From the IMG/VR virus record IMGVR_UViG_3300017528_000566: a stretch of DNA of 64,000 nucleotides. One strand, 5' to 3'. Below are positions 1-64,000 of this stretch, piece after piece. Positions within the stretch are counted from its first letter, which is position 1. Each line of letters starts with the position of its first letter. The DNA comes from an uncultured virus (IMG/VR IMGVR_UViG_3300017528_000566) (taxonomy: Duplodnaviria; Heunggongvirae; Uroviricota; Caudoviricetes). Below the pieces are notes generated by a model. That model had not been told where the DNA came from. It searched no databases and saw only the letters and a list, made by a program, of their open reading frames with translations. The position numbers were made by a program, and so were the translations under genes.

Positions 1-401
1 ACGATCGGCTCCCCACTGGACGGCCGTAGTATTGGTGCCGGCTATCGCGTGACTGTCATGAGTGCTCGTCCGTCGGGCTCAATCCACGCTACTTTCCAGG
101 TTCAGAACGATGGCCGCTATGCCGTAGACTTTCGTCTAGAGGTGATCCCGCCAACCGACGAGGAACGGAGTGAGATTAGTTACACTTGCGTGTCCGCGAC
201 AAACATCCGGGCCTTCGAGGCACTCTTTGACCTGATGGCGATCAGAAGCCGAGTGCCTACATTTGAGCCGGATGAGGTCGGACAGGTACAGATGGCGTTC
301 GACTCGATTTTCGGTTGCCGTGACATGACTTGAACTTTCAGGGTGGTTGCAACGTATTTGTCACAGTAAAGATCGGCAGTGCCGATCGGCAGGAGTACGC
401 C

Positions 402-740
402 ATGAGCACACAATTCCCTCAAAGTAATCCATCACCTACAGAGCTTCGGGATCGGCAACCAACGCCCCGTAAGCTGGCAAGAGCGCACTATAATGTTCTC
501 TCCAGGATGGCGGCCAATCCTGAGAACCCTTTGCGCAAGCTTCAGGGGGGCTTTTGGGTTGTCGACCCAGATGCCGATGAGTATCGAGAGGGTGAGTGGT
601 TCGCCAGCACTCCAGCAGTATCGGCGATGTTGCGTCTCGGCTTCCTGATTGAGCAGGACCCACCGAAGGCCCTAGAGCTCACGCCTCTTGGAATCGAAGC
701 TCTCAGAACTGGCGTGTATACGCCACGCTCAACCAAGTAA
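402..740 (+). CDS. hypothetical protein (possible C-terminal winged helix)
   Basis: AGGAG at 391-395 before ATG 402; C-terminal LELTPLGIEAL wing-like motif. Confidence 0.5.
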   Translation: MSTQFPQSNPSPTELRDRQPTPRKLARAHYNVLSRMAANPENPLRKLQGGFWVVDPDADEYREGEWFASTPAVSAMLRLGFLIEQDPPKALELTPLGIEALRTGVYTPRSTK

Positions 741-968
741 CCGAGTGCCTGCAACTAAGAGCGGCGAACCCAGCACCCCCTACTTGCGGAGTTGATTGCG
801 ACACCCCAAGCTGTGTCAGCATTTTCACGTAGGGGGACCCTAGATGAGCCCTGACAAATGGCTCTTGTTCGCAATGCTGGTCGCTGCACCAGGTATTATC
901 ACGTTGAGTCACCGACTGGCTCTCATAGGCTTGCGGTCCATGGCATGTCGAGCTCGCGCCCGGCGACT

Positions 969-1373
969 TTACACAAGCCTGAGATGAGGCTTTTGTTTCG
1001 GAGCTAGGTGCGGACACATCTCGCGCGTGATCGTTACCGCTGGGCCGGCGTGAAGCTCCTGTCGGAGCCACTCGTAGACCGCAATCGAATGCCGGATCAC
1101 GTCGCCGGCTGACATTTGCGTGAAAGCTTGCAGCGACGCGAATACCTGAGCCGCATCTTGGTCCAACGTTAGATGTAGGCTTGCCCCGCCCGGCGGCAAC
1201 CCTTGTTCTTCTATGGCTAGGTCAGCCATCTGCATGGCATGCCTTCTTGCGTCCTCCATCACCTGCTGGCGATGCCTCGCCGGGATCGACTTCGGCGTGT
1301 AATTATGCGTGGTCAACCACATGAGTAGGGCTTGGGTGTAAGCGGAGGCCCAGGCATCGTCGTGCGTGCTCAT
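969..1373 (-). CDS. hypothetical protein
   Basis: 134-aa ORF with the GGTGTA motif 12 nt upstream of the ATG. Confidence 0.55.
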   Translation of the reverse strand: MSTHDDAWASAYTQALLMWLTTHNYTPKSIPARHRQQVMEDARRHAMQMADLAIEEQGLPPGGASLHLTLDQDAAQVFASLQAFTQMSAGDVIRHSIAVYEWLRQELHAGPAVTITREMCPHLAPKQKPHLRLV

Positions 1374-1413
1374 GTTGTACTGGCCTACACCAACATGTTA
1401 GGTTCCCGATCCC

Positions 1414-1968
1414 ATGCAACAGCGGCGCCAACTCGAGCGGGAGTTCTTCCACGGAGCGGCCGTTCGACTCGTCTGGGATGTTTCGCAGGAAGTTCTTGAC
1501 GGCCGTCTTCGGATTGGCGGTCGTGCGGGACCAGTGATGCACATCGCGAACCTGTGTCACGAAATGGCACACTTCGTTGAGATCGATGACAGCCGCTGCG
1601 GCGTACTCGGGTGGGGCCTTCGCATCCGGAAGATCTGGGTGATCGATCAGCTGTGCATAGAACCTCTGACGCACCAGGGGACCGATCGAGAGTGCCGAGT
1701 AGCCGCCTACCAGCTCAACTTGATGCGTCACCTCGGATTGCGGGCCACTCCGGAGAAGCTCGTTCGACCGTTTCACTACCAAGCGGATTGGTGGAACGTG
1801 CCAGGCGGCCCTGGTGACAAGGGTCGTCTCCGCTGGTGCGCCGATCAGGTCAAGGCGTTGAGCGACAAGCCAGAATACCAGATCGACGCATTCACTCGGG
1901 AATGGTGGCGCAAGAATCATGTGCTGGCGCATCGCTACGAGGCGCTGGCACAACGCTACGGCTCGTGA
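1414..1968 (+). CDS. hypothetical protein with HExxH (zincin-like) motif
   Basis: LCHEMAHF followed by downstream E (DRECRV). Confidence 0.5.
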   Translation: MQQRRQLEREFFHGAAVRLVWDVSQEVLDGRLRIGGRAGPVMHIANLCHEMAHFVEIDDSRCGVLGWGLRIRKIWVIDQLCIEPLTHQGTDRECRVAAYQLNLMRHLGLRATPEKLVRPFHYQADWWNVPGGPGDKGRLRWCADQVKALSDKPEYQIDAFTREWWRKNHVLAHRYEALAQRYGS

Positions 1969-2127
1969 TTGTTGGTGTAGTTGTGAGACGTGGCGGATCA
2001 TCAAAATCTGATTGATATGGCACTCATGTACATCCTCGTTATGGCGATTTGGGGCGCGGTAGCGCTCTGGTTGCACCGACGGGGACGGCCTCGCAAGTAG
2101 CGCAAGCTTGCGGCTTAGAAAGGCACC

Positions 2128-2466
2128 ATGGCGGAGACAGAACGATTCTGCAGCATCCCTGCGATGCTGCGTCGCCGCGCAGAGTTGCTGGCCGAAGGAC
2201 GCACGTACATCCAGACCGTGGACCGTTACGGTGCATGGTCTGGCTTCTGCACGTTTTTCAACGCCGCAGAACAAAAAGTCCGAGGTGTTGCGGAGCAGCC
2301 GCTCTACCTCGAGTTAATCGGGAGTCACGAGCTCATCGCGAGCCTAACTACCCGCATTGGGTTACTTGAAGATGAGATATTGCGAAATCGGAAACGACTC
2401 GGACGTAGAGGTGCTCGGCGTCATCGGCGGCGGGTGGGAGTGCGTCGGCTGCAAGAAAGCTTGTGA
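2128..2466 (+). CDS. hypothetical protein
   Basis: ATG ORF with protein-like composition in a + strand gene run. Confidence 0.4.
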   Translation: MAETERFCSIPAMLRRRAELLAEGRTYIQTVDRYGAWSGFCTFFNAAEQKVRGVAEQPLYLELIGSHELIASLTTRIGLLEDEILRNRKRLGRRGARRHRRRVGVRRLQESL

Positions 2467-2962
2467 GCGGTTCTCGACGCGTCGAGATATCTACAACCAC
2501 CTGATTGACCACGTGGAGGACAAGCAGAGGGTGCCGAACCACGTGCTGAGGCAGTTGGTGCAAGAGCTGAATGACGAGCGGGAGGCGGCCACTCCCAAGT
2601 GGACCGAGGCAGAGGCGAAGGACCTTCTCGACAAGCTCAGCCTCTACTATGACCAGCCGGTTAAGCCTATCGGCCAGTACTGCAAGGCATTCCGCGCGTG
2701 GCAAACGGCCATCGAGGAGGCTGCGCAACGTGAGCTCGACCCGAAGTTGAAGGAGTCGTTTACGGGAATGGTGCGCGACATCCGGAGCGTCAGCCTACAT
2801 ATCGCCAAAAGCAACCTTTTGGCGCGTCTACTCTACCAAGGGGAGGAGCTGCGGACAGAGCCGTGCCCGATTCACAAGGGACACTGGTCAGGTTGTGTAT
2901 GGGGCGAAGGTCGGTGCCCGCACTGCATGAGCGGCGACAACATCACCGGCTGGGTCCGTTGA
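2357..2962 (+). CDS. hypothetical Cys/His-rich (zinc-binding) protein
   Basis: CxxC..HxxxH N-terminal and CPxH/CPxC C-terminal motifs. Confidence 0.55.
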   Translation: MGYLKMRYCEIGNDSDVEVLGVIGGGWECVGCKKACERFSTRRDIYNHLIDHVEDKQRVPNHVLRQLVQELNDEREAATPKWTEAEAKDLLDKLSLYYDQPVKPIGQYCKAFRAWQTAIEEAAQRELDPKLKESFTGMVRDIRSVSLHIAKSNLLARLLYQGEELRTEPCPIHKGHWSGCVWGEGRCPHCMSGDNITGWVR

Positions 2963-3002
2963 CCTGGCTTGAAGTTTTGCCGCGGTTAGCTGTATTTGAG
3001 AC

Positions 3003-3248
3003 ATGACCAAGAAGTCGCCCGAGTTCAGCGCCCAGACCATGCGACTTGGACGCGAGTGCTATTTTTTGGCTAAGGAGGTTGTCGGCCCCCTGTGGCAGCA
3101 CTTCTCGCGCGAGATGCGCTGGGCTTTCGTATCCGAGCAGATCTTGTCGTTGCTCCGGCAACAGGATGAGTCTGTCTCCGATGCTCGCGTACGCGCGATG
3201 ATGAATGATGTGACCGAGTTCTGCCGTCACTGCACCTTCGAGGAGTGA
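3003..3248 (+). CDS. hypothetical protein
   Basis: ATG ORF, 81 aa, with GCTGTA variant motif 8 nt upstream. Confidence 0.5.
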   Translation: MTKKSPEFSAQTMRLGRECYFLAKEVVGPLWQHFSREMRWAFVSEQILSLLRQQDESVSDARVRAMMNDVTEFCRHCTFEE

Positions 3249-3296
3249 CAGTCACCTTGAAGAATTCCGCTACTCACGTGTCTTTAGGACAACGGT

Positions 3297-3584
3297 ATGG
3301 AAGCCTCGAACGAGCTGATTTTTACGGTCGTGAAGCGCGTACTAGAGACCTCTAGGATTCGTTTCGCGTCGATCGTAGTCCGCGGTCGCTTGATCATCGC
3401 CAGAGTTCGACGCGATGGTGTCGATCTGTGTGTCACGGTGCAACTGCAGCCTGAGCTGGCATTTGCGCACACACTGGAGGTCACCAAGGGCGACGAGGTG
3501 TCCGAGATGTTTGGCTGTCTGCTACGGGGCCTCCTTCAGAAAGATGAGGTCCGCATTCGGGGAACTTTGGCGCTCGCCGCCTAG
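3297..3584 (+). CDS. hypothetical protein
   Basis: ATG ORF with AGGA upstream, in a gene run. Confidence 0.45.
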   Translation: MEASNELIFTVVKRVLETSRIRFASIVVRGRLIIARVRRDGVDLCVTVQLQPELAFAHTLEVTKGDEVSEMFGCLLRGLLQKDEVRIRGTLALAA

Positions 3585-3609
3585 GCCGGGACGCCCACGG
3601 CCTGGGGTC

Positions 3610-4236
3610 CTATCCCTTGGACAAGGAATGATCGAGCTCGGCCTCCAGCACGTCTAGACGCTCCGGTCGTCCAGGGTCAAGGGCGGAGATCTCAGCCTCG
3701 CTGCGCCACTGGGTGAGAGCCGTCTCCAGCGGGGTCTCACCGGTGACCAGTCCGTTGTCGCCGTCTGGACTCATCACCAGGAGACTACCGACGTACCCGC
3801 GTACTGACTGAGCCTTCAGTCGGCGGAGCGCGTATTCACGCGTGAACGTCAGCCCGAAGTACCACGGGGACAGTTCCGAGTTTTCCTCCCACGTTGGGTC
3901 CAAGACGCGTCCCTGCTGATCGACGCACCAGGCGTGGTGCATGGGTAGACCAACCTTGGCGGGGACGGCGTAGCCCTCGCAGTAGAAGACCGCCTTGCGA
4001 TTGGCCGTCAGCAAGAGCGCATTCGCGAAACAAGCGTTGGGTTCAGACCTGCTCGGGCCGGACTTGCCAACGGGTCCCATTTCTCGCCCGTGATCCAGGA
4101 TCAGCTGGATGTAGTTCGAGGGCGGGAGATACCCCAGGTTTCGTGCATTGGCCCGCTGGACCGATCGCATTATGTCAGCTTCCATCCTCACGATGCGGAG
4201 CGGGTCGGCGGGGTCTGCTACGCGGAGGGTCGGCAT
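3610..4236 (-). CDS. papain/transglutaminase-like fold protein (putative C-H-D triad)
   Basis: CFANA ... YCEGYA ... HHAW ... DPTW motif series seen in phage proteins. Confidence 0.5.
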   Translation of the reverse strand: MPTLRVADPADPLRIVRMEADIMRSVQRANARNLGYLPPSNYIQLILDHGREMGPVGKSGPSRSEPNACFANALLLTANRKAVFYCEGYAVPAKVGLPMHHAWCVDQQGRVLDPTWEENSELSPWYFGLTFTREYALRRLKAQSVRGYVGSLLVMSPDGDNGLVTGETPLETALTQWRSEAEISALDPGRPERLDVLEAELDHSLSKG

Positions 4237-4320
4237 CTCTCCCTACCTATCACCCGCGTGACTTGCCGGGCAAGCATGGCTCACCTACGTGATTCTTTGG
4301 TGTAGCCGGTCTGGCTTTCT

Positions 4321-4656
4321 ATGCCTGACCTCGAGAACGCGGTGGTTCTCACACTCGTCTACAATTACTTGTTGGGGCTGCCCCTTGAGGGCAAAGCCAG
4401 CCAACCAGAATACTACTGGGCTGACGGGGTCCGGCTTCAAGTAGAGCGAGCGCCGGGCCTCACAGGCAGCTTGTTTGTAGTGTTTTCGGACGATCGGCTC
4501 ACGATCTGGTCTGAGATCCAAATGGAGCTCGGCGTGCACCCGGGGGTAACCAAGCTCACCGAGGACCTGCTGGCCGCTGAGATGCAGTTAAATAAGGTCT
4601 TTCACGCCTTGGTGTTGGGGTGGACGCTTCCGGTGTACCCCAACCCATTGATCTAA
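4321..4656 (+). CDS. hypothetical protein
   Basis: ATG ORF with GGTGTA at 4299-4304. Confidence 0.5.
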   Translation: MPDLENAVVLTLVYNYLLGLPLEGKASQPEYYWADGVRLQVERAPGLTGSLFVVFSDDRLTIWSEIQMELGVHPGVTKLTEDLLAAEMQLNKVFHALVLGWTLPVYPNPLI

Positions 4657-4674
4657 TCATGCATCCGCTAGGGA

Positions 4675-5973
4675 GTGAGCAAGCTCTTTGTTCTCGATAC
4701 TAACGTCCTGCTGCATGACCCCAGGGCATTATTCAAATTCGACGAACACGAGATCGTACTACCGATCTACGTCATTGAAGAGGTCGACCACTTCAAGAAG
4801 GACATGAACGAACTGGGCAGAAACGCCCGGACCATATCCCGTTTAATTGATGAGTTGCGAGCGCAAGGCCCCGGCACCCTACAAGAAGGAGTCAAGTTAC
4901 CCGATGGTGGAACCCTACGAGTCGTAGCCCCGGCGAAGGACCCGGACGGCAATGCCGATCAGAAAATCCTCCGCGTTGCCCTCGATGAAAGGAACAAAAA
5001 CCCCGATCGCTTGACCGTGCTGGTCTCGATGGACATCAACCTCCGGCTGCGGGCGGACGCCTTTGGCCTGCGGGCGGAGAGTTACGACGCTGGGCGCATC
5101 GGCTCTGAGGATCTCTACACAGGCCTCGTGCAGCACAGCGTCTCGCGAGAACTGGTCGACCAACTTGGGAAGAAGCAGCCGATCCCACTAGACCAGCTCG
5201 AGCTCGACTTGCACCCTAATGCCTGCGTGGTGCTGACCAACGAAGCCAATACCAAGCACTCAGCGCTTGGGCGATTCGACGCTGCTAGCGGACAGGTCGT
5301 GCCGCTGAGGGTCCCGCGTGAAGGTGCTTCTGGGATCAAGGCTCGAAACCTTGAGCAGAGTTTCGCGCTCGATATGTTGCTCAACGACAAGGTTCAGCTG
5401 GTGACTCTTGTCGGGCGCGCCGGCACCGGCAAAACGCTCATCGCCGTGGCTGCGGGGCTCCGAAAGGTGATATCGGACGGAACCTATGCGCGTCTTCTGG
5501 TATCCCGGCCGATCTTCCCCATGGGGCGCGACGTCGGGTATCTGCCAGGCACGCTGGAGGAAAAACTCAACCCGTGGATGCAGCCCATTTTCGACAATCT
5601 CGAGTACATCTTCAAAGGCTCTCGACTCGACACGGGGCGCACGTACCAGGAGCTCGTAGCGAGCGGCACTATCCAGATCGAGCCGCTCACGTACATCCGT
5701 GGTCGGACACTGCCTCAGCAGTTTATGATCATCGATGAGGCTCAGAACCTCACGCCGCACGAAGTCAAGACCATCATCACGCGCTGCGGCGCTGAAACGA
5801 AGATCGTATTGACCGGGGACCCAGACCAGATCGACAACCCGTACGTTGACTCGCAGAGCAACGGGCTGTCAGTCGTAGCAGAACGGTTCAAGGCGGAGCG
5901 TATCGGCGGACATATCACGCTCACAAAGGGTGAGCGCTCAGAGCTGGCAGAAGTAGCTAGCCAGCTCTTGTAA
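4675..5973 (+). CDS. phoH: PIN domain-PhoH family ATPase (PhoH2/YlaK type)
   Basis: N-terminal VLDTNVLLHDP (PIN); GRAGTGKT Walker A; GYLPGTLEEK, IRGRT, IIDEAQN, LTGDPDQID. Confidence 0.95.
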   Translation: MSKLFVLDTNVLLHDPRALFKFDEHEIVLPIYVIEEVDHFKKDMNELGRNARTISRLIDELRAQGPGTLQEGVKLPDGGTLRVVAPAKDPDGNADQKILRVALDERNKNPDRLTVLVSMDINLRLRADAFGLRAESYDAGRIGSEDLYTGLVQHSVSRELVDQLGKKQPIPLDQLELDLHPNACVVLTNEANTKHSALGRFDAASGQVVPLRVPREGASGIKARNLEQSFALDMLLNDKVQLVTLVGRAGTGKTLIAVAAGLRKVISDGTYARLLVSRPIFPMGRDVGYLPGTLEEKLNPWMQPIFDNLEYIFKGSRLDTGRTYQELVASGTIQIEPLTYIRGRTLPQQFMIIDEAQNLTPHEVKTIITRCGAETKIVLTGDPDQIDNPYVDSQSNGLSVVAERFKAERIGGHITLTKGERSELAEVASQLL

Positions 5974-5986
5974 CTCGGTTACCGCG

Positions 5987-6016
5987 AGGGGATCACTCCA
6001 AAGGGGTGATCCCCTC
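5987..6016. terminator. hairpin between convergent genes, likely bidirectional terminator
   Basis: gaggggatcac / gtgatcccctc inverted repeat right after the phoH stop. Confidence 0.65.
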
Positions 6017-6021
6017 CAGAG

Positions 6022-6432
6022 CTACGCGTATGAAAGCTTGAGATCCTTGGACACCGGCAGCCCGTAGTGTGTGGCGCAGCCGATCGTCACAACGATCAAC
6101 AAATGGTCCTTCATGCGAGAGCCCATTGGCAGTTCCGCATAGGGCCTCATGTTCGGGTTCGTGAGAGGCCCTAGCGCTGGATCGTCATTCTTGACGGGTC
6201 CGTACACGTAGCCTTTGAGCTCCTTGCCCTTCTTCCATCGGCCGTGCTCGACCTCCGGGCTGTACTCACCAGTCAGGACTGATTTCACCATCGCGATGGT
6301 GTCGTCGCGCTGCCACTGCAGAGCATCCTCCCACTCGAGAATCGAGTAGTCTCCCAGGGCCTTGCAGTAGCTGGCAAACACGGTGTGTGCCAGGCGCGCA
6401 ACCTTTACGATCTGATCCTCTTCCGTCGTCAT
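6022..6432 (-). CDS. RyR-domain-like phage protein
   Basis: EHGRWxxxKxxxGYVYGPVK ... PNMRPYAELP motif. Confidence 0.7.
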   Translation of the reverse strand: MTTEEDQIVKVARLAHTVFASYCKALGDYSILEWEDALQWQRDDTIAMVKSVLTGEYSPEVEHGRWKKGKELKGYVYGPVKNDDPALGPLTNPNMRPYAELPMGSRMKDHLLIVVTIGCATHYGLPVSKDLKLSYA

Positions 6433-7331
6433 CCAGTCATGGGAACCGCCTTCCGTATGTTCGAGTTTCTATCTACTACGACAGACAAGCCACTCCAACC
6501 GCGAGTAGCGACCAAAGGCTCACCTCTCACTCCCAAGATGCAGCCATCCCTAGTCTCGCTTGGCCGACTGCTAAAGCCCGCGGATTAGGTACAGCGACCA
6601 GACAGTGTCATGTGCTAGAACACTAGGCAAGCGCGAGATTCACTTCTTGCTCTTCGGCTGCTTTAGGTCGTTTTTGAACCCGCGTGATCTGACCCGGGTG
6701 ATTCGCCGGATGCGTTTCTCCACGAGCTCGGTCAGGACTTCCTCGCGGAGCTGCCGTCTAATCGCTGCGGTCATCAGCCGTTCAAATACCGCGAGAAGTT
6801 CGAGCGCACTTGGCTCAGGGAACTCACGGTGTTCTATGTCGCCTCTAAACTCACGCTCCCAGACACGTCCCGTATTCAGATCACACATCAAAACCAAGGG
6901 GCTCGTCATGTCGCGCGACATCTCTAAGGTGCCACGCTCTTTCTTGGCGGTCGGACCATAGGGATTAGACAGATAGGCTCCGAGGCGGGCGATCCTATGG
7001 GCGGTATCCTTGATCTTGTCTACGGTGCTCACAGTGTGCGTCTCCAGTCCGGAATTGAAGTGCGACTTGGTGCTCGCGGCAGGCGCCGATTGAAGCACTG
7101 CCGGCGAAGGCTGCCTGAGCTGATCGGCGGCTCAAGCAGACACTGCCATTTCCACATGCCGCCATCCATATGAACGTCGCTTGCGCTTTCGGGGTCCAGC
7201 TCGATTTCGACCAGGGTCTGGGTGTCAAGATGGTTTTTTCTCCCATCCGCATTGTCCCCAATTGACAGAGCACAATGTATGCCTATTTTGGTCGAGCAAC
7301 CTAAGTGCTCATCGGCACGGGAGGAACACCT

Positions 7332-7694
7332 ATGCTCAATGACTTGCTTTTTCTCGACCTGCTCGGAGCTCGCCCTCATGAATGGCTGCCCGAATCGAAT
7401 GTTACTGAGACGGCCACTCAATATCGGCTAGACGTAGACCTGCCAGGGGTGCCTAGAGACCAGGTTAACATCGCCAATAATGACGGCGTTCTCTCCATCT
7501 CTGGCGAGCGCGCCCGACCCGAGGATAAGGGGCTGCGACTTGAGAGCCGCTTTGGGAAATTCCAGCGGCGCTTCCGTTTACCCGACGGGATTGTCGACCA
7601 AGAGATCAACGCGACTCACCGAGACGGCTTGCTCACCATCACGATCCCTAAGGCGCGAAGCCCGGGGTCCCGGGTGATTCGGATCCAGGATTAG
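7332..7694 (+). CDS. Hsp20/alpha-crystallin small heat shock protein
   Basis: DLPGV, LSISGER, RFGKFQRRFRLP, A.HRDGLLTITIPK; GAGGA RBS. Confidence 0.92.
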   Translation: MLNDLLFLDLLGARPHEWLPESNVTETATQYRLDVDLPGVPRDQVNIANNDGVLSISGERARPEDKGLRLESRFGKFQRRFRLPDGIVDQEINATHRDGLLTITIPKARSPGSRVIRIQD

Positions 7695-7701
7695 CGTTGG
7701 C

Positions 7702-8220
7702 ATGCGAGCTCGCGTGTGGTCCTGGTTGGCGGCGGTAGAGTTACTCGTGATCATGGGCTGTGGCAGGCCGGCGACCGCGCAAGAGGCGCCGTTCCCGGCC
7801 GCCACAAACCGCGTAGTCCTGTGGTCGGCTCGTTCGTGCTATGCAGAGGCCGCCTGGTCTCGCGACGACTGCACGGCGCTGATGCACGTGGTTCGCAAGC
7901 GCTCGACCAGGTTTCACTGGCCGTACATCCGAATGATCAAGGCGTACTCGGTGGAGAACTGGGGCAAGACCCGGCGCGGTAAGAGTATCCTAACTCTTAG
8001 ACTCGGAACCAACCAGCATAGATCGTCGGAGTGGAATGAGAGTTGGCGGCAGCTCACTGAGCACGTCTTGGATGTGCTGGCGGACCGTGTGCAAGACCCC
8101 TGCCCGATCGCCGATCATTGGGCGGCGAAGCACTATCAACCCAAGGTTCCAATGCGACGGGTGGCTTGCAACGTGGAGACGGCGAATGCGTTCTGGGTCA
8201 CTGTGGCTGCCTCGCGTTAG
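7702..8220 (+). CDS. secreted protein, possibly SleB/Hydrolase_2-like cell-wall hydrolase
   Basis: signal or lipoprotein-like N-terminus; ARSCYAEA...ALMHVVRKR resembles the LARxxxxEA catalytic helix. Confidence 0.4.
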   Translation: MRARVWSWLAAVELLVIMGCGRPATAQEAPFPAATNRVVLWSARSCYAEAAWSRDDCTALMHVVRKRSTRFHWPYIRMIKAYSVENWGKTRRGKSILTLRLGTNQHRSSEWNESWRQLTEHVLDVLADRVQDPCPIADHWAAKHYQPKVPMRRVACNVETANAFWVTVAASR

Positions 8221-8291
8221 CGGGTGTGGCTCGTGTCACGTCCCGTGGCGTTTTGGTCGCGGCGACCGTGGCAATACAGTAAGCTAGCCGC

Positions 8292-9524
8292 ATGCGCTTT
8301 GCGTTGCAGCTTTCACTTTCGGTGGTTTTCCTCATTGCGTTTCTGCCGCCCACGCTGCGCGCTGATGAGGGCGATGAGACAGTTGAAGTGCGTGACTGTG
8401 GGGGACAGTCAATCCTGACGAAGTACTCAAATCTCCACGAGGGTCAATGCAAGGAATGGCAAATTGAATGGCGGGGTCCAAGTGGTGCGGCCTGGGGGAC
8501 TTGCAGCGCCAAGACGCGCGATAAGGTTGTGGCGTCGCGTGACAGCACAATTGCATTTGAAAAGCGTTGCGCCAGGTTCTTCGAACGCCCCTTTGACGAG
8601 AAGTTCAGCAACCCCTCGGAGCCGATTTGCAACGTATGCGATCCGAATTCACCGGCTCCGGATCGCGTGCAGAGACTGCGTAGTCGCCTTCTGAGGGCCA
8701 TTCCGGCGAGCGAACAGGATAGTGCAGATCTGTTGAGTGGTGTGCTGAACGCAATGGAAGTCGCACGTAACGGGCAGACCCCCAAAAGCAAGATCTGGGT
8801 CAAGACCCTGCTGCGCTTCATGGCCAAAGCAAAGGAGTCTTTTAATAACCTCCTAGCGATCGACCGGGAGCGGGAGTCCCGCGCAGCCGATCCAGAGAGG
8901 CTGCTCAAGGAGCTGGAGAAGATCAGGAGCGCCGCGGAGCGCGAGTTCCGCATGCTTGACAAAGACCTGAGGGACGTGCTGCCGCATAGATACCTCTTTC
9001 GTCCCCCGCAGATGATGCCTGATTGGGTCGACGACCTTTACGACCCTGAGACGCGCGTCGAATTCTACGACCCGGACACCATGGTCGTAGAAACGCGCCG
9101 CCCAGATCAGGAGCCCCCCGTCATCGACCGATCTGAGATCTTCCTCAGTTCTCTTGACCCGGGCAGCGTCGCGGTCGAAGAGCGTTCGTCTGCCGTGTCC
9201 GAGGCGACTTACGAAGCTCAGAATTTGGATGTAGACCCACATTCGTGCACCGGCCGCTGTGACACCGTCATCGTTGTGTCTGAGAAGCTTGGCATTCGCC
9301 GCCCCTACGCATGGGATGTCGTGTTCACGACCCCCAATCGCGAGAACTGCGGGATACGTGACCTTCAGATGAACATCGCTGATACAGTGATCGTCAAAGA
9401 TGGCGAGTGCCGGACGAGAGGCCGACTGCGCTTCGGATCGGAAGCAAAGGCAAAAGCTGTCGCCGAAACACTGCGCGCAATGGTGCTCAAGCAGCAGGCC
9501 GTGAAGGAAGTGCCCGCCCATTAG
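8292..9524 (+). CDS. secreted hypothetical protein
   Basis: 410-aa ORF with N-terminal signal peptide and Cys pairs. Confidence 0.6.
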   Translation: MRFALQLSLSVVFLIAFLPPTLRADEGDETVEVRDCGGQSILTKYSNLHEGQCKEWQIEWRGPSGAAWGTCSAKTRDKVVASRDSTIAFEKRCARFFERPFDEKFSNPSEPICNVCDPNSPAPDRVQRLRSRLLRAIPASEQDSADLLSGVLNAMEVARNGQTPKSKIWVKTLLRFMAKAKESFNNLLAIDRERESRAADPERLLKELEKIRSAAEREFRMLDKDLRDVLPHRYLFRPPQMMPDWVDDLYDPETRVEFYDPDTMVVETRRPDQEPPVIDRSEIFLSSLDPGSVAVEERSSAVSEATYEAQNLDVDPHSCTGRCDTVIVVSEKLGIRRPYAWDVVFTTPNRENCGIRDLQMNIADTVIVKDGECRTRGRLRFGSEAKAKAVAETLRAMVLKQQAVKEVPAH

Positions 9525-9552
9525 CGCCCCGGGATCGGGTGGGCCTCTGAGC

Positions 9553-10272
9553 TTAGGGCAACTTTCGCGGCCTCACTGCTAGCACTGAGCCCGTTTCGGA
9601 AAAGTCGACCAGGACCTTCAGCTTGGCCTTTAGAGTGTCGGGGGTGCCGTCACCATCAAAGCATGTGGCGGCATCGAAGTCGAACACGCGCTTTCCAACC
9701 AGCACCTTCCCAAGCAACGTCTTGCGATTGTAGGCGGTAAGCACCCCTTGGAAGTCGAAACATTTTTTGACCTTGTCCAACAGGGGCGTGCCGATATGCC
9801 AATGCACCTTGCCGCCGCAGCGCTGATTCAGCTTGCACGTGACCCGCACCACCTGCTTGGCAAGATTGAAGGCAGCCTCTAACGTATGGGGCGCGGCAGA
9901 GATCATGAGAGCACCCGCCGCATACGGGGCGCCAATGCCTTCGGCCGCCCAGTAAGGATGCTCGGTCACGAAGCCCTCGTTGTTCGTTGCCCACATCTCG
10001 TCTCGAACGGCGTCGTAGCAGATCAAGTAATAGTCACAGGCGTAGTTCCTTTTTCGCAGGTGCTTCTTGATCGCGTCTGCAGTCTGCACCTTGGCCTCTT
10101 TCAGCTCGTCCAACACCATCAGGTTGCCAGCGACGGCAACTATGGTTCCGGACGTTCGCAGCACCTTGGTGGCCGAGCTGGTCCAGACTCGGCCATCCAT
10201 ATCGCAGACTTGCCCGTCGGCCATTACGACGGCGCCCCTTTGGGGTACCCGTACGCCGATGATTATCGTCAT
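9553..10272 (-). CDS. Ntn-hydrolase, proteasome beta/HslV-like protease
   Basis: M-T start, MADGQV, TKV, VAG, GIGAPYAAGAL, CGG pattern. Confidence 0.7.
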   Translation of the reverse strand: MTIIIGVRVPQRGAVVMADGQVCDMDGRVWTSSATKVLRTSGTIVAVAGNLMVLDELKEAKVQTADAIKKHLRKRNYACDYYLICYDAVRDEMWATNNEGFVTEHPYWAAEGIGAPYAAGALMISAAPHTLEAAFNLAKQVVRVTCKLNQRCGGKVHWHIGTPLLDKVKKCFDFQGVLTAYNRKTLLGKVLVGKRVFDFDAATCFDGDGTPDTLKAKLKVLVDFSETGSVLAVRPRKLP

Positions 10273-10294
10273 GCCAAGAGTTACACCAAACGTC

Positions 10295-11563
10295 TCACAG
10301 GAACTGGTCGACGTTTAGCTCATGCTTCGTGGTCAGTCCGCGATCCCGGTGCCAGATGTCGCAACGCAAGGAACGCCGTGAACGGTAGCCTTCTTGCGCG
10401 TGCCACGCATCCTTTGGAGCCAGCGTATTGAAATACTCGATCTCAATGCCTGGGTACTCTTGAACCTTGTGGTGGTGAAGGTGGCCGCAGTACACGTGCG
10501 TCCTCTTGGTCGCCCCCCACCGCTCTCTGGCATCGTTCGCGATCACCAAGGGCAGCTGCGCGGACTTGGTTTTGTGCCCGTGCGTCGAGACGATCAGATT
10601 GTCGCCAAATTGATGGTACCAGAGCATGTGGAGGTTCCGAGCGACGGTTACCCTCGGGTTGCCGTGCCAGCGCTCCGCCAATGACATTTGAAGCACGGTG
10701 GAGGTCAGGTCATCGTGATTGCCGCGGTTTGTCACCAGCTCGACATGATCGTGCCGTTGCAACCCTTCGGTGATCGCGAGACTCATCGTCTCCATAAACA
10801 CGCCGACGACATTCTGCCAACGTGCAGCCACGTCAACCCGTGTTCCAGCCGTCGTTTGCGCGTCGTTGCCGTCAGCATGTACGGCGTCGCCGAGATTGAT
10901 CAGCAACAGTCTCGAGCTCGGCGGCAGGATTCGTAGCGCTTCTCGGATCGCACCGGTATGTACCCGGCGAGCAATCTCGAGATCCCACTTGTCCCCGGTC
11001 TCTTCATCCCATGCCAGCATGCCGAAGTGCGGGTCGCCGATGACGATCGCCACTTCATACGCGTTGGAAGTCTCGACGGTCTTGGCTATCGGAGCGGCTC
11101 TTGGGATGGGGTTTGCTAAGATCGCCGCCTTCGCGATCTCTACAAGATGCTTCGGGTCATCGCGTTCTTTCCCAGTCTTCAGCCACTGTTGGACTACGTT
11201 GCCGCCACTATCGAGCAGCGTGCTCGCGCCGCGCAGACGATAGCCGTCAGGCGAGTGCATCCCGTGAAGCGCGGTCTGTTTGCGCGCGAGCGCTGCTTCG
11301 ATCAAGCTGTCCGCGCTTTCGATAGCGGGCATGTTCCGCGAGCTCCCGCCCTCTCGCGCGACCGCGTCAGCTGCCTCCTCCTTCACGTCGTGAGTTGCCG
11401 TCGACGGTTGTGTCCACTCGATTGGTGTAGTCGGCTTGCTAGGTAGTCGGACGACTCGCGTTTTATCCTGAGCTCGTTGAAAAATCGCGGCACAAGTGCA
11501 CCTAGGGTGCCGCGACCGCGGCTGTTCTCTGCCGGCGTATGATGGATGTATCCTGCACTTCAT
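10295..11563 (-). CDS. calcineurin-like metallophosphoesterase (phage type)
   Basis: GDPHFG, LGDAVH, GNHDD, HGH, GHLHH; ATGA overlap with the upstream ORF. Confidence 0.85.
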   Translation of the reverse strand: MKCRIHPSYAGREQPRSRHPRCTCAAIFQRAQDKTRVVRLPSKPTTPIEWTQPSTATHDVKEEAADAVAREGGSSRNMPAIESADSLIEAALARKQTALHGMHSPDGYRLRGASTLLDSGGNVVQQWLKTGKERDDPKHLVEIAKAAILANPIPRAAPIAKTVETSNAYEVAIVIGDPHFGMLAWDEETGDKWDLEIARRVHTGAIREALRILPPSSRLLLINLGDAVHADGNDAQTTAGTRVDVAARWQNVVGVFMETMSLAITEGLQRHDHVELVTNRGNHDDLTSTVLQMSLAERWHGNPRVTVARNLHMLWYHQFGDNLIVSTHGHKTKSAQLPLVIANDARERWGATKRTHVYCGHLHHHKVQEYPGIEIEYFNTLAPKDAWHAQEGYRSRRSLRCDIWHRDRGLTTKHELNVDQFL

Positions 11564-11829
11564 TTCACTAATTTGCTCCGCTTCTTCATCCATCGATAAA
11601 CCACATCCTTACCAATCTTCACTCCGTTCCGATCAAGCCAGCCAGTGATCTTGATGGCCCCGAGCCTGAACTCTGGATTCTCACGATTGTGTCGGATGAA
11701 CTTGTCAAGCTCGGGCACCATATGCGGGGGAGGATTCCACCCGATTGTGCCCTTCTCTTGCTCGATGAATTCTTCTACTGAAACAGTCAGAGTTGACTTC
11801 TTCGAGGCCCTCTGTTTTCTCTGCATCAT
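11560..11829 (-). CDS. small putative DNA-binding protein
   Basis: basic 89-aa ORF with HTH-like end (GKDVVYRW), coupled to the phosphoesterase. Confidence 0.5.
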   Translation of the reverse strand: MMQRKQRASKKSTLTVSVEEFIEQEKGTIGWNPPPHMVPELDKFIRHNRENPEFRLGAIKITGWLDRNGVKIGKDVVYRWMKKRSKLVK

Positions 11830-11850
11830 TGCTTCTCACCATCTCAAAAA

Positions 11851-11887
11851 AGGAAACGTCACTCTTCCCATAAGAGAGACGTTTCCT
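11851..11887 (-). terminator. hairpin with U-tract on the - strand
   Basis: aggaaacgtc...gacgtttcct preceded by an A-run on the + strand. Confidence 0.5.
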
Positions 11888-12224
11888 AGTGCTTGTGTTT
11901 CGTACACCGCAACCAAACGTTTTGTGTGTTCTGGTTAGTAGCGGCGGCTACAAATCAACACGGGGTGCACTCATGAAGCTGAGAGAGCCTGTTGTATTGA
12001 GTCACATTCATCGGTGGCGCATCTACGACCCAACGGCGGATCGCAAGTCGATCTATGACCCTATCGCGCCAGTGCAGACGTATCCCGATACCTGGACTTA
12101 CCGGGAGTGCGAGTGCGGCGTAAAAATGCGCTGTCTAAGCTGGGTTCTTAGCGCTTACCCAACAGACTTCCGAGCGTTCGCGGATGAAGAGTGGGAGCTG
12201 CTCTGAGCTCGACTCGACTCGACT

Positions 12225-12761
12225 CTACCCGGGCTCGCGCTGCTTCGCGGCGTGCGGTGAACCGTACTTGATCGCGCCGCGCTTCGGCACTATCAAAAGC
12301 CGCACCCTACCGCCGCAGCTTGCGTTACGGCGGCAGGCTATCGACATGGCGATGGAGGTTGCCTTATACGCAGCCTCCAGCGACCTTGCGAGCGGCAAGG
12401 CCTCAAGAGCTCCGAGCCCAAATGGAGAACCGGCGCCGATGCCTGCGATCGGGCGACCTAACACAATGTCGTCGAGGTAGAGGCGATCCGTGCGCTTATC
12501 GTACGCGAGCCACTCCGTGTCATCGTCCATGTGGTCGTCGATCGCGGATCGAAGGCCTGTGAAACTCTTGGGCGGCGAAGCAGCGATTTTGTGGAACAGT
12601 TTGCCAAAGTTGCCGGAGATCATCACGACGGTGGCGCCGCAGATCACATACTTCTTGTCCGCATCGCTGATGATGGTGTTCGTCGCGGCGTCCACGATGC
12701 GCCCGTCGCACGCGAGAACAGCGCCCTCCCCCGGCACGCGGTACGCGAGACATATCGTTAT
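12225..12761 (-). CDS. second Ntn-hydrolase/HslV-like protease, probable ATA start
   Basis: (M)TICLAYRVPGEGAVLACDG aligns with MTIIIGVRVPQRGAVVMADG of 9553-10272; AGGAGG 8 nt before ATA at 12761; GIGAGSPFGLGAL, CGG. Confidence 0.7.
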   Translation of the reverse strand: MTICLAYRVPGEGAVLACDGRIVDAATNTIISDADKKYVICGATVVMISGNFGKLFHKIAASPPKSFTGLRSAIDDHMDDDTEWLAYDKRTDRLYLDDIVLGRPIAGIGAGSPFGLGALEALPLARSLEAAYKATSIAMSIACRRNASCGGRVRLLIVPKRGAIKYGSPHAAKQREPG

Positions 12762-13098
12762 TGTCGCACCCTCCTTTACAACGCCTCACTCCCCGTCGAC
12801 GTGGACTCGGTACGTCGAACGCCCGAGCTCGGTGGCTTTGGCCTCCAGGTCCAGGTACCCGTCACTGATGAGCCCTTGAAGGGCCGCAACACGCTCTGGC
12901 GGGACTAGCCCGCACTCTAGGTCGCCCTCGACGGCCTGGGCCAATAGGGCAAACTGGTAGTTGGTCACTTTCCGTACCTCTCGCGTGGGGTGATTAAAAT
13001 GAGGCACCCGGAGCTCGCTGAAGCGAACCCCGGGAGAGCGCAACCACAGACATGCTTTGCTTGCTGCAACGGGCCTCCCAGGCCCCTACACCGCGCAA

Positions 13099-13410
13099 TC
13101 ACATCCGCGTGTACATCCCGGTTAGGGACTCGATCACGCTGTGCAGGCTGTCGACATACACGTCTTCCCGTGTGTCGAGCTCTTTGCTCTCAAGTACGCC
13201 CTTGCTGCGACGCACACGGTAGGCCGTCACCGTGTAGGTGTCAGCCGGCGTCAGGGTGACGCGAATGTGGCTGACGCTCTTGGCGTTGCGGCCAATCTTG
13301 AACTGTAAGAACTTCTCGGATTCGCTGCCCACCAGGTCTTTGGCCCCGAGCATGCAAAAAGCCATGTTGCCAATCTGCTGCCGAATCGTCTCTGCTACTT
13401 GGAGTTCCAT
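13099..13410 (-). CDS. conserved phage hypothetical protein
   Basis: ETIRQQIG...DTYTV...DVY.D.L...IE..TG pattern. Confidence 0.6.
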   Translation of the reverse strand: MELQVAETIRQQIGNMAFCMLGAKDLVGSESEKFLQFKIGRNAKSVSHIRVTLTPADTYTVTAYRVRRSKGVLESKELDTREDVYVDSLHSVIESLTGMYTRM

Positions 13411-13473
13411 GCTCTGGATACAATCGAGCGGGGCGAATCTTCACGAGCGCGGAACGATTCCTAGACCTACCCG

Positions 13474-13719
13474 TCAGTTCTTGTCCGACCAGACCTCGAA
13501 TCTCAGAACCTGCTGTCCGTTGACCTCGAGCGCATCCTCCAGGTGGGCAACGGCCGTCTTGCGCTGCCACTCTTTGTCCGCGTAGGGGTTTGGCCCGTTG
13601 AGGTGCTCTAAGGCACGAACGGCGGCCTCTTTTAGGAGCTCTAGACGGGCCTTCAGACGCGCGTTTTCGGCTAGGGCCTGGTCTCTCTCTTTGGTGATCT
13701 GGTCTTTGTCCACTGACAT
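13474..13719 (-). CDS. hypothetical coiled-coil protein
   Basis: ATG with GGTGTA 9 nt upstream. Confidence 0.55.
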   Translation of the reverse strand: MSVDKDQITKERDQALAENARLKARLELLKEAAVRALEHLNGPNPYADKEWQRKTAVAHLEDALEVNGQQVLRFEVWSDKN

Positions 13720-13796
13720 ACGTGGCGATACACCACTGTGCGCCCTGCTCCATTAGATTGGCGTGAAGTTTCGACGAGCTCAGTTGTATCTACGCC

Positions 13797-14063
13797 ATGG
13801 GCACGCAGTCAAACATCGTAGACGAAGCGCAGTCACGGATTATCGCGCGTTGCATCAAGCTTCGGAGCCATGTCTACGCGAACCACTATGGGAGTGGTCA
13901 ATGGTTTGCCCAAGCACTCGCGGCAGCGTGGAAAGCCGAAGGCATCACCGGAATCGGCAACGCCTGCCGTGACCTGATGGTCGAGCTCGAAAACGTGCCC
14001 GGCGGTCATGATGCATATGCAGAGGCGCGTGCAATCGCTGCTGACTGCGGCGTCTTTCACTGA
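13797..14063 (+). CDS. hypothetical protein
   Basis: ATG with GTTGTA 8 nt upstream. Confidence 0.5.
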   Translation: MGTQSNIVDEAQSRIIARCIKLRSHVYANHYGSGQWFAQALAAAWKAEGITGIGNACRDLMVELENVPGGHDAYAEARAIAADCGVFH

Positions 14064-14185
14064 TGCCCTGGGCAATGTCTTACCAAAGCGTAAGAGGTTG
14101 CTCGACACGCTTCACAAGGGGCGCGATATCACCCTTGTCGCCTCTCTTGGTCAGGGTTAGGTTGTATCGGCCCTAAGGAGGCTAC

Positions 14186-14374
14186 ATGTTGGAACCATTC
14201 ATCATCGACCAGCTTCGGCGACGGCGGGAGGAGGAACGGCGACGGCGGGAGCAGCAGCGGCCTCAACCTCAAATAGAGTTGCCGCAGCCCCTTCCAGCAG
14301 CCCCCGTTGAGCCGGCCCCGGATACGCCAGCCCCTGTGGAGGAGCGCGGCGTCTGGGTCATCGAGCTGCTGTAA
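14186..14374 (+). CDS. small hypothetical protein
   Basis: strong AAGGAGG RBS; MLEPFIIDQLRRR...RGVWVIEL. Confidence 0.6.
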   Translation: MLEPFIIDQLRRRREEERRRREQQRPQPQIELPQPLPAAPVEPAPDTPAPVEERGVWVIELL

Positions 14375-14743
14375 TCACTGAATGTCGCGTGGCCCTTTGT
14401 GATCAAATGAGACCGTGGCCGGCAGGAGGCTATCGTGAATGCCGGCCACGTCGATTATGGCGGTTTCGTCGACCGGATCATAGGTCGCCTGGATTTGTAC
14501 CCCCTCACAGCCGATCTGCACGACCTTGATCCCGTTGTGCTGGAGAAATAGCAACAGGTCCGCGGCCTCATTCGTCAAGTCCCGACCATTCGACTTGAGC
14601 ACTACGTAGGGTCCCTCGCGGTCGCACTCGTGCTGGTGCGTCTCTCCATCTCCGGAATCGCATGGGTCGAATCCCGCCGCGCTTAGGGCGGTGACTGTCA
14701 GTCTGATCCCCGGGTTCAGGTAGTTGAGAATGTTGTCGTCCAT
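14375..14743 (-). CDS. hypothetical protein
   Basis: ATG ORF, 122 aa, with GF..CDSGDG motif. Confidence 0.5.
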   Translation of the reverse strand: MDDNILNYLNPGIRLTVTALSAAGFDPCDSGDGETHQHECDREGPYVVLKSNGRDLTNEAADLLLFLQHNGIKVVQIGCEGVQIQATYDPVDETAIIDVAGIHDSLLPATVSFDHKGPRDIQ

Positions 14744-14783
14744 TATCGAGGTGTAGGGAATAAACGATTACGGGCGCCCCGTC

Positions 14784-15581
14784 ATGCCAGAACCAGTCAT
14801 CTATTTTCGCAGCCGCCTGGCCGAGCAACAAGAACGCAACGCCGCCAGTGAGCACTTTCGCGTCATCACGCAACGCACTCACTGTAGGCCGGGAGAGCTA
14901 GTCATCCCGAGGTACAGCGCGCTACCCGAGAACAAGGAGCTGTGCCTGGACATTGTCGAGCTCGGGGCCACCCCGATCAACACGTACCGACAGCACTGCT
15001 ACGTCGCAGACGTTCGGAACTGGTACTACGACCTGGCCGATATCACGCCCCGTACCTGGTTCGCGCTCGACCAGATCCCTGCGAACGGCGGCCCTTTCAT
15101 ACTCAAGGGCGCCACGAACTCCCGGAAGTTCCTGTGGGACAGCCACATGTTTGCGAAGGACAAGCACGCCGCGGGTGAGGTTTACATCCGGCTTGCCCAG
15201 GACAGTCACATCGGGGTGCAGCCGATCTACATCCGGCAATATGTGCCGCTCCACAACCTCACGACGGGGCTCAACGGGATGCCCGTTTCGGAGGAATACC
15301 GCTTCATGATCCTCGACCGGCAAGTGGTGGCCTCCGGCTTCTACTGGAGCTCCCACGTTGACGACCTCGACCGAGCTTACTCGAGTGACGCGGTGCCCCG
15401 AGAGTTCCTGGACAAGGTCATCGCTCGGGTTGCGAAGCACATCCGGTTCTGGGTCGTAGACGTCGCTCGAACCGCCTCTGGCGAGTGGCTGGTGATCGAG
15501 CTGAATGACGGCCAGCAGGCGGGTCTATCTGAGATTGAGCCGGCAGCCTTCTACCGCGAGCTCCGACGCATCATCGGCTGA
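14784..15581 (+). CDS. ATP-grasp family protein (R2K/DUF4343-like)
   Basis: PFILKGATNSRK, EYRF, VVDVA....GEWLVIELNDGQQAG. Confidence 0.8.
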   Translation: MPEPVIYFRSRLAEQQERNAASEHFRVITQRTHCRPGELVIPRYSALPENKELCLDIVELGATPINTYRQHCYVADVRNWYYDLADITPRTWFALDQIPANGGPFILKGATNSRKFLWDSHMFAKDKHAAGEVYIRLAQDSHIGVQPIYIRQYVPLHNLTTGLNGMPVSEEYRFMILDRQVVASGFYWSSHVDDLDRAYSSDAVPREFLDKVIARVAKHIRFWVVDVARTASGEWLVIELNDGQQAGLSEIEPAAFYRELRRIIG

Positions 15582-15652
15582 AGCTAAACCTTGGTAGCAG
15601 AACGCGGGCGAAGACCCTCCGGTAGGATGCGATCTGCCGCCCACGCACTCGT

Positions 15653-15898
15653 TCAATCCTCGGTCGGCTCGGTCGGATCGGTCGGATCTGTTGGCTCGGG
15701 GGTCGTCGGCGGTGGTTCAACCGGCGGCACCGGCTTGGCCTCCGCGCCGATGAGGTGCAGCTTGATCTTGTTGAGCAGGGTGCGCCGGCTAATGCCTAGG
15801 GCGAGCGCAGTGTGCGACTGGTTTCCATTGTTCTCCTCAAGGCTCTTCTCGATCAGAGCCTTCTCGTATTCACGCATCTGTTGTCTAAGTGAGGCCAT
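15653..15898 (-). CDS. stand-alone Fis-type HTH protein
   Basis: EKALIEKSLEENNGNQSHTALALGISRRTLLNKIK. Confidence 0.85.
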   Translation of the reverse strand: MASLRQQMREYEKALIEKSLEENNGNQSHTALALGISRRTLLNKIKLHLIGAEAKPVPPVEPPPTTPEPTDPTDPTEPTED

Positions 15899-15945
15899 AC
15901 TTTGTCTCCGGATGGCCCCTACACCAGCAATTTGAGAATCAACCG

Positions 15946-16539
15946 ATGCTCGACGTATTTGTGTACAGCTGGTTAGGACTAGACGAATTACTGGAACAAG
16001 CGGACGCGCTAGAGCTGCGTACGGGCACCGCTGGCTACAAGGCGACCGCTCTGTATATAAAGGTGCTCAATCAACTCAAGAGCTTCCCTCACCAGGGGAC
16101 CCAGACGATGGCCGAGTCACTCGCGGAGATCGTGACTCACAATCTTGTGTTCGTCTCGCTGTCTGAGACCGCCGTCGCCCTGGAGCTCCAGGTGACTACC
16201 ATTGAAGGCTCTTTCCAACAGGCCATTCTCTGGTTGCCCGTGCACTGGCTGGAGATCTTCCAAGAGGACCCCATCTATCAGCTTGGTGGGGTCCTCTACA
16301 CAGGCTCTCAGGCGGTGGACTTCTACAACGGGCGCTTGACGCAAGACCCTGCCAAGAGTGCTTCCTTGGCACAGGCGCATGAGGCCGAGCTGCTCTGGCT
16401 GGTCGCGCGAGAGTTCCCCGGTTACCAGTTCGACCTATACCAGAGCTACCTTCGCCACAAGTTTTCCAAGGGCCTTAATACGCCAAAGGCCAAGGAGTTA
16501 CTCTACCCCTTGGCCCCAGTGGAAGCGATCGAAGCTTAG
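15946..16539 (+). CDS. hypothetical protein
   Basis: long ORF; start codon uncertain. Confidence 0.5.
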   Translation: MLDVFVYSWLGLDELLEQADALELRTGTAGYKATALYIKVLNQLKSFPHQGTQTMAESLAEIVTHNLVFVSLSETAVALELQVTTIEGSFQQAILWLPVHWLEIFQEDPIYQLGGVLYTGSQAVDFYNGRLTQDPAKSASLAQAHEAELLWLVAREFPGYQFDLYQSYLRHKFSKGLNTPKAKELLYPLAPVEAIEA

Positions 16540-16874
16540 GCGACCTGCAGCCCCAGCCAGTCAATGAAGGTTCGGACAGCTTGAATCGCGGGCCACGTCC
16601 ACGTAGGAGCTCGGAAGTCGAGCCAATCGAGGAAGCCGCGAACGTGGTATTCCGCCTTTCGGTGAACCATGCGTCCATAGTCACCGAGATTCGGAGCTCC
16701 GTATCCGACGAAGTAGATGATGGCTGCCACCAGCAAGAATGGAAGCATCAGGATGGCCAGGAACCAAACTACTCGCGCCAGTTGGAGCATTATGAAGACA
16801 CCCGCAAGTAGCGCGGCACCCATCAACACAGCTTTCAGTTTGCGATCCATTCCAGGGTCCTTTCTTGAGTCCAC
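16536..16874 (-). CDS. membrane protein
   Basis: two hydrophobic segments; directly follows terC. Confidence 0.55.
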   Translation of the reverse strand: MDSRKDPGMDRKLKAVLMGAALLAGVFIMLQLARVVWFLAILMLPFLLVAAIIYFVGYGAPNLGDYGRMVHRKAEYHVRGFLDWLDFRAPTWTWPAIQAVRTFIDWLGLQVA

Positions 16875-17852
16875 TCAGACTTCCGGTTCAGCGAATATGT
16901 AGGAGGCCGCAACTCCAATCGCGAGCCCGAGCACGACTACGCCCAAGCTCACCAGCACAGGGATCTCTACCGAGAAGCCAAGGAGGCTCGTGAGCGGCCC
17001 ATGGAAGGCCTCCAGCAGCATCTTGCAGCCAATAAACACAAGGATGCCTACGACAGCCTTCTCGAGATGGCAGAGGTACTGCTTGGCGGCAACGAGCAGA
17101 AAGTACATCGATCGGAGGCCGAGAATTGCAAAGATGTTCGACGCGTAGATCAAGAACGGGTCCTTGGTGACAGCGACGACCGCCGGTACTGAATCGAAAG
17201 CGAAGGCAATGTCTGACGTTTCGGTCACCATCAAGCACAGAAACAACGGGGTCCCCTGCCAAGTCCCGGGACGCTTTGTGAAGAACTTGTCGCCATCGAG
17301 CCAGTTCGTGATCGGCCAGCCCAGGGTGTCGCGGAACCAGCGCACGGACCAGTGCTTAGTATAGTCCTTGTCGTTGCTCGGGTCGTCATCTGCATCGGTC
17401 AACATCGCGTAAGCCGAGTACAGCACCACCAGCCCGAACAGCGTATACACAACGATATGCATGACCGGGCCAAGGTTGCCGGCGAGCAGCGCCGCAGACC
17501 CTAGAGTGATGAACAGGAGTCGGAAGACGATCGCTCCGAGTATGCCGTAGTAAAGGATGCGATGCTGCAACGCGGGCTTAATTCCGAAACTCGCAAAGAT
17601 TGCCATGAACACAAACAGGTTGTCGACTGACAGCGATTTCTCCAGGAGATAACCAGCGGTGAACAGCCCTGCTTTTTCCGGGCCATCTACACACCAGATG
17701 TAGCCAGCAAACAGGAGCGACACGCCTACCCAAATGCCAGACCAGAGTGCAGCGTCGCTTAGGGTCACAGCTTTGCCATTCTTGTGCCCGTGCAAGTCTA
17801 GCCAGAGCATGAAACTAACGAGCAGCACAAATAGACATACCTCGATTACCAT
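16875..17852 (-). CDS. terC: TerC/Alx family membrane protein
   Basis: GYLLEKSLSVDNLFVF, QHRILYYGILGAIVFR, DIAFAFDSVPAV, SNIFAILGLRSMYF. Confidence 0.95.
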   Translation of the reverse strand: MVIEVCLFVLLVSFMLWLDLHGHKNGKAVTLSDAALWSGIWVGVSLLFAGYIWCVDGPEKAGLFTAGYLLEKSLSVDNLFVFMAIFASFGIKPALQHRILYYGILGAIVFRLLFITLGSAALLAGNLGPVMHIVVYTLFGLVVLYSAYAMLTDADDDPSNDKDYTKHWSVRWFRDTLGWPITNWLDGDKFFTKRPGTWQGTPLFLCLMVTETSDIAFAFDSVPAVVAVTKDPFLIYASNIFAILGLRSMYFLLVAAKQYLCHLEKAVVGILVFIGCKMLLEAFHGPLTSLLGFSVEIPVLVSLGVVVLGLAIGVAASYIFAEPEV

Positions 17853-17902
17853 TCAGAACTCTCCTCGGCCCCCAGTTACACCGAGAGAGAGTGCTGCCGA
17901 GC

Positions 17903-18241
17903 CTACGAGAAACTGACGATCGATCGCAGCTCGCTGAGAAACTCGGTATCGTACCCTTGCAGAATGATCTCGAAGCGGCCCGGGGCCGTCCAATACTTCA
18001 CAATGGCCGTTTTGCCGTTGGCGACGAGCTCACGGAGCGCATCTCCACACTGTGCCGGAGAGACCCCTCCAGCCTGGTGGCCTAATGCAGTCATTCGCTC
18101 CATTATCGCGATCGCCTGTAGAGGTGTTGCATAGGCGCAACTCCAGGTGCCGTTACTTGGGGAATGGATCACGATCACTAGTGACGGGTCGTAATCAGGG
18201 GACGTGAGTGCCAGCTTGATTTCGTCATCTTCAATCTTCAT
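17903..18241 (-). CDS. hypothetical protein
   Basis: ORF within the ter cluster. Confidence 0.45.
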   Translation of the reverse strand: MKIEDDEIKLALTSPDYDPSLVIVIHSPSNGTWSCAYATPLQAIAIMERMTALGHQAGGVSPAQCGDALRELVANGKTAIVKYWTAPGRFEIILQGYDTEFLSELRSIVSFS

Positions 18242-18258
18242 GGGGGCTCGACATAAAC

Positions 18259-18290
18259 AAAAAAGGGGAGCCCAATCAAGGGCTCCCCTT
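18259..18290 (-). terminator. rho-independent terminator
   Basis: aaggggagccc / gggctcccctt stem followed by a U-run on the - strand after the TerB-like gene. Confidence 0.75.
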
Positions 18291-18311
18291 TGAGGCGCTG
18301 GCCTCAACGAC

Positions 18312-18707
18312 TCACGCCAAGTACGTGTCGAACAGGAATGTCAGCTCAGCCGGAACCGGCGCCTGAGCCTTGGTACGCAGCGTTTCGAGCAGGAGGCGCT
18401 CGGCGGCATCGACCTGGCCATCTTTGTGAATGCGGTCCTTGAGGTAGAGAGCTTCATCGGCCCTAACGACACCCGGACTGGTCGCGTCTTCGAGCACGTG
18501 GCTCGTGAGTGCCTCGGAGAAGAACACGGGCCAGCTTGAAGCGTTGCTGGCTCCGCTCACAGCGTCGTTGATGTCGAACAGCAAGTCGGCCTCATCACGA
18601 TCGATGGTGCCGTCGGCACGCAAAATGGTGCGGAGTTTGTCCACTTCACTGTCGTCTACGCGACCGTCGGAGATGATGGAGGTCTTGAGCTCGTTCAGGT
18701 CTGACAT
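18312..18707 (-). CDS. TerB-like protein
   Basis: repeated DG.(V/I)D..E motifs (SDGRVDDSE, ADGTIDRDE, KDGQVDAAE); ter context. Confidence 0.75.
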   Translation of the reverse strand: MSDLNELKTSIISDGRVDDSEVDKLRTILRADGTIDRDEADLLFDINDAVSGASNASSWPVFFSEALTSHVLEDATSPGVVRADEALYLKDRIHKDGQVDAAERLLLETLRTKAQAPVPAELTFLFDTYLA

Positions 18708-18792
18708 GTCTCGGTCCTTGTTGATGCCGCTTAGTTAGTTGTGTTGTGTCTGAACGCGCTGGCAATCACTGAGAATGCCAGCGCCGCAGATT

Positions 18793-19758
18793 TTACAGTT
18801 CAGAGGCTACTTCCACACAGGTGCAAACGTCCGGCGCGTTATCCCAAACGTAGCCGTCTTCGCAGGATTCGAGTGTCTCGCATTGGCAGAGGCCACCACA
18901 GTCGGCGCCGCCGTTCTCTGGATCGCAATCGTCATCTGGGTTGTCTACACAGTAGCCATCGCCTGGACATTGGATGCCTGCAATCCCTCCGCAGAATGGC
19001 GCATCAGCCAGGCAGAGCGCACCTTCCTCCAAGGCCTCGCAGTGAGTGCCGGCGCGGCAGCGCACGGTGTCACAGGGATCTTGATCGGTTGGTTCTGGCT
19101 CTGGTTCGGGGTCTGGCTCGCTATCCGGTACGCAATGCGGGGGAAAGGGCAGCAGGAATGGAAAAGGGACAGTCGGGCGCTCACAATGCTGTCCGTCGGG
19201 ACAAAGAAGGCCGTTACACGTTGGGGCGGAAGGCGGGTCACAGTCTATGACCTTGTCGTTTCGCACGAAGCGGACGCGCAGACCAAAGGGACGTGGGCGC
19301 TGCAGCTTCACCAATGCGTATGGATGGGTGATGCGCTGGGCTACGGGACAATCCGCTCCGGGGGATAGGATTGCAATGGTGATGTATAGGGTGCCCCGCG
19401 TGAATTCGAAGCCCTCGACGTTGGCCTCGTAGCCATCGGTTCTCTTGAGCCCACCGTCGAAGAGCACGACGATCTCGCCAGCATCAAAGTCTACATCATC
19501 AGGTGGAGCGTGCCCGAGAAGACGCTCATACTGCGCCGCGGACAAGATCACGCGGCGCTGTTCGACTCTGCTTGAGCCTATCCCTTCGGGGTCATCGATC
19601 CAGGTGAAGGGCAGGACGCGCTGTACTTCCTGCTCGGCTTGCACACTGGCTTGCAGCTGGGCTTCACTTGAGCCCAGGTCATCGTTGTTGAGGGGTTGCG
19701 CTGCACATCCTGCGAAGGCCAGCCCGAGTGCGACTGCCACGTTGTTTAGGGTAGTCAT
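18793..19758 (-). CDS. Cys-rich lipoprotein with PrcB C-terminal-like domain
   Basis: lipobox FAGC; VDFD..E.VV...G...T.GY...PG..C......T.PY motif; C-terminal CGGIAGIQC..G..CVD.P.DDCDP..GGADCGG.C. Confidence 0.7.
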   Translation of the reverse strand: MTTLNNVAVALGLAFAGCAAQPLNNDDLGSSEAQLQASVQAEQEVQRVLPFTWIDDPEGIGSSRVEQRRVILSAAQYERLLGHAPPDDVDFDAGEIVVLFDGGLKRTDGYEANVEGFEFTRGTLYITIAILSPGADCPVAQRITHPYALVKLQRPRPFGLRVRFVRNDKVIDCDPPSAPTCNGLLCPDGQHCERPTVPFPFLLPFPPHCVPDSEPDPEPEPEPTDQDPCDTVRCRAGTHCEALEEGALCLADAPFCGGIAGIQCPGDGYCVDNPDDDCDPENGGADCGGLCQCETLESCEDGYVWDNAPDVCTCVEVASEL

Positions 19759-20303
19759 GGGGTCGCCTCTGCACTGACGATCGCCCAGAGTTGCTCGGTT
19801 TTGCTGAACTGCTTGAGCAGCCCAACTTTGCTGGTGTTGATGAGCTCGCCGCCGAGCGCACCGTTCTTGATCGTGGCTACTACGGCCACGTTTCCTACGT
19901 CCCCGGTGTCGAGCTTCGCCTTATGCGTGGCCCCGGTCGAATCGGTCAACTCGATACACACGTCGCTGCCTGCAAAGCGAGCCGGTGTGCCTTTCGTGAT
20001 CGCTCCAAAATCCCATGCGATGATGTGTACTTCGCAGACATCATCCAGCTTAGAGATCCTGAGGTTCTCGCAATTGCCGCCCGTCGCTACCTTGTCACCC
20101 ACGCCCGCGTCTTTGTCGAGCTTGATGAAGGGCGCAACGTTTAGGTCACCCTTGTTGTTGAAGAACACAAGACCGTCAGTTCCGGCCTTTGTCTTGTAGA
20201 GAGCAGCTAGATCGAAATCCGCCGCCGTGCTCCATGTCAGTTTTACGAGTAGCCCAGTGATAGAATCGAGAGCTGCGCTCTGCTTCTTGGTATCCAGATC
20301 CAT
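19755..20303 (-). CDS. TerD/TerA-like stress protein
   Basis: L.W...ADFDL.ALY, G.VFFNNKGDL...PFIKLDKDAGVGD, ENLRI. Confidence 0.8.
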   Translation of the reverse strand: MDLDTKKQSAALDSITGLLVKLTWSTAADFDLAALYKTKAGTDGLVFFNNKGDLNVAPFIKLDKDAGVGDKVATGGNCENLRISKLDDVCEVHIIAWDFGAITKGTPARFAGSDVCIELTDSTGATHKAKLDTGDVGNVAVVATIKNGALGGELINTSKVGLLKQFSKTEQLWAIVSAEATP

Positions 20304-20527
20304 ATTTCTGTCCTTCGGTTTGTCACAAGGCTCGACCTTACTTCTGACTCTCGAAGTCTTGGGCAGTTCGATTCTGGCCGCGATTTGTCTAGTTGAGAAA
20401 GCAGCTATCGTCAACATGCAGTTGAGAAGGCCGCTTCAGTCAACAAACACAAAGGCACCCAGAACCTACAGAGACATCTAAAAATGCACCGCCTAGAGAG
20501 TCAGTAGAGATCGAGCATCTAAACTGG

Positions 20528-21151
20528 TCAGGCGTTTTGAGCCAGCCAGGCGAGTTGATGGAATGAGAGATTGGTCGCATCCTCAGCACGCACGGTCGCG
20601 CAGAGATCAACGGTCATCTGAGTGTCGAGCTCGTCGAGGAACGCGCTTGCCTCAGAATCGTTGCCAACTTGAACGAACGTGAAGCCGATCTTGGGACGGC
20701 CTAGATCTCTGCCGGCGCGCTCAATGACCAGCTTGGCGCTCGCCATACTATCAGGACGCCCGTCTGTGTAGACAAGCACTACCACATTCTTGGACGACGT
20801 TTCAGCCTTCGCAACTGCTGCCTCAAGAGCGGCGGTCAGATTGGTCGAACCGCCAGGTTTGAAGGCTTTGAAGGTGCTCGCGACATTGAGCGAACCGACC
20901 TTGTCGAACACTTGCGCGCCGCTAGAAAACGGGACCACGGTGAGCCCGTCACTATCGAACTTCTCCGCCACCTGTGCCGTCTTGTAAACGTCCTCCTGGA
21001 CTTCGCCCAGGCGGTTGGTGCCAAGGCATCGGTGCGACTCGATGTTCATGGACCCGCTGTGGTCGACAAGGATGATGACATCGAGGCACTTCAGGTCTTC
21101 GTCGGTCAGGGCACCGATCGTCTTTTTCTTCTTCTTGAGGAATCCAAACAT
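20528..21151 (-). CDS. vWA domain protein (ter-associated)
   Basis: MIDAS DHSGSM, GGST, VYTDGRP, FVQVGND. Confidence 0.88.
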   Translation of the reverse strand: MFGFLKKKKKTIGALTDEDLKCLDVIILVDHSGSMNIESHRCLGTNRLGEVQEDVYKTAQVAEKFDSDGLTVVPFSSGAQVFDKVGSLNVASTFKAFKPGGSTNLTAALEAAVAKAETSSKNVVVLVYTDGRPDSMASAKLVIERAGRDLGRPKIGFTFVQVGNDSEASAFLDELDTQMTVDLCATVRAEDATNLSFHQLAWLAQNA

Positions 21152-21428
21152 GTGACTCTTACCCTTCTGTTGCCAACGTCTCCGGCGCCCTAATACACCG
21201 ACCGGCCTAATTCAGAATTCGAAGGGCAGCCGTCGTGAAGGCGATCGCGCCGAGCACGAAGAGCGACAGCAGGATAAGAACGGCCGATGCTCGCAACGTC
21301 CAATGCAGACGCGGCTTCGGCCGCACATTGGAGAGCGGGCGCACGAGATGAATGCGGCGGGGTGGCCTCATTTCTAGCGGCCCCCGGGTCGATGACGACA
21401 GGTCATACCCGCAGGTACACCAGGCGAA

Positions 21429-21908
21429 CTATTTGATGACGCGCCAGCCAGCTGGCAGCTTTTTTCCGCTTAGCGTCGTAGTTCTGGGCGTGGTCGACCG
21501 AGGTGGAGGAGGCGGAGGTTGAGCGCGTATTGCAGCAGTTTTCTTGAGTGCTCGTTCGCGTTCTAGAGCCTGCTCACGCTCTACTTCAGCCAGAACTTCT
21601 GCTGGCATTTCTGACGGCCACGCGTGCCCTCGACCGTCATCACCGCATAGGGCGAAGATTGCTTTCCACGGAACGAAGCACTGAACCGGGGTGCGGCTGA
21701 ACGAAAGCGTGCCGAAGATCCCATCCTCATCGAGCCGCAGATCGGGGATCGGGACGCACATGTTTAGTCCGACCTGCAGGACTAGCCTTGGTTGCTGCTT
21801 GAAGCCCAACGGACACTGGACATTCGCCACACGCGGATCGAGATGAATGAAGACCGAGCCCTTTCCTAGCAGCTCAACGGCCGCGTGATGTTTGATCATT
21901 GCGTCCAT
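21429..21908 (-). CDS. sspB: ClpXP adaptor SspB-like protein (deltaproteobacterial type)
   Basis: VFIHLDPR...LVLQVG....PIPDL..DEDGI.GTLSF......C.VPW.AIFA. Confidence 0.8.
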   Translation of the reverse strand: MDAMIKHHAAVELLGKGSVFIHLDPRVANVQCPLGFKQQPRLVLQVGLNMCVPIPDLRLDEDGIFGTLSFSRTPVQCFVPWKAIFALCGDDGRGHAWPSEMPAEVLAEVEREQALERERALKKTAAIRAQPPPPPPRSTTPRTTTLSGKKLPAGWRVIK

Positions 21909-22522
21909 GTTGGGGCATTCGGCTTTTTGATTCGCGACGTGAGAACGGCGAGCTTCACCAAGCAGGCTGATCGCCTACTGATGCTGTGGCCGCCATTCAC
22001 TATTGAAGGGTACATGATGGACGTAATGTCCAACTCATGATCTAACCCCAGGACGTGGCCCAGTTCATGGGTAGCGATGTACGTGACGTACCAGTCGGTG
22101 AAAATGTAGGCCTCGGGGCGGCCTGCAACGAGATCCATTGTTTCGATGTCGACGTGATCCGCGGCACAAGGGCCATACGTCGTGAGCCCGATTTGCGGGT
22201 ACTCTAGGATCTTGTCTGTGGTCACCGTTGTGTAGTTACACATGCCGTGCATACCGGCTAAATCGTTGGTGACCGTTGCGTAAAGGATCTCTTCGCCAAT
22301 TCGGTCATTCCAGGCGTCAAGTGCATCGAGGATCAAGCTGACGTTGTGGTTCGAGGTCTTGCCGTCAATCAAGACCTCGACCGGATACTCCGTGGGAGAC
22401 AATGGCGAGACGAACAGGTTCGGCTCGTCATTGCACTCCCCCATGTCGGTTTGAGAGCCGGCGTGGTCAGAACCGCAGAAGCACATGCTCATCAGAAATA
22501 TGAGTGACGCAAACTTCTTCAC
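21896..22522 (-). CDS. matrixin-family (M10) zinc metalloprotease, secreted
   Basis: HELGHVLGLDH and Met-turn SIMYP; signal peptide. Confidence 0.85.
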   Translation of the reverse strand: MKKFASLIFLMSMCFCGSDHAGSQTDMGECNDEPNLFVSPLSPTEYPVEVLIDGKTSNHNVSLILDALDAWNDRIGEEILYATVTNDLAGMHGMCNYTTVTTDKILEYPQIGLTTYGPCAADHVDIETMDLVAGRPEAYIFTDWYVTYIATHELGHVLGLDHELDITSIMYPSIVNGGHSISRRSACLVKLAVLTSRIKKPNAPTWTQ

Positions 22523-22532
22523 ATCCTACGTA

Positions 22533-23657
22533 TCATAATAGGTCCTTTATTCGCTCCAGATAGACCGCGAAGTCACCAGACCGGGGTAGCTCCCCCGCCT
22601 CGACCATTGCCTTGAGGCCACGCCAGACGCGCCCCATCTCGAGTGCTTGCTCACGTGTCATTGGGTCCTGGAAGCCAAGGCGAGCCATGACAGCTTCACC
22701 AAGGCCGCTCGGTAGAGCGCTCGGAACCGAGTCGAGCTCCTTGAGTTTGGCCAAACGCGTTTTGAGCTCGTGACATCGGCGCTGGACTTGCCCGCGCCGC
22801 GCCGAGCTCTTGGTTGTGCAGTCAGCTCGCGCTACCGCGAGCACGTCCTCCGCAAGGTCTCCGAGCTCCGAGCCCAGACGGCGAACAGCCGCATCCGTCC
22901 ATTCAGCTGAATAGGCCTCGACGAGGCCCAGCAGCCGAATGATCGACTCAACTCGGGTGATCTCCCCGGCCTCGAAAAGCCTGGACAGCCTTGCCGACTT
23001 CTTGAAGATGCCGGCCGAAGTCTGCTCGTGCCTGTAGAATGTGACCTCACCGCTCACGCGAGAGAACACGAGCGGCTTCCCACAGTCATGGAACAGCGCC
23101 GCCCATCGGAGCAGCGGTTGCGGCAGGGTCTGAATCACGACCCGCTTGGTGTGACCCCACAGGTCTTTGTGCCCAGAATCGCCGCCGCCGAACCCGATCA
23201 GCCTACAGAGGGCCGGGAACGTGGCCTTGAGCACGCCGGACGCCGCCAAGGTTTCGAGGTTGCGATCAGCGTCCCGCGCAATGAGTAAGCGGTCCCACTC
23301 TAGACGCGACAGGGTAGAGATGGAGTCTTGCGACCCTCCCTTATCCTTGCCCCGACCTTGAGTGTCCTTGCCCACAATACTTCTCGCTCCTCCATACACC
23401 GCACCGTCCGCAAGCAAGGCGACTGCCTTGACTTTCGAGCTTGCTGCCGCATATGAAAGCGGCCCACCGGTGATTGGAGTTGCACCCCCGTGTTCTAACA
23501 CTAGGTTTTCCAAGTGCCAGCCCTTTCGAGAGACATCACAGCCGGGCGCCACTTCTGTCACACATGCAAGCGCATCACTGACTGGGACGGCGAGCGCATC
23601 CAGAGCTGCGATGGGTGTGGCGAGCGGTTCCCGTGCGCTCATCTCACCTGCACACAC
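22533..23657 (-). CDS. HD-domain protein resembling the C-terminal half of CCA-adding/poly(A) polymerase (start uncertain)
   Basis: HKDLWGHT..V, LRWAALFHDCGKP, VTFYRHE, WTDAAVRRL, RADCTT. Confidence 0.8.
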   Translation of the reverse strand: MCAGEMSAREPLATPIAALDALAVPVSDALACVTEVAPGCDVSRKGWHLENLVLEHGGATPITGGPLSYAAASSKVKAVALLADGAVYGGARSIVGKDTQGRGKDKGGSQDSISTLSRLEWDRLLIARDADRNLETLAASGVLKATFPALCRLIGFGGGDSGHKDLWGHTKRVVIQTLPQPLLRWAALFHDCGKPLVFSRVSGEVTFYRHEQTSAGIFKKSARLSRLFEAGEITRVESIIRLLGLVEAYSAEWTDAAVRRLGSELGDLAEDVLAVARADCTTKSSARRGQVQRRCHELKTRLAKLKELDSVPSALPSGLGEAVMARLGFQDPMTREQALEMGRVWRGLKAMVEAGELPRSGDFAVYLERIKDLL

Positions 23658-23769
23658 TGGGATTGCGCAGAGTCGAGGGCCGTTTGGGGCAATGGAGACT
23701 GGACGGACGTGTTTTGTGGTGTCGAGTAACTGGCCTTGAAGTTCCAGCCCCCTCGACTGTATCTACTGC

Positions 23770-24069
23770 ATGATGCGCTCACCGATTGCCGAACAAACCG
23801 CCTCGAAAACCTTCACCACCGGCCGCCTGGACATCCACCTGTATACGCTGGACTACGGGACCTACCGCGAGACGTTGGCCTGTTTCCCTGGCACCTATGC
23901 CGACAACCTGACCCTGCCAGCTGGCGACCTTGATTCAGCCATGGCGAGCAAGGCCATCAACCATGCCATGACGCAAAACGAGCAGGTGTGGGAAGAGATC
24001 ATGCAGCTCGCGATGTGGGACGACAGCGGAGACCACATGGTGCCTTGGTTCTCGCCCGCAGCCGAGTGA
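23770..24069 (+). CDS. hypothetical protein
   Basis: 99-aa ORF followed by a hairpin at about 24086-24107. Confidence 0.45.
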   Translation: MMRSPIAEQTASKTFTTGRLDIHLYTLDYGTYRETLACFPGTYADNLTLPAGDLDSAMASKAINHAMTQNEQVWEEIMQLAMWDDSGDHMVPWFSPAAE

Positions 24070-24113
24070 AGAGTCACGGGACGTAAAAGGAGGGCCTTCC
24101 CTCCTTTCTGCAT

Positions 24114-25277
24114 TTAAGCGCTGAGTGCCCGGCTGACTTCGGCTTCGAGCTGCGCGGGGTCCAATAAGAGCTCCGGGCTCAACAGCAGCAGCTCGCGAGC
24201 CTTCAAGACGACTCGCTGGCGCGCCGCCCCGTGAAGCCCATGCCGCTCGAACAGTCGCGGTTGGTCAACGGGAGGGCTCTTGAGTGCCGCCATGAACACA
24301 TCGATCCCGCTTGGGTCGGCTTCTAGGATCTGCCGCAACCTCGGAATCTCACCCTCCTTCACCAAGGCAACGGGCGAGCCTCTTAGTTGCCACTCGAGAC
24401 CCCAAAGGTCGAGCAGCAGCAGTGGGTCGGCGCCTGCCAAGCCACGGCTCACCCCGACATGAAAGCCGGGCTCCTCTCTGAGGAGTCTGAGAATCGGCTC
24501 GTTCAGCCCCAGCTCTCTAATGAGCGGCACAGCTTCGCGTGGCCGGGGTCCGTGTAGAATGTCCTCTACTAGAATCTTGCGGACGGCGTCCCATGGCATC
24601 TGAATGAGCTTCAGGGCGTTTCTCTTGATCGAGCTCGCGACTTCCTCCGAGATCTTGAGCCCGTGTCGGACCGCGAATTTGATCGCTCGGAGCGTTCGGG
24701 TCGGGTCATCGGTGAAGGTGCGGTCGGGGTCGAGCGGAGTCTTGAGCACACGAGCCTCAAGATCCTTGAGCCCAGTTCCCAAGAAGTCGAGCACCGGCGC
24801 TGCCTCCACACCGTTCTCGAGGTCTGCTAGGCGCCAGAGCAAGGCGTTCACGGTGAAGTCGCGGCGCGCCAAGTCTTCTAGAATAGTTGAGCGCTCCACA
24901 AGGTGTGGTTTGTACCCCTTCCCTGACTCGCCGCCGTACGTCTCACGCCGTGCGTTGGCAATCTCCAGCACTTCCCCTTTTAGATCGTGCCCATCCAGCA
25001 CCCACGGGGAGCTCACCGTCAACAGTGCCACTCCGTACTGGTTTGTCACCAAGTTGGTACGCGCGGGAATGGCCTTCTGGAGCTCGCGCGCAAACCACCC
25101 GGAGTCTCGGTGAGCCCCTAGCGCCACGGAATCGATCACAAGATCGAGGTCTTTGATCGGCGCTTTCAGGAGATGATTTCTTACAGCGCCGCCAACGACG
25201 TACCCGTCATCAGCCATTCCTAGCCGCGTGCCCTGTGCGGCTAGAAACGTGAGCAGCGCCGACACCTTGTGTGACAT
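24114..25277 (-). CDS. class II tRNA nucleotidyltransferase (CCA-adding/poly(A) polymerase family)
   Basis: VVGGAVRNHLL...KDLDL, ARRETY, EDLARRDFTVNAL, DDPTRTLRA. Confidence 0.9.
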   Translation of the reverse strand: MSHKVSALLTFLAAQGTRLGMADDGYVVGGAVRNHLLKAPIKDLDLVIDSVALGAHRDSGWFARELQKAIPARTNLVTNQYGVALLTVSSPWVLDGHDLKGEVLEIANARRETYGGESGKGYKPHLVERSTILEDLARRDFTVNALLWRLADLENGVEAAPVLDFLGTGLKDLEARVLKTPLDPDRTFTDDPTRTLRAIKFAVRHGLKISEEVASSIKRNALKLIQMPWDAVRKILVEDILHGPRPREAVPLIRELGLNEPILRLLREEPGFHVGVSRGLAGADPLLLLDLWGLEWQLRGSPVALVKEGEIPRLRQILEADPSGIDVFMAALKSPPVDQPRLFERHGLHGAARQRVVLKARELLLLSPELLLDPAQLEAEVSRALSA

Positions 25278-25329
25278 CGAACAAGGCTAACACGACGTTC
25301 CGATCCCCGCACTGGTGTACTAGCGGTAG

Positions 25330-25749
25330 ATGCGTGTTAACGACACAGTAAAAACCATCGAGACCCTGAGCCGCAAGGAGTTCATTGCGGACAAGGCGAA
25401 CAAGTCTCTGCGGCGTGTAAGCGCGCCTGGCGTCATCACCGGGATCCTAGGCAAGTGCAACGAGCGCTACCTGGTCATTCATGACGGCGAAACCATCCCC
25501 GCCGTCTACATCAGAGAAGAGCTCGTCCCCGAGCCAAACGCCTATTGGAAGGTGACGTACTCGCAAGGAGGCTTCACCTCGTTCACGGAAGTCTTGACTC
25601 ATCGCGATGCTCTGGAGCTTTGCAATGAACTCCATGAGGAGGGCGTCAAGTCCGCGACGGTAGAGGGGCCGTTCTATTCCGACAAGGAGTTGACTGAAGG
25701 CCAGCTGCCATCTCGGAGCTTGTTCGATCATCTGAAAGACGGCGACTGA
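25330..25749 (+). CDS. hypothetical protein
   Basis: ATG with GGTGTA 10 nt upstream. Confidence 0.55.
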   Translation: MRVNDTVKTIETLSRKEFIADKANKSLRRVSAPGVITGILGKCNERYLVIHDGETIPAVYIREELVPEPNAYWKVTYSQGGFTSFTEVLTHRDALELCNELHEEGVKSATVEGPFYSDKELTEGQLPSRSLFDHLKDGD

Positions 25750-25762
25750 AGCGAGACTCACC

Positions 25763-26014
25763 ATGGAAGAAGAGAAGAACCAGTGCGCTTTTCGTTGCGG
25801 GCGATCTGCCCACAAAGGCCGTAGATTGTGCCGGAAACATCTTGATCAGCAGCGCCAGAAAATGGCTCAATACCGAGCAGACCGCAAGCGGCGGATGCTC
25901 TGCTCGCGGTGTCCCAACCCGGCCCGCCTACTACCCGACGGAACGGCAAGCACCTTGTGCGACGCATGTCGTGCACACGTCCGTGCTATCGAAGCACGGC
26001 AAGCAGAGCGATGA
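25763..26014 (+). CDS. small zinc-finger protein
   Basis: CxxxC, CxxH, CxxC, CxxC pairs. Confidence 0.6.
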   Translation: MEEEKNQCAFRCGRSAHKGRRLCRKHLDQQRQKMAQYRADRKRRMLCSRCPNPARLLPDGTASTLCDACRAHVRAIEARQAER

Positions 26015-26024
26015 CAGGGGGCTC

Positions 26025-26879
26025 ATGACAAAGATCTGCTGGATTACGGACCCGCACTTTAATTTCCTTCGTGCCTTCGGTGCGACCGCGGCCTTCGCAA
26101 AGGACATCTGCAAGACGTATGATCCCGAGGCTCTGATCATCACTGGCGACATCGCGGAGGGGCATAACATCGAGGGTCTCTTGGTGGAGTTCGCGGAGGG
26201 GGTCGATGACCGCCCTGTTTACTGGCTCGAAGGCAACCACGATTACTACAAGGCGTCGATTAGCAAGATGCAAGAGCGGTTCAGGGAGCTCGACATGGTC
26301 CCTAACCTGTTCTGGCTCGACACTGCGGAGCCTGTGCTATTCGACGACTTTGCGCTCGTTGGCAAGTACGCCTGGTATGACGCGCTCAACGGCAACCCGC
26401 AAAGAAGCCCGGTAGCTCTCTACGATTTTTCGTCCATCGGCGAGTTCAAGCGACTCTACAACGAGTATGACTGGGAGTTCATGGCCCATACGGGGAGCCG
26501 TAACCCGTTGCTCAACGCCTTCCGCAAGCTAGCGGCGGAAGCCGTCGCGGAGGTCCGGCCCAAGCTAGAACAGGCCCTGAAGCTCAAGCGTCACGTGATC
26601 TTTGCCACTCACGTCGCGCCTTTCGAGGGGGCCGCTTGGCATGAGGGCAAGATCTCAAACCCGGATTGGTTGCCGTGGTTCTCGTGCCGCCAGATGGGGG
26701 ACATGCTCGCGGAGGTCGCCGCCCAGCACCCAGACCACAAGATCCTCGTGCTCTGCGGGCACAGCCACAGCCCGGGGAAATACCAGCACGCGCCCAACCT
26801 CAAGGTGCTAACGGGCAACGCTGCCTACGGTGCCCCGGATGTTGCTGGCATCCTTACCGACCCGTTCGAGGAGTGGTGA
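26025..26879 (+). CDS. calcineurin-like metallophosphoesterase
   Basis: TDPH, TGDI, GNHD, THVAP, CGHSH. Confidence 0.9.
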   Translation: MTKICWITDPHFNFLRAFGATAAFAKDICKTYDPEALIITGDIAEGHNIEGLLVEFAEGVDDRPVYWLEGNHDYYKASISKMQERFRELDMVPNLFWLDTAEPVLFDDFALVGKYAWYDALNGNPQRSPVALYDFSSIGEFKRLYNEYDWEFMAHTGSRNPLLNAFRKLAAEAVAEVRPKLEQALKLKRHVIFATHVAPFEGAAWHEGKISNPDWLPWFSCRQMGDMLAEVAAQHPDHKILVLCGHSHSPGKYQHAPNLKVLTGNAAYGAPDVAGILTDPFEEW

Positions 26880-27624
26880 AGAGGCCATCGAGCAGATCCC
26901 GCAGTACATGCTCGTATCTGGCTCGGCACCTTCGCACGTGTACCTGGGCTTCAGACTCGACCGTTTCCCTATCACGTCGTCGATCGCTTCCGGTAACCCG
27001 TCCAGCGTGAAGGGTGTCCCATCTGGAGATCAGCTGTTCCGCGCGTCGGCTTGATCGGCGGTTGCCTTCGCGTTCACCAAATCCTCGTAGGTAACCATTC
27101 CACAGGGGCTGGAGCAACGCGATCAAGTTGGCTTCCGCAAATTCGACGTAGTTGTCTGGGAGCACCACAAATCTAAACGTGAAGTTCTCGACACCGAGGT
27201 CGGTGCGTTCGAGGCTTGTTAGATGCTCCCTCAACCTCACTGAAAGAGCGTTCGATATACTAGTCTGACATGCCCTTCCGATGTAGATCGGACATGTGGA
27301 TCCAAGTGACCGGATAGGGCGGTAGAGCTCAAGCTCTCCTTGATAGTAGACGGCATACACTCCATTCCCATTGAAGGTCAGCGCAGCCGAATCGAGAAAT
27401 GTGTATGGTCCATTTTCGACAATCCGCGTGCATAGTCGCTGTAAAACGCCTCGCAAGTCCGCGTCGCTCAACAGTGCGTAAGGGGCGACCGCATAAGCGT
27501 CTAATTCACGGACGGTAACCAGCGGTTCCGGCACGGGGATCGCCGGCCCCAGTCCCAGCATATCCAACAGGTCTTCAGGGTCACCGCAACTTTGATCTGT
27601 AAGCTTTGTGTGTGAACACTTCAT
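26854..27624 (-). CDS. Eco29kI-like GIY-YIG endonuclease
   Basis: GVYAVYY.G...Y, PIYIGRA, RLREH, E..LI....P.WN....GFG, SRWDTLH.GR. Confidence 0.85.
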   Translation of the reverse strand: MKCSHTKLTDQSCGDPEDLLDMLGLGPAIPVPEPLVTVRELDAYAVAPYALLSDADLRGVLQRLCTRIVENGPYTFLDSAALTFNGNGVYAVYYQGELELYRPIRSLGSTCPIYIGRACQTSISNALSVRLREHLTSLERTDLGVENFTFRFVVLPDNYVEFAEANLIALLQPLWNGYLRGFGEREGNRRSSRRAEQLISRWDTLHAGRVTGSDRRRDRETVESEAQVHVRRCRARYEHVLRDLLDGLFTTPRTGR

Positions 27625-27665
27625 CCACCGAGCCCAGATATAACAAGGCTATTGGTCACGCGGCG

Positions 27666-28301
27666 TTAGCTGAGGGCGCGGCGGAGCGTGACCAATAGTC
27701 GGATTCTACGGAACACGTCACCATCCCCATCTGTCTCGTTGCAGAGGATCCTTTTTGACCATCGACCAATGTCTCGGGTGACCGCTCCTTCGAAGGGCCA
27801 CATGAAATAGTACGTCGACCCGGAGAGCTGACTCACGACCATGTCTCTTAGGGACGGCGGAACGCCTCGACGGTGATACCAATGTTCGACGGCGAGCCCC
27901 ATTGCATAGGCACGCAGTTCGAACTGATAGCGCCATGGCGCCGGCCAAGGGGCTAGAAAGACTAGGAAGGCGAGCGGCCACCAGCTCCAAAGGAGCGGGC
28001 TCAAGAGAGCCAGCAACCCGAGCCATTGGGGGAAGCAATAGAGCACGTAGAACATGAAGCCATGGCGGCGGTAGGCCTCGACGTGGACCGCCTCTTGGCA
28101 GATGACTATCCATGCCCAATGGAAACTCCGTTTGACCCATTCACGGCTCGGAAAGTAGACCGTGGTGCCCAGAGTGGTCACGAAGTTCTCACAGAGCTGT
28201 TGGCCCAGCACCCGCCACCACCAGTGCTCATCCTTGTAGCAGACAGTGATGCCCTCTCGGACCACCAAATCCTGATACAGCTCCTCATGCGAGAACGCCA
28301 T
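27666..28301 (-). CDS. membrane-associated hypothetical protein (degenerate HExxH-like)
   Basis: FVTTLG..VY.P, QEAVH, FELRAY motifs and a hydrophobic segment. Confidence 0.55.
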   Translation of the reverse strand: MAFSHEELYQDLVVREGITVCYKDEHWWWRVLGQQLCENFVTTLGTTVYFPSREWVKRSFHWAWIVICQEAVHVEAYRRHGFMFYVLYCFPQWLGLLALLSPLLWSWWPLAFLVFLAPWPAPWRYQFELRAYAMGLAVEHWYHRRGVPPSLRDMVVSQLSGSTYYFMWPFEGAVTRDIGRWSKRILCNETDGDGDVFRRIRLLVTLRRALS

Positions 28302-28378
28302 CTTCGCCCCCTTGCCCATCTCGTCTACATACCCGTGCCGTCTCACAAATGGTTTGGGGCGGCGGTGTAATAAGGCGG

Positions 28379-28642
28379 ATGGACAAGAGACAAGAGGTCA
28401 TCGTTCGACTGACAAAGGCCCTCGAGTTCTACGCAGAGCCCGGCAACTACCACACAATCCGCTTTGTGGCGGACAAGTTCCGCGGCCCGTTCATGGACGA
28501 TTTCTCCGAGGACCACGGAGACGATGATTTTTACAGGTTACCCATGCCGGGAGCTATCGCCAGACGGACGCTGAAAGAGGTCACCAAGGAGTTAGCTCGT
28601 AGCGAGATGGAGGATGAGCTCGCACTTGGCGCCCTTTGGTGA
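28379..28642 (+). CDS. hypothetical protein
   Basis: ATG with GGTGTA 9 nt upstream; ALEFYA motif. Confidence 0.55.
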   Translation: MDKRQEVIVRLTKALEFYAEPGNYHTIRFVADKFRGPFMDDFSEDHGDDDFYRLPMPGAIARRTLKEVTKELARSEMEDELALGALW

Positions 28643-28655
28643 CACTAGTGCGAGC

Positions 28656-29720
28656 TCATCCGCTGAATCTGCGGAGGACTGAGAGAGCGGCAGTCTTATC
28701 TGCTGCCTTGCTATCCGCATCATCATCGTCAGAATCAGCATCACTAGAATCGTCATCATCACCATCACTGTCATCACCCGCATCGCCTTCACCCATCTTG
28801 TTGAGCACTCCCGTGAAGTCGTCATCCTTGAGCTGCTCGATCTGCTTGGCGACGGCCGCGATGATAAAGTTGGTCATCACCTCGTCGGGATCGGCGTCTT
28901 TGCTCTCCCCCTCCGAGGCGATGTGCTCAAGGAAGTGGTGCACACCATGGCCAACGTGGCTAACCTCATCCAAGGTGTGTAGATTGGCGAGGGCCTTTTT
29001 GACTGACTTCAGAGCTACGTGTCGAACAAGACCCTTTGCGAAGATCCCAGCACCAGAGAGCGGACCCGTTGCCGCAAAAGCAGCCGCAGCAGCGCCGAGC
29101 GCGACGTGCTTGGCGACTGCCTTGAATGCGTGCTTCTGATGCTTAGACATCTTCTTGCCTGAGAGCACCGCTTTGATGCCTTGCCCCGCGGCCTTGAACT
29201 CATGGACCTCTTCTTTGGCGGTCTCAATCAGCCGGTGCACTGCGGTCTTCGGAAGTTTGCCAATGGCGGACGTGGCATCCTTGAGCGCACTCTTACGAAA
29301 CTCGGGCTCCCCCAAGAATCTTTTCAGTGCTTTGGGAGCCTTTTCTACAAACTTGGTCGCGGAGTCCTTCAGCCCCGTGAGGCTCTTTTTCCAGGCATTG
29401 AGCCCCCCGCCCTTCGTTTCGTGCTCATCGTGATCGTCATCATGCCCCTTTTCTTTACTTGGGGCTTTAGGGGCCGGCTGCTTCTTGGCGGCCTCCGGGA
29501 TTGGCGGCGGCTTCTTGCCGGGAGCCTTAGCGGCTGGTGGTGGCGGTGGAGGTTTCGGTTTACCGCCCGGGGCAGCCTTGCTCTTGTCGACCTTGTGCTT
29601 TGTGCGGTCGGCGTCCGGGTGGGTTTTCAGGTACTCATTGAGAGCCTCTGGCGAACTGAAATCTTTGGCAACATTCAGTCTCGCTGCCCGTCTAACAACT
29701 CGCTCGTAAAGGCTCTCCAT
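28656..29720 (-). CDS. hypothetical protein with Pro/Lys-rich and acidic low-complexity tracts
   Basis: long ORF with consistent codon usage. Confidence 0.6.
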   Translation of the reverse strand: MESLYERVVRRAARLNVAKDFSSPEALNEYLKTHPDADRTKHKVDKSKAAPGGKPKPPPPPPAAKAPGKKPPPIPEAAKKQPAPKAPSKEKGHDDDHDEHETKGGGLNAWKKSLTGLKDSATKFVEKAPKALKRFLGEPEFRKSALKDATSAIGKLPKTAVHRLIETAKEEVHEFKAAGQGIKAVLSGKKMSKHQKHAFKAVAKHVALGAAAAAFAATGPLSGAGIFAKGLVRHVALKSVKKALANLHTLDEVSHVGHGVHHFLEHIASEGESKDADPDEVMTNFIIAAVAKQIEQLKDDDFTGVLNKMGEGDAGDDSDGDDDDSSDADSDDDDADSKAADKTAALSVLRRFSG

Positions 29721-29788
29721 GGTCCAGCGTGGATCCAAAAGGAATATCGAATCTCACTGAGCCCCGGAGCCCCCATAGAACCGTAAGG

Positions 29789-30355
29789 TCATTTCTCGCT
29801 CGGTCCCCAGTCAGACTCGAAAGGTTTCGGGTTTGCTGCTAGCGTGCGTAAGGTCTCCAAGTGTCGGGGCACTACCGGCCCGTCGGAGAACGGCGCGACT
29901 GTATAGGTGCCCGAGCGCTTGAGCACCGGGACCATCACAGCAGGGCAACCTTCCGGACGCGACGGAAACGTGAGCGTGGCCCCGAGTCGACTCGTTCTCA
30001 AAAGGTTAAGGAACTCTTGCTCGTGGTCGGTGCCCTCCGGCCAGCCGTGGTCTTGGTATGGCCAAACACGGCCGTCCCAGCCGAGCTCCTCCAAGAAGCG
30101 GCAGACGTGACGCTCGCTGTTCGGGGTGAGAGGCATGCCCATCGTAAGCCCATCGATGGCCTTATCCTTCTGCTTGTTGAGGACGGCAAGGCGCACGCCT
30201 ACGATGGGCCAGGTATCCCTTCGCTGCTGTACCCAGGCCAAGAGTGCAAACATGGAATGCTCCCCGACAGGCACTCTTCCGTAGGCAGTCTCAGCGACTG
30301 GAACATCGCGTGCTCCCCACTGATGGATGAACTCTTGAGTTTTTGAGAGCTTCAC
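29789..30355 (-). CDS. hypothetical protein
   Basis: GTG start with GGTGTA 16 nt upstream. Confidence 0.55.
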   Translation of the reverse strand: MKLSKTQEFIHQWGARDVPVAETAYGRVPVGEHSMFALLAWVQQRRDTWPIVGVRLAVLNKQKDKAIDGLTMGMPLTPNSERHVCRFLEELGWDGRVWPYQDHGWPEGTDHEQEFLNLLRTSRLGATLTFPSRPEGCPAVMVPVLKRSGTYTVAPFSDGPVVPRHLETLRTLAANPKPFESDWGPSEK

Positions 30356-30448
30356 GGTCTTCCAGGCTGCTTACACCGCCCGGTCGAATCGCGATCGATC
30401 CCTGTAGTCGTCTGGAACAAGCCGTGCCGCTATGGTACGCCGGAGTCC

Positions 30449-30772
30449 ATGCACCTTTTTGGGATCCACCCCTGGGGATCTGCTCTAGACGAACCTCCGA
30501 CGATGGTCGACACGCCAGTAGGTCGCGCATGCGACTGGTGTCTTGAGCTCATTGCCGCGGGCGACTCGGGCATGGTCATGCCTCTAATTCAACCGGACGG
30601 TGAGGCAACGACCTCAGTCCAGCATCGCGAATGCCATCTCCGACAGATCGTGGGCTCTGTGGGCCACCAGGAGTGTACCTGCTCATGCTTCGGCGGCGAC
30701 CGCGAAGATCCACCCGAGATGACTAGACGCCAGGCTGCTCATGCCGCCGTCGAGCTGTTCTACGGGCGGTGA
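30449..30772 (+). CDS. zinc-binding hypothetical protein
   Basis: C..C.E.I..GD.G....H.EC....CSC. Confidence 0.55.
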   Translation: MHLFGIHPWGSALDEPPTMVDTPVGRACDWCLELIAAGDSGMVMPLIQPDGEATTSVQHRECHLRQIVGSVGHQECTCSCFGGDREDPPEMTRRQAAHAAVELFYGR

Positions 30773-30811
30773 TCCCGGCCAGGTCAGCCGGCGGGAACAG
30801 GGCGCCCGGCG

Positions 30812-31414
30812 TCAAGTGCTGGCTATTTGACGGTGCTTAAGCATCTCGAGTTGAGCTTCTGTGCGTGTCAGCACTGACGGCTCATCTTCTGGCTGCGCAA
30901 CGCGCCAGGACCCACGTGACGCGGAGATGAACGTGTTCTCTTTCACCAGTTTGCCTGTCTTGTCATCCCGCATCGGCTCACCGTCGGGACCCAAGACATT
31001 ATGCTTGCTCTGGCTAAGCACATACGACAGCTTGGGCATGGCCATGGGTACCTTTGCGGCTTTTAAGGCCAGCCGTATCTCCTCCAGCGTCATGGTGCGA
31101 TCGCCAAGCACGTGCTTCAGTTTGTCGGCCGCGGTCATCTCTGCCAGCTGGTTGGCCGAAGCTCGACGACCCGCCAAAGCCGGCACGAGTTGCAATGATG
31201 GTGTTCTCAGAGTGGGCTCCGTTTCAGACGTGGCCGTGCCTAGGATTGGCGCAAACGTCTGCTGAATCGTTTCGCGCTGCCGCTGCGCCCGGACAAGAGT
31301 CTCTTTGGCAGCCTCGTACTCCGCCTGTACGAGGCGAAGGCGCTCTTCGGCTTCGTTTACCTCTTGGTCCAGCGTAGCGACCAACCTCTGAACTTGTTCG
31401 GCTTTTGTCGTCAT
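30812..31414 (-). CDS. coiled-coil plus putative winged-helix protein (paralog family)
   Basis: VLGDRTMT..E...AL...F....RG.WRV shared with 54043-54894 and 55209-55694. Confidence 0.6.
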   Translation of the reverse strand: MTTKAEQVQRLVATLDQEVNEAEERLRLVQAEYEAAKETLVRAQRQRETIQQTFAPILGTATSETEPTLRTPSLQLVPALAGRRASANQLAEMTAADKLKHVLGDRTMTLEEIRLALKAAKVPMAMPKLSYVLSQSKHNVLGPDGEPMRDDKTGKLVKENTFISASRGSWRVAQPEDEPSVLTRTEAQLEMLKHRQIAST

Positions 31415-31731
31415 GGTGTTCGCTCCTGGCCTCTCTGTAGAAACGCCAGTATCGGCTCCAAAGACCGCTCTTTGTCAAGAGTGCCAGAAGCTGATGGCAG
31501 GCGATTCTGGCTCTCTTGAGTGAGCACCGGGACCCTATTCGGCACCGCACGATCTTACCGGATTAGACGCCGGGATCATGCTCTCGAACTTGAGAGGCTC
31601 CCAAAACGCTCGCCGCGGCGGGAACACCACTCTTGATGGCCACCTGTTCTGGTTAGCCGCGAAGACCAATGCGAAAAAGCAGTGCGAAAAAACTCGACAA
31701 GCTTCGAGGGGCATCAATATACACACCCCTA

Positions 31732-32463
31732 ATGACAGCAATGTACCCCCCGTTGAACCCAGCCTTCAGCTATTTTGGCAGTAAGTGGTCCCTCGTCCGG
31801 GGCGGCAAATACCCACCGCCGCTCTACCCATTGATCATCGAGCCATTCGCGGGTTCGGCGGGCTACTCGCTGCATCACCACTGGCATCAGGTCGTCCTGG
31901 TGGATGTTAACCCAACCATCGTTGACATATGGGGCGCCGTAATGTCTGCGGATGAGACGCTCTATGATTTGCCGGATGACTTTGAGACTGTGCCGACAAA
32001 CATAGCCCCTGGGTTACAGGCCCTCATAGGGCACTGGATCTCTCATGCTACTTCGACGCCACGCAATAAGGTTTCGGCTTGGATGCGGCGTTACCCTAAT
32101 GGTGGGTGGTGGGGGCAACGGATCAAGCATCGCCTCATCACGCAAGCGCCCTATATCCGTCATTGGCAGATTTGCGACCCAGCGTCTTACCGGGCGTTGC
32201 CGGACGTTGAAGCCACGTGGTTCTTTGATCCACCATACCAACACCAACCTAATAGCTACGCCTGCCCTCCCATCGACTATGCGGACCTCGCCGATTTCGT
32301 CCTGTCGCGTCGGGGTCAAGTTATCGTGTGCGAGGGCGGCCAGGCGGATTGGCTTCCGTTTTTGCCGCTCGCACCGGGCCGGAAAAAAACCAGCTGCAAA
32401 AAGGGCAACATCGGCCTAGACGAGAAATTTTGGTATCGGGTCAATAGCCCACTGAGGTTCTAA
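31732..32463 (+). CDS. DNA adenine methyltransferase (Dam/D12-like)
   Basis: FSYFGSK, IEPFAGSA (motif I), FFDPPY (motif IV). Confidence 0.9.
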   Translation: MTAMYPPLNPAFSYFGSKWSLVRGGKYPPPLYPLIIEPFAGSAGYSLHHHWHQVVLVDVNPTIVDIWGAVMSADETLYDLPDDFETVPTNIAPGLQALIGHWISHATSTPRNKVSAWMRRYPNGGWWGQRIKHRLITQAPYIRHWQICDPASYRALPDVEATWFFDPPYQHQPNSYACPPIDYADLADFVLSRRGQVIVCEGGQADWLPFLPLAPGRKKTSCKKGNIGLDEKFWYRVNSPLRF

Positions 32464-33146
32464 TGCCCAGAGATCTACGCTTACGCGATGCGATTGCTGC
32501 CGTCACACCGATTGGCAAAGTAGTAACGCCCTGCCTGATAGGGGAGTTGATCCGAGAGGCTTGTATTACTCCTGTGACGGCTAAGGGGAGGCCTCTAGAG
32601 CCCGAAAGACTCCCGGCCAATATTTGGGCGTATTTAGACGACGCCAAGAGGCGTGGCGAATTCTATCTGGTGGACAGGGGTGAATATAAGCGCTTGGAGA
32701 TGCCTCGAGAGCTTGAACATGCCAGTAGGATAACCCGACCTGTGCGTCGAGCGGAGCTCAAACAAGTGCCAGGGCGTCAAGCCAAACCAAGAGCACTCGA
32801 CGCAAAGCGCCAGCTCCATTCGGCAACGACAACGCTAGACATACGCGATCACGACCTAGAGAATCTTGTTGAGAAGATAGTCAGCGATAAATTCAGGGCT
32901 AAAGAGAAAGCCCGAATCTTGGCGCTAGCGACCAAAGCCTACACATGCCTGGACAAACCGTCCATCCAGGCCGACCTCCTACAAGAACTCATGGACGGCA
33001 GGCTCATGCCAGATCTGGCCCCGGTCGTTGAAGCTGACCCACCGGCTGCGCCTATTGTTGTTGCCATTGCCCCGCAACCCGAAGCTCAGCACGTCAACGG
33101 GCTGAGCCTCCAACCGCAAGGTCTACAACTAATTCGTCGAGATTAG
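32463..33146 (+). CDS. hypothetical protein (possible winged helix)
   Basis: TAATG coupling to the MTase gene; FYLVDRGEY. Confidence 0.55.
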   Translation: MPRDLRLRDAIAAVTPIGKVVTPCLIGELIREACITPVTAKGRPLEPERLPANIWAYLDDAKRRGEFYLVDRGEYKRLEMPRELEHASRITRPVRRAELKQVPGRQAKPRALDAKRQLHSATTTLDIRDHDLENLVEKIVSDKFRAKEKARILALATKAYTCLDKPSIQADLLQELMDGRLMPDLAPVVEADPPAAPIVVAIAPQPEAQHVNGLSLQPQGLQLIRRD

Positions 33147-34579
33147 CCCAGAAGCCGCTGCACGAAGCCTGAGACGGCTGAGCGCAGTTTAGCCTTGTAC
33201 CCCGCCAGCATAGGTGCTGGTCCAGGCTCAGGTGGATTCAGGCGAGCCGGTAGGTCAACTTCAGACTTGGCTGCTACCGGTGGGACCACAGTGAGATCAG
33301 GGGTCGGGGCACTTGGGCTTGGGCTTGAACTTGGGGTACTGGACGAGCTGTGGCGCGACCGCTTGGCAAGCGCCTCAGAAACGAGTTCGTCTCGCCATTT
33401 CGCGTCGGTGCAGATTTGTTGTCGCTTTGCCGGCGACATGCTTGAACAGTCAATAATGACCAGCGTTGGCTTCGAAAACGCGATGTTCCGAGGTCGTGCT
33501 GCCGATGCGATTGTCTGCCCATCGCACACGAAAAGCACCGGCTCGCGCGGACGACAATACCAGCGCAGTTCATCATTGGCGCCGCCCTTGTTGTTCCGAC
33601 TGGGGCCAAACTCGTAACGGTGGATCTCGACTGATTCGCCCGCCACATCGCGAAGCGCGATCATGCGTTTGACTCTACCCTCGCGGATCTCCGCATCCAA
33701 CCGAAGCAAGCCTCCAACGGCCAACTTAGGTTGTGTCCGCGGGCGTGTCATCCCGAGCTCATGGTAGTTGGTCGGGACTGGGTAGCTCATGGCGGGCAGA
33801 ATGCGATCAAGCGATCCTTGAACACTCCGCTCCTTGAATCCGTTGTATACTTCACCCTCGAAACCGACAAAACGAACCAGGGTGCCCACCGGGAACTGGT
33901 CCTCTGACAAGGTCAGCATTGGGGCCACGCCGTCTCTGGTCACAATATGATGATAGCGATGCGGAGTGCCGCGCAGCCGTTTGATTGCCGTGATAGCAAC
34001 TCGGCCTTCCTTGCTGCGGCGGCTCGCAATTATCGTAAGCGGTGCGTACATGTAACTCGGTCGTGCCGACAGGCGCTGCCTAATCGCCCAAGGAGCATCA
34101 AACGGATCGAAGACGTCCAGTAGCTCAAGCCTGCTCAAGCCTAGACCGGAATCGCGTACATCTAGAACCCCAAAGTTCTTTTGCGCGACACGTTGCGCAA
34201 AGTTGTCAACACAAACCAACTGCTTGAACTGTTGGTGAACGTCAGCGCTCCGATCGCCACGAACAAACGCCGGAACCACACGTGCGATCGTCTCAGTCGG
34301 TCCCGAGTGCTCATGATTTAGTGCTTCTTTGCTTACGAGCCGCTCAAGCACAGCATTCTGGGCGCGCAACACCTGGGTGGCGAACGCCCTCTGCGGCGCG
34401 TCAACGTCGCCACTGCACGAGCGGTCCAGATGGGCTCGTGGCATTGGAGCCCATGCGACTCTGCTGTGCGCAACTTGTTCTATCGCGGCACCAACGTCAC
34501 CAGGTCCCGTGTAGTCGCGCCATGGCAGAGGAGGACAGGATATAAGTAGGTCGAGTAGTGTCAGCTGTGGCTGTTTCAT
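33143..34579 (-). CDS. hypothetical protein, possibly a degenerate GHKL-type fold
   Basis: 478 aa; LDVRDSGLGL and GTLVRF resemble GHKL G1/G3 motifs; GGTGTA 10 nt upstream. Confidence 0.45.
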   Translation of the reverse strand: MKQPQLTLLDLLISCPPLPWRDYTGPGDVGAAIEQVAHSRVAWAPMPRAHLDRSCSGDVDAPQRAFATQVLRAQNAVLERLVSKEALNHEHSGPTETIARVVPAFVRGDRSADVHQQFKQLVCVDNFAQRVAQKNFGVLDVRDSGLGLSRLELLDVFDPFDAPWAIRQRLSARPSYMYAPLTIIASRRSKEGRVAITAIKRLRGTPHRYHHIVTRDGVAPMLTLSEDQFPVGTLVRFVGFEGEVYNGFKERSVQGSLDRILPAMSYPVPTNYHELGMTRPRTQPKLAVGGLLRLDAEIREGRVKRMIALRDVAGESVEIHRYEFGPSRNNKGGANDELRWYCRPREPVLFVCDGQTIASAARPRNIAFSKPTLVIIDCSSMSPAKRQQICTDAKWRDELVSEALAKRSRHSSSSTPSSSPSPSAPTPDLTVVPPVAAKSEVDLPARLNPPEPGPAPMLAGYKAKLRSAVSGFVQRLLG

Positions 34580-34613
34580 TGGGTACCATTACACCGGTTG
34601 GCAGTTATCAGAA

Positions 34614-35807
34614 TCAGCGAGTAGGCATTGGAAACGGCCGATACTTCCGCTTGCCGACAACACCCAGCAGGATTTTGTCCAAGGTCTCGTGAGCGTCCCA
34701 CGCATGTTGCGGGCGCTTCGCTGGGCTAGTCTCGAGGCAACTTCGGAAGAAGCTCGCAACGGGCTCTGGCAACACTGAAGGGAATGAAGGTACCGTTGGC
34801 TTATTAGTGCTACCGCCGATAAGCACCATACACGTGCGGGCTGCCATGTAGATGTCCGTGGCCGCCGTTGGGGTCTCTCGATTCAAGACCTCCGGTGGGT
34901 AGTAGTCCCGGTACTGGTTGCTGATCGCCGGCACATGCGGGTGAGTACCGAACTCGTCTGTCTTGAGCATCGAATAGTACGACTTGGCAGGCTTCGCTGG
35001 CTTCGTTGGCTCGAGCTCGACCGCGTAGCTCCAGTCAACCAGCTTGGCCCCATGGTCGATCGGATGAATCATCACATGCGGCGGCAGGATCGCGCCGTGG
35101 ATGACGTTGTTGGCGTGTGCGTGCCCAATCCCGTGAAGGATGCGCTTGAACATCCAGATCATGTCCCTGAAGTCGATCCCGTCAGGGAACACTCGCAGCA
35201 CTTCATCGAGCCCGCGGTGCTGTGGAAACCAACTCATCACGTTGACTCGGCGCTGGTACCCCGGGCCGCTGATGATGAATGAGTCGCTCATCTTGGGAAG
35301 GAAGCGGAAGAACTTCTCCTCCTTGGCAGCCGGGGGGTACAGCTTGCCAAGGACCCGCGCTTCGGCTTCCGCAAGGTCGTTGTTGGAGCCGTCACGGGTG
35401 ACCTTGAACAGCTGCAGGTCGAGCAGTGAGTCGCCCAGATAGCCCGTGTAGAGCTCGCACAGGTCACCGGACGCCACTCGTTGAGTCAGGGTGTACCGAC
35501 GTCCATTCGCCTCAATGACCATCGGCGAAAACGGCAACTTCGGTGGCCCCGCTTTCACTCCCTTGTTTCCATAGGTGCCGGCTGTGACTTTGCGGTCCGC
35601 GGCTCCCTTGAGATTCGTGAGAGCCGTGAGCAGTTCGTTGGCGAGTGCGAACTCTGGCGGTTTGCCTATGAAGTGATCCGGGTGGATCTGCACGAGCAGT
35701 TGCTTGTAGGTGGTGCTGATCGTGCTGCCATCCACTCCAAAGAGGTCCTCGGGGCACTCTGCCGTGTGAGCGGCTACTATTTTGCTGGCGATTGCGTTCA
35801 GGTCCAT
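34614..35807 (-). CDS. J-domain / Ser-Thr kinase-like fusion protein
   Basis: YKQLLVQIHPDH (J-like); LFK, E, IHGAILP (atypical catalytic loop), KLVDW, YPPE, TDIY. Confidence 0.8.
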   Translation of the reverse strand: MDLNAIASKIVAAHTAECPEDLFGVDGSTISTTYKQLLVQIHPDHFIGKPPEFALANELLTALTNLKGAADRKVTAGTYGNKGVKAGPPKLPFSPMVIEANGRRYTLTQRVASGDLCELYTGYLGDSLLDLQLFKVTRDGSNNDLAEAEARVLGKLYPPAAKEEKFFRFLPKMSDSFIISGPGYQRRVNVMSWFPQHRGLDEVLRVFPDGIDFRDMIWMFKRILHGIGHAHANNVIHGAILPPHVMIHPIDHGAKLVDWSYAVELEPTKPAKPAKSYYSMLKTDEFGTHPHVPAISNQYRDYYPPEVLNRETPTAATDIYMAARTCMVLIGGSTNKPTVPSFPSVLPEPVASFFRSCLETSPAKRPQHAWDAHETLDKILLGVVGKRKYRPFPMPTR

Positions 35808-35824
35808 TTTGCCTTTTAAACGAG

Positions 35825-35868
35825 GGGATCTCGGTCAGTATGGGATGTGCCATACTGACCGAGATCCC
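35825..35868. terminator. perfect 19-bp inverted repeat closing the pentamer array
   Basis: gggatctcggtcagtatgg (35825-35843), 6-nt loop, ccatactgaccgagatccc (35850-35868). Confidence 0.75.
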
Positions 35869-36482
35869 AGTGCCGTGACTAAACAGGACAGAACACGACC
35901 CGACTAGACTTGCCATGACTTGCCTGCAATGACGTGACGGGACGTACGCGACGAACCCGACTCGACACATCGTGCCTGCTGTAACAAAACCTGACCGGAC
36001 TTGACTCAGCTAGAGGGGACTAGACTAAACACGCCTGCAATGACGGGACAAGGCACAACATGACATGCGCTGACTGGACACGACGCGACTAAGCTTGCCT
36101 GCGGGGACTTGACCAGACTGAGGCCAACTAGGCTAGACACGCTACACCTGCACTAACGAAACAGGACATGACTCGACTAAACTAGACGGGGATCTTCAAC
36201 TGTGATGACCAGAGCCGACATACCACGACATGACACACACGACAAAACTGGCCTGCAATAACTCGACACGAGATGACGTGACTCGACTAGACATGCCCCG
36301 ACTTGCCTGCGATGACCAACCATGACACAAGGCGACATGCCCCGACCCGACAAGACGGGACTCGACTGCAATGACAGGACTCGACGTTACCCAACGTGAC
36401 CAGACCGGACTAAACACGCCTGCGATGACGTGACGTGACTTGACTTGACACAGCTCGACTGGACACGACAGGACTTACCTGC
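35868..36482 (-). ncRNA. 11-unit array of GCAGGY + (NN-GTY)x8-11 units; putative guide-RNA array (non-CRISPR)
   Basis: boundary hexamer (+ strand gcctgc or variant) at 35868, 35922, 35974, 36033, 36097, 36146, 36198, 36251, 36305, 36364, 36418, 36477; interiors are GACNN/AACNN pentamers; the RNA role is inferred. Confidence 0.75.
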
Positions 36483-36506
36483 CACACCCAGACGTGGTGA
36501 TAACAC

Positions 36507-36971
36507 TCAAATCGAGGGTTGTTCACCCACGGTCAGAGATTCTGCTGCATTGAGCTGATCAATGGCACGGAAGACCGTGGCCAGCTCAGTGAGCGTTTGG
36601 AACTTCCGACGGAAGGCGGCGAGCTCGCGCCGCGCTTCTGCCAGTAGTTGACTGCGCATCTCGGTGTCGCTAAGGACAGTGATGACCTCGCGATATCCGC
36701 CGCCGCCGTGGCGATCGGCTTGAAGGCTGACGAACTTGCGCGTTTTGATTCGTTGCCCAGACTCAACCTCCATCGTGATCTTGACTCGGATGATGAGTTC
36801 ACGTGCTTGTTGTAGGCGCCACTGCACTCCACACTCAGTGTCATCCCATTGGAAATGTCCATGGAGCGCTGATCCTGGATTCTCTTTCGCCCATTCAACG
36901 ACCTTCGCAGGATTGACCAAGCCGTTGCGTTCTAGCTCGGTAATCTCTTGTGCAACTGCTTGAAAGCTCAT
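36507..36971 (-). CDS. RAMP-associated hypothetical protein
   Basis: P..VVE.A..P.S.LH..FQWDD...RL.QAR.LI; ATGA overlap with the RAMP gene. Confidence 0.75.
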   Translation of the reverse strand: MSFQAVAQEITELERNGLVNPAKVVEWAKENPGSALHGHFQWDDTECGVQWRLQQARELIIRVKITMEVESGQRIKTRKFVSLQADRHGGGGYREVITVLSDTEMRSQLLAEARRELAAFRRKFQTLTELATVFRAIDQLNAAESLTVGEQPSI

Positions 36972-37630
36972 TCGGCTGCCTCCTCGAGCTCAACACTCTC
37001 CTGCAGGCAGAAGGTTCCCCACCCGACACCAGTGCTCTGGCGCGAATTCGGGCGTCCCTCCCCGATACCGACTTGCTCACCGGCGCGAGCCAACAGGTTC
37101 AAGACCGACGACGTATCGAATTGGTCGGCATCGAAGCGAATCCGCAGCTTCAAGCACCACCGCTTCCACTGCGGACGAGCTCGCACGTCCATGCCGCCGT
37201 TTGCGTTACGAAGCGGTGCGTCCAGACGCCCACGGTCACCGTAAATGCGTACGAGGGGAGCACCGTCGACGGAATCAAAACCATCAGCAACGATAAAGAT
37301 TGCCAACTTCGCCCGCGCCATTACAACACCGCAGAGACGGCAAGCGTCGATCATCGCAGAGCGAAGGGCACCAGCTGGGACTCCGTACCAACCCTCCGTA
37401 GACCGGTGCGTTGCCTCCTCGAACTGTGCCTCAAAGTCCTTCGGGGCGAGATTCTTCTTGCCTTTTGCCTTTGAGCCGGCTTCCTGGTTGGCGATCATTT
37501 GGTGCACCGCCTTAGCGCCGAAGGCGTGGATTACCAGTGGTGCTGTGCCCACGACCGTGACCTCGACCGTCTGCATGTTTGCACGTCTGATTGTGACTGG
37601 CTCGTCTGTCGACTTTGTACGTGGTGGCAT
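36968..37630 (-). CDS. solo Cas7-like RAMP-fold protein
   Basis: V.V.GTAPLVIH (beta1), YGVPAGALRSAM (P..S.KG-equivalent helix), and C-terminal glycine-rich loop AGEQVGIGEGRP....GVGWGTF. Confidence 0.75.
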   Translation of the reverse strand: MPPRTKSTDEPVTIRRANMQTVEVTVVGTAPLVIHAFGAKAVHQMIANQEAGSKAKGKKNLAPKDFEAQFEEATHRSTEGWYGVPAGALRSAMIDACRLCGVVMARAKLAIFIVADGFDSVDGAPLVRIYGDRGRLDAPLRNANGGMDVRARPQWKRWCLKLRIRFDADQFDTSSVLNLLARAGEQVGIGEGRPNSRQSTGVGWGTFCLQESVELEEAAE

Positions 37631-37729
37631 TTGAGTGTTCTCTTTCTGATGTGAGGTAGAACCGCGAACAACATCTCGCGACTTCGAGCCCTATTACACC
37701 GGCACGCAGGGGCGAAGCACCGAGGGCCA

Positions 37730-39046
37730 TCAAATTCTCAGCTGGGGTGGGCGGTAAAGCTTGTCGGCCGCTGTCGGGCCTACGGAACACCACGATACGG
37801 GTCTCTCCAGGGCTTCTTCGATCCGGTCGATCAGCTCTTGTCTCGACTTGAGCTCGCGATAGACCGGTCGTGCCTTCATGAGACCGCTGGTGAGCTGCTC
37901 TTGAAATGAGAGCTTTGGCGGGAGCGCCTTCTGTACCTTCAGTCGCTTGAAGACCACCCCGAGGGGGAACTGGTACCCCGTGCAGATCTTGGGCCGCTCC
38001 GACTTGATCTTATCCAGGTTCGTCACGATGACTTCATCGAGGCGCCCCACTACTCGGCGCGCATATTGAGCAAGGACCGTGTCGAACGCTCCGACCCGGA
38101 ATCGCTGTTGATACACACCTGTGACGTTGTCTCGATCACCCTCGATCTCAATGGAGGGGTCGTCCGTTGGGAAGGGGCCGGCTCCGTGACGCGTTGTGTA
38201 GCCGCGGATGACCCCAATCCTAGTGGCCTCTGCTGAATCGAATCTGGCCTCGTCCAAGAGCTCAAGGGCATTCTTGAAGGTGGTGCTCGACCACGTCGTG
38301 TATGGATGGAATCCATAGTCCTGGTCCAGCAGGACGCCTTGAGCCCCCTCAAAGATCAGATCTCCGGACTGCTTCACGAGGTGCCGTAGACGAACTCGGT
38401 CGACGATGCGGAAGAGCTTGCCGATCTCTAGATAGCGGTCGACTTGAAAGTCCACGTCACTCTCGGTGATGCCTATCCAGTTGGGATCGTACTCGCTCAA
38501 GCCCAGGCCTGTGAACCGCGCCAGCTTGAGCTCGCGGCTAAAGGTGAGCTTCTTGAGTAAAGCGGTCCGGTTCTGCAGATCCTCAACCTTCAGGGCCATC
38601 TCTGGGTACGCGAGGAAGTCAGAGACTGTTTCGCCAATACCCATCCCGCAAGAACCATGACGGCCCTCTCCCCGCAGTGTCTCGGTCAACCGATTGGCGG
38701 CTACCTGGTAGAGATTGGTTACCAGCGCGTCGCGGTCTAGAGAGATCAATTCGAGTGGGTCCTTCACCCCCTGCTTCTCGAGTGCCTTGGCTTCGAGAAG
38801 CAGCGTGATCGGATTCACGAGCATGTACCTGCTCAAGTAGGTGTAGGCACCTGCAAATGTGCCAGCCCCAAACTGTCGGAACGTGTGATGTCGGCCATCG
38901 GGTGTAACAACATTGTGCCCCGCTTGAGCCCCGCCGTTGAATCTGACAACTGTGACGGGGCCGCTGGCACGTCTTGCCAGGAAGTCGCAATGGGCGCCCT
39001 TGCCCTCATCACCGAGCGCCAAGCCAACGATCAGACTGATTTTCAT
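37730..39046 (-). CDS. purA: adenylosuccinate synthetase-like protein
   Basis: GLALGDEGKG, VRFNGGAQAGHNV, HGSCGMGIG, FEGAQG.LLD, YTTRHGAGPFPT, TNLD. Confidence 0.88.
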   Translation of the reverse strand: MKISLIVGLALGDEGKGAHCDFLARRASGPVTVVRFNGGAQAGHNVVTPDGRHHTFRQFGAGTFAGAYTYLSRYMLVNPITLLLEAKALEKQGVKDPLELISLDRDALVTNLYQVAANRLTETLRGEGRHGSCGMGIGETVSDFLAYPEMALKVEDLQNRTALLKKLTFSRELKLARFTGLGLSEYDPNWIGITESDVDFQVDRYLEIGKLFRIVDRVRLRHLVKQSGDLIFEGAQGVLLDQDYGFHPYTTWSSTTFKNALELLDEARFDSAEATRIGVIRGYTTRHGAGPFPTDDPSIEIEGDRDNVTGVYQQRFRVGAFDTVLAQYARRVVGRLDEVIVTNLDKIKSERPKICTGYQFPLGVVFKRLKVQKALPPKLSFQEQLTSGLMKARPVYRELKSRQELIDRIEEALERPVSWCSVGPTAADKLYRPPQLRI

Positions 39047-39064
39047 TTTCTGGTCCCCGGTGGC

Positions 39065-39589
39065 ATGAGTTTCGGTGTCTACAGGTGTCCCTGTTGCGGG
39101 ATTCGCGAGGTCGAGCGCCGAAAGCCCAAGGGGGCCATTCCAAGATGTGGCGACTGTCTGCGGGCGAGCGCTGACGGCAGATTGGGCCGGCAACGCGAAA
39201 AGCGGCGGGGAGTGCTTTCGAGGCGGAGACGCATTCTTAGAAAGAGCCCCGCCTCGAAAGCGAACGAGAGTTCTGGCCGCTACTGCAGAAAGTTGAGAAG
39301 GTTCGGACTGCCGTTATCGTGGCTCGAGTTGTCCAACACTAGCTGCGGGATCTGCAAAACTAGAGACCCAGGTGGACGCGGTGGTTGGCACTTTGATCAT
39401 GACCATCGGTGCTGCGCTAAGGGCTGCCCCAAGTGTTTTAGAGGGCTGCTCTGCCATCACTGCAATGTCGGGCTAGGTCTTTTCAAGGACGATCCCGACC
39501 GCCTCTCCGCAGCCATCGACTGGGTCTCGAGGAACGAATCAGAGACGTGTGGTGGTGTTGATCTTACTCATGACACCTGTGACGGGTAG
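39065..39589 (+). CDS. endonuclease VII-like HNH nuclease
   Basis: CGIC...HFDHDH...RGLLCHHCNVGLGLFKDDPDRL..AI. Confidence 0.85.
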   Translation: MSFGVYRCPCCGIREVERRKPKGAIPRCGDCLRASADGRLGRQREKRRGVLSRRRRILRKSPASKANESSGRYCRKLRRFGLPLSWLELSNTSCGICKTRDPGGRGGWHFDHDHRCCAKGCPKCFRGLLCHHCNVGLGLFKDDPDRLSAAIDWVSRNESETCGGVDLTHDTCDG

Positions 39590-40522
39590 CCCGCCACTTG
39601 CAGCCGCTGGTGCCGGTGCCAAGCGATCAAGGGCGCCGCGAACCACGATGGCATCCTTACCGCCGCCAAGGTCTGTCACGACCTTATCTAGAGAGATTGC
39701 GTTTTCGATCATGCCGACCGTGGCCCCGATGGTCTCGCAAACGAGGTTGGGGTCATCGAGCATGATGATGTTTTCCCCGCCGATCAGGCCCGCCCAAGCT
39801 TCTAGGATCTCTGGGTCCTTAAAATGGTTGGTGCCCTTCGGCATGAGGTAGAATACGTGCCAGCGCTCCTTTGCCTCACGGGCCAAATCGCGAGTCAAGA
39901 TGGTCTCTGGAACTTTGTGTCCAAAGATCTTCTCAATTTCATGTGGGTTGGACCCGCCGTAAGGCTTCTCATCTCCGATGATGAAGAGAAATCCTTTTTT
40001 GCCTCGCTTCTCCCAAGCATCGGCTGCCGTGTAGCGGGCTGCTAAATAGAGGGTGAGCTGGTAGCTCTCCTGTGGCTCTCCGCCGCCTCCATTCCCTTCT
40101 AGATAGAGGTGCCCGATCTGTTCATCGATCTCGATTCCGGACTCGAATTGCCCCGCCTGCAGTGGGACCTTGTCTGAGTTTGCGTCGCCGACTGCCCCCA
40201 CCAAGATCTGCGGGTCCTTGCAGTACCCCTTATCTAGAAGGATCTCCATCAGCTTGGGCAACTTGCCCTGGACGATGACGGGGACCCTGGCCATCGAACC
40301 CGTCACGTCCAGCATGACCATGATGGGCAACGACTCCGGGTGATTTGCCGAATCGCGGGCCTCACGCACCGTGAGGTTGTAGACGTCCAGCATCGCGTGG
40401 GCTTTCGCGGCTACCCGGCCTGCATTGACATCCACGTGGTGGGCGAAAGTCGGTGCCCCGGTCTTTGCTCGTGTCGTCGCACGATGTTCGTATAGGTCGT
40501 CGCTCCAGTTCGTGCCGCCCAT
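39539..40522 (-). CDS. vWA domain protein
   Basis: MIDAS DVTGSM, AVGDA, QFES, EGNGGG..ESY, FIIGDE. Confidence 0.88.
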   Translation of the reverse strand: MGGTNWSDDLYEHRATTRAKTGAPTFAHHVDVNAGRVAAKAHAMLDVYNLTVREARDSANHPESLPIMVMLDVTGSMARVPVIVQGKLPKLMEILLDKGYCKDPQILVGAVGDANSDKVPLQAGQFESGIEIDEQIGHLYLEGNGGGGEPQESYQLTLYLAARYTAADAWEKRGKKGFLFIIGDEKPYGGSNPHEIEKIFGHKVPETILTRDLAREAKERWHVFYLMPKGTNHFKDPEILEAWAGLIGGENIIMLDDPNLVCETIGATVGMIENAISLDKVVTDLGGGKDAIVVRGALDRLAPAPAAASGGLPVTGVMSKINTTTRL

Positions 40523-40661
40523 CGGGGCCTCCAGTTCTTAGGTTGTTTGGCCGGCCCGGTGGCTCGGCCTTCTTTGTTACACCGACTGGCAGGGCGCCGC
40601 GCCAAAAGAAAACCCGCCCTGGCATGGCCAAGGCGGGTCACCACGTCTGCTACGGACTAGA

Positions 40662-40847
40662 TCAGACCGGGTCAGTACGGTGCCGCAAACTCTCTACCCA
40701 CAGCTTCTGATGTTCGGAGAGGTCTTTGCCGGAGTTGAGATCCTGGTGCATCTCTTCGAACGCGGCTTGCTCGCTCGGCGTTAACTTCTTACTCAAAATC
40801 AATCTAGTGACGAGGGTCTTATGGGAAAGCTGTTTGCGTCGCGGCAT
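40662..40847 (-). CDS. small hypothetical protein
   Basis: ATG 40847 with GGTGTA 9 nt upstream. Confidence 0.5.
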   Translation of the reverse strand: MPRRKQLSHKTLVTRLILSKKLTPSEQAAFEEMHQDLNSGKDLSEHQKLWVESLRHRTDPV

Positions 40848-41586
40848 TCCCCCATCTACACCAGCGAAATTGCAGATCTTTACCGGTGTAACAGTAAACG
40901 ATAGGCCGGCCAAGCGCGTCGGCAGCGCTGTCAATTCTGCCCTTTGACTCTCTCCTCAGCCCCGCAGAGCAAGGTCGTACCATTGCATCGGGAGATAACA
41001 CTTTTGTGCTGCGCCTGGCGAAGGGAAGCGCGAGGCAGCGGTGTAAGAGAGGGCTTTGAACGGTGGGCCTCACGCCCAGGAGATTCGCTCAATGATCGTC
41101 CAGCATCCGACTCTCACGTTTAATGGTTTCCAAGGCCCGGAGCCCTATTACTGCGTCAAGTGCGCCTTTTGCCCGCGCCTGGCTCCCGGGGGTCGGGACA
41201 TGCACCAAGCAGTAGAGAAGGCATACACGGCCGCGTACTCTACGATTCCGGGTGAGACTCGTGTTGACCCCAGGGTATGGAGCTGCCCTAGTTGCACATC
41301 CAAGCGGAGCGCTTGATGCCCTTCGACGAAATAGAACGCCGGTGCTTCGTGATCCTCTCGCGCATGTACTTGGATCGAGAAATCGCCAACGGCTGCTCTG
41401 ATTTCGACGCTCATCAAGAGGTCGGGCTCACCGATGTTGAGTGCAACGAGCTCCACCGCCGTTTGGCTGCTTGGAACGAGCCCGGATCGGTTCCCGAGAC
41501 GGGTCCTCTGTTCCAAGACTGGATCGTTTTCGCGTACTTGCGCAGCAAGTTTCTTACAGCGGGTGAGCGATGAAAGGGCGTCACTG

Positions 41587-42219
41587 ATGGCGCTTGGCGG
41601 CGAACATGGCGGCGATCGATGGTCCTTCATCGTCGACACGGACAGCTATGCGGGCAACTTCGAGCGCGAGCTCTGCGCCTACGTGATCGGCGCCGCGGGC
41701 GAGCACGGAGCCCATGTGGCTGGCCCATATCTCAAGCTCTTCCGCATGTGGTGTCCAGTGGAACTGGGCTCGTTGTCGGATACGCGGATCGCAGATTCAG
41801 GCGATGATGGCACCCGTGAATCACCCTGCGATCTCGCGCCTACCCCGGGCTGGTCCAACAACGGGAACGGCAAATCGTATCGGGTCCGGCCAAACAACAA
41901 GCGGTACCGCTACAAGCACCCTGCCTACAACTCGGTCGCACTGTTTCTGCGGCGCCGCCCTAGCGATGATGAGCTCACGGAGCTAGTCAAGCGCGCACTT
42001 GAGTTCCCCACACTACAGAAGGTCCACCCCTGGGAGGCAAGACCCACGGAGATATTAGGCTGCCGCCTCTTGAAAGAGGCTGTCCAGGTGGACTACATCC
42101 ATGTACCGTTGGAAACCGCAAATAGTGCGGTACGGGTCGACGAACCCAAGGAAGCCGCGCTGGTGCCAGGCCCAGAGCCCGGGGCTGTGCCGAATGCCGT
42201 TTACGCCCGTCTAAGATAG
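41587..42219 (+). CDS. conserved phage hypothetical protein (start uncertain)
   Basis: FIVDTDSYAGNFERELCAY..G, PTPGW.N.G.G, PAY.SVA.F motifs. Confidence 0.55.
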   Translation: MALGGEHGGDRWSFIVDTDSYAGNFERELCAYVIGAAGEHGAHVAGPYLKLFRMWCPVELGSLSDTRIADSGDDGTRESPCDLAPTPGWSNNGNGKSYRVRPNNKRYRYKHPAYNSVALFLRRRPSDDELTELVKRALEFPTLQKVHPWEARPTEILGCRLLKEAVQVDYIHVPLETANSAVRVDEPKEAALVPGPEPGAVPNAVYARLR

Positions 42220-42688
42220 CCGGCGATGTTACCTTGCGGCGCATGAGCCGCCTGGAAATGACTCTTGTCTACTGCGCGATCGTGCCCGCCTTTGTAGGAA
42301 TCGCGTTCTCGCTGGTGGCTTACTTCGCTCTTAGGCACGGCAAACGGGCCGCGAGTGAGAGGGCCATGAACGCTTCTAAGCAGCTGCTCTTATTTGCCAT
42401 GTTGTGCCTGGCTGTCCAGTACGCCTGGCACTGCTGGCGCGTGCAATAGCCCTCGGAGGGTGTGTGGCTCGACCAACCCAAGCTCAACTAGAACAGTGGC
42501 TCGCTACTGCTGCAAAGGGGGAGCAGGCACCCGCAAATGAAATCACCCGCGAAGGCTTCATCGGGCTAGCTGCGGAAGTGATCGCCCTTCGAGCTCGCGA
42601 GCTCTCTCTAGAAAGAAAGTACGTCAAGGCTCTGGCGTATAGCCACGGCCTTGTCGCGGTATTCGGAGACGAGCCACACGAGAAGTCC

Positions 42689-42764
42689 TGGTGTCCCCGG
42701 TAGGAGTCGAACCCACCTTCGCTCAATTTAGAGTTGAGTCGCCTGACCGCTCGGCCACGGGAAC
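42689..42764 (-). tRNA. tRNA with CUA anticodon (amber suppressor type), CCA encoded
   Basis: GTTCCCG/CGGGGAC acceptor, GCC-GAGCGGTCA-GGC D arm, CTCAA-CTCTAAA-TTGAG anticodon arm, GTGGG-TTCGACT-CCTAC T arm, ACCA end; 76 nt. Confidence 0.88.
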
Positions 42765-42825
42765 ATGGCCGAGAATCTATGTAGTCCGGAATCGTCCGTC
42801 AACCCCTAGCTCGATGTGGAGTCGC

Positions 42826-44556
42826 ATGAAGAAGCACAAGGTAGGACATGAGACCGTCTATCAACACCAAGAACGCATGGCCAAAACAGTCATGGCGATT
42901 CTTGAGGCCAACGAGAACAGGTACACGCCCAATCGACGGAGTGCCGTTGTCTTGATGCAGCCGCAGTCCGGGAAGACCGGCGTAATCATCGCAATCATCA
43001 ATGCCTTCATCCTAGACTGCATCCTGTACAAGAAAACGTTCCAGGTCTGCGTCGTGACCGGCCTGTCCCAGTGTGACCTGACGGAGCAGACACGAGGCCG
43101 CCTGCGTTGCAAGGTGACCGGGCGCACGCGCACCGGCGCCGATCTAGACATTCTCGCGCGGCAGTCTGAGCTCTGCATCTACAACTCTGATGAACACAAC
43201 GAGGCTGGCATCCTCTGCCTCAACAACACACAGGTGTTGCGCCGCGTCAATCTCAACAGAACGGACGTGGATGTTCGGCTGTGGATCGGCGACGAGGTCC
43301 ACCTCGGAAACGTCCGCGGAGGCAACATTGATGCGCTCCTTCGGCATCATGGCGTCAAGCTCAATGAGCAAATTCATGGTTGGGACAACCTCACGACCGT
43401 CAACCACTTCGTAGGAGTGTCGGCGACCCCATCCGCACACATGATCAAGTCCGACAACATCATCTCTCTTGAGGGGGATGCCCTATTTCACACCATCTAT
43501 GAACAACCGCCCGCAGACTACAACTCGATGGCCGAGATGCTCGCGAACGGGCGCCTTCGCCAAACCGAAGCCCGTGACGGCGGTGACGCATTCTACGACT
43601 ACGTGTTCCAAGAGTTTCGAACGAGTTGCCGGCGGACTGGGCCTGGCTATCTGGTGTTGCGAGCTCAAGGTGATAACCACACAAAACTGATCAACTACAT
43701 CAACCGAAAAGGTCGCAACGTCGAATGTCGCCAGTTTGATGCACAGGCTGGAAACCTTCCAGAGCTGAACCCCTACCTGGCGGAAAGACCCATGCAGCCC
43801 GAGATCGTGCTGATCCGCGGGTCCATGCGGGCCGGGATCACCCTTCCGGAGGAGCACTTCATCCAGGGCTGGGTCGAGACCGAATCGGTCAACTCTGATG
43901 CGCCCGTGCAGGCAGGGGTTGGGCGTGCGTGTGGCTACGGGCGAAAAAAGGACACCTTCCCCATCTACTGCGACCTGGCCCACGTGAAGTTATGGGTTGC
44001 AGCCTATGCCGCGCTGGCGACTGGGAAGCCCCTTGAAATTCCTTCGGGCAATCATAACAAGCGGACCAAGCCAGGGCGTCAGCAACTCGGGATCAAAGAG
44101 GTGCTGCCGATGCACCGCGAACGCAAGAAGGACCCCGCGTGGCTCAAGTACGTCGCCCCGCATGTCGGCACGGCCTATCGTAAGCAGATCTCCCACACGG
44201 CGGATAACGTATTCAATGACGTGGCCGGCATGCTTCTTGAGGCGCGCCATGACTCGGGATCTTCGGTGGGCGTGTATGTGGACGGACCCACTACTGACAG
44301 GGCCGCAAACAAGTTCATCCACTCGCGGCTGGGCAAGGGAATACACCGGACCAGAACCGAAGAGGACGTCTGGGAATGGGTTGCTAGAAACCGGGCCAGC
44401 TACGATGAGCTAGTGCGGCGGCATCCCGACTGGGCCGGAAAGGCGGTCATATTCGACGCCGCGACCCTCGTTCCCGATGCTGACCAGACGCGGGATAACC
44501 TCCAAAAGGCCAAGTCCGCGCTCAAGAATGAACAACCGCTGCGACCGTTGCACTAG
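42826..44556 (+). CDS. SF2 helicase-like ATPase
   Basis: QPQSGKT (I), IGDEVH (II), VSAT (III), RAGIT (V), QAGVGRACGY (VI). Confidence 0.75.
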   Translation: MKKHKVGHETVYQHQERMAKTVMAILEANENRYTPNRRSAVVLMQPQSGKTGVIIAIINAFILDCILYKKTFQVCVVTGLSQCDLTEQTRGRLRCKVTGRTRTGADLDILARQSELCIYNSDEHNEAGILCLNNTQVLRRVNLNRTDVDVRLWIGDEVHLGNVRGGNIDALLRHHGVKLNEQIHGWDNLTTVNHFVGVSATPSAHMIKSDNIISLEGDALFHTIYEQPPADYNSMAEMLANGRLRQTEARDGGDAFYDYVFQEFRTSCRRTGPGYLVLRAQGDNHTKLINYINRKGRNVECRQFDAQAGNLPELNPYLAERPMQPEIVLIRGSMRAGITLPEEHFIQGWVETESVNSDAPVQAGVGRACGYGRKKDTFPIYCDLAHVKLWVAAYAALATGKPLEIPSGNHNKRTKPGRQQLGIKEVLPMHRERKKDPAWLKYVAPHVGTAYRKQISHTADNVFNDVAGMLLEARHDSGSSVGVYVDGPTTDRAANKFIHSRLGKGIHRTRTEEDVWEWVARNRASYDELVRRHPDWAGKAVIFDAATLVPDADQTRDNLQKAKSALKNEQPLRPLH

Positions 44557-44656
44557 GCGGACCTGTAGCCGACCACCGAGGTTTAGAGAAACCCGTGGTC
44601 GAAAAAGGGCCGTGGTGCATGTGGCAACAGCTCCCAGATGCACCACGGCCCTTGGA

Positions 44657-46117
44657 CTACAGCGCGCTGGGCAATACTGCGACGAATGCTTCAGGCTCGC
44701 CTGCAGGGTTGGTCCCATTGCCCGCGAATGTTAGTCCATCGTCAGACATGGCGCGCACTTCCCGTAAGCTCCAGCCATTTGGCACTGAACCGCCCATGCT
44801 GGTGATGACGTCGGTCAATAGTCGCGCGACGCGATCGACCCATACGATTGCATGTCGGCCGCTCCCATCAGTCCCGAAACCACCGATCACTCGGCCGCTG
44901 GCATCGATCGCGTACGCCCCGCTGTCTTCATCGCCGTCGGCAAGGTCCTGTAGGCGCATCACGCCCTCGCCTTCCGTCACCACGAAGCCGATCGGGATCA
45001 GCAACGTAGAATCCAGCGTCGTGTGTCCGACAGGTGGCACGAGTGCGGTGCCCACGATGGTTACCGGATCCGTTGAAAACGCACGCCCGAACGCAGCGCA
45101 CTCATTTGGGAGGATGCATTCTGCCTTCGACGGGTAGACGAGTGGGAAGCTGAGCAGTCCGCTCTCGTAGCCAATCGGTCCGGCACCGTTCCCGTGGCGC
45201 GGCGGGTATGTGGTGCCCACGAAGTGCCCGGCGGCGTCCCCCGCAAACACGTCGCCGCCGCCATCGGTTTCGAAGTCCCCGTTCGCGTCGGCGCTGCAGA
45301 TAAGCCGCTCGCTGTATGCACCATATTGAATGCAGGCTCCAACGAAGAGGCCCGAGTCTAATGCGACCGTTGCGTCAACCGGGTAGAACAAGGTGGGCTG
45401 ACCTGGCGGTGGGTAGGGAGCGACGACCTCGATCGGCGAGCCTTCGCGCCAAATCGCCGCGGCACGCCCCGAATCATAGCTGGCTTCGTCGACCGAGCCG
45501 ACGATCACATGCCCATTCGGGCTCACATCGTTGGCTCGACTCTGGTTGCCTCCCAAGCCGCTGATTCCCGAGTCTCGAGTCCAGCGAAATGCCTCGTCGC
45601 CCTGTTCCGAGAGGCTCCACCCTACGATGACATTGCCGGCGGCACTCACTGCTGTCGCGTAGCTCGCAGCCGCGCCGCCGGGTAGATCGCCGAGGCCGCT
45701 GAAGCGCGCAACCTCGTTATCTGTGTTCAAGAACGAAAAGACTTTGACGACGACGTGCTGATGCACGCCGAATATACTGGACTCAGCGTCGACGGTGACT
45801 TCGTACGTCCTGTCGCCATCCATCTCGGCATCATCCAATCCGGTGATCACGATATCCTGAGATGTCTGCCAATTGCTGTCATCGAAATGCAGCGGCGCAG
45901 AGACGCTCGCTTCGGAAGCGTCGGATGATGACGCGCTCACGATGAGCGTGCCGGGCGGCGGCTCGAGCAAGGATACCGTTAGCTTGACCGATTTCCCTTC
46001 CTCAGATGTCACAAGCTCGGCGCTCGGGGTGATGTCGATGATCGACTCAGGTTGTGGGCAGGCGCTCAATCCTGCGAGACAAACGACGGTCTGGCAGCAC
46101 CGTTTAAACGTAGACAT
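44657..46117 (-). CDS. lipoprotein with Calx-beta-like domain and HAF-type extracellular repeats
   Basis: lipobox LSAC; F...NW...Q.I.ITG.DD...DGD; LGDLPGG...S.A.AVS..G.VIVG.S; EAFRWT. Confidence 0.75.
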   Translation of the reverse strand: MSTFKRCCQTVVCLAGLSACPQPESIIDITPSAELVTSEEGKSVKLTVSLLEPPPGTLIVSASSSDASEASVSAPLHFDDSNWQTSQDIVITGLDDAEMDGDRTYEVTVDAESSIFGVHQHVVVKVFSFLNTDNEVARFSGLGDLPGGAAASYATAVSAAGNVIVGWSLSEQGDEAFRWTRDSGISGLGGNQSRANDVSPNGHVIVGSVDEASYDSGRAAAIWREGSPIEVVAPYPPPGQPTLFYPVDATVALDSGLFVGACIQYGAYSERLICSADANGDFETDGGGDVFAGDAAGHFVGTTYPPRHGNGAGPIGYESGLLSFPLVYPSKAECILPNECAAFGRAFSTDPVTIVGTALVPPVGHTTLDSTLLIPIGFVVTEGEGVMRLQDLADGDEDSGAYAIDASGRVIGGFGTDGSGRHAIVWVDRVARLLTDVITSMGGSVPNGWSLREVRAMSDDGLTFAGNGTNPAGEPEAFVAVLPSAL

Positions 46118-46372
46118 TAGTTAGCTCCTAGGTTCGAAAGTCAGAGACGCCGGCATCTACACCGTCGTGGTGTGGGCGCTCGAACTTCGGTGGAGCCAAG
46201 ACCCTGTTGATGGCGTTCCCGGCAGGCGTCGGACCCACCTGCACCCTCCAGTTGCCACACCGGGCGCGTGATCCCGGATCCGGATTCGGAGCTTTGCCTT
46301 GAAGTTTTGGGTTCCTGACGTGTCTTGGGGCCAGAACCCCCGGATAACGGGCAACGGAAAGCAGTGAATCAG

Positions 46373-47281
46373 ATGGCAACCAAGAGTCAGGCACCCAAGC
46401 GCAGCAAGCTCGCGATCGATGAGAAGCGCGGTACGCCAACCTTCATGGTCGACCCGCACAAGCTCATCATCGTGGGCTTCGATACGAAGCACAAAAAGGG
46501 TGAACACCCGCTCTGGCAGGAGCGCGCTCTTGAGGAAGTAGACGAAAACCTGGCCCGGAATATCGCCACGGTCGGCTTCCAAAGTGTCATCCAGGTGCGT
46601 GTCGATGGCACCAAGTACGAAGTTGTCGCTGGCCGTCGACGCGTGAAGGCGGCTCGCCTCGCAAACCAGATGCGTGAGAAACTGGCGAAGGATTCCGGTG
46701 ACGCGTTCATCCCGGTCAAGGTGGAATGCAAGATCGTCAGGGGCACTGACCTCCAGCATGTCGGCATGATGATCAGCGAGAACGCGAATCGTAAGGATGT
46801 CGCGCCGCTCCAGATGGCCGAAGATATCCAGGGGTTTCTGAACCTCGGGGCCTCTGAAGAGATGGCAGCTTCAGCGGCGGGTAAGACCGTTCCCCAAATG
46901 AAACTCTTCCTGAAGCTGCTCGACTTGGACTCCAAGGTGCAAGCGGCGGTGCGCAAGGGCGAGATCTCGGTCAAGGCAGCGATTCAACTCGCGGCGCTGG
47001 GTCGGGAAGAACAGGTGGTTGAGCTCGCGAAAATCGAGGCCGGTGAGGCCGGCGCCACGGTCGCCGACGTTGAAGCGGCGGTGAAATCCAAGCGCACGGG
47101 TGAGGAGGTTTCTAAGGCTCCTGGTAAACGCCTGGTCAACAAGCTCTTGGAGAGCGACGACGGCAAGCGCGTACTGAGCGCCGCCGACAGTGTCCATGTG
47201 GTGCGGTGGATGATCGGCGAGCTGCCGGCACGCAACATCAAGGGGCTGGTTGATGCAATCCGGCTCGTCTCGGGTGGGTAA
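46373..47281 (+). CDS. ParB/Srx N-terminal domain protein with HTH
   Basis: LARNI...G..S.I.V......YEVVAGRRRVKAA, ISEN.NRKD. Confidence 0.8.
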   Translation: MATKSQAPKRSKLAIDEKRGTPTFMVDPHKLIIVGFDTKHKKGEHPLWQERALEEVDENLARNIATVGFQSVIQVRVDGTKYEVVAGRRRVKAARLANQMREKLAKDSGDAFIPVKVECKIVRGTDLQHVGMMISENANRKDVAPLQMAEDIQGFLNLGASEEMAASAAGKTVPQMKLFLKLLDLDSKVQAAVRKGEISVKAAIQLAALGREEQVVELAKIEAGEAGATVADVEAAVKSKRTGEEVSKAPGKRLVNKLLESDDGKRVLSAADSVHVVRWMIGELPARNIKGLVDAIRLVSGG

Positions 47282-47580
47282 TAGAGGGACCGATGGTAGA
47301 CAGCGACAGTAGGGAACAGCGAGCGTTTGACGGGGCTCGAGAGCTGCAAGTGGATGCGTGTGAGGCGGCCATGCTGGGACGCATCCACTACCGTCACGGG
47401 GATTTCGCGCTCGCACGGGGCAAGGCTTTCGAGGCGGAGACGCTGTATCGCCGTGCTCGTACGTGGACGGCCCCTACCAGAATCGCCTGACACGGACGGC
47501 TTGAAGGATATCGCCGTCCAGCGGGTGGCCTCCTGGTGCATGTATTTGTAGACGCGGCTCTGTAGGAGAACGCGTAGACA

Positions 47581-48006
47581 ATGAACAAGATTGCTTCAAC
47601 GACTGAGCTTCAGGCGGAGCTTCAGCGGCTACTGGCGTACGCAGCGGGACGGCCATCACGTGCACGGATCGCCCGCGAGCTCGAACAGCTCGGTCGCCGT
47701 CTGACTGCTGGCTTCGGAGATGCGACGGGGGAGCCGGCTGACTCTGCAAAGCGGCCCGGCGAATACAACATATTCATCCGTCACAGTCGGCCGACAAGGT
47801 GGGACCTCTTTGTGGAGAACCCAAAGGGCGGCGGCGGTGGTTCGAGCTCATACCCGAGTGCAAAGCGCGCCCTGGCTGCCGCAGTGACGCGGGATACCGG
47901 GCTGCTGGAGCTGGATAAGGTATGGGTCATCATCGCGGAATGGAGCGCGTCTCAGGAAGATTACGTCGTCAGTAAGGCGTTCTGGCAGAAGCTGCCGATG
48001 GTTTGA
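47581..48006 (+). CDS. hypothetical protein
   Basis: AGGAG upstream; 141 aa. Confidence 0.55.
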   Translation: MNKIASTTELQAELQRLLAYAAGRPSRARIARELEQLGRRLTAGFGDATGEPADSAKRPGEYNIFIRHSRPTRWDLFVENPKGGGGGSSSYPSAKRALAAAVTRDTGLLELDKVWVIIAEWSASQEDYVVSKAFWQKLPMV

Positions 48007-48903
48007 CCCCGCGAAAGCGCCCCGTTTGTGGCGACACGCCCGCGGGTTAAGCGCAAACGGCCCCGCTGGTTGAGCGGAGCCGTTCTCGTATGACGGGCAC
48101 TGGTGTTAGGAGCGACGGCCGCGGTTGTTGAATTCGACCATGAAGGCGTCGGCTTCCTCGCGAGTCTTGGCCGGCACTCGGCAGCAACCGATGGTGCCGT
48201 TGTCGAGCATCCAGGTCCAACCTTCCGTGACCATTTCCCAGTTGGCCTTGTCCGCCTGGCTCGTGTAGGGGCTCGCGCCGTACGGGCTGACCCGGGAACC
48301 CGTGTGCTTGTTGATCCACACTCGCGCCGGAATAACTTCTACGATCCGCATCTTGCTCTCCCTGATTCCCGCTGTCCCTGTCTTGTATACGCACCAGCTC
48401 GGCAAATCTCCACGGCGCCGCGACGATTGGTAGCACCCTCACCCACTGGTGTGCGACGCCCTTCGGCTCGGGTTGTTACGCGCAGATGTCCTCGCCGGTT
48501 AGGCGCGCCCAGAGGACGGCAGCGATCGCGATCGGCAACATCGCAATGAACCACACCATGAACCGCACCTCATCCCAGGTCATGTTTGGGCGGCTCATGA
48601 ATGGTTCATGAATCGATGCCATCTACCCACCAGGTGTTGAGGCAAGTCCCGCACTTGTACTCGTAATCCGTGTAGCCGCCGCAGCTAGAGTCCCAGCAGC
48701 GTACGGTCACAGATGCGCGAGAATGGCACGCCTTGCACGGGGCATGCGCCGGCTCAGCCTCTCCGAATGTGCCGTCATGCTCGGCGACGGGCTTGTCGTG
48801 CATGCGGTACTGTAGTGAATTTGCCCGCTGGATGTGCTCACCGTTTGAAGAATTGGCGACCGTAGTTTGTACCTAGGGCGAAGCACGAAGGGGAAACCGG
48901 ACC

Positions 48904-49233
48904 ATGACGATGCGCGTTCTTGTGTACAAGCCCGAGAGTTACCGCGGCGAACTTCGCCAACTGGACGGTGAGTTGACCGCCAGTCTCGACGCAATGCAGG
49001 AGGTCGTCGGCGGGAATATCCAGATCCTTTACCTGACTAAAGATAGATCAATCGTCGCCGTTATGAACCAGGACGGCCTCCTTGAGGGGTTGCCTCTGAA
49101 CCGTTGCTCCGGGCGACTTGGCTTGGTCGGCACATTTTTCGTGGCTCGAGTGGGCGGTGAAGACTTCGTTTCGCTCACCGATGTCGACGTGATGAAGGCC
49201 CGCGATATGTTCGACATGCCCTTGCACTCGTAG
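48904..49233 (+). CDS. DUF3846-like protein
   Basis: SL.AMQ..VGG.I......N.DG...GLP.NR......LVG.FFV......F.SLTD. Confidence 0.7.
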   Translation: MTMRVLVYKPESYRGELRQLDGELTASLDAMQEVVGGNIQILYLTKDRSIVAVMNQDGLLEGLPLNRCSGRLGLVGTFFVARVGGEDFVSLTDVDVMKARDMFDMPLHS

Positions 49234-49286
49234 CCTTGTGGGGCAAGACCGCTGGGCCTCTTGTCACATGGGCTCAACGGCGAGGG

Positions 49287-49988
49287 TCAAGGACCAACGC
49301 CCCCACCCCTCAAACTCGATGCCAACGCTCCAAAGAATACCACCACAAGGACGACTGTGATCACAACGAAGCGCACCATGGCACGCACAAACTCGCCGAC
49401 CGCATCAACCCATGAATACGACCGAGCAGGTGTCAAATGGCACGATTGTCGGCCGGCAGCATGAAGCAACTTGGCAAGCTGGAACCGTGCAATTTCTGCG
49501 GCAACGTCGGTAGCGTACCTGACGTTGAGTCCTTGTTCGGATTCATCGACGAGCCTTACGTGTATCCAGCACGGAATCGGGCCAGACCTAGTCCCCCTAT
49601 CGTAAGGGTCATTGGGGTCGCGGGGCGCGTAGAGCCATGAAGTGTCTATGTTCAGGATCACGTCTTTGATCCGCTCGATTGGTACCCGCGCCGTCTCGAA
49701 GACCCACCCCAATCGATGCGCTCTGATGACCAGCTCGTGTTCCTCGATGGTCGCTGTCGAGTAGTCACAGACTACGCCAAGCACCACGTAGAAGAGTGCG
49801 AGGAGCCCCAAACAGCCGATGGCCTTGAACACGGCCGAAATCGTCGGGGGCAGGTGGAGTAGCGCTTCGCGAGCAGGGGCTAGTTGAAAAACCGCCCACA
49901 AGAGGAACATGGCAAACCAAGCCCATTTGTTCTTGCCGTCGAAATCAAACTTCAACCGCTGTCTTCTGGGCCTGGGAGACGTGGGCAT
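49287..49988 (-). CDS. membrane protein (start uncertain)
   Basis: three hydrophobic segments. Confidence 0.5.
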   Translation of the reverse strand: MPTSPRPRRQRLKFDFDGKNKWAWFAMFLLWAVFQLAPAREALLHLPPTISAVFKAIGCLGLLALFYVVLGVVCDYSTATIEEHELVIRAHRLGWVFETARVPIERIKDVILNIDTSWLYAPRDPNDPYDRGTRSGPIPCWIHVRLVDESEQGLNVRYATDVAAEIARFQLAKLLHAAGRQSCHLTPARSYSWVDAVGEFVRAMVRFVVITVVLVVVFFGALASSLRGGGVGP

Positions 49989-50177
49989 TCCCCAAAATCG
50001 ATCACCATCTCTCCGGTGTCCAGCGCGAATTTGACGGGCAGAAGGAACGCCTCGAATCGGCCACACGAGGCCCGCATTGAATCATCCGGATACGAAACGC
50101 CTGCCTTGCCTTGTGCGGGGAGGCGTTTTGATTGGGGTGCGGATCTTTCGTTACCACGGGCTAGTGGAGAGGTTTTG

Positions 50178-50642
50178 ATGGGCTACACATACGATCACCG
50201 ACCGGGCAAAGTCGCCAGCGACAAGAGCGAAAAGAAGAAGGTAGAGGCCCTGTTCGAGCTGTTGGACGATTCAATCACGTCCGCCGAAGCGATCGTTTCG
50301 GAACTAGGCATGAGCTTCGACACCGACCTACACGACGCCAGCAAGATCGCGGATGACCTTCTCGGGGACCTTCAGAACTGTGCGGATGTCGAGACCATCA
50401 AGAACTTCGTGAGCAACCTTCACGAGGTCCAGCGGTACATGGGGCTGCTAGAGCCCGCGCTGAAGAAGGCAAAGAAGGATGCCAAATCGGAGGACGATGC
50501 CGCGGCAATCGAGGCGATTGAAGAAGCCATGGACGCGCTCAAGGACCTCAAGCGCGAGCTGAAAAGCGTCGAGGCTAAGATTGAATCGCCCGACGAGGAC
50601 GATGAAGAGGATGACGATTCGGAGGATGAATCCGAGGAGTAG
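50178..50642 (+). CDS. acidic helical hypothetical protein
   Basis: GGAGAGG RBS; acidic tail. Confidence 0.6.
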   Translation: MGYTYDHRPGKVASDKSEKKKVEALFELLDDSITSAEAIVSELGMSFDTDLHDASKIADDLLGDLQNCADVETIKNFVSNLHEVQRYMGLLEPALKKAKKDAKSEDDAAAIEAIEEAMDALKDLKRELKSVEAKIESPDEDDEEDDDSEDESEE

Positions 50643-50887
50643 CCGGCCAGTTTTGGCGGCACGTATCCGCGCATTCACGGCGGTTAGCGGATGGATTGGG
50701 CTCGTGTGGTCGAGTGTAACCCTGGGCTAAACGCTGCCTCTTGGGGACGCGGATCTGGTCCAACATCGGCGGTTATCCGGCGCTTTCGAGGTCATAACAG
50801 GGACCACTTTGGTGCGTTATTGGGCCGCAACGGCACCGCTATTCGGCCGCTTCTGGCCCGGAAACGACCTGGGATCGCCCCGTTAGC

Positions 50888-51274
50888 GGTACCGAATAAG
50901 GGCGTGAACGGTACCAAAGAAGGGGCAGTTACCGGTACCAACGGTACCGCAGGGAGCGAATAACCACATGTCGGATGAGTACCGGAAGCTACTAGATGAG
51001 ATCAGGCCCCGTGCCATAAACGATGACGCGGAGTACCAGCGAGCGAAGGCCGAAGTGAGCCGTCTGGTCGCCCTGCACGCCGCCCAGGGCGATGCCATCA
51101 ACGAGATGATCGCTCTGCTATCGACGCTTCTCATGGCGTACGAGCTGGAGCAGAAATGGGAGCGTGAGCGAGACAGCGCCGAGCTCATTCAGGAGCGGTG
51201 ACCCCGCGCCTTTGGTACCAATCGAAACCGCCCCAGTCAGCCTTGTGGGCCAACCGGGGCGAGGTATTGGTACC
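50888..51274. repeat. cluster of six GGTACC palindromes
   Basis: GGTACC at 50888, 50910, 50934, 50943, 51214, 51269. Confidence 0.6.
50968..51201 (+). CDS. HigA-like antitoxin N-terminal domain without HTH
   Basis: PRAI.DDAEY.RA..EV..L.....E...LLSTL..AYE. Confidence 0.55.
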   Translation: MSDEYRKLLDEIRPRAINDDAEYQRAKAEVSRLVALHAAQGDAINEMIALLSTLLMAYELEQKWERERDSAELIQER

Positions 51275-51387
51275 GGCCCGGAGCGGATCGAAGGCCAAAT
51301 TCTGACCGTCGGCTCAGTCTGACCAAGGCCTTTTCAGACGGCCCACCTGTCGCCCAGGCGTCCCCATCCGATTACTGAACGCCAAGG

Positions 51388-51664
51388 GTATTGTCCAGGG
51401 AATCGTCCAGAAAACGACTGTCCAGACCGCACTTTTGCTTCGACCGCCTACCGAAAAGTTCAACAGTTTCGCTTGGGTAGCCGAGGAGAGACTCGAACTC
51501 TCACTCTCGTAAGAGAACCGGATTTTGAGTCCAATGTTTATCCATGCTGGAAGCCTCCTGAGCGATATAATGGGGTATGAGCCTCCGAAACCCCACTGAA
51601 CAAGCCCATACAAACGGCCCCATGGACAATCCGTGGACAATACATTACGAAGCGTGGACAATAC
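51388..51664. mobile_element. attP-like site: tRNA-Leu core flanked by inverted arm-type repeats
   Basis: (att)gtcca x3 at 51388-51424 and tggacaat(ac) x3 at 51623-51664 around the tRNA fragment, immediately upstream of the integrase. Confidence 0.7.
51476..51532 (-). pseudogene. 3' half of tRNA-Leu(CAA), att core
   Basis: GGA-CTCAAAA-TCCGG, long variable arm TCTC-TTAC-GAGA, GAGAG-TTCGAGT-CTCTC, CTCGGCTACC; no D arm or 5' acceptor strand. Confidence 0.85.
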
Positions 51665-51718
51665 CTATCGTCCAGACAGCCAGATAGTGGAGCTGGGCCT
51701 ACAAAACAAGGGATTTTC

Positions 51719-53068
51719 ATGCAGCAAACACAGCCGAGCACCTCGAAAACCAACACAGGCCACAAGCCCGCTACTGGCACCGCCGAATGGCTCCCAAGTA
51801 GGGGCGGTCGGTACGTCGCGCGTATCAGCGTTCCCGGTGCAGCGGGTCGGGTACGGGAGGAGATGCTGGACGAGAACGGCGCCCCCCTTTTCACCAATAA
51901 GGAGCGGGACTGGGACGCCGCCAAAAAGTGGGCGAGCAGCTATTCGACGTCTGTGCGTGACCCTGCAGTACCGACGGCAGAGCGGCTGCGCCACCAAGTT
52001 AAGGTCAGGGCGTGGGGTGAGGAATGGACTTCCGGCAGCCTGTTCAAAAAGTACGGTGAGGTGAAACGGCTCAAGATCAAGAAGTCTGCCGGTGACGATG
52101 TGCGCCGGCTTGACCAGCATGTTTACCCATACCTGGGCGAGATGTCGGTCGCGGGCGTGCAAGACCAGGACGTTGAAACCGCCTTTGCCAAGGCATGGGA
52201 AGCGTACGAAAAACGCTACGGAGAGCCGCCGTCGCAGGGCACTAAACGACAGGTATACATGGTCACACATCGGCTATTCGACCTGGCAATCCGCCCCGGA
52301 CGCTTGCGCGAAGACAACCCTGTTACCGATGACCTATTGCCCGCCAAGGGGTCACCAAAACTCTACAGCTATCTGTACCCGAGCGAGCTATTGGCACTCT
52401 TGAAGTGCGTCGATATCCCGATAGAGCGTCGCGTCTACTACGGAATCGCGACGTATACGGGGCTGCGCAAAAGCTCGATTCGGGTCAACGCTCGCGCTCG
52501 CAATGACAACGCCATAAAACTTGAGAGCTACCTTTGGTCGTCCATTGACCTGGATAACTCGACGATCCTAAGCCTTGTAAACAAGAACGACGTACCGCAG
52601 ATGTTTGCGCAAAACGATGCTGATCTTCCGGGTATTGGTTCGTTGATTCAGTTGCTTCGTCGCTGGCGAGAGTATTGCGGTTGGCCGCCTGACGATTCAC
52701 CCGTGGTCAAAACCCTCCATTGCAAAAAGAAAGCAGAAGCCGAAACGCTTCGGAAAGACCTGCTCTGCGCTGGCGTGACCCGCGGAATCCTCTTCAACAA
52801 CACCGACAAGATCCAAGCGCTTCGCTTTCACGACCTGCGTGCCACGTTCGTGACTTGGGCCAAGCGCGCCGGGAAAGGGGACGGCTGGATTGCCGATCGA
52901 ACCGGCCACATCACAAAAGAGGTCATGGACCGGTACAATCGAGCGGCACGAAACCTCGCCGATTTGCGTCTCGACCCTGGCCCGTTCCCGGACATCTCGC
53001 TCGCAATCCCCGAGCTCGCGGCGATCGACCTGTCGCAGTTGTCGGGGACAAGGCGCTACGCACGGTAG
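51719..53068 (+). CDS. int: tyrosine recombinase / phage integrase
   Basis: YTGLRKS (R), FHDLRAT (HxxR), RTGH, ..RY catalytic residues; N-terminal SAM-like region ending NPV. Confidence 0.9.
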   Translation: MQQTQPSTSKTNTGHKPATGTAEWLPSRGGRYVARISVPGAAGRVREEMLDENGAPLFTNKERDWDAAKKWASSYSTSVRDPAVPTAERLRHQVKVRAWGEEWTSGSLFKKYGEVKRLKIKKSAGDDVRRLDQHVYPYLGEMSVAGVQDQDVETAFAKAWEAYEKRYGEPPSQGTKRQVYMVTHRLFDLAIRPGRLREDNPVTDDLLPAKGSPKLYSYLYPSELLALLKCVDIPIERRVYYGIATYTGLRKSSIRVNARARNDNAIKLESYLWSSIDLDNSTILSLVNKNDVPQMFAQNDADLPGIGSLIQLLRRWREYCGWPPDDSPVVKTLHCKKKAEAETLRKDLLCAGVTRGILFNNTDKIQALRFHDLRATFVTWAKRAGKGDGWIADRTGHITKEVMDRYNRAARNLADLRLDPGPFPDISLAIPELAAIDLSQLSGTRRYAR

Positions 53069-53373
53069 CCGTTGCGGCGCAATGCGCGTTGCACTGACGC
53101 CTCGATGTCGGTCGGAGGTGTTTCGGTCTTAGGCTCCACGTTCTTCGGGGTAATGCCCTTGCGTGCCAGAAACTTATCCAGCTCCGAACGCTTCATTAAG
53201 AGCCGTCGGCCGACGCGGCTAACCTCGCATTCGCCGCGTTCGGCCGCTGCGACGATGCGGCGCCACGGATATGGGTCCCTCCGTATGTTGACCCAGTCGT
53301 CGTTCCCGCTTGGACTCCCGCGCTCGACTAATAGGGTCAAGAACTCACGTAGTGTCAGGTCAAGAGGGTCCAC
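53056..53373 (-). CDS. excisionase-like HTH protein
   Basis: GE..VSRVGRRLLMKRSELDKFL; convergent with int; GTG at 53373 with GGTGTA 9 nt upstream. Confidence 0.65.
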   Translation of the reverse strand: MDPLDLTLREFLTLLVERGSPSGNDDWVNIRRDPYPWRRIVAAAERGECEVSRVGRRLLMKRSELDKFLARKGITPKNVEPKTETPPTDIEASVQRALRRNGYRA

Positions 53374-53658
53374 CCTCGCCTCTACACCGGACACAGCATC
53401 AGCAACGGGGGATTTGACACCGCAAAATCGGTCTCCCGCAGAGCACCAACCAGCACTCACCCCACGGGTCAACCAGCATAGTGAGGCGGATGGACGGCCA
53501 TTTAATCGCGATACCGCCGCAGCTTTCGAGCTCGATGAAGGGCATGTGGGAGCATCGGTCAGGTACCGCTTGGTTGCCCCGTTTCAGCTTGCTCTATCAA
53601 AATAACGTGCGAATTTACCAACAGTGCGTCGCTGTTTGACGCACCAAGGAGTAGTGCA

Positions 53659-53973
53659 GTGGGACGCCCGAAGAAGAACGCTACAGCCAAGACTGCCGCC
53701 CCCATGGACCCCATGACGGCTGCCATTCTAGCCGGGATCAAGCCGCACATTGACGCGGCTGTGACGGAGAAGTTCACGACCATGCTAGTGGATATGCTGG
53801 CGAAGATCGCTCCGGAGGTCCTCGCCAAGGCGAGCGATCAGGCTCATCCGACCACTGCCGACCACGCCCCCTCACCGAATCAGCGACCCGAGGGATCAGA
53901 TTCTGGCGCAGGCAAGGGCCAAAATGGGGCCAAGAAAAACGGCGCTCCGACTGCAGCTGTCCCGAGCGAATAG
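53659..53973 (+). CDS. hypothetical protein
   Basis: AAGGAG RBS, GTG start, terminator downstream. Confidence 0.55.
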   Translation: MGRPKKNATAKTAAPMDPMTAAILAGIKPHIDAAVTEKFTTMLVDMLAKIAPEVLAKASDQAHPTTADHAPSPNQRPEGSDSGAGKGQNGAKKNGAPTAAVPSE

Positions 53974-53993
53974 CGCGCCAGCACTGGCCAGAA

Positions 53994-54044
53994 GCATGGG
54001 CTTCACTAGGAGAGAAAGCTCTCCGGGTGAAGCCCGTGCCTTTT
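53994..54044 (+). terminator. rho-independent terminator
   Basis: gcatgggcttcac...gtgaagcccgtgc followed by tttt. Confidence 0.7.
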
Positions 54045-54870
54045 AATTCCGGTCATCAAATGCTGCCATCACCTTGAGATACGGCGTCAGTACCTCCAGC
54101 AGGACTTGTCCGATCCGTTCGTTGAGCACGTCGAGTACCGGCTGAGGAAGCGCGCGATGCGCCAGGGCGGCAGCGGATCCGTTCCCTAGGTGCGCCCTGC
54201 CGCCGTTCCCATTCCTGCGAAACACGTCATTGACCGGGATCATGGGCGGGACGTTTGCACCATGAGCTCCATTGAGGCCGGGTGCTCCCTGATCAGGTGC
54301 AGCAACCTGCTCGTCCCGCGCCAGGAGTCTCTCGGCCTCTGCCAAAATATCCTGCGGGGTTGACACGCGGAAACGACCTCGCTCCGTGCTCGTGAATACG
54401 TGAACTTTGAGGATCCAACCAGAACGATAACGAAGTGGCTGACCGCTCGAATCGAGCACGCTAGTCGTCGACGAATTCAATGTCGTCGATATGTAGCTGC
54501 GTACGTTTCCCGATTGAAGCCTCTCTCCGACAGCCTCCAGAGCCGCTTCTACCTCCCCCGCCGTCATGGTTCGATCCCCCATGACCGCCGCCATTCTCGC
54601 CGGAACGGTCCGCGATTCTTCGCCAACCGGGGGTCGCCCCCGCCTGACTGGCATGAACGATTCGGGTGGGGCCGGAGCGGGTATCGGTTCAGGTGGTGCT
54701 TCAAATGCTGTCTGAACCGGCATTTCGAGCTGTACCTCAACCGGCAACTCGGGCAGTGCTCCAGTCTGGAGAAGCGCTCGCCGCCGAATCTCATCCGCGA
54801 GTCGCTTGTTCGAGCTGCTGATCTCTGCCGGGGAACGGCGCTGTTGGGTTTTCTTCTTAGCCTTCGACAT
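54043..54870 (-). CDS. putative winged-helix protein with AT-hook-like RRGRP (paralog family)
   Basis: VMGDRTMT..EV..AL...FTSTERGRFRV. Confidence 0.6.
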   Translation of the reverse strand: MSKAKKKTQQRRSPAEISSSNKRLADEIRRRALLQTGALPELPVEVQLEMPVQTAFEAPPEPIPAPAPPESFMPVRRGRPPVGEESRTVPARMAAVMGDRTMTAGEVEAALEAVGERLQSGNVRSYISTTLNSSTTSVLDSSGQPLRYRSGWILKVHVFTSTERGRFRVSTPQDILAEAERLLARDEQVAAPDQGAPGLNGAHGANVPPMIPVNDVFRRNGNGGRAHLGNGSAAALAHRALPQPVLDVLNERIGQVLLEVLTPYLKVMAAFDDRN

Positions 54871-55208
54871 GGGGTGCTCACGAACCAAAATCAATGGTCA
54901 TGTCTCCTGTTTCTAGATCGAAGCGAACCGCGAGAAGGAACTCTCGGCTGTGCCCGATCCTGTGGTGAACCTCCTCAAGAGCCGCGTCTACTTCTGTCGG
55001 TGCGTATGCCTTGCCGTGCTTCCTAATGTTGGCCAGGCTCCGCAATAGCGTCTGCATCTCTTGCGACGGCGTCCCTCGAACGCGCAGTTTGAGGTGCACG
55101 ATGCGGTCTTGGACGCTGATGACCTCGGACTGCTTTGCTCTATTTAGCTCGCGCCGTGCGGCCCTATCGTAACGGTCCAAGGCGAGCGGCGTCCAAGATG
55201 TCTTCCCA

Positions 55209-55694
55209 CTACGCGTTACGTTTCTCTTGTTCTTCATGAGAGTAGAGAGCATTGAAGCGAGCTCTGACGTGGCTTGCAGAGAACCGACCACAAGCACGGA
55301 TCAGTGCACGCAAGGCCTTCAGCCCATCGTCTGGCAGCTCGGTTGGCGGCTCGAACGAGCATAGCTCCAACACCTCGCGCATCATATCCTGCCGCGTCGC
55401 TACTCGATAACGACCTCGGTCAACCTGGATAAATCGAGGTACCCGCCATGTCTTGCCGGTCCGGGTATCCGTGACGGGTCGCCGGCTGAAGAACAATGTC
55501 TCCAAGACTTCCGCGTGAAGGGCACCGCATGTGCTCCGCTCGTGTTCCGTAAACACGATGCGCTCCAGGTCTGTCACCGACACGGTCTCGTCCTGCATGA
55601 CCGACGCAAAGCGTTCGGCAAGGGGGAGGTACGGGTCGGGCTCGGACTGGTTTCTAGATTTAGAGGGATGGGCTCGAGACTTTTCGTTTGGCAT
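55209..55694 (-). CDS. putative winged-helix protein (paralog family)
   Basis: VMQDETVS..D....D.RTGK.....FIQVDRGRYRVA. Confidence 0.55.
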   Translation of the reverse strand: MPNEKSRAHPSKSRNQSEPDPYLPLAERFASVMQDETVSVTDLERIVFTEHERSTCGALHAEVLETLFFSRRPVTDTRTGKTWRVPRFIQVDRGRYRVATRQDMMREVLELCSFEPPTELPDDGLKALRALIRACGRFSASHVRARFNALYSHEEQEKRNA

Positions 55695-55713
55695 AGTCAG
55701 CTCCAGCTAGCGG

Positions 55714-56262
55714 TCACTCAAGCTGCAATGGGCCGGTTCTCTTGTTCTTAAAGTCCGTCTCAGTCTGCTCGGTGATGACCGGCTTGCACTTCGTTTGGTC
55801 GATCTTAGGAAAGCCCATCCAGCCCGCGATTAGCGAATTGGGGAACTGCATATAGTAGGTCTTGTACACTCTGCACTTGTCAAGAAGCACCGCTTGGTCA
55901 GCGTCGAAGCCATTGCGGCCCGCTTCCATCGCCTGCATCAGCGTCCGATAAATCTGAGGATCAACCGAGGGGTTCTGCTCCTTCACCGCGTGGAAGATCG
56001 CTTGGGCGCCGTTCTGGCCGTACCTCCCCTGGATCGCTGCGGTCGTAATCTCCAGGATGTGGCTCTTGGCCATTTTGGGCACTTGCACCATATCCAGGAT
56101 CTTGTTCGTGTAACCCGCGAGCGCGACCTTGTTCTTTTCGTACTGGGCATCGATCCCATTCTCCTGAGCAACGCACGAGTTGCTGACGCCCATAAGCGAA
56201 AGAAGGCAGCTGCCCCCGAGCATCACGAAAAGGACCAGGAGCACTATCAGTGTTTTCGACAC
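55714..56262 (-). CDS. LemA-like membrane-anchored protein
   Basis: N-terminal TM; E..I.AQY, GRYG..G, EQNP, Y..L...MEAGR..F...Q..LLD, FPNS.IAG..GF. Confidence 0.6.
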   Translation of the reverse strand: MSKTLIVLLVLFVMLGGSCLLSLMGVSNSCVAQENGIDAQYEKNKVALAGYTNKILDMVQVPKMAKSHILEITTAAIQGRYGQNGAQAIFHAVKEQNPSVDPQIYRTLMQAMEAGRNGFDADQAVLLDKCRVYKTYYMQFPNSLIAGWMGFPKIDQTKCKPVITEQTETDFKNKRTGPLQLE

Positions 56263-56285
56263 AGCGTCACCCTTCTTTCTGGTAG

Positions 56286-57377
56286 CTAAAATCGGCCAAA
56301 GTTTTCGTCCCCGAACACGTCGTACTTGTGCATGACCCAGCTGAGTCCGAGACAGACCAGCAGCCCAACGACCATGCTGGTCGCCCATTGGGCCGGCGTC
56401 GGAGCGATGCTCGACGCCAGGTATTCAAAGTCCGACATCGGCTTACGCTCGTAGTAGGCGAGCACTGATTGCTCTAGCCGGCGAAACAGGACCTCCCGAT
56501 CGAGCACCGGAATGTCCATCACCACGTCCCGCAGATACACCTTGAGCATCTCGTTGGTGGTCCAACTCATGACCGCGGCCCATTGCGGCATGAGCGCAGC
56601 GTTCACGCCGATGACCAAAACGACCGAGTTTTGCTTGCCCCCAATCCACGCCTGATCAAGTGCGTAGAAGTATTCCTGCGGAAGGTCCCGCACTAGCACC
56701 AGCACGATGTCGACTTGCTTGCGCGCCCCGAGGCGGCCGTTCATCTCTGCGAGCCCCAGGTTCCACGCACCGATGGAGTCGACCCGAGCTCCATTGACGA
56801 GCACGAGTGGCTGATAACGGTAGTAGTCCGTTACCTTTGCCGGGAAGTCAGGCAGATTGCCGGCGTACTTGTCGGTCAGCCCTTGCCGTCGAAAAAGCGA
56901 TCCGGGCGCCGCCTTGATGTAGTTCGTGTACTCGTGTTCGGCCGAATACGGTTCACCGACGCGAGCCACGGTCCAGCGTTCTGGCTCAGCGACGCCCTGC
57001 CAATCAACCTTGTTGATCACCGAGGTGTGCTCGATCGAGCTGTAGACTTGCCATTCGTAGTCGAACGGGTGGTGATAACAGGTGCTGCACTTCTTATGGC
57101 ATGAGCGTTTCTTACCCGAGCCCGAGCAGACGGTGTGGCAGTTGCAGTCGTACGAGTGTTGGCAGCGAACCCGTACATGCTTCTTGCTGAGGACCACACC
57201 GTTGAGAATCTCGGTGTCGGAGGTGTTCGCGCTGTAGATGGCCCACACGGATAAACCGGCGACCACGGCCTGAGCGACCATCTGTAGAGCGAACTCTTTA
57301 CGGGTGATCCCAGAGGAAAACCGAAACGCGATCATCCCGACCAGGGCCGGGATGATGAAAAGGACAAGGAATGGCAT
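56286..57377 (-). CDS. membrane protein with Cys-rich insert
   Basis: N- and C-terminal TMs; C.HSY.CNC...C..C.TC; YTNYIKAA; W.GGK.N; R.PM.DFEYL. Confidence 0.65.
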   Translation of the reverse strand: MPFLVLFIIPALVGMIAFRFSSGITRKEFALQMVAQAVVAGLSVWAIYSANTSDTEILNGVVLSKKHVRVRCQHSYDCNCHTVCSGSGKKRSCHKKCSTCYHHPFDYEWQVYSSIEHTSVINKVDWQGVAEPERWTVARVGEPYSAEHEYTNYIKAAPGSLFRRQGLTDKYAGNLPDFPAKVTDYYRYQPLVLVNGARVDSIGAWNLGLAEMNGRLGARKQVDIVLVLVRDLPQEYFYALDQAWIGGKQNSVVLVIGVNAALMPQWAAVMSWTTNEMLKVYLRDVVMDIPVLDREVLFRRLEQSVLAYYERKPMSDFEYLASSIAPTPAQWATSMVVGLLVCLGLSWVMHKYDVFGDENFGRF

Positions 57378-57418
57378 GAGGGGTAGCGGTAGTTACACCG
57401 AGCTCACGCCATTCCGAT

Positions 57419-57745
57419 TCAGGCCCGGTGGTCTCGCAAAGTGAGGGGAAGTCGCGCAACCAAGTTCTTACCCTGCGGACCCATGGCGATCGCGGTCAGC
57501 TCATTGCCCCGGTCTGGCTCTCGAAACCGTGCAACCTGGATCCATTTTCGCTCGGCGGTACACGCGAGGTTCTCGAGCTCGGCCTCGGTCGGGACAGACA
57601 GCAACGCCACGGTATTAGAGCTTGAGTGCCATTCACTGGCGATCTACGAGAAGCGAAACGCGAACTCCAGCGCAGCGTGGCAGCTTTGGACCGCCTGCTG
57701 TCCGGGGCTCAAGTCTTGGCGAGTAACGATGTAGAGCTTATCCAT
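57419..57745 (-). CDS. peptidyl-tRNA hydrolase 2-like protein with in-frame TAG at codon 34 (readthrough or pseudogene)
   Basis: MDKLYIVTRQDLSPGQQAVQSCHAA...FS*IASEW...VALLSV..EAEL...FREPD.GNELTAIA.GP....L...LPL; TAG at 57646-57644. Confidence 0.75.
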
Positions 57746-58286
57746 GGCTGGGTTCTCCGAATAGATGGCGGCAAATCGCCTTGCCTCGACGGTTGATCTG
57801 CCCCCATTTGATTTTGAACGAGACAGAATCTAGGCCACCAAACATCCGCGCGTTCGAGTGGACCTCGGATAATCCGGCCAGCAAAAGGGTGATCGCTTCA
57901 GGGTTGAGGCAGAACCCCGGCACCTCATCTGCCTTCATCGTGTGAACCAGCATATCCATGCGCATCAGCTTCGAAGCTTCCTGGCTGCCACCGACCGACA
58001 ACCAAGTCCTGCACGACATCTCTGCGTGGTCCGGGAACTTCCGCACCCCGTCCGGCACACAGTAAGGTTTGCCGCAATCATGAAACAGCGTGTATTCCGC
58101 GATGACCGAGATGGGCATGACCGACAACTTGAGTTGGAGGCGGTACACGCGAAGCCAATCGGGCAGGACCCACGCTCCGTGAAGCTCCCCGGTATCTAGG
58201 TAAACCAAGAGCTGAAGCATGTGGTCGCGGACAGATTCACCGTGAGCGTAGACAGATTGCCCTTCGCTCTGCTGACAGGCATGCAT
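57738..58286 (-). CDS. HD-domain protein
   Basis: QSV..HG, FHDCGKP, FPDHA. Confidence 0.75.
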   Translation of the reverse strand: MHACQQSEGQSVYAHGESVRDHMLQLLVYLDTGELHGAWVLPDWLRVYRLQLKLSVMPISVIAEYTLFHDCGKPYCVPDGVRKFPDHAEMSCRTWLSVGGSQEASKLMRMDMLVHTMKADEVPGFCLNPEAITLLLAGLSEVHSNARMFGGLDSVSFKIKWGQINRRGKAICRHLFGEPSHG

Positions 58287-58299
58287 GGCTTCAATGAGG

Positions 58300-58632
58300 T
58301 CAATCTACGTCATGGCGCTTTTCCTCGAACAAAAACTCGGCTGGAATGATCCCATACGAAGAGTGCAGGCAGCGCCGCTCGATCTCATGCCGCACGAAAC
58401 GCCGTCGATATCGGAGAGCATCGATTGCCGATGTGTAGAGGTCGACCAAGCGCTCTGGGTCCTCCAAAGATCTCAACCAGACTTCGTACTCGGGCGCCCC
58501 GCCGAAACCGCCTGGCTTCTCGGCAGACAGAAGTCGGCCAAAGATGCCTTTGCGCTTGAACGGCTGCGATTCGAACACAAGGCGCTTCAAATGATGGTTT
58601 TCTTCCCGCAGCCGGGTCAGTTCGTCAGACAT
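58300..58632 (-). CDS. hypothetical protein
   Basis: GGAGG upstream of ATG; part of a - strand gene run. Confidence 0.45.
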   Translation of the reverse strand: MSDELTRLREENHHLKRLVFESQPFKRKGIFGRLLSAEKPGGFGGAPEYEVWLRSLEDPERLVDLYTSAIDALRYRRRFVRHEIERRCLHSSYGIIPAEFLFEEKRHDVD

Positions 58633-59720
58633 TCCGCCCTCCACGGCCGCGTGATCTGTGCCAGGAGTGGCGGTGTCAGCAGTGACTTCGCGTACTCGAA
58701 TGCCTCTCGCATCCCCTCTACCGAGTGCTCGAAGAATTTCGCGTCATGGGTCTTGCCGTTCAGGAAGATCGACAACTTGACCGGTCCCGTGTTGACCGCC
58801 CAGTCCAGGTCGACCGTAAAGCGCTCGCCCTTCTTGATGATGCGGCGGCACCAGCGACTTTCCTCACCGGTGAAGTCCGGGCACCACCCCTTGAACGTGA
58901 CGCCAACGCCCTCGTTATCTTCCGGGCTGAAGCTCGGGTCCTTCAGCTGCTGCTTGAATTCGAGGTACAGCGGGTCAGTTTTCCGGAACTCCTTGCGCCA
59001 TGCCTCATACTTGCGGTTGCCCTCAGCTCGCTTGACGCGTCGCTCGCACTCCGCCTCGGATACCCACACGGATACGAACTGGAGCTCGCTTTGGTGTCGA
59101 CGGTACGTGCGGATCGCGGCGCAACTGCGTTGCTCGGCGGGCGTATGCTCGTCGACATCCTCTGCTTCAGGCTCGGGCTCGTAGCAGCGAATCAAGCCGT
59201 CGCTTGAGATCTCCGGCCACCGGCCCTCCGCGAACACACCTTCAAACTCCAGCGCTGGCCAACCTCCCATCGGGTCTGAAAAATCGTAGAACCGATATTC
59301 GAACGGAGCGGCCCAGATGCACCCGTCTACGATCAGGATCTGGGATTGAGCGTCGAACCGATGGTCGACCCAGCAAAAGCCCCATCCCTGCTCCGCTTCA
59401 TCAGGCAGGTAGTCACGCCGCTTTCCAGTGTCGAGCTCGACCACCGTTTGTCCCTGGTAGTCCTCGCCTCCAACGAAGTAGTGGTGACCGTTGGGATGGT
59501 CCTCGATGAACGTGTATTCGAAGCTGCTGTAGTTGCGGCGGACGTCAGCGATGGGTACGTCCGAGCCGACCTTGAACACGAGCCCCTGCGTATAGTTCCA
59601 GCTGCCTTCTTTGGTCGCGTACGGCGTGATCACGACCTTGTACTCGCCAGAATCCGACAGGTACTCGCGGCGGCATTTGAGATTGGCGTTCTCAGGCGTG
59701 AAAAAATCGAGGTCGGTCAC
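58617..59720 (-). CDS. hypothetical protein
   Basis: 367-aa ORF; GTGA overlap with the upstream ORF. Confidence 0.6.
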   Translation of the reverse strand: MTDLDFFTPENANLKCRREYLSDSGEYKVVITPYATKEGSWNYTQGLVFKVGSDVPIADVRRNYSSFEYTFIEDHPNGHHYFVGGEDYQGQTVVELDTGKRRDYLPDEAEQGWGFCWVDHRFDAQSQILIVDGCIWAAPFEYRFYDFSDPMGGWPALEFEGVFAEGRWPEISSDGLIRCYEPEPEAEDVDEHTPAEQRSCAAIRTYRRHQSELQFVSVWVSEAECERRVKRAEGNRKYEAWRKEFRKTDPLYLEFKQQLKDPSFSPEDNEGVGVTFKGWCPDFTGEESRWCRRIIKKGERFTVDLDWAVNTGPVKLSIFLNGKTHDAKFFEHSVEGMREAFEYAKSLLTPPLLAQITRPWRAECLTN

Positions 59721-60076
59721 GCGGCCACCTCTGCTTTCGCAGCGACCACGGGAGCTTTAGCGTCCAACCACGCGGCAATGGCGTCCTTGGTTAGCCCGAA
59801 CCCGCGCTGCTCGGCCATCCGATGCATGCCGTTCGAGATCCACCAATCGTGGTTGGGATCGTGCTTGGCCTCTACCACAAACCGAGGGACACCGCGCAGC
59901 ATCGCGTAAATGAGCAGCAAGCACCGGGTGGTGTTGCCCTCTCCACGCTTGTCTTGCCAGGCTTGCCAGCGGTCCATGCCACTCGACGCATGGATGCGCT
60001 TGCGGATTTCGCGGCTAGCCGTCTCTCGTGATCGTATCTCTTGCTTCAGTTCTGGGTATCTACTCTTCTTGCTCAT
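59717..60076 (-). CDS. hypothetical protein
   Basis: AGGAG RBS; R...L.YA.LRG.P...VE; GGTGTA upstream. Confidence 0.6.
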   Translation of the reverse strand: MSKKSRYPELKQEIRSRETASREIRKRIHASSGMDRWQAWQDKRGEGNTTRCLLLIYAMLRGVPRFVVEAKHDPNHDWWISNGMHRMAEQRGFGLTKDAIAAWLDAKAPVVAAKAEVAA

Positions 60077-60198
60077 GACATATCTCCTGTGACGTTGGGG
60101 TGTTGCGAGTTACACCGCCACAGGGGGGCCACGAGCGAGGGGATAGAAGATCTACCAGAGGTGTCCGATTATCGGCATGTTGAGGAACCTAACCAGCT

Positions 60199-61455
60199 CT
60201 ATACACCTGTCAAGAGATCTGAGCGCACAAAGTCAGGGACTGGCAATAAGTCTCTGTACCGAGCGCGAGTACTATCCTCAGACCAATCCCCCAACGTCCC
60301 CTCATCTCCTGTTGACGCGACGTACGTACGCCTCGACGGGACTGCTTGGGGGTTTTCAACATCAACGATGACTGTGCGACGCTGCTGGCCAGAACCACGT
60401 GGCGCACACACGGAAATGAGCTCGTCGCTGATCACGTAAATAGCAGTCGCGTCCATCCGGCGAGCTAAATCTCGAAGAGCAGTTCGAACCCAATCGTCGC
60501 CTTTCCTGCCGAGTTCGGTGGGTGTAGCAAACGCAAACTGCCCTTTGCCCTGCAGGAAAGCGCCCCCGAAGCCCGCGGGTTCATCTGGTTCCGGCTGCAA
60601 GTTCCGCGCTGCTTCCAGCACGACCTCATCAGTGAGTTTTGGTCCGGAGTGTTCCCAGCTCTTCACCTTCAAACGCCCATTGATGATTAGCGCATCCCCA
60701 TCCCCATCCCTATCCACGTGAGCTATCGGCTTCCAGGCCATCTGGTCCTGTCGATCAGATTCGGCCTTAGAAGCCGCGCTATCCCCGATCGTGGGCACGA
60801 GCCGCCTGCCCATCACCACTGCGAGCACCATGGCGTCAATTGGTGGCTTGAGCCCCGAGAGCTTATGAATCTCAGCCGCTATGTACTGGGCTACAGCCGA
60901 CGTGCTGAGGTGTTTGGGAGGCTTGGTGAGTAGGTGCGTCCGTACAGGACGCGCCCCTTGAGCAACCGCCAGTGATAGGACGTGCGCCTGCGTGGCGATC
61001 ACCATCGCACGAGGCATAGCTGCATCAGTACCGGCGCCACTCTCGATTGCTGCCCGTAACGCTCGTACAAACATCAGCACAAATGTGCGCGAGCTGCTCT
61101 TCTCCGATACCCGTTGGCGATAGTCGTAAAAGACACTAGCTTCCCTCTCAGAAGCGTTTACCTCTGCGAAGACCGCTCGAACGCCATCCTCAGAGAGTGC
61201 CGGCTCGCCGCGATTGCCCACTTGGAGCTCACCGTCCCCAAAACACAGAAAGCGTTTTGAGACATGCAGCCCGTTGGCTAGCTCACCCAGCTCTATGAGC
61301 GTCGGAACATCCAAAAAATTCTCGAAGTGCCCAAGGGTCTCAGACGACATGTGGGCCGCGGCGGCGAAACTCTCGCGGGTGTGGCCTGCCTGCGAATACA
61401 AGCCAGTGATCCGTTCCGGCATCGTTAGCCAAGGGATGGCCCGTTCCTCACTCAT
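60199..61455 (-). CDS. protein with N-terminal XRE-type HTH
   Basis: RI..L...AG.TRE.FA....MS..TL..FEN....PT...L..LA..L.VS..FL.FG. Confidence 0.65.
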   Translation of the reverse strand: MSEERAIPWLTMPERITGLYSQAGHTRESFAAAAHMSSETLGHFENFLDVPTLIELGELANGLHVSKRFLCFGDGELQVGNRGEPALSEDGVRAVFAEVNASEREASVFYDYRQRVSEKSSSRTFVLMFVRALRAAIESGAGTDAAMPRAMVIATQAHVLSLAVAQGARPVRTHLLTKPPKHLSTSAVAQYIAAEIHKLSGLKPPIDAMVLAVVMGRRLVPTIGDSAASKAESDRQDQMAWKPIAHVDRDGDGDALIINGRLKVKSWEHSGPKLTDEVVLEAARNLQPEPDEPAGFGGAFLQGKGQFAFATPTELGRKGDDWVRTALRDLARRMDATAIYVISDELISVCAPRGSGQQRRTVIVDVENPQAVPSRRTYVASTGDEGTLGDWSEDSTRARYRDLLPVPDFVRSDLLTGV

Positions 61456-61560
61456 GACGCCTCCGACTTATGTTTGCCCGATATCCTACACGGGCCAACG
61501 CTCGAGCAGCAAGCGAGGACTCTCCAACGGCCTACCACTTAGGCCAGGCGGAGCATTCGT

Positions 61561-61908
61561 TCACCACTCACCATCGTCATCATCCCGTTCATGCCGTGAG
61601 CGTCGCCGCTTACTAGCGTAGCGATCGAACTTCGTAGGCTGCGCATCCGGCCATTCCTGCCTCGCGTCATACTTGGAGGCTCGCCGTTCTTCTTGGCGGG
61701 GTGCCGGGCTGTAGCGGTCTGCGACCCTCTGCACAATAGGCTGCTGATCTTGCCTTGAGGGTGCGCTCGCCTTCCTAGTATCCCGGCACTGTTTGCACCG
61801 AACCGGGGGTGTGAACTGGCGCTCTGCGAAGAACTTCTGCTCACCTGCTGTAAATGAAAACCCGCGCTTACAGTCGCGACAGGTCTTATCCTCGTCCTGG
61901 TAATCCAC
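61561..61908 (-). CDS. zinc-ribbon domain protein (zf-trcl-like)
   Basis: D.TC.DC...F.FTAGEQ.FF.ER.F..P.RC..CR. Confidence 0.8.
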   Translation of the reverse strand: MDYQDEDKTCRDCKRGFSFTAGEQKFFAERQFTPPVRCKQCRDTRKASAPSRQDQQPIVQRVADRYSPAPRQEERRASKYDARQEWPDAQPTKFDRYASKRRRSRHERDDDDGEW

Positions 61909-61932
61909 TATCTCTACTTGTCCTCTTTCTAG

Positions 61933-62355
61933 TCATGGCCTCATCTTGCCGAGCCTGGCCGCTTGCTCACGCGAATCTCCCCGCCCTCGCGGACGTCTAG
62001 TGTTTGCTCGCGTATATGGCTGGGTCCCGGAAGCCGGGACCGTCACTGTATTGACTCTGTACTTAGGGCCTTGGGGCAACTCTGGTTCAAGACCAGCGCC
62101 GACTTGCCGGGCATCGAGCCACTTCATAGCTCTCACCAATAGAGAGAAGATCTGCGCCTTGTCCGAACCCTCCCCGCTGTGGTCCGGGTGATATTCCAGC
62201 GCCAACTCCCTAAAGCGTTTCCGCGTCCTTGCTTTGAACTTCTTGAGCAGGTCCTCTGCATCCGGCGCCCGCTCAATCTCAATCAACTCTTGAGTGGTGA
62301 TGCCGAGCATCTGGTGTGCTAGGTAGCGTTCGGACGGCGAGAGTGGCAGAGCCAT
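61933..62355 (-). CDS. J-domain protein
   Basis: RKRFRELALEYHPDH. Confidence 0.7.
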   Translation of the reverse strand: MALPLSPSERYLAHQMLGITTQELIEIERAPDAEDLLKKFKARTRKRFRELALEYHPDHSGEGSDKAQIFSLLVRAMKWLDARQVGAGLEPELPQGPKYRVNTVTVPASGTQPYTRANTRRPRGRGDSREQAARLGKMRP

Positions 62356-62409
62356 AGAGTGTTGCTGTCGGAGCCTCTAATGTCCCGGGCCACAAGAAGA
62401 AGTGATCCC

Positions 62410-62994
62410 CTAGACGAACCGATCCCGCTTACCCCACAGCGCCAGTTGCACCGTGGCGCGCTGCAGAGCCCCCTCACTCGCAACCCTACTCATAGGCAGG
62501 CTAAGCGGAAACTTTACAACTAGGCGGCCAACCCCTCGATTACTCCCCCACAACAGGAGCTCATGCGCAGGCCAGGAAATCTCCGGGATGTCCGCCTCAA
62601 ATAGGGTGTCTGGGTCCTTCGCGTACGCGAGCGTCACGTGCGGTTTGTAGACGGGGAACTTGTTGTTGTACTCGATCCCGGCCTCGTCCATCGCTTGGCG
62701 GAGGGCCTGTTGGAAAGCGTGGAGCTCGGGGGACCGCACTTTTGCGATCACGGGGACACCATCCTTACCCGCTGGAAAGGTGGTGATCAGATCTGTCGAG
62801 ACCGAAAACGGCATGGTCTTGGACGTCACCTCATAGAGGACCGGCAATAGCTGCCCGATGCGCTCGATTGGGGTATCATCCCCGAGATACACGACGGTGA
62901 TATGAAGATGGGCGCGCTCTGGCTTACCAGGCACAGGGAGTTCTCCGAGTACCCGTGAGGTTTCTTCTGGGACAGTAAACATAAGCGCGGCCAT
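62410..62994 (-). CDS. 2H phosphoesterase (2'-5' RNA ligase/ThpR-like)
   Basis: HITVVYLG and YKPHVTLAY, the two HxT motifs. Confidence 0.88.
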   Translation of the reverse strand: MAALMFTVPEETSRVLGELPVPGKPERAHLHITVVYLGDDTPIERIGQLLPVLYEVTSKTMPFSVSTDLITTFPAGKDGVPVIAKVRSPELHAFQQALRQAMDEAGIEYNNKFPVYKPHVTLAYAKDPDTLFEADIPEISWPAHELLLWGSNRGVGRLVVKFPLSLPMSRVASEGALQRATVQLALWGKRDRFV

Positions 62995-63456
62995 CTATGG
63001 GGCTCCTATTTCAACATTGGGCAACAGACGATCGGTCATCCACGGCGGCAAGAGGTCATCGGCGGCGAAGCCGAATGACACCCAATAGGCGGGCTCGTTT
63101 TGCAACTGAAGCACGCGACTCATCATCGTGAGTGTCTTGAATAGGACGGTATAGCCATAGATTAACTCCTTGGCTCGTTTGGGGTACTTCTTACACCCCT
63201 CGAAGGTGGCCATGGCCGTGGCCTCGCACTGCTGAAGCAACCAAGCCTCGTGACCGTGGGGAACCAGCAAGAGGACCCGTTCGGTATCCCTGCCTGACAT
63301 CAAGGCCGTGATGATCACAGCTTCGGCACGTACAGGGCAGGCGTTGCGATCCGAGAATCCTCTAAACTTTGGCCATCTAGTATACAGCCTTTCCTGATCT
63401 TCTTGGGGGGCTCGGCCTAGGATGCGCTGATGCGCTTCTGCCAAAGGCATGGACAT
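62995..63456 (-). CDS. hypothetical protein
   Basis: ATG 63456 with GGTGTA 9 nt upstream. Confidence 0.5.
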   Translation of the reverse strand: MSMPLAEAHQRILGRAPQEDQERLYTRWPKFRGFSDRNACPVRAEAVIITALMSGRDTERVLLLVPHGHEAWLLQQCEATAMATFEGCKKYPKRAKELIYGYTVLFKTLTMMSRVLQLQNEPAYWVSFGFAADDLLPPWMTDRLLPNVEIGAP

Positions 63457-63514
63457 AGCCCCAAGTACACCGCTCAACGGTCACAGGGTTAATCACTAGG
63501 GAGGACGACAGCAC

Positions 63515-63808
63515 ATGGACATGACAGCACTACACGAACTCCGCGACCGGCTTTGGTCTGCGAAGGTTTACAAATACCGGTTCGCAGCAGCTGCCGACTA
63601 TGCCGCGGAGCTCGAGAAGCAAGCCGGCCCTGTGGACTTCGAGGGCTACAAGCACTCCGTGGACCACCTGCTGGCTCTTGTTGAAAAAGCCATCCGGGTC
63701 TACGACATGCCCAAACCCCCGAAGATGGCCGGCAAGCCGACCGCAAAAGATACGCCAAAGATGGTAGTCAGGCCTGAGCCCAAGGCAAAGGCCTCGGACA
63801 GCCGCTGA
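63515..63808 (+). CDS. hypothetical protein
   Basis: GGAGG RBS; 97 aa. Confidence 0.5.
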   Translation: MDMTALHELRDRLWSAKVYKYRFAAAADYAAELEKQAGPVDFEGYKHSVDHLLALVEKAIRVYDMPKPPKMAGKPTAKDTPKMVVRPEPKAKASDSR

Positions 63809-64000
63809 TCTGGCGCATGAAGGCGTCGACCATGAGACGTAAGTCCTCGATCGTACCTGTGTTCTGCAGGACTTTGTCGAACGCCGAATCAGGGATACTG
63901 GCCTGCTCCGTCTCTGATGAGTGAAGCCCCAGTGCCCCCGGGAGCCCAGCGCCGGGTCTCGAGATTTTCACTAGGAGGCCGCCTGACTCTTTGATGGCGG
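63768..64000 (-). CDS. C-terminal part of a deoxynucleoside monophosphate kinase-like protein (runs off the window)
   Basis: GG.LVKI.R.......H.SE........D....N.GT.EDL. Confidence 0.6.
   Translation of the reverse strand, partial: AIKESGGLLVKISRPGAGLPGALGLHSSETEQASIPDSAFDKVLQNTGTIEDLRLMVDAFMRQISGCPRPLPWAQA

Follow-up and report, generated by a model that had tools for sequence, protein, structure and literature searches.

A probable phage-encoded VIPR locus with a staggered array of GUY/NN guides

We describe a locus that we assign, with a probability of roughly 0.8, to the phage-encoded VIPR (Viral Interference Programmable Repeat) systems and whose staggered array comprises about 11 putative GUY/NN guides. 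It lies in a stretch of 64,000 nt from an uncultured virus of the Caudoviricetes (hereafter, the window, meaning this stretch at its full length) and sits on a 433,843-bp phage-like contig; the sequencing runs that contain the stretch are all labelled soil metagenome. The assignment follows from the homology of one of its genes to Vipr, from the synteny of the accessory gene vap, and from the period-5 arrays that relatives carry on the gene strand. The locus shows four features of VIPR membership: a Vipr homologue, a conserved accessory gene, relatives with GGC/NN arrays on the gene strand, and a 5n–1 layout.

VIPR systems combine a phage-encoded RAMP protein of ~20 kDa (Vipr) with an accessory vap gene and with vrRNAs, each a run of 9–16 pentamers made up of GGY and a hypervariable NN (10.64898/2026.04.26.720920). 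The NN pairs read double-stranded DNA of rival phages and satellites by a 1-nt skip rule that was shown experimentally, the skipped base usually falling on the codon wobble position (10.64898/2026.04.26.720920). Seven types are distinguished, and staggered arrays with a 1-nt overlap of guides are among them, according to the available parts of that preprint (10.64898/2026.04.26.720920; fig. S18 legend). Besides GGY/NN, the same source lists the alternative repeat forms NNNGG, YNNNG, and NNNNG and allows for 'a related consensus' (10.64898/2026.04.26.720920).

At the present locus, the order on the minus strand is vipr, vap (with a 4-nt overlap), 24 nt, array, and hairpin (Table 1); the array is intergenic, flanked by two minus-strand ORFs, and its first base lies 24 nt past the vap stop. 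A sequence-only reading of this DNA had earlier described the array and its five-base rhythm, and this rhythm proved pronounced: the minus strand holds 35 GTC–GTC pairs at +5, whereas 1000 mononucleotide shuffles averaged 0.32 such pairs and never exceeded 3. Seen from the plus strand, positions 35800–36520 contain 68 GAC, with 35 GAC pairs exactly 5 nt apart. The 500-nt bin at 36000 accounts for 28 GAC+5 pairs and every other bin of the window for fewer than 6; a scan of all trinucleotides found no second period-5 array in the 64 kb.

Table 1 Features of the locus, with coordinates in the window
Feature	Position	Strand	Remarks
vipr homologue	36968..37630	-	stand-alone Cas7-like RAMP protein, 220 aa; profile match to SUSP1 Vipr plus fold
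vap-like accessory gene	36507..36971	-	154 aa; start overlaps vipr stop by 4 nt
Putative guide array, staggered vrRNA-type	35868..36482	-	10 recognisable boundaries, ~11 units of 8–11 NN+GUY pentamers
Unit 1	36424..36482	-	59 nt, 10 pentamers, GTC in 9; cleanest guide
Units 2–4	36257..36423	-	54, 59, 54 nt; in phase throughout
Unit 5	36152..36256	-	105 nt; degenerate boundary joins two units; 4-nt slip
Units 6–10	35868..36151	-	49, 64, 59, 52, ~60 nt; unit 9 off phase, two 4-nt steps
Hairpin closing the array	35823..35868	-	19 bp; candidate terminator or 3' end, without U run

Each pentamer combines three fixed with two hypervariable positions, directly adjoining the vipr and vap gene pair. 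Over 74 in-phase pentamers, the variable positions carry 0.05 (N1) and 0.07 bits (N2) of information, against 1.59 bits at triplet position 1 (G in 68 of 74) and 1.25 bits at position 2, and all but one of the 16 possible dinucleotides occur at NN—in line with the earlier claim that only the dinucleotides vary freely. The triplet is not the canonical GGY, its middle base being T in 63 of 74 pentamers and G in 6; its third position is a pyrimidine in 73 of 74 (C 61, T 12).

Ten unit boundaries (GCAG[GT][CT] on the minus strand) start at 36482, 36423, 36369, 36310, 36256, 36151, 36102, 36038, 35979, and 35927. Their spacings of 59, 54, 59, 54, 105, 49, 64, 59, and 52 nt take the form 5n–1, equivalent to 9+5n, in seven of nine cases, and the boundary sequence itself, AT[CT]-GCAGG[CT], amounts to a pentamer ending in CGC that is followed by a 4-nt step, A-GGC. 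Unit lengths of 9+5n had been proposed from the opposite direction, and we recover that series in reverse, with our 105-nt interval split into 52+53; the dinucleotide strings listed for units 1–4 likewise agree with our minus-strand units.

These strings differ from unit to unit, which rules out a slippage microsatellite, as had been argued before: NN is identical at identical index between units in 27 of 255 comparisons (shuffle mean 19.5; the observed value was reached in 104 of 2000 shuffles), and among 69 pairs of neighbouring pentamers, 8 have the same NN. A protein-coding array was dropped as well, there being no long ORF and a 5-nt period being unreadable in frame. A suggested polarity of the array fared less well. 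Units 1–4 are indeed in phase, with 8–9 of their 9–10 triplets matching G[TG]Y, but the hint is weak because all 10 triplets of the most distal unit fit as well. Contigs of two DNA runs returned the window sequence and some diverged pieces, with nothing usable on array variation.

The 220-aa protein ties the array to VIPR. A profile built from 37 family members, compared with the PDB, matched 36pp_D, 'SUSP1 Vipr protein' (E 7.5e-6, 28.8 bits), aligning query residues 150–196 to chain residues 135–181, that is, to the C-terminal region with the G-loop G-x-G-[DE]-x-R-P. Its AlphaFold model (pLDDT 84.2) is consistent with this: the best Foldseek matches in the PDB are all Cas7-type backbone subunits (Csm3/Csm5, type VII Cas7, Cmr4), with E from 2.7e-5 to 1e-3, probability 1.00, and TM scores of 0.4–0.5 (9ash_F: E 2.7e-5, TM 0.48/0.51); the Foldseek library ends at 2026-04-08, and no Vipr entry was among the matches listed. 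The protein matches phrog_4652, has no match in Pfam or PADLOC, and has 912 homologues at E<=1e-3.

Its neighbour, the 154-aa protein, matches phrog_15946, has no match in Pfam or PADLOC, and resembles nothing detectably in the PDB. Its model (pLDDT 93.6) places a helical hairpin at the C-terminus, and the N-terminal ~97 residues weakly resemble winged-helix DNA binders (forkhead, Z-alpha, PadR; Foldseek E>=0.23, VIA Z<=6). Its putative vap-like role is supported by synteny: in 42 of 51 genome_contigs relatives, vipr is followed on its own strand by a homologue of this protein, and the same arrangement recurs in Mycobacterium phage Saal (genes 51/52), in Cy-LDV1, and at three loci of viral contigs (L043, L065, L072). 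Single-sequence locus searches of viral_contigs with the 154-aa protein or with a neighbouring kinase found none, and at the DNA level the phage collection held no relatives of the window, near or distant.

The locus thus consists of a minimal vipr plus one vap, and its context is not that of CRISPR-cas. There are no cas genes among the 8 neighbouring proteins and no further family of short-spaced direct repeats in the window; neither the repeat–spacer array nor the cas operon of class 1 CRISPR-Cas is found.

Relatives were sought from two sides, and a scan by pattern only and a scan by protein only each led independently to loci that combine an array with a Vipr homologue. The pattern scan, for (GAC-NN)x5+GAC in viral contigs, returned at least 135 loci, many of them long arrays with variable NN. 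When the neighbours from the window were compared with these loci by tblastn, homologues of the 220-aa protein appeared beside the arrays of L006, L032/L033, L043, L065, L072, and L079, and homologues of the 154-aa protein at L043, L065, L072, and L092. The protein scan, with one genome per species, gave 51 loci, of which 37 reach 8 or more GGC+5 pairs and one, L184 from a Gemmatales MAG, is of the GTC type, with 298 GTC+5 pairs over 1.9 kb and the unit boundary GCGTC-AGTC; the remaining 13 have no array at the threshold of at least 8 pairs, several of them being cut by contig ends. Among named phages, GGC/NN arrays adjoin the gene pair in Cyanophage Cy-LDV1 (51% identity) and in Mycobacterium phage Saal (34%; genes 51, 52).

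These relatives also reproduce the grammar of the units. In those of the GGC type, a GGC-A-GGC step bounds the units (174 steps), and 85 of 124 spacings are 5n–1, with modes at 44–59 nt. Arrays of the GTC type, in turn, adjoin Vipr homologues at five or more further loci (L006, L032/L033, L043, L079, and L184), the closest being L006 with 45% identity.

The RNA sense is likely the minus strand, so that the predicted guides read GUY/NN. Four observations on the sequences argue for this orientation: the vipr strand carries the G-first triplet in 38 of the 38 protein-found relatives with arrays; degeneracy in the triplet falls on position 3, which is a pyrimidine just as it is in GGY; the GGC of the boundary keeps the phase of the GTC triplets; and in L006 the GTC strand carries a canonical intrinsic terminator, complete with T run, after the array (1732–1757). 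Given the phase of the boundary GGC, G-G-C aligns onto G-U-C, and the array is therefore not in the shifted YNNNG register.

Transcription from the plus strand, with guides of GAC/NN (R-A-C), would still make the locus a VIPR array, and this reading has some precedent. GAC/NN is named, in the available passages of one preprint, among the non-canonical VIPR units beside Vipr-like folds (10.64898/2026.10.21.760802), and two divergent loci of viral contigs, L016 and L065 (22–28% identity), have GAC on the vipr strand and lack the thumb arginine. A true GAY-type VIPR probably exists as well. For the present array, however, we consider the plus-strand reading improbable: it would set the locus against all of the protein-found relatives with arrays, it would make the first position (R) the degenerate one, the in-phase boundary GGC is canonical only on the minus strand, and the terminator of L006 lies on the strand of GTC.

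At its distal end, the array runs into the hairpin, whose RNA fold of –40 kcal/mol (z –5.87) was equalled in stability by none of 200 shuffles. A scan with the terminator consensus did not call this hairpin, an Rfam search gave only two sub-threshold matches to miRNA models, both on the hairpin, and the search for a sigma-70-like promoter found none.

By homology to the described systems, transcription on the minus strand would pass through vipr, vap, and the array up to the hairpin, and the array RNA would be cut into, or read as, some 11 staggered guides with 8–11 pentamers each. Cas7-like Vipr protomers would polymerise on each guide, one per pentamer, hiding the fixed triplet and leaving the two variable bases exposed. 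The exposed NN pairs would then recognise the double-stranded DNA of a rival mobile element as NN-x-NN-x, the skipped base usually being a codon wobble base, and the DNA so recognised would be silenced. Guide function and a gapped reading of NN at this locus are thus predictions, which family membership supports.

Gapped, wobble-tolerant guides had already been proposed from the sequence, and the proposal is supported by homology: through family membership it matches the published VIPR code. The gapped searches brought no matches above shuffled guides, the collections having been scanned for exact matches only. Within the window, eight guides found no self-target with skips of 0–3 and mismatches allowed (20 shuffles each); described VIPR systems have no self-targets either (10.64898/2026.04.26.720920). 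The exact 1-skip patterns of units 1, 3, 4, 7, and 10—five of the eight clean guides—had 0 matches each in viral_contigs. In metagenome_contigs, unit 1 matched exactly, with 1-nt skips, at four loci representing three distinct sequences in unrelated bacterial contexts (GC 0.38–0.53): a small bacterial gene between dehydrogenase-like ORFs (as identified from their translations), two identical sites antisense to a 350-aa ORF on contigs of GC 0.38, and a site within a 978-aa ORF, out of wobble phase. We dropped these four as targets, since by a rough estimate their number is about that expected by chance for an A-rich pattern of 20 bases. Across 553 kb of fetched loci, searched with mismatches and skips of 0–3 allowed, the guides did no better than shuffled ones, except at loci whose retrieval had relied on that same pattern. 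As the collections were scanned for exact matches only, the target test is underpowered.

The absence of targets from these searches would also fit a decaying or orphan VIPR descendant, whose guides have become non-functional through drift of the triplet from GGC or through loss of array function. The array has irregularities to match: 22 of the 74 triplets deviate from GTC, and units 5 and 9 (counting the 105-nt stretch as unit 5) carry indels and are off phase. Since an exact GTC stands in just 52 of the 74 triplets and two units are out of phase, part of the array may be decayed. As an account of the whole locus, decay is hardly likely, though. Drift would not produce the same T in 63 of 74 triplets while keeping G in 68 and a pyrimidine in 73; the GTC unit recurs beside Vipr homologues elsewhere, in at least five loci; and vipr and vap are intact ORFs, with the invariant residues of the family present in the 220-aa protein.

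A third reading would treat the NN as mere spacers in a periodic protein-binding site—a TRAP-like array, a sponge or decoy, a centromere or pac site, or a cluster of T7-type primase sites. Sites of TRAP, the trp RNA-binding attenuation protein, are triplets spaced by 2 nt and resemble the 3+2 layout, and T7 primase recognises pentamers resembling NNGTC (5'-GTC-3'). The composition of NN is compatible with spacers as well, being indistinguishable from uniform (log-likelihood –205.2, against –207.6 for a model of codon positions 1–2). Codon positions 1–2 in sense orientation outdo the dinucleotide model of the genome (LLR 7.9, with 0 of 5000 null draws), but uniform composition fits best, and NN composition does not discriminate between the models. 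Against this reading, which we regard as very unlikely, stands the neighbouring gene, which encodes a Vipr homologue and not TRAP, ParB/RHH, terminase, or primase, as well as the agreement of synteny and unit grammar with VIPR arrays. The single candidates fell on the same or related grounds: a TRAP-like RNA site was dropped for want of a TRAP-like gene and because the array has another triplet and bounded units; primase sites or an origin, because of the neighbouring Vipr homologue and because priming needs neither strict phasing nor bounded units of 8–11 repeats; and a centromere or pac site, because of the same neighbour. A layout as in type III toxin–antitoxin systems (array, hairpin, kinase gene) was dropped too, the kinase being absent from the loci of relatives and the neighbour being a Vipr homologue.

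In SUSP1 Vipr, according to the available parts of the structural preprint, each repeat takes up one protomer, in which H17 and D177 read G1, R138 and W178 hold G2 (W178 by stacking), and the Y3 pocket shuts out purines (10.64898/2026.04.26.720927). The residue aligned with W178 is a glycine in the 220-aa protein, as it is in three of the six GTC-type rows and in 34 of the 35 rows of the GGC type; with six GTC-type rows to compare, no alignment column consistently separates GTC-type from GGC-type Viprs. A quick Vipr tree of 57 rows, poorly resolved and built with rows of fewer than 150 aligned residues and duplicate sequences left out, shows the six GTC-type rows scattered; judged by its well-supported branches, the GTC type must have arisen at least twice.

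One tentative interpretation, which we hold to be possible but doubtful, is that the change from G to U constitutes a separate VIPR 'dialect': a Vipr that would load only GUY guides, would have arisen more than once in a family otherwise using GGC, and would insulate its phage from the hijacking or decoy GGY guides of rivals. Satellites that supply their own GGY guides and so hijack GGY systems are reported in the available passages of a further preprint (10.64898/2026.10.15.759431). The tree calls for two or more origins of the GTC type, and no protein residue was seen to track the switch.

What the locus adds is a well-delimited GUY-type case, with about 11 staggered guides, to a group of RNA-guided DNA binders known only from preprints of 2026. 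It indicates that U is tolerated as the middle fixed base in close kin (41–53% identity) of Viprs that use GGC, which bears on how Vipr reads its scaffold and on the engineering of orthogonal scaffolds or their use in phage–phage conflict. It also illustrates that sequence alone sufficed to recover a gapped code. The VIPR class has been described before, as have its staggered layout and the existence of non-canonical units, and the present locus raises no new question by itself.

How the locus compares with known systems is best seen against Escherichia phage SUSP1, of VIPR type II, in which a vrRNA of ~100 nt ends in a conserved 3' tail of ~40 nt with a pseudoknot (10.64898/2026.04.26.720920). 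Common to both are a small stand-alone RAMP protein with a profile-level sequence match over the G-loop region, an accessory gene, guides of 3+2 pentamers, and a phage-encoded locus outside CRISPR. Unlike SUSP1, the present array has GUY instead of GGY, and its Vipr homologue has a glycine in place of W178; its units measure 49–64 nt, are joined by a 9-nt boundary, and have no pseudoknot tail of ~40 nt. The published VIPR systems that were tested are G-G-Y, whereas the present locus is G-U-Y, and the terms 'GUC', 'GTC', and 'GUY' are absent from the available main text of 10.64898/2026.04.26.720920 and from the available passages of 10.64898/2026.10.15.759431. In its layout, the array resembles the staggered VIPR arrays as far as these are described in the passages at hand: guides abut with a 1-nt overlap, which makes the units 5n–1 long.

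In its triplet, the locus resembles the non-canonical units, of which 21 clusters of period-5 arrays beside Vipr-like folds, for instance GAC/NN, CAC/NN, and WGT/NN, are reported in the available part of 10.64898/2026.10.21.760802; as there, a non-GGY array of period 5 lies beside a Vipr-like fold. GAC/NN is what the present array reads on the plus strand, the available passages give neither orientation nor mechanism, and the published GAC/NN class may be the present class read on the opposite strand. A difference lies in architecture, the arrays in those passages being 'repeated 10 times' and ours comprising about 11 staggered units of 8–11 repeats each. With the class 1 CRISPR backbone, in which Cas7/Csm3 coats the crRNA, the locus shares the RAMP fold and, as the VIPR preprints have it, one protomer per step and base flipping induced by the thumb. 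Unlike class 1 CRISPR, however, VIPR advances by steps of 5 nt with three bases hidden instead of 6 nt with one base flipped, and the window holds no CRISPR repeats, no cas genes, and no adaptation module.

The start of a kinase gene lies 16 nt past the hairpin that closes the array, and its product matched MkoA/PglW/PD-T4-6-like kinase models in PADLOC. Because the VIPR loci of relatives lacked such a gene when searched by tblastn with the window's neighbour proteins, we consider that this kinase is probably not a component of the VIPR system. Short contigs about 85–90% identical to the kinase gene and to vap, the accessory gene (region 34600–37700), were present in X1, the DNA sequencing run that contains the window's sequence. 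One of these diverged completely just beyond the kinase start (35807), and a related strain with other sequence at the array end may coexist in this run.

On the other side of the locus, the gene immediately upstream of vipr, which encodes the Cas7-like RAMP protein, is that of a PurZ-type adenylosuccinate synthetase, hinting from its annotation at 2-aminoadenine in place of adenine in the phage DNA. The parent contig measures 433,843 bp, and the gene content of the window is jumbo-phage-like (see table). The only tRNA in these 64 kb has a CUA anticodon, a possible sign that TAG is reassigned in some portion of the large phage.

Features in the neighbourhood of the VIPR locus and in the rest of the window
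Feature	Coordinates	Strand	Annotation
PhoH+PIN	4675–5973		
TerC	16875–17852		
vWA/TerF-like	20528–21151		
HD	22533–23657		
Nucleotidyltransferase head domain	24114–25277		
Eco29kI-like endonuclease	26854–27624		
397-aa protein: N-terminal J-domain-like HPD motif, Ser/Thr kinase domain	34614–35807	-	phrog_3043; PADLOC kinase models
PurZ-type adenylosuccinate synthetase	37730–39193	-	phrog_1211 '2-aminooxy adenylosuccinate synthetase', E 1e-76; Pfam Adenylsucc_synt
Endonuclease VII	38885–39589	+	overlaps PurZ-type gene on opposite strand
tRNA, anticodon CUA (amber suppressor)	42689–42764	-	'Pyl' (ARAGORN label)
Integrase-like	51719–53068		
LigT/Acb1-like 2H phosphoesterase	62410–62994		

Scans for array patterns and Vipr proteins also retrieved other arrays. 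In two viral contigs (L016 and L065), the gene strand reads GAC/NN rather than GTC/NN. Their Vipr homologues are divergent (22–28% identity) and carry H or L where the type II system of Escherichia phage SUSP1 has a thumb arginine in contact with G2, the second fixed guide base; judged by sequence, these loci are possibly true GAY-type VIPR. Another viral contig, of 68 kb (L058–L063), bears many separate GAC/NN arrays across ~8 kb. Finally, a GTC-type array of 1.9 kb with 298 GTC+5 pairs was found in a Gemmatales MAG (L184, 3717–5594), downstream of a Vipr homologue with 41% identity. Its units are very short and the diversity of its NN dinucleotides is low (mostly GC, AC, TT, and TG); this array looks expanded or partly slippage-driven, unlike that of the window.
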